A stretch of 31,966 nucleotides of DNA, taken from the IMG/VR virus record IMGVR_UViG_3300029875_000335, one strand, 5' to 3'. Below the pieces are notes generated by a model. It worked only from the letters and a program-made list of their open reading frames with translations, was not told the origin of the DNA and searched no databases. The stretch is from a virus. Its lineage: Duplodnaviria > Heunggongvirae > Uroviricota > Caudoviricetes > Peduoviridae. Below are positions 1-31,966 of the stretch, piece by piece. The translations under genes were made by a program, and so were the position numbers. Numbering within the stretch: position 1 is the stretch's first letter; the number at the start of each line of letters is the position of its first letter.

Positions 1-1011
1 TTATAACGTCACTCCGCCTTTTAGTGGATTCAGAGCGACGGCATTTTGCAGATAGTCAGGCGCAAGGTGCGCATAGGCCATCGTCTGCTGAATGCTCGCA
101 TGTCCCAGAATCTGTTGCAGTGCGATTATATTGCCCCCATTCATCATGAAATGGCTTGCGAATGTATGTCGCAGGATGTGGGTTGCCTGATTGGGTGGTA
201 TATCAGGTTTCACTCTGCGTAAAATCCCGCAAAATTTCTCATAATCAACTTTGAATAATTTGGCGCTGGCCTCCTCTTTAACTTTTTTCTCCAGTTCCTC
301 AGAAATCGGCACGGTTCGCTTTTTACCGTTTTTGGTTTTCAGGAAGGTAACCCTGCAATTTGTAATCTGTGCTGGTTTTAGCGTGGCAACTTCCGTCCAT
401 CTTCCTCCAGTGCTCAGACATAAAAGCGCGACAAGTAAGTCATCACCAGCCAAAACATTTAACAGTTTTTCGATTTCTGCTTTTTCCAGGAACGTCATTT
501 CAGGGTTGGCCTCCGCCAGTGGCGGCAGTCCGTGAATTGGGTGTTGCCCGGAAAATTCATCCAATTGAATTAATTTTGTGAACATGCCGGATAATCGGTA
601 TATGTCACGGTTTATCGTTGCGGCACTGATACCATCACGTAGTCGCATGGAACGATAATCCATCAAAGCCCTTTTGCTCATCCTGCTCACTGGTATATCA
701 CCTATGCCGCTGATGGTTTTGAGTAGATGATTAAACTCTTTTGTTCCATGCTCGTGGTTTTGCCCGTGATATTTCCACCAGATGTCCAGCAACTCACTCA
801 AAGTCCGGCGGTCTGCTCGCTGGCCTCCCCATTCTTTCTGACTGGCATTGGCGATTGTGTATCGCTCAAATGCTAGTGCTTCAGCTTTTCTTTCGAATTT
901 CCTGCGGATGCGTTTTCCGTCGCGACCGCGAGGTCTAATGTCCACTTCATAGCGACCATCATCGAGCTTCTTAATTGCCATAAGAAAGCCCTCCGGCGCT
1001 GTATTCACCAT
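1..1011 (-). CDS. int: Tyrosine integrase (P2 Int-like)
   Basis: 336-aa ORF with the C-terminal catalytic region typical of tyrosine recombinases (HILRHTFASHF...LGH...YAH) and an N-terminus MAIKKLDDGRYEVDIRP as I recall for P2 Int. An internal ATG at 981 has a better GGAGG RBS and may be the true start. Confidence 0.9.
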   Translation of the reverse strand: MVNTAPEGFLMAIKKLDDGRYEVDIRPRGRDGKRIRRKFERKAEALAFERYTIANASQKEWGGQRADRRTLSELLDIWWKYHGQNHEHGTKEFNHLLKTISGIGDIPVSRMSKRALMDYRSMRLRDGISAATINRDIYRLSGMFTKLIQLDEFSGQHPIHGLPPLAEANPEMTFLEKAEIEKLLNVLAGDDLLVALLCLSTGGRWTEVATLKPAQITNCRVTFLKTKNGKKRTVPISEELEKKVKEEASAKLFKVDYEKFCGILRRVKPDIPPNQATHILRHTFASHFMMNGGNIIALQQILGHASIQQTMAYAHLAPDYLQNAVALNPLKGGVTL

Positions 1012-1050
1012 CTTGGTAGCAAATGATGAAAATGTAATCTTTATATAGAG

Positions 1051-1344
1051 TTAGCCAATCCTTTTCGCGGAGTGGTTGGACTCTGTTGACTCTGGCCCAA
1101 TGTGCGCGAGAGCCGGTGCGATTTGTCCTGCGTCCGGCGCGGTTTTATCTGTCATAAGCCATAGAGCATATTTTTGGAATGTGGGATGCATAGTGATTTT
1201 TAGCAAAGCTGTGCCACCGGGTTCAAAGTTTCCTCCTTCATATTTTTTAAGTGTACTTAGTGGTAAGTCTATGATTTCACAGAATTTTGATTGGCTTAGC
1301 CCTTCAGCCTCACGCAAGGCCTTAATCTTTTCGCTTAATTTCAT
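1051..1344 (-). CDS. C: Immunity repressor C
   Basis: 97-aa ORF divergent from cox, directly upstream of int as in P2; helix-turn-helix-like N-terminus and the QIAPALAH segment I recall from P2 C. Confidence 0.8.
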   Translation of the reverse strand: MKLSEKIKALREAEGLSQSKFCEIIDLPLSTLKKYEGGNFEPGGTALLKITMHPTFQKYALWLMTDKTAPDAGQIAPALAHIGPESTESNHSAKRIG

Positions 1345-1465
1345 TTGACATGGTGCCTATATAGGGACTAAATTCCCTCAAAACTGGAACCTATATAGGT
1401 TCCATTGATTTGAGAATAAACCAGCGTCTAAACGGTTTTGAGTGGTTTAGAAAGGGCTGGATCCT
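1345..1465. promoter_or_regulatory. Divergent Pc/Pe promoter-operator region of the immunity switch
   Basis: 121-bp intergenic region between divergent C and cox; CCTATATAGG occurs twice (1356..1365 and 1390..1399), the second inside the perfect 18-bp palindrome GGAACCTATATAGGTTCC (1386..1403). Confidence 0.55.
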
Positions 1466-1753
1466 ATGAGGGTACCATATATGGACGCTGAAAATTATGT
1501 GATTCAGTATCCGCTGGATGCGGTTCATGTGGATAAATTTGCTGATTTATTAGGGAAGCCAAAGACAGCCGTCAGTGAAATGGTGAAGGCAAATAAATTA
1601 CCAATTATTGAATTACGTGATCCTTGCAAACCGAAGGCTCGTGCCGGTGAAAAATGGGTTTTCATTCCTGAGTTTAATCGCGCTGTACGTGAGGCGTTTT
1701 ATAACCGACCGGTTGAACAGCGTGATGCATGGCTTTTGTGGATGGGGTTGTGA
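1466..1753 (+). CDS. cox: Cox (excisionase / Pc repressor)
   Basis: 95-aa ORF, first gene of the early operon; C-terminus WLLWMGL resembles P2 Cox. Alternative start at 1481 gives 90 aa. Confidence 0.75.
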   Translation: MRVPYMDAENYVIQYPLDAVHVDKFADLLGKPKTAVSEMVKANKLPIIELRDPCKPKARAGEKWVFIPEFNRAVREAFYNRPVEQRDAWLLWMGL

Positions 1754-1755
1754 TT

Positions 1756-1926
1756 ATGAATGAGCCGCGTTGTATTGCTCAGTTATTGCGTAACGAAAGC
1801 CCCAGGGCGATTGACTTCACCATCACCCACGGGAAGGGACGCAAGGGAATCATTATCCGCACCAAAAAACAGAGTCCGTTAAAGAAGGCTCTGACCTTTC
1901 TGAAAAGCCGGAGAGTCTGGAAATGA
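1756..1926 (+). CDS. Small early-operon hypothetical protein
   Basis: 56-aa ORF; start overlaps the cox stop region and its stop overlaps the B start (ATGA); translationally coupled early gene. Confidence 0.5.
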   Translation: MNEPRCIAQLLRNESPRAIDFTITHGKGRKGIIIRTKKQSPLKKALTFLKSRRVWK

Positions 1927-2423
1927 CAGTGATGACGCTTAATCTCGTTGAAAAACAGCCAGCAGCTATGCGCCGGATAATTGGTAAGCATCTGGCCGTC
2001 CCTCGCTGGCAGGATACATGTGATTATTATAATCAGATGATGGAACGCGAACGGCTAACGGTTTGCTTTCATGCGCAGTTAAAACAACGTCATGCAACGA
2101 TGCGTTTTGAAGAAATGAACGACGTCGAACGTGAACGGCTGGTTTGTGCAATTGATGAATTGCGTGGGGCATTCTCAAAACGCCGTCAGGTTGGCGCAAG
2201 TGAGTATGCATATATTAGTTTTTTAACAGTCAGTCAGCGTCGTACTTTATTTATGCATGCCGGATTGACTGAAAAAGAATTCAACCAGCCATACTGGCGC
2301 ATTAATGAAGAATCATGTTACTGGCGTGATGCTTTATTCCGTGCATTACGTGAATTATTCAGTCTGTTTGAGTATGCACCGACAATTCTGACGTCGGTAA
2401 AACCAGAGCAATATCTGCATTAA
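1923..2423 (+). CDS. B: Replication protein B (helicase-loader-like)
   Basis: 166-aa ORF, same length and position as P2 gpB, preceded by a GGAG RBS. Confidence 0.65.
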   Translation: MTVMTLNLVEKQPAAMRRIIGKHLAVPRWQDTCDYYNQMMERERLTVCFHAQLKQRHATMRFEEMNDVERERLVCAIDELRGAFSKRRQVGASEYAYISFLTVSQRRTLFMHAGLTEKEFNQPYWRINEESCYWRDALFRALRELFSLFEYAPTILTSVKPEQYLH

Positions 2424-2486
2424 GTAATTAACCAGAGTTTTTAACGCACTTAATTGTGCGGGGCTTCTTTTTGCCTGGAGAAAGTC

Positions 2487-2711
2487 ATGCATACAGTTTC
2501 TGAAAATCAGTGCGGTAAATACGCATTACTGCTGCAACAGGCCAGAACCGAAGCACAGGCCGACGCAGCGACGCGCTTTTCTTCTCATCTTGACGCCATG
2601 ATTCGCCACATCACAAAGGCGGAGTTATCCCGCGTGGAGATAGTCGAGCTGCTCAGTCAGGAGTCGGAAAAATTTCACAATATCGGATTGTCTCGCGGGG
2701 AGGTGCTTTGA
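2487..2711 (+). CDS. Early-operon hypothetical protein
   Basis: 74-aa ORF from the ATG at 2487 (GGAG RBS); stop overlaps the next start. Confidence 0.5.
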
Positions 2712-3010
2712 TGTCCTGTTCTCATTCAGTTGTATTACTGAATAACGCCTTAAAAATCGCCGTTATGGAAAATGGTGATTTGTCTCTTATTCAACTTTGT
2801 CTTGATAAAGAAAAACGCGACATAACTGAATCTGTTATCGCGATTTATCAGAATGAATTAAACCTCCTGTCTGATGTGGTCAATTTACTTGTTAAACGTG
2901 CTGTATTCCACAAGCAAATTTCCTCAGTGGATGAACTGACAAAATTAACGACAGAACTCGCCAGTTATTGCGCTGATGTATCCAGGAAACTTAACGATAA
3001 AAGGAGCTGA
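2711..3010 (+). CDS. Early-operon hypothetical protein
   Basis: 99-aa ORF with a GGAGG RBS; translationally coupled to its neighbours. Confidence 0.5.
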   Translation: MSCSHSVVLLNNALKIAVMENGDLSLIQLCLDKEKRDITESVIAIYQNELNLLSDVVNLLVKRAVFHKQISSVDELTKLTTELASYCADVSRKLNDKRS

Positions 3011-3012
3011 TA

Positions 3013-3237
3013 ATGCCGGACAACGTAGATTTTATTCAGGAACAACAGGCTGAATTACTGGAGCGCCAGATTAACGCGGCAAGGGGTAAACATTGCGGTG
3101 TTTCTTCGCTGGTTTGCGAAGAGTGTGACGCTCCAATACCTGCTGCCCGTCGTGCGGCTTATCCGTCAGCCACGCGTTGTGTTTCCTGTCAGTCAGTCTT
3201 TGAAGCAAAAAACAAACATTACCGGAGAACGGCATGA
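3013..3237 (+). CDS. TraR/DksA-family C4 zinc-finger protein
   Basis: 74 aa with a CxxC...CxxC arrangement (C-EEC-D ... CVSCQ) and an AAGGAG RBS. Confidence 0.65.
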   Translation: MPDNVDFIQEQQAELLERQINAARGKHCGVSSLVCEECDAPIPAARRAAYPSATRCVSCQSVFEAKNKHYRRTA

Positions 3238-3509
3238 GTATTCGTATTGAAATTGGCGAACGTTATGTCGTTACCAGTGACAGCTTTCAGTTTATTCTCC
3301 ACGAGAAAAAGAGAGCGGAAAGCGGTAAAAACGCCGGTCAGGAATGGCTGGCGGTGGTTGGTTATTACCCGAAATTAAGCCAGCTCGTTTCCGGCCTGAT
3401 GCATCACGATATTCTGACCGGAAGCGCAACGTCTTTTGCTGATTTAAACGCGCAGGTTGAGCAACTCAGCAAGCGTTGTTCAGAGGCTTTTGGCTCATAT
3501 GGCCGTTAA
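3234..3509 (+). CDS. Early-operon hypothetical protein
   Basis: 91-aa ORF; ATGA overlap with the upstream gene; its stop overlaps the start of A. Confidence 0.5.
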   Translation: MSIRIEIGERYVVTSDSFQFILHEKKRAESGKNAGQEWLAVVGYYPKLSQLVSGLMHHDILTGSATSFADLNAQVEQLSKRCSEAFGSYGR

Positions 3510-5781
3510 AGCCTCCGGGCGTTTTGTCCCTCCGTCAGCATTTGCCGCAGGCACCGGTGAGACGTTTACCGGTGCTTATGCATGGAACGCGCCACGCGAG
3601 GCCGTCGGGCGCGAAAGACCCCTTACACGTGACGAGATGCGTCAGGTGCAAGGTGTTTTATCCACGATTAATCGCCTGCCTTACTTTTTGCGCTCGCTGT
3701 TTACTTCACGCTATGACTACATCCGGCGCAATAAAAGCCCGGTGCACGGGTTTTATTTCCTCACATCCACTTTTCAGCGTCGTTTATGGCCGCGCATTGA
3801 GCGCGTTAATCAGCGCCATGAAATGAACACCGACGCGTCGTTGCTGTTTCTGGCAGAGCGTGACCACTATGCGCGCCTGCCGGGAATGAATGACAAGGAG
3901 CTGAAAAAGTTTGCCGCCCGTATCTCATCGCAGCTTTTCATGATGTATGAGGAACTCAGCGATGCCTGGGTGGATGCGCATGGCGAAAAAGAATCACTGT
4001 TTACGGATGAGGCTCAGGCTCACCTGTATGGTCATGTTGCTGGCGCTGCACGAGCTTTCAATATTTCCCCTCTCTACTGGAAAAAATACCGTAAAGGACA
4101 GATGACCACGAGGCAGGCTTATTCTGCCATTGCCCGTCTGTTTAACGATGAGTGGTGGACTCATCAGCTTAAAGGCCAGCGTATGCGCTGGCATGAGGCG
4201 TTACTGATTGCTGTCGGGGAGGTCAATAAAGACCGTTCTCCTTATGCCAGTAAACATGCCATTCGTGATGTGCGTGCGCGCCGCCAGGCAAATCTGGAGT
4301 TTCTTAAATCATGTGACCTTGAAAACAGGGAAACCGGCGAGCGCATCGACCTTATCAGTAAGGTGATGGGCAGTATTTCTAATCCTGAAATTCGCCGGAT
4401 GGAGCTGATGAACACCATTGCCGGTATTGAGCGTTACGCCGCCGCAGAGGGTGATGTGGGGATGTTTATCACGCTGACCACGCCGTCAAAGTATCACCCG
4501 ACACGTCAGGTCGGAAAAGGAGAAAGTAAAACCGTCCAGCTTAATCACGGCTGGAACGATGAGGCATTTAATCCAAAGGATGCGCAGCGTTATCTCTGCC
4601 GCATCTGGAGCCTGATGCGCACGGCATTCAAGGATAATGATTTACAGGTCTACGGTTTGCGTGTCGTCGAGCCCCACCACGACGGAACGCCGCACTGGCA
4701 TATGATGCTTTTTTGTCATCCACGCCAGCGTAACCAGATTATCGAAATCATGCGTCGCTATGCGCTCAAAGAGGATGGTGACGAAAGAGGAGCCGCGCGA
4801 AACCGTTTTCAGGCAAAGCACCTTAACCGGGGCGGTGCTGCGGGATATATCGCGAAATACATTTCAAAAAACATCGACGGCTATGCACTGGATGGTCAGC
4901 TCGATAACGATACCGGCAGGCCGCTGAAAGACACTGCCGCGGCTGTTACCGCATGGGCGTCAACGTGGCGCATTCCGCAATTTAAAACGGTTGGCCTGCC
5001 GACAATGGGGGCTTACCGTGAACTACGCAAATTGCCTCGCGGCGTCAGCATTGCTGATGAGTTTGACGAACGCGTCGAGGCTGCACGCGCTGCCGCAGAC
5101 AGTGGTGATTTTGCGTTGTATATCAGCGCGCAGGGTGGGGCAAATGTTCCGCGCGATTGTCAGACTGTCAGGGTTGCCCGTAGCCCGTCGGATGAAGTTA
5201 ACGAGTACGAGGAAGAAGTCGAGAGAGTGGTCGGCATTTACGCGCCGCATCTCGGCGCGCGTCATATTCATATCACCAGAACGACGGACTGGCGCATTGT
5301 TCCGAAAGTGCCGGTCGTTGAGCCTTTGACTTTAAAAAGCGGCATCGCCGCGCCTCGGAGTCCTGTCAATAACTGTGGAAAGCTCACCGGTGGTGATACT
5401 TCGTTACCGGCTCCCACGCCTTCTGAGCACGCCGCAGCAGTGCTTAATCTGGTTGATGACGGTGTTATCGAATGGAATGACCCGGAGGTCGTGAGGGCGC
5501 TCAGGGGCGCATTAAAACACGGCCTGAGAAGACCAAACCGTCAGCAAAGAAACGGAAGCCCGTTAAAACCGCATGAAATAGCGCCATCGGCCAGACTGAC
5601 CCGGTCGGAAAGAATGCAAATTACCCGTATCCGCGTTGACCTTGCTCAGAACGGTATCAGGCCGCAGCGATGGGAGCTTGAGGCGCTGGCGCGTGGTGCG
5701 ACCGTAAATTACAACGGGAAAAAATTTACGTATCCGGTCGCTGATGAGTGGAGTTGGTTTTATTGTTATTCAGAGCAATAA
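3499..5781 (+). CDS. A: Replication initiation protein A (rolling-circle HUH endonuclease)
   Basis: 760-aa product from the ATG at 3499 (MAVKASGRF...), matching P2 gpA in length; HUH-like motif EPHHDGTPHWHMMLF and active-site tyrosine region GYIAKYISKN. Confidence 0.9.
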   Translation: MAVKASGRFVPPSAFAAGTGETFTGAYAWNAPREAVGRERPLTRDEMRQVQGVLSTINRLPYFLRSLFTSRYDYIRRNKSPVHGFYFLTSTFQRRLWPRIERVNQRHEMNTDASLLFLAERDHYARLPGMNDKELKKFAARISSQLFMMYEELSDAWVDAHGEKESLFTDEAQAHLYGHVAGAARAFNISPLYWKKYRKGQMTTRQAYSAIARLFNDEWWTHQLKGQRMRWHEALLIAVGEVNKDRSPYASKHAIRDVRARRQANLEFLKSCDLENRETGERIDLISKVMGSISNPEIRRMELMNTIAGIERYAAAEGDVGMFITLTTPSKYHPTRQVGKGESKTVQLNHGWNDEAFNPKDAQRYLCRIWSLMRTAFKDNDLQVYGLRVVEPHHDGTPHWHMMLFCHPRQRNQIIEIMRRYALKEDGDERGAARNRFQAKHLNRGGAAGYIAKYISKNIDGYALDGQLDNDTGRPLKDTAAAVTAWASTWRIPQFKTVGLPTMGAYRELRKLPRGVSIADEFDERVEAARAAADSGDFALYISAQGGANVPRDCQTVRVARSPSDEVNEYEEEVERVVGIYAPHLGARHIHITRTTDWRIVPKVPVVEPLTLKSGIAAPRSPVNNCGKLTGGDTSLPAPTPSEHAAAVLNLVDDGVIEWNDPEVVRALRGALKHGLRRPNRQQRNGSPLKPHEIAPSARLTRSERMQITRIRVDLAQNGIRPQRWELEALARGATVNYNGKKFTYPVADEWSWFYCYSEQ

Positions 5782-5853
5782 ACATCTGATTTAATTTGTT
5801 GCATAATAGTAAAATTGCTGTTTATCTGCATGTGTTAACTATTGATAATTATG

Positions 5854-5881
5854 TTGCTAATAATGTGTGCAAATTTATACT
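5854..5881 (+). promoter_or_regulatory. Putative sigma70 promoter for cargo gene 1
   Basis: TTGCTA, 16-nt spacer, TATACT, then AAGGTG RBS 6 nt upstream of the ATG at 5898. Confidence 0.35.
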
Positions 5882-5897
5882 GAAAAAGGTGAAAACG

Positions 5898-7730
5898 ATG
5901 AATGATATCTTTGTTCTTACAAGGGAAGAGCTTGAAACACTAGATTATAGTGTTTTTATGCATATACCAGTTACATTTCATGCACATAAAATAAAAAAAT
6001 ATCTGGATGGGATTGCTGAATCATCAGAAAACCCCAAAGAGAAAAAATTAGCATCTCTTTTTGGTATGCTATATAGTTTCAATTTGCAAGTTGTTAACAA
6101 CACTCCATCATTTGAACCCCAAATGATTTGGGGTAATAAAAGATCAATATTGCCTGAAGATTTTGATGAGCAGGTGAATGACTGTCTTTTATATGTTTCT
6201 CAAAAAATAACCAATCCATTTTTGTTATCAAGAATATATGATGTTGTTTGGTGTAATAATCGGAAAAATAAAGACGTGGCAATTAAAGCAATTGATTCCT
6301 ATGCTGAAATGCTAAATATAGCAATTGAAAAGCTAATAATAAAAAACGAAAGCATGGATGAAAGTGATTTAAATTGCTTTATTTTTGCTCGTGATTATAT
6401 TGCTAGGGCTTTGCACATTAATAAAATGGTCTACCCTAGAAAATCAGAAGGAAACATGGCGATTAAAAATGCCATTCATTCTCTTTATAGTATTCAAAAT
6501 GAAAGATTAATCTTTGAAGGTTTCAATAATTTGACTTGGTTTATGGTGCGTGATTTTGATGGGTATAATCTGCAGTATGCGGAAAATGCTGAGAAGATGG
6601 CTGAGCAGCATAAAGATAAAAAATATTATGATGCTGTAAAATCACTTTATATGACAAGTGCAGTTATTTATGAAAAAAATGGTGAGTATGAACGTGCCAA
6701 GAGATGTAAACTGGCATCTGCAAATATTACTATTAAAGTTGCAACAGATCGACCTGATAATATGGGTAAGATCTCTTGGTTAAGAACAGCTATCTCTGAA
6801 TTAAGACAGTACGGTGGTGATAGCCAACAGATAGAAGATTTAAAGGAACAACTTGCTAATTTGAGAGAAGAAGTAAGGAGTGAATATGTCACTTTAAGCC
6901 ATTCTATTGATATTAGTGACTTGGTTGCTGAAAGTGAAAAAAAACTGACGGGGCGTTCTTTGCCCGATATATTCAAAGTTTTAATGAGTGAAACACCGAT
7001 TGAAAATATTGAAAGCATGAGGGAACAAGTTTTAAAATTATCAGAAAAAAGTTTATTCTCTAGTTTTGTTGGAACAGAAATTAATGATGAGAGTGGGCGT
7101 AAGATATATACAATCCCGCCGTTGGATAATAAAAAAGATATGAGTGATGATGTTGTTATTGATCAATATCTAAGAAATTTCGAGATTACTCATAAGATTT
7201 TTGTAAACGGTGTCTTTGAACCTGCTCGCTATGTACTTTCTCAAGAACATGGCTTGACGTTGTCAACATTCGTTAAATTGGTTACAACTAGTCCAATTGT
7301 CAAGCCGGAGTTTAGGGAGATTTTTAATTTGGGCTTTTACAAATTATGGCAGGGAGATTACATCAGTGCAGCTTATCTTTTAATACCACAAATGGAAGGT
7401 ATGGTTCGTTATTATTATGAGCTTAGCGGAAAGGATGCTACTAGATATTTGGATAAGGGATTAGAGGAGTCAACAAGTATTTCTCAGCTTCTAGATAAAT
7501 GCAGAGATGATTTGGAAAGTATCTTTTCTAAAAATCTTGTTTTGACTATCGATGTTCTTTTTAACAGAAAGAGTGGGGCAACCTTAAGACATAAATTAGC
7601 ACATGGTAATTTATATACTAATGCTTGTTACGATGAAACAACGACATATGCATGCATCCTGATTTTCTTTCTGTGTGCTTATCCTCTCCTACCATATTTT
7701 GATACTGTTTTTGAACAGGGCTCTGTTTGA
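5898..7730 (+). CDS. AT-rich orphan cargo protein at the tin/old locus; candidate anti-phage protein
   Basis: 610-aa ORF between A and cos, visibly low in GC against the backbone; own promoter and RBS; no Walker A P-loop, so not Old-like; R-H-K-L-A-H (R-x4-H) at residues 564-569 (7587..7604). The upstream TTG at 5796 is an unlikely start. Confidence 0.75.
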   Translation: MNDIFVLTREELETLDYSVFMHIPVTFHAHKIKKYLDGIAESSENPKEKKLASLFGMLYSFNLQVVNNTPSFEPQMIWGNKRSILPEDFDEQVNDCLLYVSQKITNPFLLSRIYDVVWCNNRKNKDVAIKAIDSYAEMLNIAIEKLIIKNESMDESDLNCFIFARDYIARALHINKMVYPRKSEGNMAIKNAIHSLYSIQNERLIFEGFNNLTWFMVRDFDGYNLQYAENAEKMAEQHKDKKYYDAVKSLYMTSAVIYEKNGEYERAKRCKLASANITIKVATDRPDNMGKISWLRTAISELRQYGGDSQQIEDLKEQLANLREEVRSEYVTLSHSIDISDLVAESEKKLTGRSLPDIFKVLMSETPIENIESMREQVLKLSEKSLFSSFVGTEINDESGRKIYTIPPLDNKKDMSDDVVIDQYLRNFEITHKIFVNGVFEPARYVLSQEHGLTLSTFVKLVTTSPIVKPEFREIFNLGFYKLWQGDYISAAYLLIPQMEGMVRYYYELSGKDATRYLDKGLEESTSISQLLDKCRDDLESIFSKNLVLTIDVLFNRKSGATLRHKLAHGNLYTNACYDETTTYACILIFFLCAYPLLPYFDTVFEQGSV

Positions 7731-7881
7731 TAACGTATACGTTGAGGCATAAAACCTATGCATACTTAGCTGCATCAATTTGCACGAGGTATTTCAGTAT
7801 GCATTTTCTGCGTAATAGTAGGGATTGCTTGGTTTGGTAGTTGTAATTCAACTGCATTCAAACCGACCCATGAAGCGGGCG

Positions 7882-7900
7882 GGCGAGGCGGGGAAAGCAC
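7882..7900. other. cos site (19-nt cohesive end, phage genome termini)
   Basis: GGCGAGGCGGGGAAAGCAC matches the P2 cohesive-end sequence as I recall it; located between the A-side cargo and Q as expected for an integrated P2. Confidence 0.7.
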
Positions 7901-8040
7901 TGCGCGCTGGCGGTGGTGCTGATTTTATTTTTTCAGCGTCTGAGCGCGTCGTGATGGCGTTTAGATTGTGCGTCGGGGCGTTGGTGTGTCTAAGGGGTGT
8001 TTTGTGCTGTGGTGAGCGTGTGAGGGCGTGATGACGGGGT

Positions 8041-8064
8041 GTAAAAAAGCCGCCCGCAGGCGGC
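8041..8064 (-). terminator. Rho-independent terminator downstream of Q
   Basis: GC hairpin GCCGCC-CGCA-GGCGGC (8049..8064) followed on the minus strand by a U-run (A6 at 8043..8048), just past the Q stop. Confidence 0.55.
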
Positions 8065-8069
8065 GATGT

Positions 8070-9104
8070 TCAGCCGTTGTCAGTGTCCAGTGAGTAGTTT
8101 TTAAAGCGGATGACCTCCTGACCGAGCCAGCCGTTTATCTCGCGGATCCTGTCCTGTAGCGGGATAAGCTCATTGCGGACAAAGACCTTTGCCACTTTCT
8201 CAATATCACCCAGCGACCCGACGTTCTCCGGCTTGCCGCCCATCAACTGAAAGGGGATGCGGTGCGCGTCCAGCAGGTCAGCGGCGCTGGCTTTTTTGAT
8301 ATTAAAAAAATCGTCCTTCGTTGCCACTTCACTGAGCGGGATAATTTTAATGCCGTCGGCTTTCCCCTGCGGAGCATAGAGAAACAGATTTTTAAAGTTG
8401 TTGCGGCCTTTCGACTTGACCATGTTTTCGCGAAGCATTTCGATATCGTTGCGATCCTGCACGGCATCGGTGACGTACATGATATATCCGGCATGAGCGC
8501 CATTTTCGTAATACTTGCGGCGGAACAGCGTGGCCGACTCATTCAGCCAGGCAGAATTAAGGGCGCTGAGATATTCCGGCAGGCCGTACAGCTCCTGATT
8601 AATATCCGGCTCCAGCAGGTGAAACACGGAACCGGGCGCGAAGGCTGTCGGCTCGTTGAAGGACGGCACCCACCAGTAAACATCCTCTTCCACACCACGG
8701 CGGGTATATTTTGCCGGTGAGGTTTCCAGTCTGATGACCTTACCGGTGGTGCTGTAACGCTTTTCCAGAAACGCATTACCGAACACCAGAAAATCCAGCA
8801 CAAAGCGGCTGAAATCCTGCTGGGAAAGCCACGGGTGCGGGATAAACGTTGAAGCCAGAATATTACGTTTGACGTAAATCGGTGAGCTGTGATGCACGGC
8901 AGCACGCAGACTTTTTGCCAGACCGGTAAAGCTGACCGGTGGCTCATACCATCTGCCGTTACTGATGCATTCGACGTAATCCAGAATGTCACGGCGGTCG
9001 AGTACCGGCACTGGCTCACCAAAGGTGAATGCCTCCATTTTCGGGGCGCTGGCGGTCATTTTTTTTGCCGCAGGTTGCGGTGTTTTCCCTTTTTTCTTGC
9101 TCAT
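8070..9104 (-). CDS. Q: Portal protein
   Basis: 344 aa, length and position identical to P2 gpQ; leftward operon with P. Confidence 0.9.
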   Translation of the reverse strand: MSKKKGKTPQPAAKKMTASAPKMEAFTFGEPVPVLDRRDILDYVECISNGRWYEPPVSFTGLAKSLRAAVHHSSPIYVKRNILASTFIPHPWLSQQDFSRFVLDFLVFGNAFLEKRYSTTGKVIRLETSPAKYTRRGVEEDVYWWVPSFNEPTAFAPGSVFHLLEPDINQELYGLPEYLSALNSAWLNESATLFRRKYYENGAHAGYIMYVTDAVQDRNDIEMLRENMVKSKGRNNFKNLFLYAPQGKADGIKIIPLSEVATKDDFFNIKKASAADLLDAHRIPFQLMGGKPENVGSLGDIEKVAKVFVRNELIPLQDRIREINGWLGQEVIRFKNYSLDTDNG

Positions 9105-10876
9105 CAGTAAAACTCCAGAATGGTGGATGTCAGCGGGGTGCTGATACCGGCGGTGAGTGGCTCATTTAACAGGGCGTGCATGGTCGCCCAGGCGAGGTCG
9201 GCGTGGCTGGCTTCCTCGCTGCGGCTGGCCTCATAGGTGGCACTGCGTCCGCTGCTGGTCATGGTCTTGCGGATAGCCATAAACGAGCTGGTGATGTCGG
9301 TGGCGCTGACGTCGTATTCCAGACAGCCACGACGGATAACGTCTTTTGCCTTGAGCACCATTGCGGTTTTCATTTCCGGCGTGTAGCGGATGTCGCGCGC
9401 GGCGGGATAGAACGAGCGCACGAGCTGGAACACACCGACACCGAGGCCGGTGGCATCAATTCCGATGTATTCGACGTTGTATTTTTCGGTGAGTTTGCGG
9501 ATGGATTCAGCCTGAGTGGCAAAGTCCATGCCTTTCCACTGGTGACGCTCAAGTATTCTGAATTTGCCACCGGCCACCACCGGCGGTGCCAGCACCACGC
9601 ATCCGGCACTGTCGCCACGGTGTGACGGGTCGTAACCAATCCATACCGGACGGGAGCCGAACGGATTGGCGGCAAACGGCGCATAGTCTTCCCATTCTTC
9701 CAGCGTGTCGACCATGCAGCGTTGCAGCTCCTCGAACGGGAATACCGACGCCTTGTCGTCAACAAATTCACACATGAACAGGTTTTTAAAATCGTCGGCG
9801 CTGTTTTCGCGTTTGAGCTGTTCAATGTCGAACAGCGTGCAGCCGCCTTTCAGCGCGTCCTCAATGGTGACAATCTGCCGCCACTGACCGTCCGCACAGA
9901 GAAGCCCACCGGCAAGGGCGTTATGACTGACGTCGATTTCCACGCGTTCGGTGGCGCTGGCGCGTCCCCGGTTGAACAGTTCACCCGACCAGAACGGGTA
10001 GGCGTCGTGCGCCAGCGTGGACGGGGTGGAGAAATAGGTCGAGCGCAGGTGACTCTGTGAGGCCATACCTGATGCCACCTTACGCAGTACCTGAAAATTC
10101 GGGATCCAGAAAATCTCGTCGACGTACAGGTCGCCGTTATGGCTCTGTGCGGTGTTGGAGTTGGTGCCGAGAAAAATCAGTTTTGCGCCGTTATTGCCCA
10201 GGACAATCGGGTCACCAGTCAGGTCAACGTCAACCAGCCGGGCAAAGGCGATGATGTATTCGCGGAACACATGCGCCTGCGTTTTACTGGCCGACAGAAA
10301 AATCTGGTTATGGCCGGTTTTCAGGGCGCGCAGCAGCGCCTCACGGGAAAAATAAAACGTCGCGCCAATCTGACGGGATTTCAGGATATCGCGGATGCGG
10401 TGCTCAAGCCCGGCGCGATACCAGTGCAACTGATAGTCGAAAGACTGCTCAAAGAAAATCTGCTCCAGCTTTTCGATAGCCTCGTCACTGAAAAAATTCT
10501 TTTTCGGTTTGCGCCGCCCGCCTTTGTTGCGGTTAGCAACGTTCGGATTAAGGTCTGCCTCGTTGCCGGTCTGACTGTAACGGTTGACCCGTGCCAGTCG
10601 TTCAATCTGGCGTCCCAGCAGGTCAATTTCCTTGAAGTCACCGCCGGTTTTCTGCGGTTTGATGATGAGCTGGGTCAGTCGCGCTTCCAGACTCATTTCG
10701 ACACGGCTGATGGGGGCAACGCTGTCCCAGCCGTCGCGCTGTTTCCAGCTCTGCACCGTCGGACGTTTCATCTGCAATATGGCGGCAATCTGCGGCACGG
10801 AAAACCCCTGCCAGTACAGCAGCGCCGCCTGACGACGCGGGTCGTGTAAAAGAGTGGTGTCTGTGGTGATGGTCAT
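9104..10876 (-). CDS. P: Terminase large (ATPase) subunit
   Basis: 590 aa from the ATG at 10876 (GAGG RBS); the longer ORF to 10906 starts with TTG. Matches P2 gpP length. Confidence 0.9.
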   Translation of the reverse strand: MTITTDTTLLHDPRRQAALLYWQGFSVPQIAAILQMKRPTVQSWKQRDGWDSVAPISRVEMSLEARLTQLIIKPQKTGGDFKEIDLLGRQIERLARVNRYSQTGNEADLNPNVANRNKGGRRKPKKNFFSDEAIEKLEQIFFEQSFDYQLHWYRAGLEHRIRDILKSRQIGATFYFSREALLRALKTGHNQIFLSASKTQAHVFREYIIAFARLVDVDLTGDPIVLGNNGAKLIFLGTNSNTAQSHNGDLYVDEIFWIPNFQVLRKVASGMASQSHLRSTYFSTPSTLAHDAYPFWSGELFNRGRASATERVEIDVSHNALAGGLLCADGQWRQIVTIEDALKGGCTLFDIEQLKRENSADDFKNLFMCEFVDDKASVFPFEELQRCMVDTLEEWEDYAPFAANPFGSRPVWIGYDPSHRGDSAGCVVLAPPVVAGGKFRILERHQWKGMDFATQAESIRKLTEKYNVEYIGIDATGLGVGVFQLVRSFYPAARDIRYTPEMKTAMVLKAKDVIRRGCLEYDVSATDITSSFMAIRKTMTSSGRSATYEASRSEEASHADLAWATMHALLNEPLTAGISTPLTSTILEFY

Positions 10877-11049
10877 GAATACCTCGCCGTGATGAATACA
10901 CGGCAAGGCTACTGAGTCGCGCCCCGCGATTCGCTAAGGTGCTGTTGTGTCAGTGATAAGCCATCCGGGACTGATGGCGGAGGATGCGCATCGTCGGGAA
11001 ACTGATGCCGACATGTGACTCCTCTAATCACTATTCAGGACTCCTGACA
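10877..11049. promoter_or_regulatory. Divergent late promoter region between P and O
   Basis: 173-bp intergenic region between the divergent P-Q and O-N-M-L operons, where P2 has its Ogr-dependent late promoters. No confident TGT-N12-ACA element was located. Confidence 0.35.
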
Positions 11050-11904
11050 ATGGCAAAAAAAGTCTCAAAATTCTTTCGTGTCGGCGTTGAGGGTGACACC
11101 TGTGACGGGCGTGTCATCAGTGCGCAGGATATTCAGGAAATGGCGGAAACCTTTGACCCGCGTGTCTATGGTTGCCGCATTAACCTGGAACATCTGCGCG
11201 GCATCCTGCCTGACGGTATTTTTAAACGTTATGGCGATGTGGTCGAACTGAAGGCCGAAAAGATTGACGATGATTCGGCGCTGAAAGGCAAATGGGCGCT
11301 GTTTGCGAAAATCACCCCGACCGATGACCTTATCGCGATGAACAAGGCCGCGCAGAAGGTCTACACCTCAATGGAAATTCAGCCGAACTTTGCCAACACC
11401 GGCAAATGTTATCTGGTGGGGCTGGCCGTCACCGATGACCCGGCAAGCCTCGGTACGGAATACCTGGAATTCTGCCGCACGGCAAAACACAACCCCCTGA
11501 ACCGCTTCAAATTAAGCCCTGAGAACCTTATTTCAGTGGCAACGCCCGTTGAGCTGGAATTTGAAGACCTGCCTGAAACCGTGTTCACCGCCCTGACCGA
11601 AAAGGTGAAATCCATTTTTGGCCGCAAACAGGCCAGCGATGACGCCCGTCTGAATGACGTGCATGAAGCGGTGACCGCTGTTGCTGAACATGTGCAGGAA
11701 AAACTGAGCGCCACTGAGCAGCGCCTCGCTGAGATGGAAACCGCCTTTTCCGCACTTAAGCAGGAGGTGACTGACAGGGCGGATGAAACCAGCCAGGCAT
11801 TCACCCGCCTGAAAAACAGTCTCGACAACACCGAAAGTCTGACCCAGCAGCGCCGCAGCAAGGCCACCGGTGGTGGCGGTGACGCCCTGATGACGAACTG
11901 CTGA
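11050..11904 (+). CDS. O: Capsid scaffolding protein
   Basis: 284 aa from the ATG at 11050, matching P2 gpO length; acidic, coiled-coil-rich C-terminal half. Confidence 0.85.
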   Translation: MAKKVSKFFRVGVEGDTCDGRVISAQDIQEMAETFDPRVYGCRINLEHLRGILPDGIFKRYGDVVELKAEKIDDDSALKGKWALFAKITPTDDLIAMNKAAQKVYTSMEIQPNFANTGKCYLVGLAVTDDPASLGTEYLEFCRTAKHNPLNRFKLSPENLISVATPVELEFEDLPETVFTALTEKVKSIFGRKQASDDARLNDVHEAVTAVAEHVQEKLSATEQRLAEMETAFSALKQEVTDRADETSQAFTRLKNSLDNTESLTQQRRSKATGGGGDALMTNC

Positions 11905-11962
11905 CCGGCGTCAGTCAGTCCGGGAAAACCTTCACGATTAACCCTTAATTTCAGGAAAAACT

Positions 11963-13036
11963 ATGCGCCAGGAAACCCGCTTTAAATTTAATGCCTACCT
12001 GTCCCGTGTTGCCGAACTGAACGGCATCGACGCCGGTGATGTGTCGAAAAAATTCACCGTTGAACCGTCGGTCACTCAGACCCTGATGAACACCATGCAG
12101 GAGTCCTCTGATTTTCTGACCAGCATCAACATTGTGCCGGTCAGCGAAATGAAAGGGGAAAAAATTGGTATTGGTGTCACCGGCTCCATCGCCAGCACCA
12201 CCGACACCGCCGGTGGCACCGAGCGTCAGCCGAAGGACTTCTCGAAGCTGGCGTCAAACAAGTACGAATGCGACCAGATTAACTTCGATTTTTATATCCG
12301 CTACAAAACGCTGGACCTGTGGGCGCGTTATCAGGATTTCCAGCTCCGTATCCGTAACGCCATTATCAAACGCCAGTCCCTTGATTTCATCATGGCCGGT
12401 TTTAACGGCGTGAAGCGTGCCGAAACCTCTGACCGCAGCAGTAATCCGATGCTGCAGGATGTGGCGGTCGGCTGGCTGCAGAAATACCGCAATGAAGCAC
12501 CGGCGCGCGTGATGAGCAAGGTCACTGACGAGGAAGGGCACACCACCTCTGAGGTCATCCGCGTGGGTAAGGGCGGTGATTATGCCAGCCTCGATGCACT
12601 GGTGATGGATGCGACCAACAACCTGATTGAGCCGTGGTATCAGGAAGACCCTGACCTTGTGGTGATTGTGGGGCGTCAGCTACTGGCGGACAAGTATTTC
12701 CCCATCGTCAACAGGGAGCAGGATAACAGCGAAATGCTGGCTGCTGACGTGATCATCAGCCAGAAACGCATCGGTAACCTGCCAGCGGTACGCGTCCCGT
12801 ACTTCCCGGCGGATGCGATGCTCATCACGAAGCTGGAAAACCTGTCCATCTACTACATGGATGACAGCCATCGCCGCGTGATTGTGGAAAACCCGAAACT
12901 CGACCGCGTGGAGAACTACGAGTCAATGAACATTGATTACGTGGTGGAAGACTACGCCGCCGGTTGTCTGGTGGAAAAAATCAAGGTCGGTGATTTCTCC
13001 ACACCGGCTAAGGCGACCGCAGAGCCGGGAGCGTAA
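11963..13036 (+). CDS. N: Major capsid protein
   Basis: 357 aa, matching P2 gpN length and position. Confidence 0.9.
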   Translation: MRQETRFKFNAYLSRVAELNGIDAGDVSKKFTVEPSVTQTLMNTMQESSDFLTSINIVPVSEMKGEKIGIGVTGSIASTTDTAGGTERQPKDFSKLASNKYECDQINFDFYIRYKTLDLWARYQDFQLRIRNAIIKRQSLDFIMAGFNGVKRAETSDRSSNPMLQDVAVGWLQKYRNEAPARVMSKVTDEEGHTTSEVIRVGKGGDYASLDALVMDATNNLIEPWYQEDPDLVVIVGRQLLADKYFPIVNREQDNSEMLAADVIISQKRIGNLPAVRVPYFPADAMLITKLENLSIYYMDDSHRRVIVENPKLDRVENYESMNIDYVVEDYAAGCLVEKIKVGDFSTPAKATAEPGA

Positions 13037-13039
13037 CCG

Positions 13040-13783
13040 ATGACGAGTCCCGCACAGCGCCACATGATGCGGGTCTCGGCAGCGATGACCGCGCAGCGGG
13101 AAGCCGCCCCGCTGCGACATGCAACTGTCTATGAGCAGATGCTGGTCAAGCTGGCCGCAGACCAGCGCACACTGAAAGCGATTTATTCAAAAGAGCTTAA
13201 GGCCGCGAAAAAGCGCGAACTGCTGCCGTTCTGGTTGCCGTGGGTGAACGGTGTGCTGGAGCAGGGCAAAGGTGCACAGGATGACATTCTGATGACGGTC
13301 ATGCTGTGGCGTCTGGATACCGGCGATATTGCCGGTGCGCTGGAGATTGCCCGTTATGCCCTGAAGTACGGTCTGACCATGCCGGGTAAACACCGCCGCA
13401 CCCCGCCGTACATGTTCACCGAGGAGGTCGCACTCGCGGCCATGCGCGCTCACGCTGCCGGTGAATCTGTGGATATCCGCCTGCTGACGGAGACCCTTGA
13501 ACTGACCGCCACGGCTGACATGCCTGATGAAGTGCGCGCAAAGCTGCACAAAATCACCGGTCTGTTTCTGCGTGACGCTGGTGATGCCGCCGGTGCGCTG
13601 GCTCACCTGCAACGTGCGACACAGCTCGACTGTCAGGCAGGCGTCAAAAAAGAGATTGAACGACTGGAGCGGGAGCTGAAACCGAAGCCGGAGCCGCAGC
13701 CAAAAGCGGTCACCCGCGCCCCGCGTAAGACCCGGAGCGTGACACCGGCAAAACGTGGACGCCCGAAAAAGAAAGCCAGTTAA
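13040..13783 (+). CDS. M: Terminase small (endonuclease) subunit
   Basis: 247 aa, matching P2 gpM; basic lysine/arginine-rich C-terminal tail. Confidence 0.85.
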   Translation: MTSPAQRHMMRVSAAMTAQREAAPLRHATVYEQMLVKLAADQRTLKAIYSKELKAAKKRELLPFWLPWVNGVLEQGKGAQDDILMTVMLWRLDTGDIAGALEIARYALKYGLTMPGKHRRTPPYMFTEEVALAAMRAHAAGESVDIRLLTETLELTATADMPDEVRAKLHKITGLFLRDAGDAAGALAHLQRATQLDCQAGVKKEIERLERELKPKPEPQPKAVTRAPRKTRSVTPAKRGRPKKKAS

Positions 13784-13882
13784 CAACCAAATGCGCCCCG
13801 CGCCAGGGCGGCACGCCGGTCAGTGAGGGTGAATCACCTGACACTGCACCGGCGTCCACCGCCCGACTTTTCAGAGGTAGTC

Positions 13883-14392
13883 ATGATGACGCTGATTATT
13901 CCGCGAAAGGAGGCTCCCGTGTCCGGTGAGGGGACGGTGGTCATCCCGCAACCGGCAGGCGACGAGCCGGTGATTAAAAACACGTTCTTTTTTCCCGATA
14001 TCGACCCGAAGCGCGTCCGGGAACGTATGCGCCTTGAGCAGACCGTCGCCCCCGCCCGTCTGCGTGAGGCCATCAAGTCAGGCATGGCGGAGGCGAATGC
14101 GGAGCTGTACGAATACCGCGAACAGAAAATTGCCGCCGGTTTTACGTGTCTGGCGGACGTTCCGGCGGACGACATCGACGGTGAAAGCATCAAAGTTTTT
14201 TACTACGAGCGCGCCGTGTGTGCGATGGCGACCGCATCGCTTTATGAGCGTTATCGCGGCGTGGATGCCAGTGCGAAAGGCGACAAGAAGGCTGACAGCA
14301 TTGACAGCACCATTGATGAGCTGTGGCGGGATATGCGCTGGGCGGTGGCGCGCATCCAGGGCAAGCCGCGCTGCATCGTGAGTCAAATCTGA
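13883..14392 (+). CDS. L: Head completion protein
   Basis: 169 aa from the ATG at 13883 (GAGGTAG RBS), matching P2 gpL. Confidence 0.8.
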   Translation: MMTLIIPRKEAPVSGEGTVVIPQPAGDEPVIKNTFFFPDIDPKRVRERMRLEQTVAPARLREAIKSGMAEANAELYEYREQKIAAGFTCLADVPADDIDGESIKVFYYERAVCAMATASLYERYRGVDASAKGDKKADSIDSTIDELWRDMRWAVARIQGKPRCIVSQI

Positions 14393-14595
14393 TGAAGACC
14401 TTTGCGCTACAGGGCGACACGCTCGACGCCATTTGTGTCCGCTATTACGGGCGCACTGAGGGCGTGGTCGAGGCCGTGCTCGCCGCAAATCCGGGACTGG
14501 CTGAACTGGGGGCGGTGCTGCCACACGGCACCGCCGTCGAACTGCCCGACGTTCAGACCGCGCCCGTGGCTGAAACTGTCAATCTGTGGGAGTAA
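14392..14595 (+). CDS. X: Tail protein X
   Basis: 67 aa from the ATG at 14392 (MKTFALQGDTLDAI...), matching P2 gpX. Confidence 0.8.
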   Translation: MKTFALQGDTLDAICVRYYGRTEGVVEAVLAANPGLAELGAVLPHGTAVELPDVQTAPVAETVNLWE

Positions 14596-14598
14596 CGC

Positions 14599-14880
14599 AT
14601 GACAGCAGAAGAAAAAAGCGTCCTGTCGCTTTTCATGATTGGGGTGCTGATTGTTGTCGGCAAGGTGCTTGCCGGTGGTGAACCTATCACCCCGCGTCTG
14701 TTTATCGGGCGCATGTTGCTCGGTGGTTTTGTCTCGATGGTTGCCGGTGTTGTTCTGGTGCAGTTTCCTGACCTGTCACTGCCTGCGGTGTGCGGCATCG
14801 GCTCCATGCTGGGTATCGCCGGTTATCAGGTGATTGAGATTGCCATTCAGCGCCGTTTTAAGGGCAGGGGGAAACCGTAA
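14599..14880 (+). CDS. Y: Holin
   Basis: 93 aa with hydrophobic transmembrane segments, directly upstream of the endolysin; matches P2 gpY. Confidence 0.85.
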   Translation: MTAEEKSVLSLFMIGVLIVVGKVLAGGEPITPRLFIGRMLLGGFVSMVAGVVLVQFPDLSLPAVCGIGSMLGIAGYQVIEIAIQRRFKGRGKP

Positions 14881-15377
14881 TGCCGGTAATTAACACGCAT
14901 CAGAATATCGCCGCCTTTCTCGACATGCTGGCCGTGTCCGAAGGGACGGCGAATCATCCGCTGACGAAAAACCGGGGCTATGACGTGATAGTCACCGGAC
15001 TGGACGGAAAGCCGGAAATTTTCACCGACTACAGTGACCACCCGTTCGCGCATGGCCGACCGGCGAAGGTGTTTAACCGTCGCGGTGAAAAATCCACGGC
15101 CTCCGGTCGCTATCAGCAGCTTTACCTGTTCTGGCCGCACTACCGCAAACAGCTTGCCCTGCCGGATTTCAGTCCGTTGTCACAGGACAGGCTCGCCATT
15201 CAGTTGATCCGCGAACGCGGTGCACTGGATGACATCCGGGCGGGACGCATTGAGCGCGCCATTTCACGCTGTCGCAATATCTGGGCGTCCCTGCCGGGTG
15301 CCGGTTACGGTCAGCGTGAGCATTCACTGGAAAAACTGGTCACCGTCTGGCGTACCGCCGGCGGCGTACCGGCTTAA
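14880..15377 (+). CDS. K: Endolysin (lambda R-like lytic transglycosylase)
   Basis: 165 aa; FLDMLAVSEGT, GYDVIVTG, FTDYSDHP and NIWASLPGAGYGQ-EH closely parallel lambda R as I recall it; start overlaps the holin stop. Confidence 0.9.
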   Translation: MPVINTHQNIAAFLDMLAVSEGTANHPLTKNRGYDVIVTGLDGKPEIFTDYSDHPFAHGRPAKVFNRRGEKSTASGRYQQLYLFWPHYRKQLALPDFSPLSQDRLAIQLIRERGALDDIRAGRIERAISRCRNIWASLPGAGYGQREHSLEKLVTVWRTAGGVPA

Positions 15378-15391
15378 ACGGAGTAAACACC

Positions 15392-15817
15392 ATGAAGAAA
15401 TTATCCCTTTCACTGATGCTGAACGTGTCGCTGGCGCTGATGCTGGCACTGTCCCTGATTTACCCGCAGAGCGTGGCCGTCAGTTTTGTCGCCACCTGGG
15501 CGATTCTGGCGACGGTTATCTGTGTGGTTGCCGGTGGTGTCGGCGTGTATGCCACTGAGTATGTGCTGGAACGCTACGGGCGGGAGCTGCCGCCGGAATC
15601 GCTGGCCGTGAAGATTGTCGCGTCGCTGTTTTTGCAGCCGGTGCCGTGGCGCAGACGGGCGGCGGCTCTGGTGGTGATGGTGGCGACGTTTATCTCGCTG
15701 GTCGCTGCCGGGTGGATTTTTACCGCGCTGATTTACCTCGTGGCGTCGGTGTTCTTCCGGTTGATACGCACGGCCTGTCGTCAGCGTTTTGAGGGGCGGG
15801 AACCATGTCAAAGCTGA
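15392..15817 (+). CDS. lysA: Lysis timing membrane protein LysA
   Basis: 141-aa hydrophobic protein in the P2 lysA position. Confidence 0.75.
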   Translation: MKKLSLSLMLNVSLALMLALSLIYPQSVAVSFVATWAILATVICVVAGGVGVYATEYVLERYGRELPPESLAVKIVASLFLQPVPWRRRAAALVVMVATFISLVAAGWIFTALIYLVASVFFRLIRTACRQRFEGREPCQS

Positions 15818-16230
15818 TGATTGTGCTGGTTGTGTTGTTATCACTGGCGGTGGCCGGTCTGTTTCTGGCGAAGCATGAAAACGCCAGCCTGCGCACCTCG
15901 CTGGACAGGGCGAACAACGTCGCCAGTGAACAGCAGGCGACTATCTCCATGCTGAAAAATCAGCTTCATGTTGCCCTCACCAGAGCAGACAAAAACGAGC
16001 TGGCGCAGGTGGCACTGCGTCAGGAACTGGAGAACGCGGCGAAGCGTGAAGCACAGCGCGAGAAAACCATCACGAGGTTACTGAATGAAAACGAAGATTT
16101 TCGCCGCTGGTACGGCGCTGGCCTGCCTGATGCTGTGCGCCGGTTGCACCAGCGCCCGGCCTGCACCGACGCCAGTGATTGTCGCCAACGCCTGCCCGAA
16201 AGTGAGCCTTTGCCCGATGCCGGGCAGTGA
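15805..16230 (+). CDS. lysB: Rz-like inner-membrane spanin LysB
   Basis: 141 aa; N-terminal transmembrane segment then a charged helical region; P2 lysB position. Confidence 0.8.
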   Translation: MSKLMIVLVVLLSLAVAGLFLAKHENASLRTSLDRANNVASEQQATISMLKNQLHVALTRADKNELAQVALRQELENAAKREAQREKTITRLLNENEDFRRWYGAGLPDAVRRLHQRPACTDASDCRQRLPESEPLPDAGQ

Positions 16231-16375
16231 CCCGGAGACGAACGGCGATTTAAGTGCCGATATCCGACAGCTTGAGAACGCGCTGGCACGCTGTGCCAGC
16301 CAGGTAAAAATGATTAAACACTGTCAGGACGAAAACGATGCTCAAACCCGACAGCCTGCGCAGGGCGCTGACTGA
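16085..16375 (+). CDS. lysC: Rz1-like outer-membrane lipoprotein spanin LysC
   Basis: 96 aa; signal peptide with a lipobox (LCAGC) and proline-rich mature part; starts out of frame inside lysB and extends past it. Confidence 0.8.
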   Translation: MKTKIFAAGTALACLMLCAGCTSARPAPTPVIVANACPKVSLCPMPGSDPETNGDLSADIRQLENALARCASQVKMIKHCQDENDAQTRQPAQGAD

Positions 16376-16805
16376 TGCCGTCACGGTGCTGAAAACCAGT
16401 CCCGAGATGCTGCGGATATTCGTTGATAACGGGAGTATTGCCTCCACGCTGGCGACGTCGTTGTCATTCGAAAAGCGTTACACGCTCAATGTGATTGTGA
16501 CCGACTTTACCGGTGATTTTGACCTGCTCATCGTGCCGGTGCTGGCGTGGCTGCGGGAAAATCAGCCCGACATCATGACCACCGACGCAGGCCAGAAAAA
16601 GGGCTTCACGTTTTATGCAGACATCAACAATGACAGCAGCTTTGATATCAGCATCAGCCTGATGCTGACCGAGCGCACGCTGGTCAGTGAGGTGGACGGC
16701 GCACTGCATGTGAAGAATATCCCGGAACCCACGCCGCCGGAGCCGGTCACCCGCCCGGTGGAGCTTTATATCAATGGCGAACTGGTGAGCAAGTGGGATG
16801 AATGA
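16338..16805 (+). CDS. R: Tail completion protein R
   Basis: 155 aa, matching P2 gpR length and position. Confidence 0.8.
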   Translation: MLKPDSLRRALTDAVTVLKTSPEMLRIFVDNGSIASTLATSLSFEKRYTLNVIVTDFTGDFDLLIVPVLAWLRENQPDIMTTDAGQKKGFTFYADINNDSSFDISISLMLTERTLVSEVDGALHVKNIPEPTPPEPVTRPVELYINGELVSKWDE

Positions 16806-17250
16806 GTTTAAGCGTTTTGAAGACCGGCTGACCGGACTGATTGAATCGCTGTCACCGTCAGGGCGTCGGCGACTGAGCGCCGAACTGGCGAAACGTCTGC
16901 GGCAGAGTCAGCAGCGTCGGGTGATGGCTCAGAAAGCCCCGGACGGCACACCCTACGCGCCACGCCAGCAGCAGAGCGCCAGAAAAAAGACTGGTCGTGT
17001 TAAGCGAAAAATGTTTGCGAAACTTATCACCAGTCGTTTTTTGCATATCCGCGCCAGCCCGGAACAGGCATCAATGGAGTTTTACGGCGGAAAGTCACCG
17101 AAAATCGCCAGTGTGCATCAGTTCGGTCTGTCGGAAGAAAACCGGAAAGACGGTAAGAAAATTGATTATCCGGCGCGTCCCCTGCTCGGCTTTACCGGTG
17201 AGGATGTGCAGATGATTGAAGAGATTATCCTGGCTCACCTTGAGCGTTAG
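16798..17250 (+). CDS. S: Tail completion protein S
   Basis: 150 aa, matching P2 gpS; start overlaps the R stop. Confidence 0.8.
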   Translation: MNEFKRFEDRLTGLIESLSPSGRRRLSAELAKRLRQSQQRRVMAQKAPDGTPYAPRQQQSARKKTGRVKRKMFAKLITSRFLHIRASPEQASMEFYGGKSPKIASVHQFGLSEENRKDGKKIDYPARPLLGFTGEDVQMIEEIILAHLER

Positions 17251-17316
17251 TTGTGCCATTCCCGACACCTCATCGTCACATTGCCGCCGGTATGACCCGG
17301 CGGCATCCTTCCCGTT

Positions 17317-17952
17317 ATGAACACTCTCGCAAATATTCAGGAACTCGCGCGCGCACTGCGCAACATGATTCGTACCGGCATTATCGTCGAAACCGACCTT
17401 AACGCCGGTCGCTGCCGTGTGCAGACCGGCGGCATGTGTACCGACTGGCTGCAGTGGCTGACCCATCGCGCCGGACGTTCGCGCACATGGTGGGCACCTT
17501 CCGTGGGGGAACAGGTGCTGATTCTGGCCGTGGGCGGTGAACTCGACACGGCGTTCGTTCTGCCGGGGATTTATTCCGGCGATAACCCCTCGCCGTCTGT
17601 GTCGGCGGATGCCCTGCATATCCGTTTCCCTGACGGGGCGGTGATTGAGTATGAACCCGAAACCAGTGCACTCACGGTAAGCGGAATTAAAACGGCCAGC
17701 GTGACGGCTTCTGATTCTGTTACCGCCACGGTGCCTGTGGTCATGGTGAAAGCATCAACCCGCATCACCCTGGACACACCGGAGGTGGTCTGCACCAACA
17801 GGCTGATTACCGGCACGCTGGAAGTGCAGAAGGGCGGGACGATGCGCGGCAACATTGAACACACCGGCGGTGAACTCTCATCAAACGGTAAGGTACTGCA
17901 TACCCATAAACACCCCGGCGACAGCGGCGGCACAACCGGGAGTCCTCTATGA
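17317..17952 (+). CDS. V: Baseplate assembly / spike protein V
   Basis: 211 aa, matching P2 gpV; first gene of the V-W-J-I-H-G operon. Confidence 0.85.
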   Translation: MNTLANIQELARALRNMIRTGIIVETDLNAGRCRVQTGGMCTDWLQWLTHRAGRSRTWWAPSVGEQVLILAVGGELDTAFVLPGIYSGDNPSPSVSADALHIRFPDGAVIEYEPETSALTVSGIKTASVTASDSVTATVPVVMVKASTRITLDTPEVVCTNRLITGTLEVQKGGTMRGNIEHTGGELSSNGKVLHTHKHPGDSGGTTGSPL

Positions 17953-18296
17953 CAGCGCGTTATCTCGGAATGAATCGCAGTGATGGCCTGACTGTCACTG
18001 ACCTTGAGCATATCAGCCAGAGTATCGGCGATATCCTGCGCACACCGGTCGGCTCACGGGTGATGCGTCGTGATTACGGCTCGTTGCTGGCGTCAATGAT
18101 TGACCAGCCGCAGACCCCGGCGCTTGAGTTGCAGATTAAGGTCGCCTGTTACATGTCCGTGCTGAAATGGGAACCCCGCGTCACCCTGTCATCCGTCACC
18201 ACGGCGCGCAGTTTTGACGGGCGAATGACGGTCACGTTAACCGGTCAGCACAACGACACCGGCCAGCCACTTTCGTTAACCATCCCTGTGAGTTGA
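17949..18296 (+). CDS. W: Baseplate protein W
   Basis: 115 aa, matching P2 gpW; ATGA overlap with V. Confidence 0.85.
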   Translation: MTARYLGMNRSDGLTVTDLEHISQSIGDILRTPVGSRVMRRDYGSLLASMIDQPQTPALELQIKVACYMSVLKWEPRVTLSSVTTARSFDGRMTVTLTGQHNDTGQPLSLTIPVS

Positions 18297-18300
18297 AACC

Positions 18301-19209
18301 ATGCCGATTATCGACCTGAACCAGCTACCCGCACCGGATGTGGTCGAGGAGCTGGACTTTGAAACCATTCTCGCTGAACGCAAGGCGACACTGATTTCCC
18401 TTTACCCGGAAGACCAGCAGGAGGCGGTCGCCCGTACCCTGACGCTGGAATCCGAGCCTCTCGTCAAACTGCTGGAGGAAAATGCTTATCGTGAGCTTAT
18501 CTGGCGTCAGCGTGTGAATGAGGCCGCACGGGCGGTAATGCTGGCCTGTGCTGCCGGTAATGACCTTGATGTGATTGGTGCCAATTACAACACCACGCGC
18601 CTGATTATCACCCCGGCAGATGATTCGACTATCCCGCCGACACCGGCAGTGATGGAATCTGACACCGATTATCGTCTGCGTATTCAGCAGGCGTTTGAAG
18701 GTTTAAGCGTCGCCGGGTCGGTGGGTGCCTATCAGTATCATGGTCGCAGTGCCGACGGGCGTGTCGCAGATATCTCTGTCACCAGCCCTTCTCCGGCCTG
18801 CGTCACCATCTCCGTGCTGTCTCGCGAAAATAACGGTGTTGCATCCGAAGACCTGCTGGCGGCGGTGCGTAACGCCCTTAATGGCGAGGACGTCAGGCCG
18901 GTGGCCGACCGCGTGACCGTGCAGTCTGCCGCCATCGTTGAATACCAGATAAACGCCACGCTTTACCTTTACCCTGGTCCCGAAAGCGAACCCATCCGCG
19001 CTGCTGCCGTGAAAAAACTGGAAGCGTACATCACAGCACAGCACCGGCTGGGGCGCGACATCCGTCTGTCTGCCATTTATGCTGCTTTGCATGTGGAAGG
19101 CGTGCAGCGTGTCGAACTGACTGCACCGCTGGCCGACATCGTGCTCAACAGTACGCAGGCGTCTTTCTGTACCGAATACCGCGTCGTGACCGGAGGCTCG
19201 GATGAGTGA
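18301..19209 (+). CDS. J: Baseplate protein J
   Basis: 302 aa, matching P2 gpJ. Confidence 0.85.
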   Translation: MPIIDLNQLPAPDVVEELDFETILAERKATLISLYPEDQQEAVARTLTLESEPLVKLLEENAYRELIWRQRVNEAARAVMLACAAGNDLDVIGANYNTTRLIITPADDSTIPPTPAVMESDTDYRLRIQQAFEGLSVAGSVGAYQYHGRSADGRVADISVTSPSPACVTISVLSRENNGVASEDLLAAVRNALNGEDVRPVADRVTVQSAAIVEYQINATLYLYPGPESEPIRAAAVKKLEAYITAQHRLGRDIRLSAIYAALHVEGVQRVELTAPLADIVLNSTQASFCTEYRVVTGGSDE

Positions 19210-19732
19210 TTCGCGACTGCTGCCGACCGGCTCATCACCGCTTGAAGTTGCTGCCGCAAAAGCCTGTGCGGAAATTGAAAAAACGCCGGTCAGTATTCGT
19301 GAACTGTGGAACCCGGACACCTGCCCGGCAAATCTGCTGCCGTGGCTGGCGTGGGCGTTTTCGGTCGACAGGTGGGATGAAAAGTGGCCGGAAGCGACCA
19401 AGCGCGCCGTTATTCGCGATGCCTATTTCATCCACTGTCATAAAGGCACTATAGGCGCAATCCGGCGTGTGGTGGAGCCGCTCGGCTATCTCATTAACGT
19501 AAAGGAATGGTGGGAGACAAACGACCCGCCCGGAACCTTTCGCCTTGATATCGGTGTGCTGGAAAGCGGCATCACGGAGGAGATGTATCTGGAAATGGAA
19601 CGGCTGATTGCCGATGCCAAACCCGCAAGTCGCCACCTTATCGGCCTGAACATTATCCAGGACATTCCCGGCTATCTGTATACAGGCGGTGTGGTCTGTG
19701 ATGGTGATGTTATTACTGTTTATCCCGGATAA
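19202..19732 (+). CDS. I: Baseplate / tail protein I
   Basis: 176 aa, matching P2 gpI; overlaps the J stop. Confidence 0.85.
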   Translation: MSDSRLLPTGSSPLEVAAAKACAEIEKTPVSIRELWNPDTCPANLLPWLAWAFSVDRWDEKWPEATKRAVIRDAYFIHCHKGTIGAIRRVVEPLGYLINVKEWWETNDPPGTFRLDIGVLESGITEEMYLEMERLIADAKPASRHLIGLNIIQDIPGYLYTGGVVCDGDVITVYPG

Positions 19733-19742
19733 GTGAGAAACA

Positions 19743-22478
19743 ATGAGCACGAAATTTAAAACCGTTATCACTACTGCCGGAGCCGCGAAGCTGGCAGCCG
19801 CCACTGTCCCCGGCGGGAAAAAAGTAAACCTGTCTGCAATGGCCGTGGGTGACGGTAATGGCAAATTGCCGGTGCCGGATGCCGGTCAGACGAAGCTGGT
19901 GCATGAGGTCTGGCGTCATGCCCTGAATAAAGTCAGCGTGGATAATAAGAATAAAAACTATATCGTGGCTGAACTGGTTGTTCCGCCAGAAGTGGGCGGC
20001 TTCTGGATGCGTGAGCTTGGTCTGTATGACGATGCCGGAACACTGATTGCGGTATCCAACATGGCAGAAAGCTATAAGCCAGAACTGGCTGAAGGCTCCG
20101 GACGTGCGCAGACCTGCCGCATGGTTATTATTCTCAGCAACGTGGCGTCCGTTGAGCTGAGTATTGATGCCAGCACAGTGATGGCGACGCAGGATTACGT
20201 CGATGACAAAATCGCAGAGCATGAGCAGTCCCGCCGCCATCCTGACGCCACGCTGACAGAAAAAGGTTTTACTCAGTTAAGCAGTGCAACAAACAGCACC
20301 AGTGAGTCATTGGCAGCAACGCCAAAAGCGGTCAAGGCAGCAAATGACAACGCAAATTCACGTCTGGCGAAAAATCAGAATGGTGCAGATATCCAGGATA
20401 AATCAGCTTTTCTGGACAATGTTGGCGTTACCAGCCTGACGTTTATGAAAAACAATGGCGAAATGCCGGTTGATGCTGATCTGAATACGTTTGGTCCTGT
20501 TAAGGCTTATTCAGGTATCTGGTCTAAAGCTACATCCACTAACGCGACGGCTGCTAAAAATTTCCCTGAAGACGGTGCAGTCGGTGTACTGGAGGTATTC
20601 AATGGCGGTAATTTTTCAGGAATGCAGCGTTATACCACCAGAACAGGCAATGTTTATATGCGCAACCTTTCTGGCACATGGAATGGTTCAGACGGTCCGT
20701 GGAGTTACTGGCGTCAGGTTCAGTCTGCAACACGCCCCCTGAGCACAACCATTGACCTGAACACGCTCGGAGGCGCAGAGCATCTTGGTTTATGGCGAAA
20801 CAGTAGTGGCTCAATCGCTTCATTTGACCGCAACTATCCGGAAGAAGGAAGTTATGGTCAGGGACTCCTTGAAGTTCTTGAAGGTGGTGGTTACTCGCGA
20901 ACGCAGCGTTACACGACCCGCCGTGGAAATGTTTATGTTCGCTGTCTTTCGGCCTCGTGGGATGCAGAGAACCCACAGTGGGAGCCGTGGTCAAGAGTGG
21001 GCTACCAGTCAGAAAGCCGTTATTACGACGGTGATTTGAATGATGTAACCTCACCAGGTATTTACAGCGTTACAGGTAAAGCGACCAATGGTCCAATACT
21101 GGACGGAAACGGCGTGACAGTCCTCGGTATTCTGGAAGTGTTGAGGCGCTTTGATGGTGTTAACGTATGGCAGCGTTATACAACTGCCGGAACAGGTACA
21201 ACCCTTAAAGGTCGCACGTTTGAGCGCGTTTTTACCGGCAGCTCATGGAGCGAATGGCGGGAAGTTTACACATCTTATTCACTTCCCCTGAATCTGGGTA
21301 TCGGTGGCGCAGTAGCAAAACTCACCAGCCTGGACTGGCAGACATACGATTTTGTGCCGGGCAGTCTGATAACCGTTCGGCTGGATAACATGACCAATAT
21401 TCCCGACGGTATGGACTGGGGCGTCATTGATGGCAACCTGATAAACATCTCAGTCGGTCCGAGTGATGATTCTGGTTCGGGACGCTCAATGCATGTATGG
21501 CGCAGCACTGTAAGTAAAGCCAACTACCGCTTTTTTATGGTGCGTATTTCAGGAAATCCGGGAAGCCGCACGATTACAGCAAGACGAGTACCAATCATTG
21601 ACGAAGCCCAGACATGGGGCGCGAAACAGACATTCAGTGCTGGCCTTTCTGGTGAACTGTCCGGCAATGCGGCGACAGCAACAAAGCTGAAAACAGCCCG
21701 TAAAATTAATAACGTTTCGTTTGATGGAACATCAGATATTAACCTGACGCCGAAAAATATTGGTGCATTTGCTTCAGGAAAAACAGGAGACACCGTTGCG
21801 AATGATAAAGCCGTTGGATGGAACTGGAGTAGCGGAGCCTATAACGCAACTATTGGTGGGGCATCAACGTTAATTCTTCATTTTAATATCGGTGAAGGAA
21901 GTTGCCCCGCCGCCCAGTTCCGCGTTAATTATAAGAACGGCGGTATTTTTTATCGTTCTGCTCGTGACGGTTACGGATTCGAGGCTGACTGGTCTGAGTT
22001 TTATACCACAACGCGAAAACCTACAGCGGGAGATGTCGGTGCACTGCCGTTATCTGGTGGTCAATTGAATGGTGCTCTGGGTATAGGAACATCCAGTGCT
22101 CTTGGCGGTAATTCGATTGTTTTGGGTGATAATGACACGGGCTTTAAACAAAATGGTGATGGTAATCTGGATGTTTATGCTAATAGCGTCCATGTTATGC
22201 GCTTTGTCTCGGGAAGTATTCAAAGTAATAAAACCATAAATATTACGGGGCGTGTTAATCCCTCGGATTACGGTAACTTTGATTCCCGCTATGTGAGAGA
22301 TGTCAGACTTGGCACACGTGTTGTTCAGACCATGCAAAAAGGCGTGATGTATGAAAAATCAGGCCATGTAATCACGGGGCTTGGTATTGTCGGTGAAGTC
22401 GATGGTGATGATCCAGCAGTATTCAGACCAATACAAAAATACATCAATGGCACATGGTATAACGTTGCGCAGGTGTAA
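19743..22478 (+). CDS. H: Tail fibre protein H with a mosaic, repeat-containing distal part
   Basis: 911 aa against about 669 for P2 gpH as I recall; P2-like N-terminus (MSTKFKTVITTAGAAKLAAATVPGGKK...); three internal repeats of the LEV..GG..QRYTT.G..Y.R..S..W module; lower-GC distal third. Confidence 0.85.
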   Translation: MSTKFKTVITTAGAAKLAAATVPGGKKVNLSAMAVGDGNGKLPVPDAGQTKLVHEVWRHALNKVSVDNKNKNYIVAELVVPPEVGGFWMRELGLYDDAGTLIAVSNMAESYKPELAEGSGRAQTCRMVIILSNVASVELSIDASTVMATQDYVDDKIAEHEQSRRHPDATLTEKGFTQLSSATNSTSESLAATPKAVKAANDNANSRLAKNQNGADIQDKSAFLDNVGVTSLTFMKNNGEMPVDADLNTFGPVKAYSGIWSKATSTNATAAKNFPEDGAVGVLEVFNGGNFSGMQRYTTRTGNVYMRNLSGTWNGSDGPWSYWRQVQSATRPLSTTIDLNTLGGAEHLGLWRNSSGSIASFDRNYPEEGSYGQGLLEVLEGGGYSRTQRYTTRRGNVYVRCLSASWDAENPQWEPWSRVGYQSESRYYDGDLNDVTSPGIYSVTGKATNGPILDGNGVTVLGILEVLRRFDGVNVWQRYTTAGTGTTLKGRTFERVFTGSSWSEWREVYTSYSLPLNLGIGGAVAKLTSLDWQTYDFVPGSLITVRLDNMTNIPDGMDWGVIDGNLINISVGPSDDSGSGRSMHVWRSTVSKANYRFFMVRISGNPGSRTITARRVPIIDEAQTWGAKQTFSAGLSGELSGNAATATKLKTARKINNVSFDGTSDINLTPKNIGAFASGKTGDTVANDKAVGWNWSSGAYNATIGGASTLILHFNIGEGSCPAAQFRVNYKNGGIFYRSARDGYGFEADWSEFYTTTRKPTAGDVGALPLSGGQLNGALGIGTSSALGGNSIVLGDNDTGFKQNGDGNLDVYANSVHVMRFVSGSIQSNKTINITGRVNPSDYGNFDSRYVRDVRLGTRVVQTMQKGVMYEKSGHVITGLGIVGEVDGDDPAVFRPIQKYINGTWYNVAQV

Positions 22479-22481
22479 ATT

Positions 22482-23009
22482 ATGCAGCATTTAAAAAACA
22501 TTAAGTCAGGTAATCCAAAAACAAAAGAACAATATCAGCTAACAAAGAATTTTGATGTTATCTGGTTATGGTCCGAAGACGGAAAAAACTGGTATGAGGA
22601 AGTAAGTAATTTTCAGGAAGACACGATAAAGATTGTTTACGATGAAAATAATATTATTGTCGGCATCACCAGAGATGCTTCAACGCTCAACCCTGAAGGT
22701 TTCAGCGTTGTCGAGGTTCCTGATATTACCGCCAACCGACGTGCTGATGACTCAGGGAAATGGATGTTTAAGGATGGTGCCGTGATTAAGCGGATTTATA
22801 CGGCAGACGAACAGCAACAACAGGCAGAATCACAAAAGGCCGCGTTACTTTCCGAAGCGGAAAGCGTTATTCAGCCACTGGAGCGCGCTGTCAGGCTGAA
22901 CATGGCAACAGATGAGGAGCGTAGCCGACTGGAAGCATGGGAACGCTACAGTGTTCTGGTCAGCCGTGTGGATCCTGCAAATCCTGAATGGCCGGAAATG
23001 CCGCAATAA
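22482..23009 (+). CDS. G: Tail fibre assembly chaperone
   Basis: 175 aa directly after H; C-terminal ...[12 protein letters not shown] typical of tail fibre assembly proteins; matches P2 gpG length. Confidence 0.85.
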
Positions 23010-23398
23010 GTGATATGATCTCTTGTGTTAGTTAACATAGCTATAGTACAGAGTAAGGCCTAATCTGACAGTCCGCTCTGTGCTAGGAGCGGACATTATC
23101 AACATCATGCTATGTTAATGTATAAAGTGAAGATAAATTGATATAATAAGGCCACCATGAATATTTCAGAACCTTGTCAAAAGGTTTGCACATACTCTAG
23201 TCTTGCAATGTGTAGTTGATAGTTCCACTGAGGAGGTTCTTCGACATTCTTTATAAAAATGTACATTTTCATCAATAATAAGAGGTAAAAGGGCTTTAAT
23301 AGTTTTTTGTGGATGTTATGTCCACTCATAAATTTTGAGATAAGTATTGAGTTGAGATAAAGTTAAACTCGTTAAATTCACCTTTAAAAGGATAAAGC

Positions 23399-23926
23399 AT
23401 GGACTGGAAAGATCTTGCATCAACCGCTGTGTATACAGGTATGACTGATGAAAATGAAAACATATGGGGACGTGTTGATGGGGTTGACGTTGCCTTCATA
23501 GGTGCCTTTCTTACTGCGCACTTGAGCCTTGAAAAGTATATTACTGATTATCTTGGATTAAGATATCCTTCGTTAGCTTGGGGTGATGCAAAACTCACAT
23601 TTTCACAAAAAATAGCTTTAATACAACATGAGCCTGCAAAACCCCCTTATGATGAAATATATTTAAGAATAAAAGACTTTAACAGCATAAGAAATAAAAT
23701 CAGTCATCAATTGAATTATCAGATTACGGATAAAGAAAAAAGTAAGTTTGTGGACTTCTACATGAAGATTACTAAAGCCAGTAAAACTAAACCAAATATT
23801 GATATTGATAACATGGCGGATTTGTTGGATTTTTTCGTATCGATGACAAAATCCTATTTTGCTAGTGCTATTTCTTATTATCACTATAATAAAAAGGTTG
23901 CAGGTAAAAGTAATAAAATTGATTAA
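23399..23926 (+). CDS. AT-rich orphan cargo protein at the Z/fun locus; candidate anti-phage / lysogenic-conversion protein
   Basis: 175-aa ORF in a strongly AT-rich island between G and FI; AAGGA RBS; R-N-K-I-S-H (R-N-x3-H) at residues 98-103 (23690..23707). Confidence 0.75.
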   Translation: MDWKDLASTAVYTGMTDENENIWGRVDGVDVAFIGAFLTAHLSLEKYITDYLGLRYPSLAWGDAKLTFSQKIALIQHEPAKPPYDEIYLRIKDFNSIRNKISHQLNYQITDKEKSKFVDFYMKITKASKTKPNIDIDNMADLLDFFVSMTKSYFASAISYYHYNKKVAGKSNKID

Positions 23927-24101
23927 TAAAACTGGACTTAGGGATAATTAATATATAGACGTTCTATCATTTTTAGAGTGTGCGGCAGCTCCATACATTC
24001 ATGCGGATGTCAGCACCTCGCTCAAAGCAGACAGTCAGATTTGATAGCGTTTGGACTATGTAAATAGTCAGTTGGAAAATGAGTGAGTACAAATCAGGAC
24101 A

Positions 24102-24129
24102 GGCGGGCGAATTGCCCGCCTTTTCTTTA
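24102..24129 (+). terminator. Rho-independent terminator upstream of FI
   Basis: Hairpin GGCGGGCGAATTGCCCGCC (24102..24120) followed by TTTTCTTTAT. Confidence 0.6.
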
Positions 24130-24224
24130 TCTGTTGTTTCATCCACTGACCAGCCAGGTCAAATAGCGCCTCATACTCTGCACAACAGAAAATAATTGCA
24201 CCCATTAACCACGGAGTTAAACGG

Positions 24225-25415
24225 ATGAGTGACTATCATCACGGCGTGCAGGTGCTGGAGATTAACGAGGGCACCCGCGTCATTTCCACTGTATCCACGG
24301 CCATTGTCGGCATGGTCTGCACGGCCAGCGATGCGGATGCGGAAACCTTCCCCCTCAATAAACCTGTGCTGATTACCAATGTGCAGAGCGCAATTGCAAA
24401 GGCCGGTAAAAAAGGCACGCTGGCGGCATCGTTGCAGGCCATCGCCGACCAGTCAAAACCGGTCACCGTTGTCGTGCGTGTGGAAGACGGCACCGGCGAC
24501 GACGAGGAAACGAAACTTGCGCAAACCGTTTCCAATATCATCGGCACCACCGACGAAAACGGTCAGTACACCGGACTGAAAGCCCTGCTGGCGGCGGAGT
24601 CGGTAACCGGTGTTAAACCGCGCATTCTCGGTGTGCCGGGACTGGACACCAAAGAGGTTGCCGTCGCACTGGCATCAGTCTGTCAGAAGCTGCGCGCTTT
24701 CGGGTATATCAGCGCATGGGGCTGTAAAACCATTTCCGAGGTGAAAGCCTACCGCCAGAATTTCAGCCAGCGTGAGCTGATGGTCATCTGGCCGGATTTC
24801 CTCGCATGGGATACGGTCACCAGTACTACCGCCACCGCGTATGCCACCGCCCGTGCGCTGGGTCTGCGTGCCAGAATTGACCAGGAGCAGGGCTGGCATA
24901 AAACGCTGTCCAATGTCGGGGTGAACGGTGTTACCGGCATCAGCGCCTCTGTATTCTGGGATTTGCAGGAGTCCGGCACCGATGCTGACCTGCTTAACGA
25001 GTCAGGCGTCACTACGCTGATTCGCCGCGACGGTTTCCGCTTCTGGGGTAACCGTACCTGCTCTGATGACCCGCTGTTCCTCTTTGAAAACTATACCCGC
25101 ACCGCGCAGGTGCTGGCCGACACGATGGCTGAGGCGCACATGTGGGCGGTGGACAAGCCCATCACCGCAACGCTGATTCGCGACATCGTTGACGGCATCA
25201 ATGCCAAATTCCGTGAGCTGAAAACAAACGGCTATATCGTGGATGCGACCTGCTGGTTCAGCGAAGAATCCAACGATGCGGAAACCCTCAAGGCCGGAAA
25301 ACTGTATATCGACTACGACTATACACCGGTACCTCCTCTTGAAAACCTGACCCTGCGCCAGCGTATTACCGATAAATACCTGGCAAATCTGGTCACCTCG
25401 GTTAACAGCAATTAA
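24225..25415 (+). CDS. FI: Tail sheath protein
   Basis: 396 aa, matching P2 gpFI; GGAG RBS. Confidence 0.9.
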   Translation: MSDYHHGVQVLEINEGTRVISTVSTAIVGMVCTASDADAETFPLNKPVLITNVQSAIAKAGKKGTLAASLQAIADQSKPVTVVVRVEDGTGDDEETKLAQTVSNIIGTTDENGQYTGLKALLAAESVTGVKPRILGVPGLDTKEVAVALASVCQKLRAFGYISAWGCKTISEVKAYRQNFSQRELMVIWPDFLAWDTVTSTTATAYATARALGLRARIDQEQGWHKTLSNVGVNGVTGISASVFWDLQESGTDADLLNESGVTTLIRRDGFRFWGNRTCSDDPLFLFENYTRTAQVLADTMAEAHMWAVDKPITATLIRDIVDGINAKFRELKTNGYIVDATCWFSEESNDAETLKAGKLYIDYDYTPVPPLENLTLRQRITDKYLANLVTSVNSN

Positions 25416-25427
25416 GGAGCCTGACCG

Positions 25428-25946
25428 ATGGCAATGCCGCGCAAACTCAAGTTAATGAACGTCTTTCTGAACGGCTACAGCTATCAGGGCGTTGCAAAGT
25501 CCGTCACGCTGCCAAAACTGACCCGTAAGCTCGAAAACTATCGCGGTGCGGGGATGAACGGCAGCGCACCGGTAGACCTCGGCCTTGATGACGATGCGCT
25601 GTCAATGGAGTGGTCGCTCGGTGGCTTCCCGGATTCGGTTATCTGGGAGCTTTACGCCTCAACCGGTGTGGATGCCGTGCCGATTCGTTTTGCAGGCTCT
25701 TACCAGCGCGACGATACCGGCGAAACGGTGGCCGTCGAAGTGGTCATGCGTGGACGTCAGAAAGAAATCGACACCGGCGAGGGTAAACAGGGAGAAGACA
25801 CCGAGTCGAAAATCTCCGTGGTCTGCACCTATTTCCGGCTGACGATGGACGGTAAGGAGCTGGTCGAAATCGACACCATCAACATGATTGAGAAGGTGAA
25901 CGGCGTCGACCGGCTGGAGCAACACCGCCGAAATATCGGCCTGTGA
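25428..25946 (+). CDS. FII: Tail tube protein
   Basis: 172 aa, matching P2 gpFII. Confidence 0.9.
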   Translation: MAMPRKLKLMNVFLNGYSYQGVAKSVTLPKLTRKLENYRGAGMNGSAPVDLGLDDDALSMEWSLGGFPDSVIWELYASTGVDAVPIRFAGSYQRDDTGETVAVEVVMRGRQKEIDTGEGKQGEDTESKISVVCTYFRLTMDGKELVEIDTINMIEKVNGVDRLEQHRRNIGL

Positions 25947-26002
25947 TTTTCATCCGGTCAGCCTGGCTGACCGGTTAACCCTGATTCAGAAGTGAGAAAA
26001 CC

Positions 26003-26278
26003 ATGAACAAAGAAAATGTCATTACCCTGGAAAATCCGGTCAAGCGTGGTGAGCAGGTCATCGAACAGGTCACGCTGATGAAACCCAATGCCGGGACGCT
26101 GCGCGGTGTCAGTCTGGCAGCGGTCGCAAACTCCGAAGTTGATGCACTAATTAAGGTGTTGCCGCGCATGACGGCACCGATGCTGACCGAGCAGGAAGTC
26201 GCCGCGCTGGAACTGCCTGACCTTGTGGCGCTGGCCGGTAAGGTGGTCGGTTTTTTGTCGCCGAACTCGGTGCAGTGA
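26003..26278 (+). CDS. E: Tail assembly chaperone E
   Basis: 91 aa, matching P2 gpE; slippery TTTTTTG near its 3' end. Confidence 0.8.
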   Translation: MNKENVITLENPVKRGEQVIEQVTLMKPNAGTLRGVSLAAVANSEVDALIKVLPRMTAPMLTEQEVAALELPDLVALAGKVVGFLSPNSVQ

Positions 26279-26430
26279 CGTTCCCGAAAAATCTCTCGGT
26301 CGATGACCTGATGGCGGATGTGGCAGTGATATTTCACTGGCCGCCATCAGAACTGTATCCCATGAGCCTGACCGAACTCATCACATGGCGCGAAAAGGCG
26401 CTCCGGCGAAGCGGAAACACGAATGAGTAA
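26003..26430 (+). CDS. E': Tail assembly chaperone E+E' (predicted programmed -1 frameshift product)
   Basis: Slippery heptamer TTTTTTG at 26251..26257; the -1 frame stays open from there to a TAA at 26428..26430, overlapping the T start; predicted fusion is about 142 aa, as for P2 E+E'. Confidence 0.6.
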
Positions 26431-28870
26431 CAATGTAAAATTACAGGTATTGCTCAGGGCTGTTGACCAGGCATCCCGCCCGTTTAAATCCATCCGTACA
26501 GCGAGCAAATCGCTGTCGGGGGATATCCGGGAAACACAAAAATCACTGCGCGAGCTGAACGGTCAGGCATCCCGTATTGAGGGATTTCGCAAGACCAGCG
26601 CACAGCTTGCCGTGACTGGTCATGCACTTGAAAAGGCTCGGCAGGAAGCCGAAGCCCTTGCCACACAGTTTAAAAACACCGAACGTCCGACCCGTGCTCA
26701 GGCGAAAGTGCTGGAATCCGCAAAGCGTGCGGCGGAGGACTTACAGGCGAAATATAACCGCCTGACGGATTCCGTTAAACGCCAGCAGCGGGAACTGGCC
26801 GCTGTGGGAATTAATACCCGCAATCTTGCACATGATGAGCAGGGACTGAAAAACCGTATCAGTGAAACCACCGCACAACTTAACCGTCAGCGCGACGCGC
26901 TGGCGCGTGTCAGTGCGCAACAGGCAAAACTTAACGCAGTAAAACAGCGTTATCAGGCCGGAAAGGAACTGGCCGGAAATATGGCCTCAGTAGGCGCTGC
27001 CGGTGTGGGGATTGCGGCGGCGGGAACGATGGCCGGAGTTAAGTTGCTGATGCCCGGTTATGAGTTTGCGCAGAAAAACTCAGAATTGCAGGCTGTGCTC
27101 GGTGTGGCAAAAGACTCCGCCGAAATGGCTGCACTACGCAAGCAGGCGCGCCAGCTCGGCGACAACACCGCCGCCTCAGCGGATGATGCAGCCGGTGCGC
27201 AGATTATCATTGCGAAAGCCGGTGGAGATGCTGCGGCTATTCAGGCGGCAACGCCGGTCACGCTGAATATGGCACTGGCGAATCAGCGGTCGATGGAAGA
27301 AAACGCGCAACTGTTGCTGGGGACTAAGGCATCCTTTCAACTGTCAAATGATGATGTCAGCCATGTGGGCGACGTGTTGTCGGCAACGATGAATAAGTCG
27401 GCGGCTGATTTTCAGGGACTCAGTGATGCACTGACTTACCTCGGTCCGGTTGCTAGGACGGCAGGTGTAAGTCTTGAACAGGCAGCGGCCATGACAGGTG
27501 TGCTGCATGACAATAACATCAGGGGGTCAATGGCGGGGACGGGGAGCAGTGCCGTTGTCACCCGATTACAGGCACCGACTGGAAAAGCATGGGATGCACT
27601 CAAAGAGCTTGGCGTTAAAACCTCGGACAAAAAGGGAAATATGCGTCCGTTGTTCACCATTCTGAAAGAGATTCAGGCCAGCTTTGATAAACACAAGCTG
27701 GGAACGTCTCAGAAGGGGGAATACCTTAAAACCATTTTTGGTGAGGAAGCCCTGAAATCAGCGAACGTTTTACTGGCAGCGGCAGCAAGCGGAAAACTGG
27801 ATAAGCTGACCGCCACGCTGAAAGCCTCGGACGGTAAAACGGAAGAGCTGGTTAAAATCATGCAGGATAACCTCGGCGGTGACTTTAAGGAGTTTCAGTC
27901 TGCTTATGAGGCGGTGGGGACTGACCTGTTTGACCAGCAGGAAGGCGCACTGCGTAAGCTCACTCAGACGGCCACAAAGTATGTGTTAAAACTCGACGGC
28001 TGGATCCAGAAAAACAAATCACTGGCGTCAACCATCGGCCTCATTGTCGGTGGCGCGCTGGCGCTGATTGGCATCATCGGTGCAATTGGTCTTGTAGCCT
28101 GGCCGGTTATCACCGGCATCAATGCCATCATCGCGGCAGCAGGCGCAATGGGGGCAATCTTCACGACGGTTGGCAGTGCTGTTATGACCGCCATCGGGGC
28201 TATTAGCTGGCCGGTTGTGGCTGTGGTGGCTGCCATTGTCGCCGGGGCGTTGCTTATCCGTAAATACTGGGAGCCTGTCAGCGCATTCTTTGGTGGTGTG
28301 GTTGAAGGGCTGAAAGCAGCATTTGCGCCGGTGGGGGAGCTGTTCTCGCCACTGAAACCGGTGTTTGACTGGCTGGGCGAAAAGTTACAGGCCGCGTGGC
28401 AGTGGTTTAAAAACCTGATTGCCCCGGTCAAAGCCACTCAGGACACCCTGAACCGTTGCCGTGATACTGGCGTCATGTTCGGGCAGGCACTGGCTGACAC
28501 GCTGATACTGCCGCTTAATGCGTTCAACAAACTGCGCAGCGGTATTGACTGGGTACTGGAAAAACTCGGCGTCATCAACAAAGAGTCTGACGCACTTGAC
28601 CAGACTGCCGCCAGAACTCATGCCGCCACGTATGGCACAGGTGGTTATATTCCGGCGAGCAGCTCTTATGCAGGCTATCAGGCTTACCAGCCGGTCACGG
28701 CACCGGCTGGTCGCTCTTATGTGGACCAGAGTAAAAACGAATATCACATCAACCTGACGGGCGGTACTGCGCCGGGGACACAGCTTGACCGCCAGTTACA
28801 GGATGCGCTCGAAAAATACGAGCGGGATAAACGTGCGCGCGCCCGTGCCAGCATGATGCATGACGGTTAA
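26423..28870 (+). CDS. T: Tail tape measure protein
   Basis: 815 aa, matching P2 gpT; coiled-coil N-terminal part and Gly/Ala-rich hydrophobic segments. Confidence 0.9.
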   Translation: MSNNVKLQVLLRAVDQASRPFKSIRTASKSLSGDIRETQKSLRELNGQASRIEGFRKTSAQLAVTGHALEKARQEAEALATQFKNTERPTRAQAKVLESAKRAAEDLQAKYNRLTDSVKRQQRELAAVGINTRNLAHDEQGLKNRISETTAQLNRQRDALARVSAQQAKLNAVKQRYQAGKELAGNMASVGAAGVGIAAAGTMAGVKLLMPGYEFAQKNSELQAVLGVAKDSAEMAALRKQARQLGDNTAASADDAAGAQIIIAKAGGDAAAIQAATPVTLNMALANQRSMEENAQLLLGTKASFQLSNDDVSHVGDVLSATMNKSAADFQGLSDALTYLGPVARTAGVSLEQAAAMTGVLHDNNIRGSMAGTGSSAVVTRLQAPTGKAWDALKELGVKTSDKKGNMRPLFTILKEIQASFDKHKLGTSQKGEYLKTIFGEEALKSANVLLAAAASGKLDKLTATLKASDGKTEELVKIMQDNLGGDFKEFQSAYEAVGTDLFDQQEGALRKLTQTATKYVLKLDGWIQKNKSLASTIGLIVGGALALIGIIGAIGLVAWPVITGINAIIAAAGAMGAIFTTVGSAVMTAIGAISWPVVAVVAAIVAGALLIRKYWEPVSAFFGGVVEGLKAAFAPVGELFSPLKPVFDWLGEKLQAAWQWFKNLIAPVKATQDTLNRCRDTGVMFGQALADTLILPLNAFNKLRSGIDWVLEKLGVINKESDALDQTAARTHAATYGTGGYIPASSSYAGYQAYQPVTAPAGRSYVDQSKNEYHINLTGGTAPGTQLDRQLQDALEKYERDKRARARASMMHDG

Positions 28871-28884
28871 GGAGGTAACGAAAA

Positions 28885-29364
28885 ATGATGCTCGCGTTAG
28901 GTATGTTTGTTTTTATGCGCCAGACGCTGCCACACCAGACCATGCAGCGTGAATCAGATTATCGCTGGCCGTCAAATTCCCGTATCGGCAAACGGGATGC
29001 CTTTCAGTTTCTCGGTGCGGGTGAGGAAAACATCACGCTTGCCGGTGTGCTTTATCCTGAACTGACCGGCGGAAAGCTGACGATGACCACGCTCAGACTG
29101 ATGGCAGAGGAAGGCCGGGCGTGGCCGTTGCTGGATGGCACCGGCATGATTTACGGCATGTATGTCATCAGCAAGGTGAGTGAAACAGGGAGTATTTTCT
29201 TTGCAGACGGCACACCCCGGAAAATTGATTTTACGCTGTCACTCACCCGCGTTGATGAATCACTGGCCGCGCTTTATGGCGATATCGGTAAACAGGCGGA
29301 ATCGCTCATCGGTAAGGCTGGCAGTATGGCGACTAAATTCACGGGTATGACGGGGGCGGGATAA
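28885..29364 (+). CDS. U: Tail protein U
   Basis: 159 aa, matching P2 gpU; GGAGG RBS. Confidence 0.85.
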   Translation: MMLALGMFVFMRQTLPHQTMQRESDYRWPSNSRIGKRDAFQFLGAGEENITLAGVLYPELTGGKLTMTTLRLMAEEGRAWPLLDGTGMIYGMYVISKVSETGSIFFADGTPRKIDFTLSLTRVDESLAALYGDIGKQAESLIGKAGSMATKFTGMTGAG

Positions 29365-30527
29365 TGCTGGATGCGCTGACATTTGATGCAGGCAGTACGC
29401 TGACGCCGGATTACATGCTGATGCTCGACAGCAGGGATATTACCGGCAATATCAGCGACCGTCTGATGAGTATGACCCTGACGGATAACCGGGGCTTTGA
29501 GGCTGACCAGCTTGATATTGAACTGAACGATGCCGACGGGCAGGTCGGGCTGCCGGTTCGTGGCGCTGTCCTGACGGTTTATATCGGCTGGAAAGGTTTT
29601 GCCCTGGTATGCAAAGGGAAATTTACCATTGATGAGGTTGAACACCGGGGAGCGCCGGATGTGGTCACCATCCGCGCCCGGAGTGCGGATTTTCGCGGGA
29701 CGCTCAATTCCCGCCGTGAAGGCTCCTGGCATGACACCACGCTTGGTGCGATTGTTGAGGCGATAGCCTCCCGTAACAGGCTGGAAGCCAGTGTCGCTCC
29801 GTCACTGGCAGGAATTAAAATCCCGCACATCGACCAGTCGCAGGAGTCTGATGCGAAATTTCTGACCCGTCTTGCAGAACGCAACGGCGGTGAGGTGTCG
29901 GTAAAAATGGGAAAACTGCTGTTTCTCAAAGCGGGGCAGGGGGTGACGGCCAGCGGTAAAAAAATCCCGCAGATTACCATCACCCGCAGCGACGGCGACC
30001 GTCATCATTTTGCGATTGCTGACCGTGGAGCCTACACAGGCGTAACGGCAAAGTGGTTACACACCAAAGACCCGAAGCCGCAAAAGCAGAAGGTAAAACT
30101 GAAACGCAAAAAGAAAGAGAAACACCTGCGCGCACTGGAGCACCCGAAAGCGAAACCGGTCACGCAGAAGAAAGCGCCAAAAGTACCGGAAGCGCGCGAA
30201 GGTGAATACATGGCCGGTGAGGCTGACAATGTTTTTGCCCTGACCACGGTATATGCCACGAAAGCGCAGGCCATGCGCGCCGCTCAGGCGAAGTGGGATA
30301 AACTGCAACGGGGCGTTGCGGAGTTCTCCATCAGCCTGGCTACCGGTCGGGCAGATATTTACACGGAAACACCGGTCAAAGTGTCAGGCTTTAAGCGCGT
30401 CATAGACGAGCAGGACTGGACAATCACTAAGGTGACACATTTTCTGAATAATAGCGGCTTCACGACGTCCTTGGAGCTTGAGGTCAGGCTTTCTGATGTG
30501 GAGTACGAAACAGAAGATGATGAGTGA
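29364..30527 (+). CDS. D: Tail protein D (late control gene D)
   Basis: 387 aa, matching P2 gpD; overlaps the U stop. Confidence 0.85.
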   Translation: MLDALTFDAGSTLTPDYMLMLDSRDITGNISDRLMSMTLTDNRGFEADQLDIELNDADGQVGLPVRGAVLTVYIGWKGFALVCKGKFTIDEVEHRGAPDVVTIRARSADFRGTLNSRREGSWHDTTLGAIVEAIASRNRLEASVAPSLAGIKIPHIDQSQESDAKFLTRLAERNGGEVSVKMGKLLFLKAGQGVTASGKKIPQITITRSDGDRHHFAIADRGAYTGVTAKWLHTKDPKPQKQKVKLKRKKKEKHLRALEHPKAKPVTQKKAPKVPEAREGEYMAGEADNVFALTTVYATKAQAMRAAQAKWDKLQRGVAEFSISLATGRADIYTETPVKVSGFKRVIDEQDWTITKVTHFLNNSGFTTSLELEVRLSDVEYETEDDE

Positions 30528-30608
30528 TGTTTTTATTTTATCTGTTTGTTTTATAAGGATAAATTAACTAAAATGGCACCGTCAACAAAACCGGAAGAGG
30601 TGCTCGCG

Positions 30609-30827
30609 ATGTTTCATTGTCCTTTATGCCAGCATGCCGCACATGCGCGTACAAGTCGCTATATCACTGACACGACAAAAGAGCGTTATCACCAGTGCCA
30701 GAACGTGAATTGCAGCGCCACGTTCATCACTTATGAGTCGGTACAGCGATACATCGTGAAGCCGGGAGAAGTCCACGCCGTAAGGCCGCACCCGTTGCCG
30801 TCAGGGCAGCAAATTATGTGGATGTAA
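30609..30827 (+). CDS. ogr: Late gene transcriptional activator Ogr (zinc finger)
   Basis: 72 aa from the ATG at 30609 (MFHCPLCQHAAHARTSRYITDTTKERYHQCQNVNCSATF...), a Cys4 zinc-finger matching P2 Ogr; the ORF track extends it upstream to 30546. Confidence 0.85.
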   Translation: MFHCPLCQHAAHARTSRYITDTTKERYHQCQNVNCSATFITYESVQRYIVKPGEVHAVRPHPLPSGQQIMWM

Positions 30828-30837
30828 TCACAAAAAT

Positions 30838-30865
30838 AGCCCCTCAGTTGAGGGGCTTTATTTAT
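30838..30865 (+). terminator. Rho-independent terminator after ogr
   Basis: Hairpin AGCCCCTC-AGTT-GAGGGGCT (30838..30857) followed by TTATTTAT. Confidence 0.65.
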
Positions 30866-30955
30866 GGTCGATGTGGACGCTATGTGGACAGCGTTTGATA
30901 TAAATCCATTCATATCATCAGGTTAGGTGCTTTTTTGTGACACCATCCCTGTCTT

Positions 30956-30982
30956 CCCCCACATGATGTGGGGGTTTTTTTT
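30956..30982 (+). terminator. Rho-independent terminator in the prophage-host junction
   Basis: Hairpin CCCCCACATGATGTGGGGG (30956..30974) followed by T8. Confidence 0.6.
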
Positions 30983-31063
30983 ATCCTCAATTTGCCTGTT
31001 GCTTAATGCATTGCAGATGATTTGCTTCCGTTATACTACCGTCAGTTGATAGCGGGAGTATTT

Positions 31064-31966
31064 ATGAATCAATCTTATGGACGGCTGGTCAGCCGGGCGG
31101 CGATTGCTGCGACGGCGATGGCTTCGCTGCTATTGCTGATTAAAATTTTTGCATGGTGGTATACCGGTTCGGTGAGTATTCTCGCCGCGCTTGTCGACTC
31201 GTTGGTGGATATTGGTGCGTCACTGACCAATTTATTGGTGGTGCGTTATTCGTTGCAACCGGCGGATGACGAACATACTTTTGGTCATGGTAAAGCGGAA
31301 TCCCTGGCTGCGTTGGCGCAAAGTATGTTTATCTCTGGTTCGGCGTTGTTTTTGTTTTTAACCGGGATCCAACATCTGATTTCACCGACGCCAATGAATG
31401 ATCCTGGTGTCGGTATTATCGTCACAATTGTCGCGTTAGTTTGCACCATCGTTCTTGTCTCGTTTCAGCGTTGGGTGGTTCGCCGTACACAAAGTCAGGC
31501 GGTGCGTGCAGATATGCTCCATTATCAGTCTGATGTTATGATGAACGGCGCGATTTTGCTGGCACTTGCATTATCCTGGTACGGCTGGCATAGCGCAGAT
31601 GCCCTGTTTGCTTTGGGTATTGGCATCTATATTTTATATAGTGCGTTACGCATGGGGTATGAGGCGGTACAGTCATTGCTGGATCGCGCGTTACCCGATG
31701 AGGAGCGGCAGGAAATTATTGATATCGTGACTTCCTGGCCGGGAGTAAGCGGCGCTCACGATCTTCGCACGCGGCAGTCAGGGCCGACTCGCTTTATTCA
31801 GATTCATTTGGAAATGGAAGACTCTCTGCCTCTGGTTCAGGCGCATATGGTGGCTGATCAGGTAGAGCAGGCTATTTTACGGCGTTTTCCAGGCTCGGAT
31901 GTCATTATTCATCAGGACCCTTGTTCCGTCGTGCCCAGGGAAGGTAAACGGTTTGAGCTATCATAA
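31064..31966 (+). CDS. fieF: Cation-diffusion-facilitator Fe(II)/Zn(II) efflux transporter FieF (YiiP), host gene
   Basis: 300 aa from the ATG at 31064 (GGGAG RBS), [51 protein letters not shown]..., matching E. coli FieF as I recall it; ordinary host-like composition. Confidence 0.85.

What the first reader, a model, noticed from the sequence alone, without database searches (positions are those of the whole stretch)
5782..7881. AT-rich 610-aa orphan gene in the tin/old variable locus between A and cos
Seen in sequence: the backbone gene A ends at 5781 and composition then drops sharply to AT-rich DNA holding one 610-aa ORF (5898..7730) with its own sigma70-like promoter (5854..5881) and RBS; backbone composition resumes at the cos site (7882..7900). 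The protein has no Walker A P-loop, so it is not an Old-type ATPase. It has a coiled-coil-like middle (ISELRQYGGDSQQIEDLKEQLANLREEVRSEY) and R-H-K-L-A-H at residues 564-569. Established knowledge: in P2 this interval carries tin and old, both phage-exclusion genes, and in P2-like prophages it is a recognised hotspot where unrelated anti-phage systems are swapped. Inference: this is a horizontally acquired single-gene defence or abortive-infection candidate, possibly with a C-terminal HEPN-like RNase. The R-x4-H motif alone could occur by chance in a protein this long.
Basis: partly seen in the sequence, partly recalled or inferred. Interest (0 to 1): 0.85.

Follow-up and report, generated by a model that had tools for sequence, protein, structure and literature searches.

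The report
Catalogued putative HEPN RNase, P2 hotspot
The AT-rich gene between A and cos of this P2-like prophage encodes a member of a large, already catalogued protein family with a predicted C-terminal RNA-cutting (HEPN) domain; it is a listed but unconfirmed anti-phage candidate that others have already cloned and tested without detecting protection.

Summary
The sequence observation holds. Gene A ends at 5781 and GC falls from about 0.55 to 0.33. One 610-aa ORF (5898..7730) fills the gap, and the P2 cos lies at 7882-7900.

The protein is not an orphan. It matches Pfam DUF7380 plus a weak DUF4209, PADLOC candidate PDC-S39 (E 7e-85) and phrog_5183. Its family has 3,360 clusters at 50% identity in bacteria and archaea.

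- R564 and H569 are 100% invariant across 134 relatives with a median 23% identity.
- The other two HEPN hallmarks are present: H/N after the Arg, and an upstream E500-x3-R504.

The family has no conserved partner gene.

The novelty claim fails. Rousset et al. 2022 list this exact protein as P2-hotspot system #13 ("DUF4209", 193 loci). They cloned a near-identical allele with its native upstream region (pFR103, "Putative HEPN") and list it among tested but not validated systems.

Best reading: an auto-inhibited single-chain HEPN RNase acting in abortive infection. The function is unproven. Interest is low to moderate.

The parts
5782..5897 (+). AT-rich upstream region of the cargo. It holds a sigma70-like match (TTGCTA-16-TATACT, 5854-5881) and a Shine-Dalgarno AAGGTGA (5886-5892).
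   Evidence: The promoter is a 9/12 consensus match in DNA where such matches are common (14 found, 9.2 expected). Upstream regions of homologous loci are too divergent to test conservation. The region was included in the published construct pFR103.
5898..7730 (+). CDS of 610 aa (RefSeq WP_021535452.1, 'DUF7380 domain-containing protein'); PADLOC candidate PDC-S39; phrog_5183.
   Evidence: The DNA is 100% identical in phage vB_EcoM-569R9 and at least 99% identical in 55 of 5,426 complete E. coli genomes.
5907..6449 (+). N-terminal DUF7380 domain (residues 4-184). Family-wide conserved polar residues are R82, D88, R112, D115, W118, Y135 and R170.
   Evidence: Pfam PF24098: 134.8 bits against a cutoff of 27; 60 of 60 diverse relatives match. 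Residue conservation is 93-98% in 134 sequences.
6450..7124 (+). Helical middle region (about residues 185-409). It is TPR-like/alpha-solenoid and is the most variable part of the family. Boundaries are approximate.
7290..7715 (+). C-terminal HEPN domain (about residues 465-606). It overlaps the Pfam DUF4209 match at residues 524-590.
7395..7409 (+). E500-x3-R504, the upstream acidic 'Ex3[KR]' element of HEPN active sites.
   Evidence: E500 is in 134/134 and R504 in 133/134 relatives. The motif is defined in Anantharaman et al. 2013.
7587..7604 (+). R564-H565-K-L-A-H569, the Rx4H catalytic-type motif of HEPN RNases.
   Evidence: R564 and H569 are in 134/134 relatives. Position 565 is H in 105, N in 26 and D in 2, matching the 'polar N/D/H after R' rule.
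7731..7848 (+). AT-rich 3' tail of the cargo. No ORF, repeat or known RNA was found in it.
   Evidence: The right-hand boundary comes from where similarity to other P2-like phages begins (H2).
7849..7900 (.). Conserved cos flank and the 19-nt P2 cos (7882-7900). This is phage backbone, not cargo.
   Evidence: The same core appears in the P4/P2 clones of Rousset et al..

Best explanation
The gene encodes a stand-alone, single-chain immune-type RNase. An N-terminal DUF7380 domain plus TPR-like helical repeats serve as the sensing or regulatory part. The C-terminal HEPN domain (E500-x3-R504 and R564-x4-H569) is the effector.

In the lysogen the protein would be made from its own promoter and kept inactive. 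On infection by a competing phage, a phage product or an infection-induced change would bind the N-terminal region. That would let two HEPN domains pair into a composite, metal-independent RNase site that cuts host and/or phage RNA (tRNA, rRNA or mRNA). Translation would stop and the infection would abort, which protects the clonal population and the resident P2-like prophage.

Shown here: the hotspot location, the domain architecture, the HEPN fold and the invariant catalytic-type residues, and the absence of any partner gene.

Inferred: RNase activity, auto-inhibition, dimerisation, the trigger, and the anti-phage outcome.
For: - HEPN hallmarks are all present, and they are the most conserved positions in 134 relatives of median 23% identity.
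- DUF4209 is classed as a predicted active HEPN family seen in R-M-related operons and fused to TPR.
- The full-length PADLOC PDC-S39 match has E 7e-85.
- The gene sits in the gpA-portal hotspot, which holds old/tin and many validated systems.
- Homologues of 54-65% identity occupy the same slot in Klebsiella and Kosakonia P2/186-like prophages.
- A second member of only 33% identity (P2-EC46 ORF612, Rousset system #55) is in the same E. coli hotspot. This is the kind of diversification expected of immune genes.
- There is no conserved neighbour in 80 distant loci. Neighbours include integrases, IS elements and scattered defence genes.
- The variable middle and conserved effector end fit a sensor-effector layout.
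- The gene is stably carried in about 1% of E. coli genomes and could be cloned, so it is not constitutively toxic.
Against: - A near-identical allele on a low-copy plasmid with its native upstream region was tested in MG1655 against lambda, T4, P1, 186cIts, CLB_P2, LF82_P8, AL505_P2 and T7. It is listed only among 'additional tested systems', not among validated ones.
- PADLOC's PDC class is by definition unconfirmed.
- The Vassallo functional selection did not recover it: no PD-* model matched.
- The N-terminal domain carries near-invariant charged residues (R82, D88, R112, D115, R170). That is unusual for a rapidly evolving phage sensor and may point to a fixed ligand or RNA-binding site.
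- Enrichment of defence genes among neighbours was not tested against a background.
Confidence: 0.5

Rival explanations
1. It is a non-defence accessory RNase (a 'moron'). The HEPN domain processes or degrades specific cellular or prophage RNAs as part of stress response, RNA quality control or lysogen physiology, in line with the housekeeping-type role predicted for the eukaryotic C6orf70 branch. It does not respond to foreign phages.
For: - No protection was detected in the one published test.
- The P2 hotspot also carries non-defence cargo such as partition systems and cytolethal distending toxin.
- N-terminal residues are near-invariant across very distant taxa, suggesting a conserved ligand instead of a changing phage target.
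- The family is present from Proteobacteria to haloarchaea, often at near-host GC.
- Anantharaman et al. predict an RNA-degradation role at the ER for the eukaryotic members.
Against: - The gene is patchy (about 1% of E. coli genomes) and sits on prophages, plasmids and next to integrases or IS elements. This pattern does not fit a housekeeping function.
- Two members sharing only 33% identity occupy the same hotspot.
- PADLOC lists it as a defence candidate.
Confidence: 0.2
2. It is a weapon in conflicts between mobile elements and not a general phage defence. It would act against P4-like satellites, against other P2-like phages competing for the same host, or against a host defence RNA (counter-defence). 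A panel of unrelated lytic phages would therefore show nothing.
For: - The gene is carried by the phage itself, next to cos.
- Rousset et al. show that hotspot systems can act between close P2 relatives, as with the AC1 system.
- The negative panel contained only one P2-family phage, 186cIts.
Against: [quoted passage not shown] It is not stated explicitly that pFR103 was included in that test.
- Anti-defence genes are rare in P2 elements: 28 of 1,511.
- Most of the family lies outside P2-like phages.
Confidence: 0.12
3. It is an addiction or toxin module that stabilises the prophage, with the N-terminal part acting as a built-in antitoxin.
Against: - There is no separate labile antitoxin, and no second ORF or RNA in the cargo.
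- A fused antitoxin cannot give post-segregational killing in the usual way.
- An integrated prophage needs no such stabilisation.
Confidence: 0.05
4. It is a decaying or silent passenger gene without current function in E. coli.
For: At 33% GC the DNA is a likely target for H-NS-type silencing (inference). No phenotype was seen in the published test.
Against: - The ORF is intact and at least 99% identical in 55 genomes.
- Catalytic-type residues are invariant across the family.
- The same architecture is kept in thousands of clusters.
Confidence: 0.03

Closest known systems
Rousset et al. 2022 P2-hotspot system #13 'DUF4209' / construct pFR103 'Putative HEPN' (E. coli S88)
   Same: It is the same protein. 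The Table S5B sequence begins identically. The S88 allele differs at 3 of the first 399 residues (E44G, S364R, K380R), and the cloned insert corresponds to window 5698-8089. It has the same locus and is also a single gene.
   Different: Nothing of substance differs; there are three SNPs in the first 400 nt of the insert. That study reports no activity for it on eight phages.
PADLOC phage defence candidate PDC-S39
   Same: Near full-length HMM matches with E 7e-85 and 6e-84. It is also a single-gene system.
   Different: PDC entries are candidates whose function is 'not confirmed'. I did not see the evidence on which PADLOC's listing is based.
C6orf70/DUF4209 family of the HEPN superfamily (Anantharaman et al. 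2013)
   Same: It has a C-terminal HEPN with conserved Rx4H and is fused to TPR-like repeats. The family is mainly bacterial, and the authors predict it to be catalytically active.
   Different: The window protein itself scores just under Pfam's DUF4209 threshold (20.0 against 22.3 bits). The eukaryotic members are described as membrane-anchored ER proteins, and no transmembrane segment is evident here. The R-M operon association noted in 2013 is not seen at this locus.
P2-EC46 ORF612 (AM157366.1) = Rousset system #55
   Same: It belongs to the same family with the same 610-612 aa architecture, in the same P2 variable locus in E. coli. Rx4H and Ex3R are conserved.
   Different: Identity is only 33%, so it is a separate lineage of the family that entered the same hotspot.
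Single-chain or TA-type HEPN defence RNases (RnlA/LsoA, AbiA HEPN domain, HEPN-MNT toxin, Csm6, PrrC/RloC, ApeA)
   Different: - No antitoxin partner such as RnlB/LsoB or MNT.
- No CARF domain as in Csm6, no reverse-transcriptase/polymerase domain as in AbiA, and no HEPN_Apea match.
- No P-loop ATPase as in PrrC/RloC.
- The N-terminal DUF7380 is unique to this family.
P2 old and tin (the reference cargo of this locus)
   Same: Same genomic slot between A and cos/Q. Both are phage-exclusion genes expressed from the prophage (established knowledge).
   Different: There is no sequence relation. The only PADLOC hits are PDC-S39 and a weak HTH, and there is no Walker A.

Membership tests
HEPN superfamily | Conserved Rx4-6H motif | tested here: met
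   R564-x4-H569. Both residues are present in 134/134 relatives of median 23% identity. Definition.
HEPN superfamily | Polar residue (N, D or H) immediately after the conserved Arg | tested here: met
   Position 565 is H in 105, N in 26 and D in 2 of 134 sequences. Rule.
HEPN superfamily | Second conserved acidic residue upstream, typically in Ex3[KR] | tested here: met
   E500 in 134/134 and R504 in 133/134 sequences, with spacing x3. Rule.
HEPN superfamily | Four-helix up-and-down bundle, usually with an insert between helices 2 and 3 | tested here: met
HEPN superfamily | Metal-independent RNase activity leaving 2',3'-cyclic phosphate; active site formed by a HEPN dimer | not testable with these tools
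   This needs biochemistry. No multimer prediction tool was available.
Pfam DUF4209 (PF13910) | Score at or above the gathering threshold (22.3 bits) | tested here: inconclusive
   The window protein scores 20.0 bits, E 7e-4, which is below the cutoff. However, 41 of 60 homologues match at E<=1e-3 with best E 1e-12. GenBank annotates the identical phage protein as DUF4209, and Rousset lists it under DUF4209.
Pfam DUF7380 (PF24098) | Score at or above the gathering threshold (27 bits) | tested here: met
   134.8 bits over residues 4-184; 60 of 60 relatives match.
PADLOC PDC-S39 | Match to the PDC-S39 HMMs as a single-gene system | tested here: met
   E 7.1e-85 and 6.2e-84 with near full-length coverage. 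No conserved neighbour.
Validated anti-phage defence system | Experimentally shown reduction of phage infection | not testable with these tools
   Published test of a near-identical allele (pFR103): it is listed among tested but not validated systems, on eight phages. No other experimental report was found.
OLD-family nucleases (P2 Old) | N-terminal ABC-type ATPase with Walker A, plus a TOPRIM domain | tested here: not met
   No [AG]x4GK[ST] motif. No ATPase or TOPRIM Pfam hit. No Old model hit in PADLOC.
HEPN toxin-antitoxin pairs (HEPN-MNT, RnlAB/LsoAB) | Adjacent cognate antitoxin gene | tested here: not met
   There is no second credible ORF in the cargo. The most widely shared neighbour family occurs in 4 of 80 loci.
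Csm6/Csx1 and PrrC/RloC type HEPN RNases | CARF domain (Csm6/Csx1) or P-loop ATPase (PrrC/RloC) N-terminal to the HEPN | tested here: not met
   Pfam finds only DUF7380 and DUF4209. No Walker A.

The most novel reading that the evidence does not exclude
The DUF7380-DUF4209 proteins would be a widespread, still unrecognised class of stand-alone HEPN immune RNases. Their conserved N-terminal pocket (R82, D88, R112, D115, R170) would bind a defined RNA or small-molecule cue instead of a variable phage protein, and their activity would show only against phages outside the small panels used so far. Because DUF4209 is shared with the eukaryotic C6orf70 family (renamed ERMARD, to my own knowledge), working out the bacterial mechanism would give the first biochemical handle on that protein.
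Probability: 0.15. Interest if true: 0.6.

Novelty: already known. Interest (0 to 1): 0.3.

Why it matters
This family is among the more common cargoes of the P2 defence hotspot: 193 of 18,150 loci in Rousset et al., and about 1% of complete E. coli genomes here. It extends to thousands of sequence clusters in bacteria and archaea, yet no function has been shown for it.

A demonstrated HEPN-dependent phenotype would turn a long-listed candidate (PDC-S39) into a real system. It would also add a partner-less sensor-RNase design to the known repertoire.

The gene is neither an orphan nor unexplored, and the obvious experiment has been done once without a positive result.

Tried and rejected
- Old/Tin identity was rejected: no P-loop, and no PADLOC or Pfam hit.
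- NCBIfam gave no family.
- PDB sequence searches with the protein and with the C-terminal profile found nothing meaningful.
- Foldseek against the PDB was not significant. The afdb50 library was not available.
- A profile search of the word-indexed protein database returned the same 20 close relatives.
- The search for related loci failed with the very diverse alignment A2 and worked with A3.
- A search for a hidden partner found nothing: no other credible ORF, no Rfam match (one chance-level hit), and no meaningful repeats.
- Promoter conservation could not be judged because the upstream regions of the Klebsiella, Kosakonia and P2-EC46 loci do not align.
- Literature searches for DUF7380, WP_021535452 and ERMARD+HEPN found nothing. 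No supplements are held for the 2026 NAR P2/P4 paper, and the 2006 Odegrip paper is not held.
- Enrichment of defence genes among neighbours was only counted, not tested against a background.
Full report
**Observation.**
- The window is a P2-like (Peduovirus) prophage running from int (1-1011) to the host fieF-like gene (31022-31966).
- The replication gene A ends at 5781. GC then falls from about 0.55 to 0.30-0.35 and recovers by about 7850.
- A single ORF, ATG 5898 to stop 7730 (610 aa), fills the gap. It is preceded by AAGGTGA at 5886-5892.
- The 19-nt P2 cos lies at 7882-7900.
- There is no Walker A motif, and RHKLAH is at residues 564-569.
- The proposed promoter (5854-5881) is a 9/12 consensus match in DNA where such matches are frequent (14 found, 9.2 expected), so it is plausible but unproven.
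- A single R....H is close to chance for one protein (0.48 expected).

So the sequence-level observation is confirmed, with those two caveats.

**Not an orphan.**
- The protein matches Pfam DUF7380 (134.8 bits) and, just under threshold, DUF4209 (20.0 against 22.3 bits).
- It matches PADLOC's candidate PDC-S39 over nearly its full length (E 7e-85), and phrog_5183 over its full length.
- Identical DNA is in Escherichia phage vB_EcoM-569R9, and DNA at least 99% identical is in 55 of 5,426 complete E. coli genomes. RefSeq names the protein WP_021535452.1.
- An exhaustive profile search finds 3,360 clusters at 50% identity (615 at E<=1e-30), most of them 600-640 aa with the same end-to-end architecture.
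- Members occur in Alpha- and Gammaproteobacteria and Acidobacteria, and on plasmids of Bacillus, Deinococcus, Chloroflexota and haloarchaea.

**Is the C-terminus a HEPN RNase domain?** Anantharaman et al. 2013 assign DUF4209 (their C6orf70 family) to the HEPN superfamily. They give three sequence hallmarks of active HEPN sites: Rx4-6H, a polar N/D/H right after the Arg, and an upstream acidic residue, usually in Ex3[KR]. I tested these on 134 full-length relatives of median 23% identity to the query.
- The only 100% invariant positions in the whole protein are E500, R564 and H569. R504 and P497 are at 99%.
- Position 565 is H (78%), N (19%) or D (1.5%).
- All three hallmarks are therefore met, and they are the most constrained sites of the family.
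- Among 60 diverse relatives, 60 match DUF7380 and 41 match DUF4209 (best E 1e-12).
- A model of residues 410-610 built on 30 diverse sequences is confident (pLDDT 91.7, pTM 0.87).
- Foldseek gives no significant match (best E 0.24), although Csm6 is its most probable hit.

I take the HEPN assignment as well supported, at roughly 0.85-0.9. RNase activity itself is inferred.

**Rest of the protein.**
- Conservation is lowest at residues 141-260 and highest in the HEPN domain. This fits a variable recognition region joined to a conserved effector.
- The DUF7380 part nevertheless carries near-invariant polar residues (R82, D88, R112, D115, W118, Y135, R170). Their role is unexplained and may indicate a fixed ligand or RNA-binding site.

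**Context.**
- Relatives of 54-65% identity in Klebsiella variicola and Kosakonia cowanii lie in the same slot between gpA and the portal gene of P2/186-like prophages. They are equally AT-rich (GC 0.34-0.35).
- A member of only 33% identity, ORF612 of P2-EC46 from ECOR46, occupies the same variable locus.
- In 80 distant loci there is no conserved neighbour: the most widely shared family occurs in 4 loci.
- Immediate neighbours are heterogeneous. They include integrases, resolvases, IS66, HTH regulators and a scatter of defence genes (AbiJ, Abi_C, PIN, DUF4238, IetS, several PDC models).
- Within the cargo there is no second credible ORF, no Rfam match and no meaningful repeat.

The gene is a stand-alone unit carried on mobile elements.

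**What is already published.**
- Table S5B of Rousset et al. 2022 lists this exact protein as P2-hotspot system #13, 'DUF4209', with 193 occurrences among 18,150 loci. The ORF612-type protein is system #55 with 76 occurrences.
- Their Table S2B contains pFR103, 'Putative HEPN', from E. coli S88. The insert starts at window 5698 and its reverse primer maps to 8070-8089. It has three SNPs in the first 400 nt, and the protein differs at three of the first 399 residues.
- Table S2A holds the validated systems and S2B the 'additional tested systems'. Of eight extra P2-hotspot systems cloned with native promoters on a pSC101 vector, only three were active (DUF4238, a three-gene system, and DprA-PRTase).
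- The panel was lambda, T4, P1, 186cIts, CLB_P2, LF82_P8, AL505_P2 and T7 in MG1655.
- PADLOC's PDC class is explicitly unconfirmed, and other papers only list PDC-S39 in genome inventories.
- The protein matches none of PADLOC's PD-* models from the Vassallo selection.
- I found no experimental report on the family.

**Mechanism.** My best-supported reading (confidence about 0.5) is an auto-inhibited single-chain HEPN RNase.
- The DUF7380/TPR-like part senses an infection cue.
- HEPN domains then pair and cleave RNA, and the infection aborts.
- The architecture, the fold, the catalytic-type residues, the hotspot location and the lack of a partner gene are shown. Activity, regulation, trigger and outcome are inferred.
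- The published negative test lowers but does not remove this reading. The panel was small, 5 of the 8 extra P2 systems were also negative, and DNA at 33% GC under its native promoter may be poorly expressed in K-12 (inference).

Rivals are a non-defence accessory RNase (0.2), a weapon aimed at satellites, P2 relatives or host defence RNAs (0.12), an addiction module (0.05) and a silent passenger (0.03).

**Comparison and novelty.**
- The protein works like other HEPN defence RNases but is not a member of their families. It has no antitoxin (RnlAB/LsoAB, HEPN-MNT), no CARF domain (Csm6/Csx1), no P-loop ATPase (PrrC/RloC, Old) and no HEPN_Apea or reverse-transcriptase-type domain.
- It is a member of DUF7380/DUF4209 and of PADLOC PDC-S39.
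- Because the same protein is already catalogued, flagged as a putative HEPN, cloned and tested, I rate it 'already known' as an uncharacterised candidate, with interest 0.3.
- The remaining value is that a common and very widespread family still lacks a function.

**Noticed in passing.** A second AT-rich island (about 23000-24150) lies at the fun/Z position, which Vassallo et al. call the second P2 defence hotspot. It holds a 175-aa ORF with no Pfam or PADLOC match.

Noticed in passing
window 23000-24150 (ORF 23399..23926, + strand): A second AT-rich island (GC 0.28-0.37, against 0.5-0.59 in the flanks) lies between tail-fibre assembly gene G (22482-23009) and sheath gene FI (24225-). It holds one 175-aa ORF with no Pfam and no PADLOC match, only phrog_5483 'unknown function' (E 6e-60). 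This is the fun/Z position, which Vassallo et al. 2022 describe as a second defence-enriched locus of P2-like phages. It may be a less explored candidate than the main finding.
   Followed up: partly
window residues 82-170 of the 610-aa protein (nt about 6141-6407): The N-terminal DUF7380 domain has polar residues conserved at 93-98% across relatives of about 23% identity (R82, D88, R112, D115, W118, Y135, R170). This is unexpected for a variable phage sensor and suggests a second functional site.
   Followed up: partly
L088 (AM157366.1, P2-EC46 ORF612) and Rousset Table S5B systems #13 and #55: Two lineages of the same family sharing only 33% identity occupy the same P2 hotspot in E. coli (193 and 76 loci). 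This indicates repeated capture or long diversification at this site.
   Followed up: partly
L089 (NZ_CP019203.1, Salmonella Infantis 'plasmid' pCFSAN003307, 71684-91513): A 99.3% identical copy sits in a P2-like prophage next to cpxA/cpxR/cpxP on a record labelled as a 178-kb plasmid. This is the same chromosomal cpxP-side attachment context as in ON470601, so the record may be a misassigned chromosomal segment.
   Followed up: no
window 7825..8031 (+), 68-aa TTG ORF: GenBank record ON470601 annotates a 'hypothetical protein' here (record 9369-9566). It runs across the cos site and the GC-rich cos flank and is very unlikely to be a real gene.
   Followed up: no
window 5796/5799 versus 5898 start codons: GenBank (ON470601) and the 632-aa cluster representative P0001 use upstream starts. 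RefSeq, the Shine-Dalgarno sequence and the aligned N-termini of homologues support ATG 5898.
   Followed up: yes
literature (PMC11878078): PADLOC reports a PDC-S39 hit in Pseudomonas aeruginosa PAO1. A family member therefore exists in a standard laboratory strain with ready genetics, which could make functional tests easy.
   Followed up: no

Follow-up and report, generated by a model that had tools for sequence, protein, structure and literature searches.

The tail fibre gene H of the P2-like E. coli prophage analysed here encodes a long mosaic fibre of a type already known from the plague-diagnostic phage L-413C. The window (31,966 nucleotides, IMG/VR record IMGVR_UViG_3300029875_000335) represents as a whole a P2-like (Peduovirus) prophage extending from integrase to ogr. 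Over positions 1-25000 it shares 99.8% identity with vB_EcoM-569R9, an induced E. coli phage the record of which places the insertion adjoining cpxP. According to the ORF listing, H encodes a tail fibre of 911 aa, as the initial annotation of this DNA had stated, and the annotated GpH of vB_EcoM-569R9 is 100% identical to it. The gene follows I and precedes G, which is also its place in P2. The ORFs of the window show the order V-W-J-I-H-G of a P2-like late operon, with the gene of a Caudo_TAP chaperone following the fibre, and this order recurs in P2 and in the 99.8%-identical phage record. The predicted P2-like N-terminus was confirmed as that of a Peduovirus H protein, with the tail-collar fibre domain PF12571 covering aa 1-151 (Pfam, E=3e-57) and 84% identity to P2 H over aa 1-207. 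This form of H was found, at a coverage of at least 80%, in 170 of the 5,426 complete genomes of E. coli and in 30 phage records; in 12 complete genomes of E. coli the gene is identical or nearly so. The NCBIfam search returned no match for H, G or the ORF downstream. The regions of H and the adjacent gene G are listed in Table 1.

Table 1. Regions of the tail fibre gene H and the chaperone gene G, with positions in the window.
Feature	Position	Strand	Evidence
Gene H, L-413C-type 911-aa fibre	19743..22478	+	ORF; vB_EcoM-569R9 GpH 100%; L-413C gpH 82%
aa 1-207, P2-like N-terminal baseplate-attachment part	19743..20363	+	PF12571 aa 1-151; PF03406 aa 170-211
aa 208-242, linker past the P2/non-P2 junction, Mu S-like	20364..20468	+	Mu S alignment; P2 homology stops at aa 207
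Knob A, aa 243-332, first pyocin-knob-type module	20469..20738	+	Knob HMM; predicted strands
Knob B, aa 335-426, second module	20745..21020	+	hhalign A-B 99.9%
Knob C, aa 427-515, third and most divergent module	21021..21287	+	hhalign A-C 91.8%, B-C 90.3%
aa 516-640, post-knob beta-rich segment	21288..21662	+	Kept in T-even gp37-like proteins
aa 641-769, Mu S'-like / gp37_C-like segment	21663..22049	+	8ju3; PF12604
aa 770-911 and stop, P2 H / Mu S-like distal tip	22050..22478	+	P2 H and Mu S alignments; variable patch aa 861-900
Gene G, tail-fibre assembly chaperone	22482..23009	+	PF02413 Caudo_TAP, E=1e-36

The H protein of P2 (NP_046775; NC_001895 12734..14743) comprises 669 aa, which is the length given in the initial annotation, and the fibre of the window is 242 aa longer. 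Only two segments of the latter align to P2 H, namely aa 1-207 and aa 770-911, which confirms the proposed mosaicism relative to P2. The distal segment and P2 H aa 472-669 share 51% identity, a gap of about 56 aa corresponding to residues that are extra in the distal domain of P2. The middle 562 aa (aa 208-769) have no counterpart in P2 H, the own residues 208-471 of which are unrelated to them, and it is this middle part that sets H apart from P2. The search of P2 H with the HMM of the repeated modules described below (the knob HMM) revealed no module, all matches having E>80. Features common to both fibres are the conserved GDNDTGFKQNGDG motif, the last 76 aa (78% identical) and the I-H-G position.

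Meanwhile, gpH of phage L-413C (NP_839867, 913 aa) is colinear with H of the window over the full length and 82% identical to it. Both proteins have the same three knobs and the same four-region mosaic, and aa 1-207 and 641-911 are 98-100% identical (99.5% for aa 1-207). All the divergence is confined to the three knobs and the segment following them, where the identity is 47% in knob A, 72% in knob B, 46% in knob C and 74% in the post-knob segment. The mosaic structure of L-413C gpH has been published, with 207 N-terminal and 137 C-terminal aa being P2-like (Garcia et al. 2008, as summarised in PMC7460101). H of the window is the same four-region hybrid with a non-P2 middle, and its borders coincide with those published. 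The same type of H is encoded by the Peduoviruses vB_EcoM-569R9, P24B2, vB_YpM_50, vB_YpM_22, P24C9 and phage 899.

The relatives of the middle part are found in other groups of phages. The T-even gp37-like protein of Shigella phage JK23 is 54.5% identical to H over aa 207-688 and shares the block consisting of the linker, the three knobs and the post-knob segment in the same order. The gp37-like fibre of Escherichia phage ESCO58 shares knob C and the post-knob segment, and related proteins match from knob C on. In phage Mu, residues 110-176 of the S protein (5YVQ, 8JU3) align to aa 167-233, residues 321-417 of the S/S' chimera 8JU3 align to aa 672-768 (domain E=6e-49), and the C-terminus of S (5YVQ 426-503) aligns to aa 836-910. 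The T-even gp37-like and Mu fibres come from unrelated phage families and differ from H in their N-terminal attachment parts and distal tips. The Pfam search also detected a single copy of PF03406 ('phage tail fibre repeat') at aa 170-211 (E=2e-20) and gp37_C (PF12604) at aa 679-754, with 23.2 bits at a cutoff of 22.5; the gp37 trimerization region PF20744 scored 17.8 bits in H, below the gathering cutoff of 21.7. Residues 785-857 match the PDB entry 6f45 (E=2e-4).

The initial annotation had ascribed the distinctive character of H to its distal third, and according to this explanation the distal third and G constitute a recently acquired receptor-binding cassette, which is the source of a specificity other than that of P2. 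The exchange of distal fibre parts and their chaperones between phages is established knowledge. The distal GC content is indeed lower, as had been noted, amounting to 0.47 in aa 641-769 and 0.43 in aa 770-911 against 0.577 in the backbone genes V-W-J-I. The modest identity of aa 770-911 to P2 H, with some 56 aa of P2 wanting, and the variable patch at aa 861-900 also speak for this explanation. However, the GC content of the corresponding parts of P2 is equally low (0.434 against 0.430 in the window for the C-terminus of H, and 0.379 against 0.386 for the 5' half of G), and low distal GC was rejected as a sign of acquisition relative to P2. Since, in addition, G shares 95% identity with its P2 counterpart (99.4% with that of L-413C) and the end of H is well preserved relative to P2, the low GC is of long standing in the H-tip/G module and common to the whole P2 lineage. 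Besides, the greatest difference from P2 falls in the middle 562 aa, and among fibres of the L-413C type the conservation is 97-100% over aa 641-860 and falls to 45-47% in the knobs. Recent acquisition of a distal cassette as the source of the specificity is thus unlikely, and the distal third is not the region distinguishing this fibre. A receptor specificity of H different from that of P2 is itself plausible. As a whole, the interpretation given in the initial annotation is partly supported.

The three modules of the middle part, the borders of which were set with a module HMM, are adjacent and similar in length. The self-BLASTP of the whole protein reported the identity diagonal alone, which is a reporting artefact, and the significance of the repeat was assessed instead by pairwise module alignments with shuffles. 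The Smith-Waterman scores compared with 300 shuffles were 188 for A-B (z=30), 74 for A-C (z=8.4) and 48 for B-C (z=3.9). The profile-profile comparison with hhalign, using profiles that included homologues, gave probabilities from 90.3% to 99.9% (Table 1). Modules A, B and C are homologous to one another, well above chance, and three tandem modules of roughly 90 aa, as had been proposed, are present. The module of about 90 aa starts with a D-L-N motif. Two of the motif starts given earlier, 20583 and 20862, are exact, and the third is at 21126 instead of 21127, one base off. The strings quoted for the modules are conserved, but they represent just the C-terminal two-thirds of each.

As was found by the profile searches, the repeats of H belong to an already known domain, the 'pyocin knob'. 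The profile of the three copies from the window matched the crystal structure of the R1 pyocin fibre (6CL5) with E=4.4e-5, and a profile of 25 non-redundant modules taken from homologues matched 6CL5 (E=9.7e-9), 6CL6 of R2 (2.3e-6), 6CT8 (1.8e-5) and 9b45, the fibre gp47 of Pseudomonas phage Pa193 (8e-4). All four matches of the latter profile fall in the Knob2 region. NCBI names close relatives of H 'pyocin knob domain-containing protein'. The modules of H show the fold of the pyocin knob, an antiparallel beta-sheet of five or six strands with loops between them; in knob A, five beta-strands are predicted, with a pLDDT of the block mostly of 76-89. Tandem arrangement within a fibre, which is a further trait of this domain, is represented by the three adjacent modules. 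The structure model of H is a monomer prediction (pTM 0.32), giving neither the relative placement of the domains nor a trimer. The fibres of the R-type pyocins of P. aeruginosa (PA0620, R1/R2; 6CL5, 6CL6, 6CU2) differ from H in having two knobs and not three, and in possessing a shaft and a C-terminal lectin-like foot in place of the post-knob segment, the Mu S'-like segment and the P2/Mu S-like tip. The sequence identity between the knobs of H and those of pyocins is 16-18% in structural alignments.

The variation of the L-413C-type fibres was examined in eight full-length relatives as the pairwise difference in windows of 20 aa. Two regions, aa 1-200 and aa 641-860, hardly vary, the mean pairwise difference per 20-aa window not exceeding 0.09, and aa 641-769 are 98-100% identical across seven relatives. 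The knobs vary most, each of them on its own, and a second, small variable patch is located at aa 861-900. The identity to knobs A, B and C of the window is 91%, 93% and 74% in P24B2, 78%, 82% and 99% in P24C9, and 78%, 70% and 57% in phage 899. The combination of knobs in the window is unlike that of every sequenced relative except the identical vB_EcoM-569R9. Within the knobs, the predicted loops are more variable than the strands (0.281 against 0.201, p=0.008), although the effect is modest and was obtained from eight related sequences with non-independent positions. The excess is largest in knob C.

It is highly probable that H is an L-413C-type mosaic receptor-binding fibre, which would be trimeric, bind LPS and have its strain specificity tuned by the knob loops and aa 861-900. 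The architecture, the homologies, the fold assignment and the pattern of variation were observed in the analysis; the geometry of the trimer, the binding to LPS and the part of the knobs in specificity are inferred from them and from solved or published fibres. By analogy with the solved pyocin and Mu fibres, H would be a homotrimer, attached to the baseplate by its P2-type N-terminal domain. Each knob would form a small five-stranded beta-sheet, the sheets packing round the threefold axis with the loops directed outward. In the solved pyocin knobs the loops are exposed, whereas the sheets lie buried along the axis of the trimer (PMC6116203). The ligand of the fibre would be the core sugars of LPS; GpH of L-413C attaches to Y. 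pestis cells, with the terminal GlcNAc of the LPS core as its likely receptor (PMC7460101). Chaperone G would help to fold the P2/Mu S-like tip, and the conserved tip may serve as a common anchor and chaperone interface, with the variable knob loops and the patch at aa 861-900 probably tuning strain recognition. In present-day relatives, each knob would be swapped independently by recombination, as a cassette.

A further-reaching suggestion can be made tentatively. The three knobs may be independently exchangeable cassettes, the combination of which sets the LPS specificity at the strain level, aa 641-860 being merely a common core-sugar anchor and chaperone interface. If this is true, what chiefly determines the host range of these P2-like phages would move from the tip to the middle of the fibre, and the identity of the tip in a Y. 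pestis-diagnostic phage and in common E. coli prophages would be explained. The region of greatest diversity in R-type pyocins is Knob2, which was considered the larger determinant of the killing spectrum (PMC6116203). The tip patch at aa 861-900 varies too, however, so that specificity may depend mainly on something other than the knobs, and we regard this suggestion as possible but doubtful.

The knobs might, on the other hand, be purely structural, serving as spacers and trimer-folding nuclei with no role in receptor binding, and their variability would then reflect a relaxed constraint on loops. The higher conservation of the predicted strands and the greater length of the fibre compared with P2 H are in agreement with such a role, and Buth et al. 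2018 proposed that knob-like domains are important in the folding of trimeric fibres, as folding nuclei (PMC6116203). Nevertheless, entire knobs are replaced in otherwise near-identical fibres, as is seen from the identity of knob C in P24C9 and phage 899, and this looks like cassette exchange under selection and not drift. In R-type pyocins, moreover, ligand mimics bind in Knob2, and its diversity tracks the killing spectrum (PMC6116203). A purely structural role of the knobs is, on balance, quite improbable, and a receptor-binding fibre with knob loops involved in specificity remains the preferred reading.

Recent tandem expansion in situ within this prophage lineage, which the adjacency and similar lengths of the three copies could suggest, is refuted by the low identity of the copies (0.50-0.56 in DNA, 35-44% in protein to the first copy), by Tandem Repeats Finder, which detected no repeat in the module region, and by the occurrence of all three modules, likewise ordered, in L-413C H and the T-even gp37-like protein. 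The module repeat exists only at the protein level, and these levels of identity, together with the lack of a Tandem Repeats Finder match, show that the copies are old. The three-copy form of the knobs stems from old duplications common with T-even and other phage fibres. The description of H as expanded is correct in that the protein is longer than P2 H and contains modules absent there, but L-413C H and the T-even protein have the same modules.

The mosaic structure of H, the knob domain and the origin of knobs by tandem duplication have already been published. Thus, H is real but ordinary, since the L-413C-type form has already been described and the repeats represent the known pyocin knob, and the finding opens no new question. 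H of the L-413C type is the receptor-binding protein used in the detection of Y. pestis (L-413C GpH reporters). The L-413C fibres have also been used for retargeting R-type pyocins. The map of constant and variable segments (the knobs and aa 861-900) can aid the design of chimeric fibres, which is of modest practical value, and the prediction of host range for the many E. coli prophages with this fibre (the 170 of 5,426 complete genomes mentioned above).

The strand pattern in the first structure model of H had suggested a cryptic fourth knob at aa 516-640. This candidate is not supported, as the region gave no match to the knob HMM and an hhalign probability against the knobs of at most 0.2%. 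No Pfam match was found for aa 516-640 either, and the PDB profile search yielded chance matches only, e.g., to an RNA-binding protein (E=0.016). The AF2 model of aa 510-650 alone was poor (pLDDT 41). The segment aa 516-640 is conserved with the T-even gp37-like relatives.

The 644-aa ORF that immediately follows replication gene A is probably a prophage-borne anti-phage gene. Its sequence matched PDC-S39, a candidate defence family of PADLOC (E=8.5e-85), as well as the Pfam family DUF7380 (E=5e-39), and a weak match to DUF4209 was also found; the gene is annotated in the near-identical phage record ON470601 solely as a 'DUF4209 domain-containing protein'. The ORF lies inside a low-GC island (GC 0.33-0.38), at the position that holds the accessory genes old/tin in P2.

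Features of the accessory loci and of the tail fibre H (window coordinates)
Feature	Coordinates	Strand	Description
644-aa ORF	5796..7730	+	PDC-S39 and DUF7380 matches
H aa 516-640	21288..21662		beta-rich segment 3' of knob C, the third pyocin-knob module
H aa 861-900	22323..22442		small hypervariable patch close to the tip of the fibre
175-aa ORF	23399..23926	+	between G and FI; phrog_5483 match

The 175-aa ORF, which occupies a known variable spot, may be a moron or a gene for defence. This spot contains Z/fun in P2, and a hypothetical gene different from the 175-aa ORF in the Yersinia phage L-413C. The only match of its product was phrog_5483, a family labelled as being of unknown function (E=6e-60), and the searches of Pfam, NCBIfam and PADLOC yielded no match. 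The stretch holding this ORF has the lowest GC of the region (0.28-0.37).

The segment of tail fibre H that follows the third knob shows conservation across P2-like and T-even fibres, and the LDWQT motif within it is invariant; the Pfam search assigned no family to the segment, and no solved relatives were detected by a sequence-based search. The C-terminal segment (aa 770-911) is 99% identical in the other relatives compared, but just 72% identical in P24C9 and PhiR44_2, where H is 8 aa longer (919 aa).

The record ON470601.1, annotated as a 'partial genome', includes a host flank. Its positions 1..1349, which adjoin window position 1, carry the host genes cpxR and cpxP beside the integrase, and this arrangement in a near-identical phage places the prophage attachment site beside cpxP.

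Follow-up and report, generated by a model that had tools for sequence, protein, structure and literature searches.

A predicted standalone HEPN protein as cargo of the Z/fun slot in a P2-like phage

Which function does a P2-like phage carry in the slot between its late genes G and FI? In the window, i.e., the whole 31,966-nt stretch of DNA that was analysed (IMG/VR record IMGVR_UViG_3300029875_000335, Peduoviridae), this slot holds an AT-rich island. A sequence-only reading had described about 390 bp of plain non-coding DNA after G, then a 175-aa orphan gene with a HEPN motif, and a terminator before FI. The island was confirmed, with a GC content of about 0.30 (0.28–0.37 over 23000–24000) vs 0.50–0.60 in the flanking late genes, and so was the terminator-like hairpin with its T run. 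The DNA after G turned out to contain a gene relic instead, and the gene is no orphan, since a profile search recovered 367 representative clusters.

A gene under purifying selection in a variable slot

Gene G is the left backbone flank of the hotspot, and FI, the tail-sheath gene, starts at 24225. The cargo proper comprises 23098..24006 only (about 909 bp; Table 1); the DNA on either side of it, 23010..23097 and from 24007 on, belongs to the P2 backbone and is conserved in phages that carry different cargo. From G to FI a single terminator-like site was found, within the backbone, and promoter-like sites at the locus were not commoner than in shuffled sequence. Nucleotide homology to the loci of homologues begins, depending on the locus, at 23318–23384; in the Serratia, Citrobacter, Superficieibacter and L144 loci it extends through the 3′ stretch to 24023–24045.

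Table 1. Features of the G–FI slot and its flanks, in window coordinates.
Feature	Position	Strand	Basis
P2 gene G, tail fibre assembly	22482..23009	+	ORF list; GpG annotation in ON470601 and other P2-like phages
Left arm of 35-nt inverted repeat, with hairpin GTCCGCTCTGTGCTAGGAGCGGAC at 23071–23094 (A form); backbone	23062..23096	.	Inverted repeat I1
Relic of 170-aa upstream gene	23157..23306	+	Alignment to L148 and L013
Short upstream region travelling with the gene, including ribosome-binding site AAGGA at 23388–23392	23347..23398	+	Nucleotide homology; sequence reading
Standalone protein of 175 aa, predicted HEPN fold; RefSeq WP_001554309.1, annotated 'hypothetical protein'	23399..23926	+	ORF list
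H41..E45 codons, helix 1	23519..23533	+	Conservation in 79 superfamily sequences
R98-N-K-I-S-H103 codons, Rx4H HEPN catalytic motif	23690..23707	+	Invariant in family; aligned to HepS
3′ untranslated stretch travelling with the gene	23927..24006	+	Homology to other loci
Right arm of inverted repeat, with degenerate B-form hairpin GTCAGCACCTCGCTCAAAGCAGAC at 24009–24032	24007..24041	.	Inverted repeat I1
Intrinsic-terminator-like hairpin plus T run; backbone	24101..24130	+	Hairpin with T run

The 175-aa reading frame starts with ATG behind the Shine-Dalgarno sequence AAGGA. Its homologues form 24 clusters at 58–99% identity, and dN/dS against seven of them is 0.10–0.15; thus, as had been proposed, it is a real gene, and it is under purifying selection. 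It is intact and nearly identical in 49–50 complete E. coli genomes, and the identical protein occurs on 727 contigs. Neither Pfam nor NCBIfam matched the protein, a PHROGs scan returned a family of unknown function only, and its relatives are all annotated as 'hypothetical protein', also in a final profile search for named ones. The sole match of a tblastn search of 50,697 phage records was the near-identical phage ON470601, in which the copy is broken by Ns. No paper mentioning WP_001554309 or containing the hairpin sequences turned up in a literature search.

Of 5426 complete E. coli genomes, 49 (about 1%) carry the gene, which corresponds to 49 of the 969 genomes that carry the hotspot flanks. 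The gene is therefore variable cargo of the G–FI slot rather than backbone of all relatives, consistent with the earlier assignment of this slot to the second P2 hotspot and with the description of the fun locus as the second P2 defence hotspot (Vassallo 2022, PMC9519451). About 95% of P2-type hotspots hold other cargo, so the gene is dispensable. Searching 5426 E. coli genomes with a construct of the joined arms detected no unoccupied G–FI site; the smallest cargo in these genomes was an HNH gene of about 670 nt.

Homologues were located in 11 genomic contexts, and no neighbouring gene is common to all of them; the gene has no conserved partner. Neighbours include Gabija with Mrr, SIR2-STAND, DUF4145, AbiGi, and DUF2971 with a reverse transcriptase, and DUF4238 adjoins the homologue in a P4-like satellite. 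Some homologues reside in non-phage chromosomal islands, again beside Gabija, SIR2-STAND and Mrr. Altogether, members of the close family populate prophages, satellites and defence islands but no metabolic operons; more distant members of the superfamily, at about 30% identity, are found in carbohydrate-utilisation loci instead of defence islands.

Fold and motif of the 175-aa protein

The motif R-N-K-I-S-H at residues 98–103, already singled out in the sequence-only reading, is invariant in the family. In a superfamily alignment of 79 sequences at 19–30% identity, no sequence departs from R98 or E45, and H41, N99 and H103 are each conserved in at least 90%. A second conserved acidic residue in the first core helix is a feature of HEPN domains (PMC3710099), and the conservation of E45 together with R98, N99 and H103 fits this signature; the usual Ex3[KR] spacing after E45 is not kept, position +4 being T.

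The protein scored as an all-alpha up-down helical bundle of the HEPN type. Profiles built from the family and then from the superfamily matched HepS (STM14_3211 of the Salmonella prophage Gifsy-1, PDB 9OIJ/9OIK; Sargen et al., Nature 2026, PMC13043305) in entry 9oij with E-values of 0.015 and 3e-7, respectively. RNKxxH was aligned to the catalytic H105 of HepS, H103 pairing with this residue in ..IRNKYAH... A match to the HEPN domain of Csm6 had an E-value of 0.003, and superfamily members weakly matched the Pfam HEPN families Cthe2314, Csm6_HEPN, MAE_28990, RiboL-PSP, DUF4145 and Abi_2. A Foldseek comparison with HepS gave a TM-score of only 0.44–0.46 (E 0.27), with profile similarity restricted to about 41 residues around the motif; likewise, when a relative was searched against the PDB with phmmer, the alignment covered the motif region alone. 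Overall, the 175-aa protein very probably has a HEPN fold, and the earlier description as a HEPN-like protein holds for both the fold and the invariant catalytic motif.

The upstream relic and the hairpins bounding the cargo

Most of the AT-rich leader is truncated, frameshifted 5′ debris of a lost upstream gene and no working part. Window positions 23059–23306 align to 2102–2367 of the Superficieibacter locus L148 (70%, E 5e-30) and 23082–23215 to 4106–4239 of the Citrobacter locus L013 (83%, E 3e-35), and in both loci the aligned targets span hairpin A and the 5′ end of an intact 170-aa gene. The relic retains an ATG at 23157, followed by a 19-nt deletion and an in-frame stop at 23217–23219, and about 580 nt are missing. 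A genuine paralogue of the 175-aa protein (34% identity, E 1e-7), with the motif MRNKFAH, occupies the upstream position in Pectobacterium. A second small R-N-x3-H gene lies directly upstream in three related contexts and is a pseudogene in the window. For the 170-aa gene, no match was found in Pfam, PADLOC or the PDB, and hhalign of the Citrobacter upstream protein against the 175-aa family gave a probability of 1.7%. The relic offers a direct view of how "non-coding" DNA in phage hotspots arises. An RNA element in the leader was considered as well and dropped: there are no repeats and no Rfam family, promoter-like sites occur as in shuffled sequences, and the leader proved to be a gene relic.

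A 35-nt inverted repeat, whose core is a REP-like hairpin, brackets the cargo exactly. Its arms are 80% complementary, the left one marking the left edge and the right one the right edge of the variable cargo, and the exact hairpin pattern had 0 matches in 100 shuffles. In 8/8 P2-like phages with six types of cargo, the left arm is located 41–52 nt 3′ of the G stop codon, and homology to P2-like phages with other cargo stops at 23093–23098. The right arm was found in 6/8 of these phages, ending 184–185 nt before the start of FI; among 40 records sampled evenly from the 2084 E. coli records that matched, the right-flank matches start no more than about 15 nt away from this arm. Outside P2, the cassette is bounded by the same hairpin: in five non-P2 loci a B-form hairpin follows 92–101 nt after the stop codon of the homologue. 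Homology breakpoints coincide with the hairpins in the 8 P2-like phages and in the Serratia, Citrobacter and Superficieibacter loci.

An unusual and rather unlikely reading is that these 24-nt REP-like hairpins are junction sites of a cassette-exchange system for small defence genes, with traffic between P2 hotspot #2, P4-like satellites and chromosomal islands across Enterobacterales. A cassette would start with hairpin A and end with hairpin B, and the common chromosomal B-spacer-A doublets would be cassette junctions, an arrangement that recalls the attC sites of integrons. We identified no recombinase, empty site or mechanism for the hairpin cassettes, so ordinary recombination at dispersed repeats would account for the same breakpoints. 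A recent survey of P2 and P4 leaves the mechanism of cargo swapping open (bioRxiv 10.64898/2026.02.27.708500), and the hairpin-bounded cassette provides a concrete, testable handle on it at P2 hotspot #2.

Proposed function and comparison with known systems

We consider it probable that the product of 23399..23926 is a standalone HEPN-superfamily endoribonuclease, carried as exchangeable cargo of the Z/fun slot, where this one gene would defend against competing phages by abortive infection. The HEPN fold and the catalytic motif point to an anti-phage suicide nuclease of the HepS kind as the most likely function, and a role in defence is on balance the likely one. The precedent for a solo, auto-inhibited HEPN abortive-infection protein is HepS, a tetramer that opens when a structural protein of the phage binds to it directly (PMC13043305). 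By analogy, we tentatively infer a HepS-type mechanism in its details, comprising RNase activity, which in the HEPN superfamily is independent of metal, as well as oligomeric auto-inhibition, a trigger and an RNA target. The 175-aa protein would be produced constitutively or via read-through and would rest as an auto-inhibited oligomer. Binding of a protein of the infecting phage might then re-align the R98/H103 sites across the dimer interface, and the activated enzyme could cut cellular RNA (tRNA anticodon loops in the case of HepS), halting translation and phage growth. The family might also be a separate one of solo HEPN sensor-effectors, responding to a phage component other than that of HepS and derived from a tandem two-HEPN cassette; taken jointly with cassette exchange at the hairpins, this makes a rather unlikely combination.

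The leader relic bears on two other explanations. Since an upstream R-N-x3-H gene exists in three contexts and is a pseudogene here, the gene in E. coli could be what is left of a two-gene HEPN module whose products form a hetero-oligomeric nuclease or a toxin/regulator pair. The ancestral cassette would have consisted of hairpin A, the 170-aa gene (with a KKRNWLAH motif), the 175-aa gene and hairpin B, and the E. coli P2 copy, its upstream gene destroyed, would be either rewired to act alone or a decaying remnant. The intact, same-orientation 170-aa genes in Citrobacter and Superficieibacter, their truncated relic in the window and the paralogous upstream gene in Pectobacterium are in favour of such a module. 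We nevertheless regard it as unlikely, because the upstream gene is absent in 7/11 contexts, the upstream proteins vary by context (the Citrobacter one showing next to no hhalign relationship to the family), and the 175-aa gene, with its low dN/dS, has stayed intact in all the genomes and contigs counted above although the relic is dead. Most improbable, and largely refuted, is a HEPN toxin whose activity is checked by RNA from the leader, either an antitoxin or a cis-regulatory element, similar to type III toxin-antitoxin systems (as AbiF with its ncRNA). The leader has neither tandem repeats nor an Rfam match and is explained as a relic by its start codon, frameshift and deletion; furthermore, similarity to the Serratia and Pectobacterium loci starts at 23384, just 15 nt 5′ of the ATG. 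The same observations speak against the suggestion of the sequence-only reading that a lone HEPN protein would normally require an antitoxin or tight regulation, with the long leader possibly belonging to the system. This idea is further weakened because HepS, a solo HEPN protein, is held harmless by auto-inhibition without a partner (PMC13043305).

Two further explanations concern the role of the protein itself. It might be a non-catalytic or regulatory HEPN fold of the MtlR/YggD type that binds RNA or a partner and tunes the expression of host or prophage genes, a form of lysogenic conversion, instead of killing infected cells. Three observations make this quite unlikely: the Rx4H motif with N after R and the acidic residue of helix 1 are invariant, whereas MtlR proteins keep the motif in only about 60% of members (PMC3710099); neither the 175-aa protein nor any of 79 relatives matches the Pfam MtlR model; and the close family occurs in mobile elements and defence islands rather than in metabolic operons. 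Alternatively, the protein could act for the phage, by counter-defence or as a nuclease degrading host RNA in the P2 lytic cycle, and not shield the lysogen. The gene is oriented like the late genes and no terminator-like site separates it from G, so that P2 late transcription could read through to 24101–24130. A pro-phage function is nonetheless very unlikely given that P2-type hotspots can dispense with the gene, about 95% of them holding something else, and that its homologues occupy the hotspot of a P4-like satellite and chromosomal islands with Gabija, SIR2-STAND and Mrr, settings typical of defence. The one-gene defence therefore remains our preferred explanation, and the family is new but of a known kind.

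Among known systems, P2 Z/fun and the PD systems share with the 175-aa gene the G–FI slot, the AT-rich composition and the exchangeable single-gene layout, and for P2 hotspot #2 anti-phage activity has been demonstrated with fun itself and with three PD systems (Vassallo et al. 2022, PMC9519451). A divergent fun-type gene, as had been considered, is not what we found: neither P2 Z/fun nor any of seven further cargo proteins from the slot resembles the 175-aa protein in sequence, the best BLASTP E-value against the 299-aa P2 Z/fun protein being 4 and the profile search giving E 0.88 with a negative score. The PADLOC check that had been suggested along with the sequence-only reading also yielded nothing, the PADLOC 2.0 HMMs (including PD-T4, PD-T7 and PD-Lambda of Vassallo 2022) matching with 0 families at E-values up to 10. 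The gene is therefore none of the described systems of this slot. From the HEPN-MNT toxins and the Abi HEPN proteins (AbiF/AbiD, AbiA-CTD, AbiU2, AbiV, AbiJ) it differs by the lack of an MNT or other antitoxin gene, of an RNA repeat antitoxin and of a fused sensor domain, and the Pfam models of these families were not significant for the protein. Type III toxin-antitoxin and AbiF-like systems differ in addition by their RNA component, as the DNA upstream of the 175-aa gene shows no tandem repeat or Rfam match and is not conserved with the gene across genera. The MtlR/YggD regulators (PDB 3BRJ, 3C8G, 6KCR) resemble the protein in fold alone; MtlR belongs to mannitol operons and often lacks the Rx4-6H motif, whereas the 175-aa family keeps its motif invariant and is located in mobile elements.

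The closest parallel is HepS, the only example of the single-gene sense-and-kill HEPN defences, which were described only in 2026. Taking a standalone protein of at most 250 aa without a conserved partner gene as HepS-type, the 175-aa protein fits in size and solo layout, with no neighbour common to the 11 contexts and a small upstream gene in 3. HepS is 37 residues longer, and the similarity is detectable around the motif only (profile E 3e-7 over 41 residues); a known HepS fragment had no match in the phage collection by tblastn or in a word-indexed search. HepS is triggered by the J tail tip of siphoviruses, cuts tRNAs in their anticodon loops, and its protection is limited to low multiplicities of infection (PMC13043305). 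Its gene sits in a lambdoid replication/antirepressor region, that of the 175-aa protein in a tail-gene hotspot of a myovirus. An unannotated family in a well-studied prophage slot, missed by current defence finders, bears on how widely the principle seen in HepS applies, namely a solo HEPN protein kept auto-inhibited until a phage structural protein opens it, and its myovirus-borne version on what such a solo HEPN senses.

The 175-aa gene and its slot

Judged by its ORF list, the window is a P2-like prophage (see table), with a GC content of 0.28-0.37 between G and FI vs 0.50-0.60 in the late genes. The sequence-only reading had placed the end of G, the ORF, its R-N-x3-H motif and the terminator correctly throughout, as re-reading in the window showed. 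The gene is real, and its description as an orphan no longer applies. The exact protein is RefSeq WP_001554309.1 ("hypothetical protein"), present on 727 contigs. A search of 5.8 billion proteins identified 24 homologue clusters with 58-99% identity, all from Enterobacterales where a source was named, and the family profile recruited 367 clusters at E <= 0.001 from 1.84 billion representatives, nearly all 140-220 aa long and matched over most of their length. Against seven homologues, dN/dS was 0.10-0.15.

Of 5426 complete E. coli genomes searched by megablast with the island and its flanks, 969 have the flanks and 49 the whole island, always chromosomal and with 98.9-100% identity. Among 50,697 phage records just one carries it: ON470601, near-identical to the window, with Ns inside the gene. 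There, the N run leads to an annotated product of 183 aa with 13 unknown residues over the catalytic His. Other P2-like phages hold unrelated cargo in the slot: a Z/fun-type protein of 299 aa (P2/Wphi), a SMEK-domain protein, a putative metal-binding protein, a 259-aa protein (L-413C) and unknowns of 177-181 aa and 373 aa. The 175-aa protein resembles none of these, including Z/fun, which removes the earlier suggestion of a divergent fun-type gene. The hotspot claim, in turn, is borne out by the variability of the island (49 of 969 flank-bearing genomes) and by the published description of the slot as the second defence-enriched P2 locus, harboring fun and three new systems of that study (Vassallo et al. 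2022, PMC9519451); the analysis by Rousset et al. 2022 was restricted to the A-Q hotspot. The uncharacterised 373-aa cargo of phage vB_EcoM-720R8, which has a lone RSKALH stretch, and the 177-181 aa proteins of P24B2 and P22H1, which lack Pfam and PADLOC matches, are putative defence candidates.

Additionally, a stretch reaching from the gene's end to the terminator weakly matched, over the full length of the Rfam model, the Hfq-binding sRNA STnc150 of Salmonella (22.3 bits, gathering score 60; small-search E 0.008), best aligned just after the right arm, in the backbone, and at the terminator. STnc150 may have originated in this slot of a P2-like prophage in Salmonella; alternatively, the match may be noise.

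Coordinates of features in the window and in the loci compared
Locus	Feature	Position	Remark
Window	int	1..1011	
Window	A-like gene	3457..5781	after early genes
Window	644-aa gene	5796-7730 (+)	first P2 hotspot (A-Q)
Window	Q	8070..9104	then late genes
Window	G	end at 23009	
Window	stretch aligned to 170-aa gene locus	23059-23306	ATG at 23157, stop at 23217-23219
Window	left arm	23062-23096	
Window	175-codon ORF	23399..23926 (+)	P2 slot between G and FI; AAGGA ribosome-binding site 6 nt upstream
Window	R-N-K-I-S-H motif	23690..23707	residues 98-103
Window	STnc150 match	23882-24131 (+)	
Window	right arm	24007-24041	
Window	terminator-like site	24101-24130	sole one in G-FI interval
Window	FI	start at 24225	
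ON470601.1 (L001)	gene with N run	4000-4551	
L007-9	homologue context		Serratia island near TraC
L008 (Serratia)	hairpin sites	5865-5888, 6612-6635	
L010 (Pectobacterium)	hairpin sites	5123-5146, 6611-6634, 9682-9705	
L010	upstream paralogue	5284-5784	
L010	homologue context		adjoins DUF2971 and HTH-reverse transcriptase pair
L011	homologue context		another myovirus prophage, directly after tail-fibre gene, beside AbiGi
L013 (Citrobacter)	upstream 170-aa gene	4181-4693	
L013, L146	homologue context		P4-type-integrase islands with DUF2971 or DUF4145
L015	homologue context		P4-like satellite; adjoins DUF4238
L017	homologue context		prophage; adjoins lysozyme gene and J-like tail-tip gene
L141 (vB_EcoM-720R8)	373-aa cargo	1129-2250	
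L142 (P24B2)	177-181 aa cargo	1192-1725	
L143 (P22H1)	177-181 aa cargo	1161-1706	
L144	hairpin sites	2791-2856, 3610-3633, 4629-4652	
L144	homologue context		adjoins Gabija and Mrr nuclease
L148 (Superficieibacter)	upstream 170-aa gene	2194-2706	
L148	homologue context		adjoins SIR2-STAND
L149	distant superfamily member	5001-5543	

HEPN domain and relation to HepS

Pfam, NCBIfam and PADLOC returned no match for the 175-aa protein, and its only PHROGs match was to a family of unknown function (5483). When run on PDB sequences, the family profile retrieved HepS (9OIJ; E 0.015), the solo HEPN protein of Salmonella prophage Gifsy-1, and the broader superfamily profile retrieved HepS with E 3e-7 and the Csm6 HEPN with E 0.003. 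In the profile alignment R98 and H103 fall on the catalytic R100 and H105 of HepS, whose H105A mutant chain scored lower than the wild type, as expected. The shared stretch exceeds the bare motif (N-x-IRNK-x-x-H-x-x-x-Y-x-ITD), and individual superfamily members weakly matched several Pfam HEPN families. The HEPN signature (Anantharaman et al., PMC3710099) combines an Rx4-6H motif, whose R is followed by a polar residue, with a conserved acidic position in helix 1; it is complete in the family, with all parts invariant. Across 79 relatives that are 19-30% identical to the query, E45 and R98 never vary, and G35, L38, H41, L42, L66, F68, K71, N95, N99 and H103 are at least 90% conserved; W3, Y12, I22 and W23 of the strongly conserved N-terminal beta element are invariant in the family alignment.

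AlphaFold2 models from the 21-sequence family alignment (pLDDT 75.5) and the 79-sequence superfamily alignment (pLDDT 91.3, pTM 0.82) both predict a beta-hairpin at the N terminus and a helical bundle after it. Foldseek gave HepS as the sole match with probability 0.9, over 163-165 columns at a TM of just 0.44-0.46. The initial interpretation of R-N-K-I-S-H as a HEPN motif thus stands: from profiles and models, we assign with high confidence a catalytically competent-looking HEPN domain, the fold itself being very probable. HepS is the closest characterised full-length relative, and the 175-aa protein may lie outside the HepS family in the strict sense.

The 644-aa AT-rich gene of the A-Q hotspot (GC 0.31-0.35) matches the PADLOC candidate system PDC-S39 (E 8.5e-85), Pfam DUF7380 (E 4.7e-39) and, weakly, DUF4209, which is listed as overlapping the C6orf70 HEPN family (Anantharaman 2013). 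HEPN-type cargo thus seems to occupy the first as well as the second hotspot of this phage.

Hairpins around the cargo and origin of the leader

A 35-nt inverted repeat, its arms 80% complementary, flanks the cargo on both sides, and homology to P2, Wphi, 12474III and L-413C ends at 23093-23098 and restarts at 24001-24017. Eight P2-like phages, which represent six cargo types, all have the left arm 41-52 nt downstream of the G stop codon; in the six where a right arm was found, it ends 184-185 nt ahead of the FI start. Wherever an arm was recovered, its outermost 10 nt (AATCTGACAG and CTGTCAGATT) are part of a perfect inverted repeat, and each arm contains a 24-nt REP-like hairpin, GTCCGCT-N10-AGCGGAC, in one of the mirror forms A and B. 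The strict B-form pattern occurred in at least 120 stretches in 596 Gb vs ~0.3 expected by chance, almost all from Enterobacterales and many as a B-spacer-A doublet of ~66 nt. A literature search for the hairpin sequences found no paper containing them.

Serratia, Pectobacterium, Citrobacter, Superficieibacter and L144 all have a B hairpin 92-101 nt past the stop codon of the homologue. Window DNA common to non-P2 loci ends inside or at most 4 nt from the arms (left 23059 or 23082, right 24023-24045), and two Serratia genomes hold different genes between the doublet and the next hairpin. Querying the 5426 E. coli genomes with window 22850-23097 plus 24007-24260 detected no unoccupied G-FI site; the smallest cargo was an HNH endonuclease gene (gap ~670 nt, NZ_CP011915). 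This fits cargo replacement over insertion and excision and, together with the shared-DNA ends, hairpin positions and Serratia differences, points to the hairpins as recombination breakpoints; either a dedicated mechanism or ordinary recombination between dispersed copies of a REP-like repeat may lie behind this.

The 390-bp AT-rich leader, previously considered a possible part of the system, is the wreck of a lost neighbour gene. In E. coli it was found only together with the 175-aa gene (50 genomes), which is uninformative on function since these copies hardly differ. Nucleotide similarity of the Serratia and Pectobacterium loci to the window begins only 15 nt before the ATG. Superficieibacter and Citrobacter carry an intact 170-aa gene upstream of the homologue in the same orientation, and the leader aligns to the hairpin and the first ~180 nt of this gene (E 5e-30 and 3e-35, respectively), with the ATG kept, a 19-nt deletion, a stop and ~580 nt missing. 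That the 175-aa protein belongs to an RNA-antitoxin system is accordingly scarcely credible, the leader being such a relic without tandem repeats or Rfam match.

Neighbourhoods and proposed function

Eleven genomic contexts of the gene and its homologues were compared. Elsewhere the homologues occur solo and in the company of defence genes (see table), and no neighbour gene was common to all, a pattern typical of autonomous defence genes. The rival that it forms half of a two-gene HEPN module draws on three loci with a second small R-N-x3-H gene directly upstream: a true paralogue in Pectobacterium (34% identity, E 1e-7), and in Citrobacter and Superficieibacter the 170-aa protein, which carries KKRNWLAH, is not demonstrably related to the 175-aa family (hhalign probability 1.7%) and matched nothing in Pfam, PADLOC or PDB. 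By their motifs, these loci suggest that tandem small HEPN-like genes exist in defence islands. However, the 175-aa gene stands alone in most contexts and is intact in E. coli without its neighbour, and we consider the two-gene reading unlikely. The wider superfamily may include MtlR-like regulators, and neither of two distant members looked up (~30% identity) adjoins recognisable defence genes; we therefore restrict the defence inference to the close family, where such a regulatory role is improbable. One of the two distant members (L149, ~33% identity over half of the query) has TonB-receptor, tryptophan-halogenase, GH43 and amylase genes around it, a carbohydrate-utilisation setting. A function of the 175-aa protein on the phage's own side is more doubtful still.

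A defence role of the 175-aa protein is the reading we favor, as reasonably probable. HepS is non-toxic on over-expression; in its tetramer the R and H residues are misaligned, until the J tail-tip peptide of a siphovirus completes a beta-sheet with the N and C termini of HepS and thereby opens it, upon which it cuts tRNA anticodon loops and aborts infection (PMC13043305). Like HepS, the 175-aa protein is a solo protein carried by a prophage, with the same motif context and overall fold, and its N-terminal beta element is strongly conserved. We therefore propose that it follows the same logic, with a trigger and target that may differ; in its details this analogy is tentative. The gene has late-operon orientation with no terminator-like site between it and G, so it might also be transcribed in the P2 late phase, which would require default inactivity.

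The family gains somewhat in interest from its ease of testing and its hairpin-bounded cassette. Solo HEPN abortive-infection proteins and cargo in the second P2 hotspot are already known; new is this predicted defence family, so far without a name or a Pfam, NCBIfam or PADLOC model.

What the first reader, a model, noticed from the sequence alone, without database searches (positions are those of the whole stretch)
23010..23398. Unusually long AT-rich non-coding leader with a stable hairpin upstream of cargo gene 2
Seen in sequence: 389 bp without a credible ORF (only an approximately 20-codon reading frame from the ATG at 23157), strongly AT-rich, with a perfect 8-bp stem hairpin GTCCGCTC-TGTGCTAG-GAGCGGAC at 23071..23094 and repeated GAGATAA-like words near 23336..23370. 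Inference: intergenic regions this long are unusual in a tightly packed phage genome. It could hold the promoter and regulator binding sites for the cargo gene, a small RNA or RNA antitoxin, or be a silencing (H-NS-type) target typical of horizontally acquired AT-rich DNA.
Basis: inference. Interest (0 to 1): 0.45.

Follow-up and report, generated by a model that had tools for sequence, protein, structure and literature searches.

The report
Cassette boundary site plus decayed gene
The "long leader" is not a regulatory RNA: it is the left end of a small AT-rich gene cassette in a P2-like phage, made of a conserved palindromic boundary site, the wreck of a lost upstream gene and the surviving gene's own short promoter; the same boundary site also marks the ends of swappable gene cassettes in other phages, plasmids and chromosomes of enteric bacteria.

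Summary
There is a 389-bp gap (23010-23398, 33% GC), an exact 8-bp hairpin at 23071-23094 and repeated TTGAGATAA words.

The window is a P2-like phage. The gap lies at the classical Z/fun moron site, between tail genes G and FI.

1. The hairpin is not specific to this cargo. It is the left junction (the "L site") of every insert at this site in nine reference P2-like phages and 65 viral contigs. An inverted partner, the "R site", lies at 24009-24032.
2. Positions 23063-23302 are about 83% identical to the L site, promoter and first ~175 nt of a 170-aa upstream gene that is intact in Citrobacter, Dryocola and Superficieibacter. Here three deletions (19, 5 and about 555 nt) have destroyed it.
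3. Positions 23303-23398 are the only part kept upstream of all eight close homologues compared. They carry a promoter-like element and a Shine-Dalgarno sequence.

There is no sign of a structured RNA. The cargo protein has a HEPN fold and is a likely defence gene.

Wider lead: L/R sites bound cassettes with base-exact edges, form arrays of defence genes, and occur in 24% of E. coli genomes and in 415 plasmids. They also bracket a 200-aa tyrosine recombinase gene. This link is inferred, not shown.

The parts
22482..23009 (+). gpG, the tail fibre assembly gene. It is the left backbone gene of the P2 Z/fun site.
   Evidence: Pfam Caudo_TAP 1e-36. Annotated as GpG in the 100%-identical phage ON470601.
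23010..23070 (.). Outer part of the 'left inverted repeat' of the Z/fun site, ending in AATCTGACA (23062-23070). It is mirrored by AGTCAGATT at 24033-24041.
   Evidence: Conserved in 9 P2-like phages with unrelated cargos. Annotated as the left inverted repeat in GenBank AJ512685. Pair I1 is 80% complementary. Similar outer flanks occur at non-P2 loci.
23071..23097 (.). This is the left boundary of the cassette.
   Evidence: dG -9.2 kcal/mol, z -4.1. Identity between phages stops within a few bases after it. 105 viral contigs carry it, 65 with the P2 flank, followed by more than 20 unrelated cargo starts. Both stem and loop are conserved in 100 distinct copies.
23139..23147 (+). TGATATAAT, an extended -10-like element upstream of the lost gene (candidate promoter P_A).
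   Evidence: Read from the sequence. The surrounding 23098-23156 is about 85-90% identical to the region upstream of the intact gene in L006, L007 and L009. Function is inferred. With this -10 the transcript would start about 3 nt before the ATG.
23157..23302 (+). Relic of the upstream gene 'geneA' (170 aa when intact). There is a 19-nt deletion between 23211 and 23212 (frameshift, stop at 23217-23219), a 5-nt deletion between 23264 and 23265, and a deletion of about 555 nt between 23302 and 23303.
   Evidence: blastn gives 83% identity to L007 and L009; alignment. MNISEPCQKVCTYSSLAMCS matches MNTSEHCKEVYAYFGLAMYRA, and IVPLRRFFDILYKNV (shifted frame) matches IVQLLIFFDFFTKNV. No E. coli genome holds an intact copy.
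23303..23398 (+). Proximal control region of the cargo gene. It holds the TTGAGA words (23335-23340 and 23352-23357), a -10-like TAAATT (23373-23378; TGnCAATAT in relatives) and the Shine-Dalgarno AAGGA (23388-23392).
   Evidence: This is the only part of the gap alignable in all eight close homologue loci. The consensus scan lists TTGAGA-17-TAAAGT at 23335-23363. Promoter activity is inferred.
23399..23926 (+). Cargo gene: a 175-aa HEPN-fold protein with invariant R98, N99 and H103 (RNKISH).
24009..24041 (.). R site (GTCAGCACCTCGCTCAAAGCAGAC, three mismatches to the consensus) plus the outer flank AGTCAGATT. This is the right boundary of the cassette.
   Evidence: No stable hairpin here (z = 0.3).
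24101..24131 (+). Intrinsic terminator in the conserved backbone, just upstream of the F-operon promoter and FI (24225-).
   Evidence: 9-bp stem followed by a T run. Conserved in all 9 phages. It is the only terminator-like site between G and FI.

Best explanation
The 389 bp are a composite scar, not a leader RNA.

The window is a P2-like phage. At its Z/fun site, between tail genes G and FI, it carries a cassette of about 960 bp at 34% GC, running from the L site to the R site. From left to right the finding contains:
(b) the promoter region and the frameshifted, truncated first third of a 170-aa gene that precedes the cargo gene in related two-gene cassettes;
(c) about 95 nt kept in all eight close relatives compared, holding the cargo gene's own promoter-like element and ribosome-binding site.

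Shown: the homologies, the deletions, the conserved junctions, and the base-exact cassette edges in other loci.

Inferred:
- In a lysogen the HEPN-fold cargo is transcribed from the proximal promoter, giving a 5' UTR of roughly 15-30 nt. During lytic growth it is also read through from the late V-G operon, because no terminator lies between G and position 24101.
- L and R are recombination sites. The likely enzyme is a site-specific tyrosine recombinase supplied in trans; the candidate is a 200-aa enzyme whose gene is itself bracketed by an R and an L site in other replicons.
- This particular cassette may no longer move, because its R site is degenerate.
For: Location and known repeats: 100% match to Peduovirus ON470601 with GpG and GpFI flanking. 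GenBank AJ512685 annotates left and right inverted repeats at this site.

Junctions: nine phages with unrelated cargos share sequence up to ...GCGGAC(A)TT on the left and from GTCCGCTTCTCGCTCAAAGCAGAC on the right. In 105 viral contigs the L site is followed by more than 20 different sequences. L lies 53 or 65 nt after the G stop and R about 215 nt before FI.

Gene relic: blastn and alignment to intact two-gene cassettes in L006, L007 and L009, three deletions, and peptide similarity. No intact copy exists in 5,426 E. coli genomes.

Proximal region: conserved upstream of all eight close homologues compared. The L-to-ATG distance varies from 70 to 304 nt.

No RNA element.

The same cargo sits between L and R sites at loci without P2 genes in five other genera.

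Exact edges:
- A 2,993-bp cassette is shared at 99.6% by L073 and L086 from the first base of L to the last base of R, with unrelated flanks.
- A 4,268-bp insert in E. coli Nissle, compared with strain M-17, is flanked by a direct repeat of L.
- Most of the 1,269 E. coli genomes that match the Nissle query begin their homology exactly at the first base of L; only 169 keep the full arrangement.

Recombinase: the gene lies between an R site 39 nt upstream and an L-type site 18 nt downstream in four replicons whose further flanks differ.
Against: No transcript data exist, so which promoter drives the cargo is not known. P_A could still produce a long 5' UTR running across the relic.

Among 11 near-identical copies, 23005-23189 has no variable site while the rest of the gap has 14. 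This may reflect constraint on the L site and P_A region, or recent recombination.

Counts on 100 distinct sites show no covariation beyond shuffles. A folded hairpin is therefore not demonstrated, and the site could equally be read as duplex DNA.

The recombinase link rests on physical linkage only. The gene is absent from this window and from deposited P2-like phage records. Exchange by short-homology recombination at the 24-27-bp sites is not excluded.
Confidence: 0.8

Rival explanations
1. The stretch is a true long 5' untranslated leader, or it encodes a small RNA or RNA antitoxin, that regulates the cargo gene.
For: A perfect extended -10 (TGATATAAT, 23139-23147) lies about 250 nt upstream of the cargo ATG. 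No terminator-like site lies between it and the gene. 23005-23189 is invariant in 11 copies.
Against: Folding energy is no better than shuffles on either strand (z -0.38 and +0.63). Rfam gives no match near a gathering score. The middle of the stretch is recognisably a frameshifted coding sequence with three deletions. Serratia and Yersinia homologues have only 70 and 195 nt between the L site and the ATG. The gap varies at least as much as the coding sequence.
Confidence: 0.07
2. The hairpin works at the RNA level for the phage itself, as a 3'-end or stability element, or a weak terminator, of the late V-W-J-I-H-G operon. On this view it is conserved because it belongs to the P2 backbone, and cargos are swapped by ordinary homologous recombination in G and FI.
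For: It lies 62 nt after the G stop in the sense orientation and is stable. It is conserved in all nine reference P2-like phages. In P2-like phages the flanking genes give ample homology for exchange.
Against: No T run follows it, and the terminator scan does not list it. The P2 record places the V-operon terminator elsewhere.

The same 24-bp site, with its loop sequence conserved, flanks the same cargo at loci without any P2 gene. It forms R-spacer-L doublets between tandem cassettes. It occurs in 1,298 E. coli genomes and 415 plasmids. It marks base-exact edges of a chromosomal insertion polymorphism.
Confidence: 0.12
3. The AT-rich stretch acts mainly as an H-NS nucleation site that silences the acquired cargo gene. 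This is compatible with the best explanation and is not exclusive of it.
For: 33% GC in a 51.5% GC phage. AT-rich acquired DNA is the usual H-NS target in E. coli (established knowledge).
Against: The whole cassette, coding sequence included, has the same composition, so nothing singles out the gap. No binding data are available here.
Confidence: 0.35

Closest known systems
P2 Z/fun moron locus with flanking inverted repeats (Nilsson, Karlsson & Haggard-Ljungquist 2004, Mol Biol Evol 21:1; GenBank AJ512685 and related records)
   Same: The position between G and FI is the same. The left and right inverted repeats annotated in AJ512685 align to window positions of about 22982-23094 and 24010-24100. 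The insert is AT-rich foreign DNA predicted to have its own promoter.
   Different: The cargo is different: a HEPN-fold orphan plus the relic of a second gene. The paper could not be read here, so I cannot say how much of the wider pattern it already reports (tandem arrays, doublets, plasmid and chromosomal copies, linked recombinase). Its title shows that site-specific recombination and a link to other enterobacteria were already proposed.
Integron gene cassettes and attC sites
   Same: In related loci, single- or two-gene cassettes, many encoding defence-type proteins, stand in arrays separated by imperfect palindromic junctions of about 66 nt. One insertion is flanked by a duplicated site, as expected from integration of a circle. 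A tyrosine recombinase gene sits next to such sites.
   Different: No IntI is present: the candidate recombinase has 200 aa and scores 15.9 bits on the integron-integrase model against a cut-off of 265. No RYYYAAC/GTTRRRY cores exist; only RTT after the site is conserved. Cassettes have genes on either strand and appear to carry their own promoters. The junction is two 24-bp palindromes with a spacer of about 18 nt.
REP / REPIN / BIME repeats
   Same: Short palindromes occur as inverted doublets in intergenic DNA.
   Different: Copy number is low: a median of 1 and a maximum of 4 per carrying E. coli genome, in 24% of genomes. There is no GTAG head. The sites lie at the edges of accessory modules on phages and plasmids as well.
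HepS (Gifsy-1 prophage HEPN defence protein) and the HEPN fold in general (MtlR/YggD, HepT toxins). This applies to the cargo protein.
   Different: Only 13-17% identity to the structural matches. No Pfam or PADLOC family is hit. Neither RNase nor defence activity has been tested.

Membership tests
P2 Z/fun-site insert (moron between G and FI) | Lies between the tail fibre assembly gene G and the tail sheath gene FI of a P2-like phage | tested here: met
   G at 22482-23009 and FI from 24225.
P2 Z/fun-site insert (moron between G and FI) | Bounded by the conserved left and right inverted repeats | tested here: met
   Annotation of AJ512685, alignment of 9 phages, pair I1.
P2 Z/fun-site insert (moron between G and FI) | Base composition unlike that of the phage backbone | tested here: met
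   33.9% GC for the cassette against 51.5% for the window.
Pseudogene remnant | Nucleotide and peptide homology to an intact gene elsewhere, with the reading frame broken | tested here: met
   83% identity to L007 and L009. Deletions of 19, 5 and about 555 nt. Premature stop at 23217-23219.
Intrinsic (rho-independent) terminator | G+C-rich stem-loop directly followed by a run of T | tested here: not met
   The stem is present, but it is followed by ATTATCAACATC. The scan does not list it.
Described RNA family (Rfam 15) | Match reaching the family's gathering score | tested here: not met
   The best matches within 23010-23398 are BsrC at 18.5 bits (gathering score 38) and DUF2693 RNA at 16 bits (gathering score 81.3).
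Structured cis-regulatory leader or sRNA (generic) | Folding energy beyond shuffled controls, and conservation across homologous loci | tested here: not met
   z = -0.38 and +0.63. Only the last ~95 nt are conserved.
Integron cassette / attC | IntI-type integrase and attI next to the array | tested here: not met
   None in the window. The linked 200-aa recombinase scores 15.9 bits against a cut-off of 265 on TIGR02249.
Integron cassette / attC | R''/R' core sites (RYYYAAC ... GTTRRRY) | tested here: not met
   Position counts for 100 sites show only RTT conserved after the palindrome.
Integron cassette / attC | Arrays of cassettes separated by imperfect palindromic sites | tested here: met
   L104, L101, L107, L095, L098 and L061. 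Not in this window, which holds a single cassette.
REP / REPIN | High-copy extragenic palindrome with a conserved GTAG head | tested here: not met
   Median of 1 place per carrying genome. No GTAG.
ERIC / IRU repeat | Sequence similarity to the ERIC element | tested here: not met
   An E. coli ERIC copy compared with the left, right and doublet sequences shares only 7-9-nt words, E >= 0.2.
HEPN superfamily (cargo protein) | Rx4-6H motif | tested here: met
   R98, N99 and H103 are invariant in 21 sequences.
HEPN superfamily (cargo protein) | HEPN helical fold | tested here: met
HEPN superfamily (cargo protein) | RNase activity or anti-phage phenotype | not testable with these tools
   Needs experiment.
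Site-specific recombination site of a tyrosine recombinase | Recombinase shown to bind or cleave the site, with the crossover mapped | not testable with these tools
   Only indirect support: base-exact edges and a recombinase gene bracketed by R and L sites in four replicons.

The most novel reading that the evidence does not exclude
The hairpin is one copy of a recombination site belonging to a little-studied, integron-like cassette exchange system of Enterobacterales.

Cassettes of about 0.7-6 kb are bounded by an L site and an inverted R site. Many encode defence proteins (SIR2, AbiJ, HEPN, GIY-YIG); others encode metabolic or iron-uptake modules. They insert at L sites as circles carrying an R-spacer-L junction. 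They stack into arrays and move between P2-like phages, conjugative plasmids and chromosomal islands.

On this reading the enzyme is a 200-aa tyrosine recombinase made of the catalytic domain only (WP_001305361 family), whose own gene lies inside an expanded R-L doublet. If so, this would supply the missing mechanism for the swapping of hotspot genes between P2-like phages and other mobile elements. A 2026 survey (PMC13586616) lists that mechanism as unexplained.
Probability: 0.4. Interest if true: 0.85.

Novelty: new member of a known kind. Interest (0 to 1): 0.55.

Why it matters
For this window the result is sobering. A long non-coding gap in a packed phage genome turns out to be a dead gene plus a junction sequence, so no new regulator needs to be invoked.

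The junction is the useful part. P2-like phages are known reservoirs of anti-phage genes, and how those genes are swapped with unrelated elements is stated to be unknown (PMC13586616, Discussion). A conserved 24-bp site with the following properties turns that question into a bench experiment:
- it delimits cassettes to the base;
- it stacks them in arrays;
- it recurs in a quarter of E. coli genomes and in hundreds of plasmids;
- it brackets a small recombinase gene.

The site could also serve as a search key for finding new defence genes.

Tried and rejected
- Rfam scans of the region and of a three-doublet array gave nothing at threshold.
- RNA folding of both strands showed no excess structure.
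- Covariation in the hairpin, counted on 100 distinct sites, was not above shuffles. I therefore do not claim that a folded structure has been shown.
- ERIC/IRU identity was rejected after fetching a real ERIC copy.
- Canonical attC cores are not present.
- Terminator: no T run.
- Pfam and PADLOC gave nothing for the cargo.
- Profile comparison of the lost gene with the cargo family was not significant, with probability 3%. I therefore do not call them paralogues, although the upstream gene in Pectobacterium is a 33%-identical paralogue of the cargo.
- Literature: Nilsson 2004 is not held. Papers citing it give no detail. No held paper prints the site sequences or the recombinase accessions. 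The H-NS preprint could not be opened.
- Distant cargo homologues (58-68% identity, L132-L135) sit in other phage hotspots without L/R sites, so the sites do not go with the gene family as a whole.
- Two distant recombinase homologues were checked. One has an R-like palindrome just after its stop; the other is a pseudogene without obvious sites. This is anecdotal only.
- The genome-contig scan returned only 3 loci.

Full report
**Setting**

The window is a P2-like phage. A 1.4-kb query across the finding matches Escherichia phage vB_EcoM-569R9 (ON470601) at 100%. It matches about a hundred other Peduoviridae only in its two ends, which are the tail fibre assembly gene G and the tail sheath gene FI. 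The finding therefore lies at the classical Z/fun moron site of P2. A GenBank record for this site in another P2-like prophage (AJ512685, from the 2004 study of Nilsson et al.) annotates a 'left inverted repeat', a 'right inverted repeat' and a promoter for its cargo. The window aligns to both repeats.

**Observation**

All stated features are present.
- G ends at 23009 and the 175-codon cargo ORF starts at 23399.
- The gap is 33.4% GC against 51.5% for the window. The cargo gene (33.0%) and the whole cassette (33.9%) have the same composition.
- The hairpin at 23071-23094 is exact. As DNA it folds at -9.2 kcal/mol, z = -4.1, and 0 of 200 shuffles fold as well.
- TTGAGATAAG and TTGAGATAAAG lie at 23335 and 23352.
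- RefSeq annotates nothing in the gap in three E. coli genomes that carry the same island.

**The hairpin is a shared junction**

I aligned nine P2-like phages whose G-FI inserts are unrelated: P2 fun(Z), Wphi orf44, L-413C, pro147, P22H4, P24E6b, P2_AC1, EC67 and this window.
- On the left they are alike up to ...AATCTGACA-GTCCGCTCTGTGCCAGAAGCGGAC-(A)TT and diverge directly after it.
- On the right, likeness resumes at GTCCGCTTCTCGCTCAAAGCAGAC-TGTCAGATT. It then continues through a terminator and the F promoter region.

I call the two 24-bp palindromes L and R. They are inverted copies of each other that differ consistently in the centre: TGTGCC in L, and TGAGCG in R when read in the same sense.

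A scan of IMG/VR for L found 105 contigs. In 65 of them L follows the P2-type flank. The sequence after L falls into more than 20 unrelated classes. L sits 53 or 65 nt after the G stop and R about 215 nt before FI.

In 100 distinct copies the loop is as conserved as the stem, and pair counts show no covariation beyond shuffles. The site therefore behaves as a sequence-specific element. Whether it acts folded or as duplex DNA is open.

**Most of the gap is a dead gene**

The cargo protein has 24 homologue clusters, all from Enterobacterales. In Superficieibacter, Dryocola and Citrobacter a 170-aa gene stands between the L site and the cargo homologue.

Window 23063-23215 is 83% identical to that L site, its promoter region and the first codons of this gene. 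Window 23218-23306 continues into the gene at 71-78% identity.

The alignment shows three deletions in the window:
- 19 nt between 23211 and 23212, which shifts the frame and creates the stop at 23217;
- 5 nt between 23264 and 23265;
- about 555 nt between 23302 and 23303, which removed the rest of the gene and most of the spacer.

The next stretch still reads IVPLRRFFDILYKNV in a shifted frame, against IVQLLIFFDFFTKNV.

None of 5,426 complete E. coli genomes has the intact gene. All 50 carriers match only its first 134 nt. In Yersinia and Serratia the cargo homologue stands alone, 195 and 70 nt after L. It therefore does not depend on the lost partner.

**The conserved part**

Only the last ~95 nt (23303-23398) align in all eight close homologue loci. 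They hold a TTGAGA word and, 15 nt later, TAAATT, which is TGnCAATAT (an extended -10) in most relatives. The Shine-Dalgarno AAGGA lies 6 nt before the ATG. The consensus scan lists TTGAGA-17-TAAAGT in the same place.

I infer that this is the working promoter and that the real 5' UTR is short. A second candidate is the perfect TGATATAAT at 23139-23147, which belonged to the lost gene. It may still fire, and I cannot exclude a longer transcript.

No terminator-like site lies between G and 24101, so late transcripts probably run through the cassette.

**No RNA element**

Rfam gives nothing near a gathering score. Folding energies of both strands equal those of shuffles.

Among 11 near-identical copies the gap has 14 variable positions in 389 nt and the coding sequence about 20 in 528. 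However, 23005-23189 has none. I cannot explain this beyond constraint on the site and promoter, or recent recombination.

**The cargo**

**Beyond P2**

The cargo homologue is bracketed by L and/or R at loci with no other P2 protein within 3-4 kb. These are in Superficieibacter, Dryocola, Citrobacter, Pectobacterium, Yersinia and Serratia. Several of these loci also keep the outer flanks (cctaatctg... and ...tgccagattt).

Between tandem cassettes, R and L form a doublet with a spacer that is usually 18 nt (start-to-start spacing 36-45 nt). Arrays of three to five cassettes occur in more distant P2-like contigs. Their genes include SIR2, AbiJ, HEPN_LA2681 and GIY-YIG domains.

A 69-nt doublet query finds 1,298 of 5,426 E. 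coli genomes (945 full length, a median of one place each). It also finds 415 plasmids of Klebsiella, Enterobacter, Pantoea, Citrobacter and others. The hits lie in intergenic DNA between accessory modules.

**Exact edges**

- Two phage contigs share a 2,993-bp cassette at 99.6% identity, from the first base of L to the last base of R. Their flanks are unrelated.
- At one chromosomal locus, E. coli M-17 has flank-L-iron uptake module. E. coli Nissle has flank-L-(4,268 bp)-R-spacer-L-same module. The M-17 sequence aligns to Nissle up to the last base of the first L, and again from the first base of the second L.
- Most of the 1,269 E. coli genomes that match the Nissle query begin their homology to the iron-uptake module exactly at the first base of L; 169 keep the full Nissle arrangement.

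This is the pattern left when a circle carrying an R-spacer-L junction integrates at an L site.

**A candidate enzyme**

The Nissle insert encodes a 200-aa tyrosine recombinase made of the catalytic domain only (Pfam Phage_integrase 5e-19, far below the cut-offs of the Xer, IntI and invertase models).
- The same protein (95-98% identity) lies inside L-R units of five viral contigs.
- The gene is in 863 E. coli genomes and, at 90% identity or more, in about 60 plasmids from nine genera.
- In four replicons its ORF is bracketed by an R-type site 39 nt upstream and an L-type site 18 nt downstream. Beyond these two sites the replicons are unrelated.
- It is absent from this window and from deposited P2-like phages.

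The link is physical only. I rate it a good lead, not a finding.

**Comparison with what is known**

The inverted repeats of the Z/fun site and the idea of site-specific recombination date from 2004. I could not read that paper, so the wider pattern may be partly known.

A 2026 survey of P2 and P4 hotspots states that the mechanism of exchange with other elements is unknown. It considers transposons, flanking homology and illegitimate recombination, and it mentions no repeats.

The sites are not ERIC, not canonical attC, not high-copy REP and not in Rfam.

**Verdict**

The finding itself is ordinary and largely explained. It consists of a known junction repeat, a pseudogene remnant and a short promoter region, in a new cargo variant of a known site. 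Its interest lies in the junction site.

Noticed in passing
window 5600-7600: A second strongly AT-rich block (30-38% GC) sits in a 52% GC phage. It is presumably the other cargo island of this P2-like phage. It was not examined for L/R-type sites or gene content.
   Followed up: no
window 23882-24131: There are sub-threshold Rfam matches to the Salmonella Hfq-binding sRNAs STnc150 (22.3 bits, gathering score 60) and isrF (14.5 bits, gathering score 40). They cover the cargo 3' end, the R site, the right outer repeat and the terminator. The aligned parts are the TCAGATTTGATAG flank and the terminator. Those sRNAs may therefore derive from a similar right-end region in Salmonella.
   Followed up: partly
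L129 2775-7066 (E. coli Nissle) compared with L136 6001-6024 (E. coli M-17): A 4,268-bp insertion polymorphism is flanked by a direct repeat of the 24-bp L site. The insert encodes a 200-aa tyrosine recombinase, an ETEC_3214-family protein and two orphan proteins.
   Followed up: partly
L129 4262-4984; L138, L139 and L140 4923-5645: In four unrelated replicons the small recombinase gene is bracketed by an R-type site 39 nt upstream and an L-type variant 18 nt downstream. The downstream site overlaps a 9-bp palindrome, CAGGGCTGC-AAYA-GCAGYCCTG.
   Followed up: partly
L011 2284-2784 (Pectobacterium): The gene upstream of the cargo homologue is here a 33%-identical paralogue of the cargo itself. 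It has weak Pfam hits to DUF4145 and HEPN_Cthe2314. In Citrobacter, Dryocola and Superficieibacter the upstream gene is an unrelated orphan that also carries an R-N-x3-H motif.
   Followed up: partly
L003 1805-2333; L005 2805-5506: The cargo gene is itself broken in 2 of the 50 E. coli carriers. It is split into two CDS in strain ST2350 and interrupted by an IS66-family element in strain TK3046.
   Followed up: no
L002 (ON470601), within the cargo CDS, about window 23701-23711: The deposited phage record has a run of N inside the cargo gene. This makes its annotated CDS 552 nt instead of 528 nt.
   Followed up: yes
window 23005-23189: There is no variable position among 11 near-identical copies, while the following 209 nt of the gap have 14. 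The cause is unknown.
   Followed up: no
L133, L134, L135: More distant members of the cargo family (58-64% identity) sit in other hotspots of P2/186-like phages: next to the cI repressor, between ogr and gpA, and after a tail fibre gene. They have their own TATAAT boxes and no L/R sites.
   Followed up: partly
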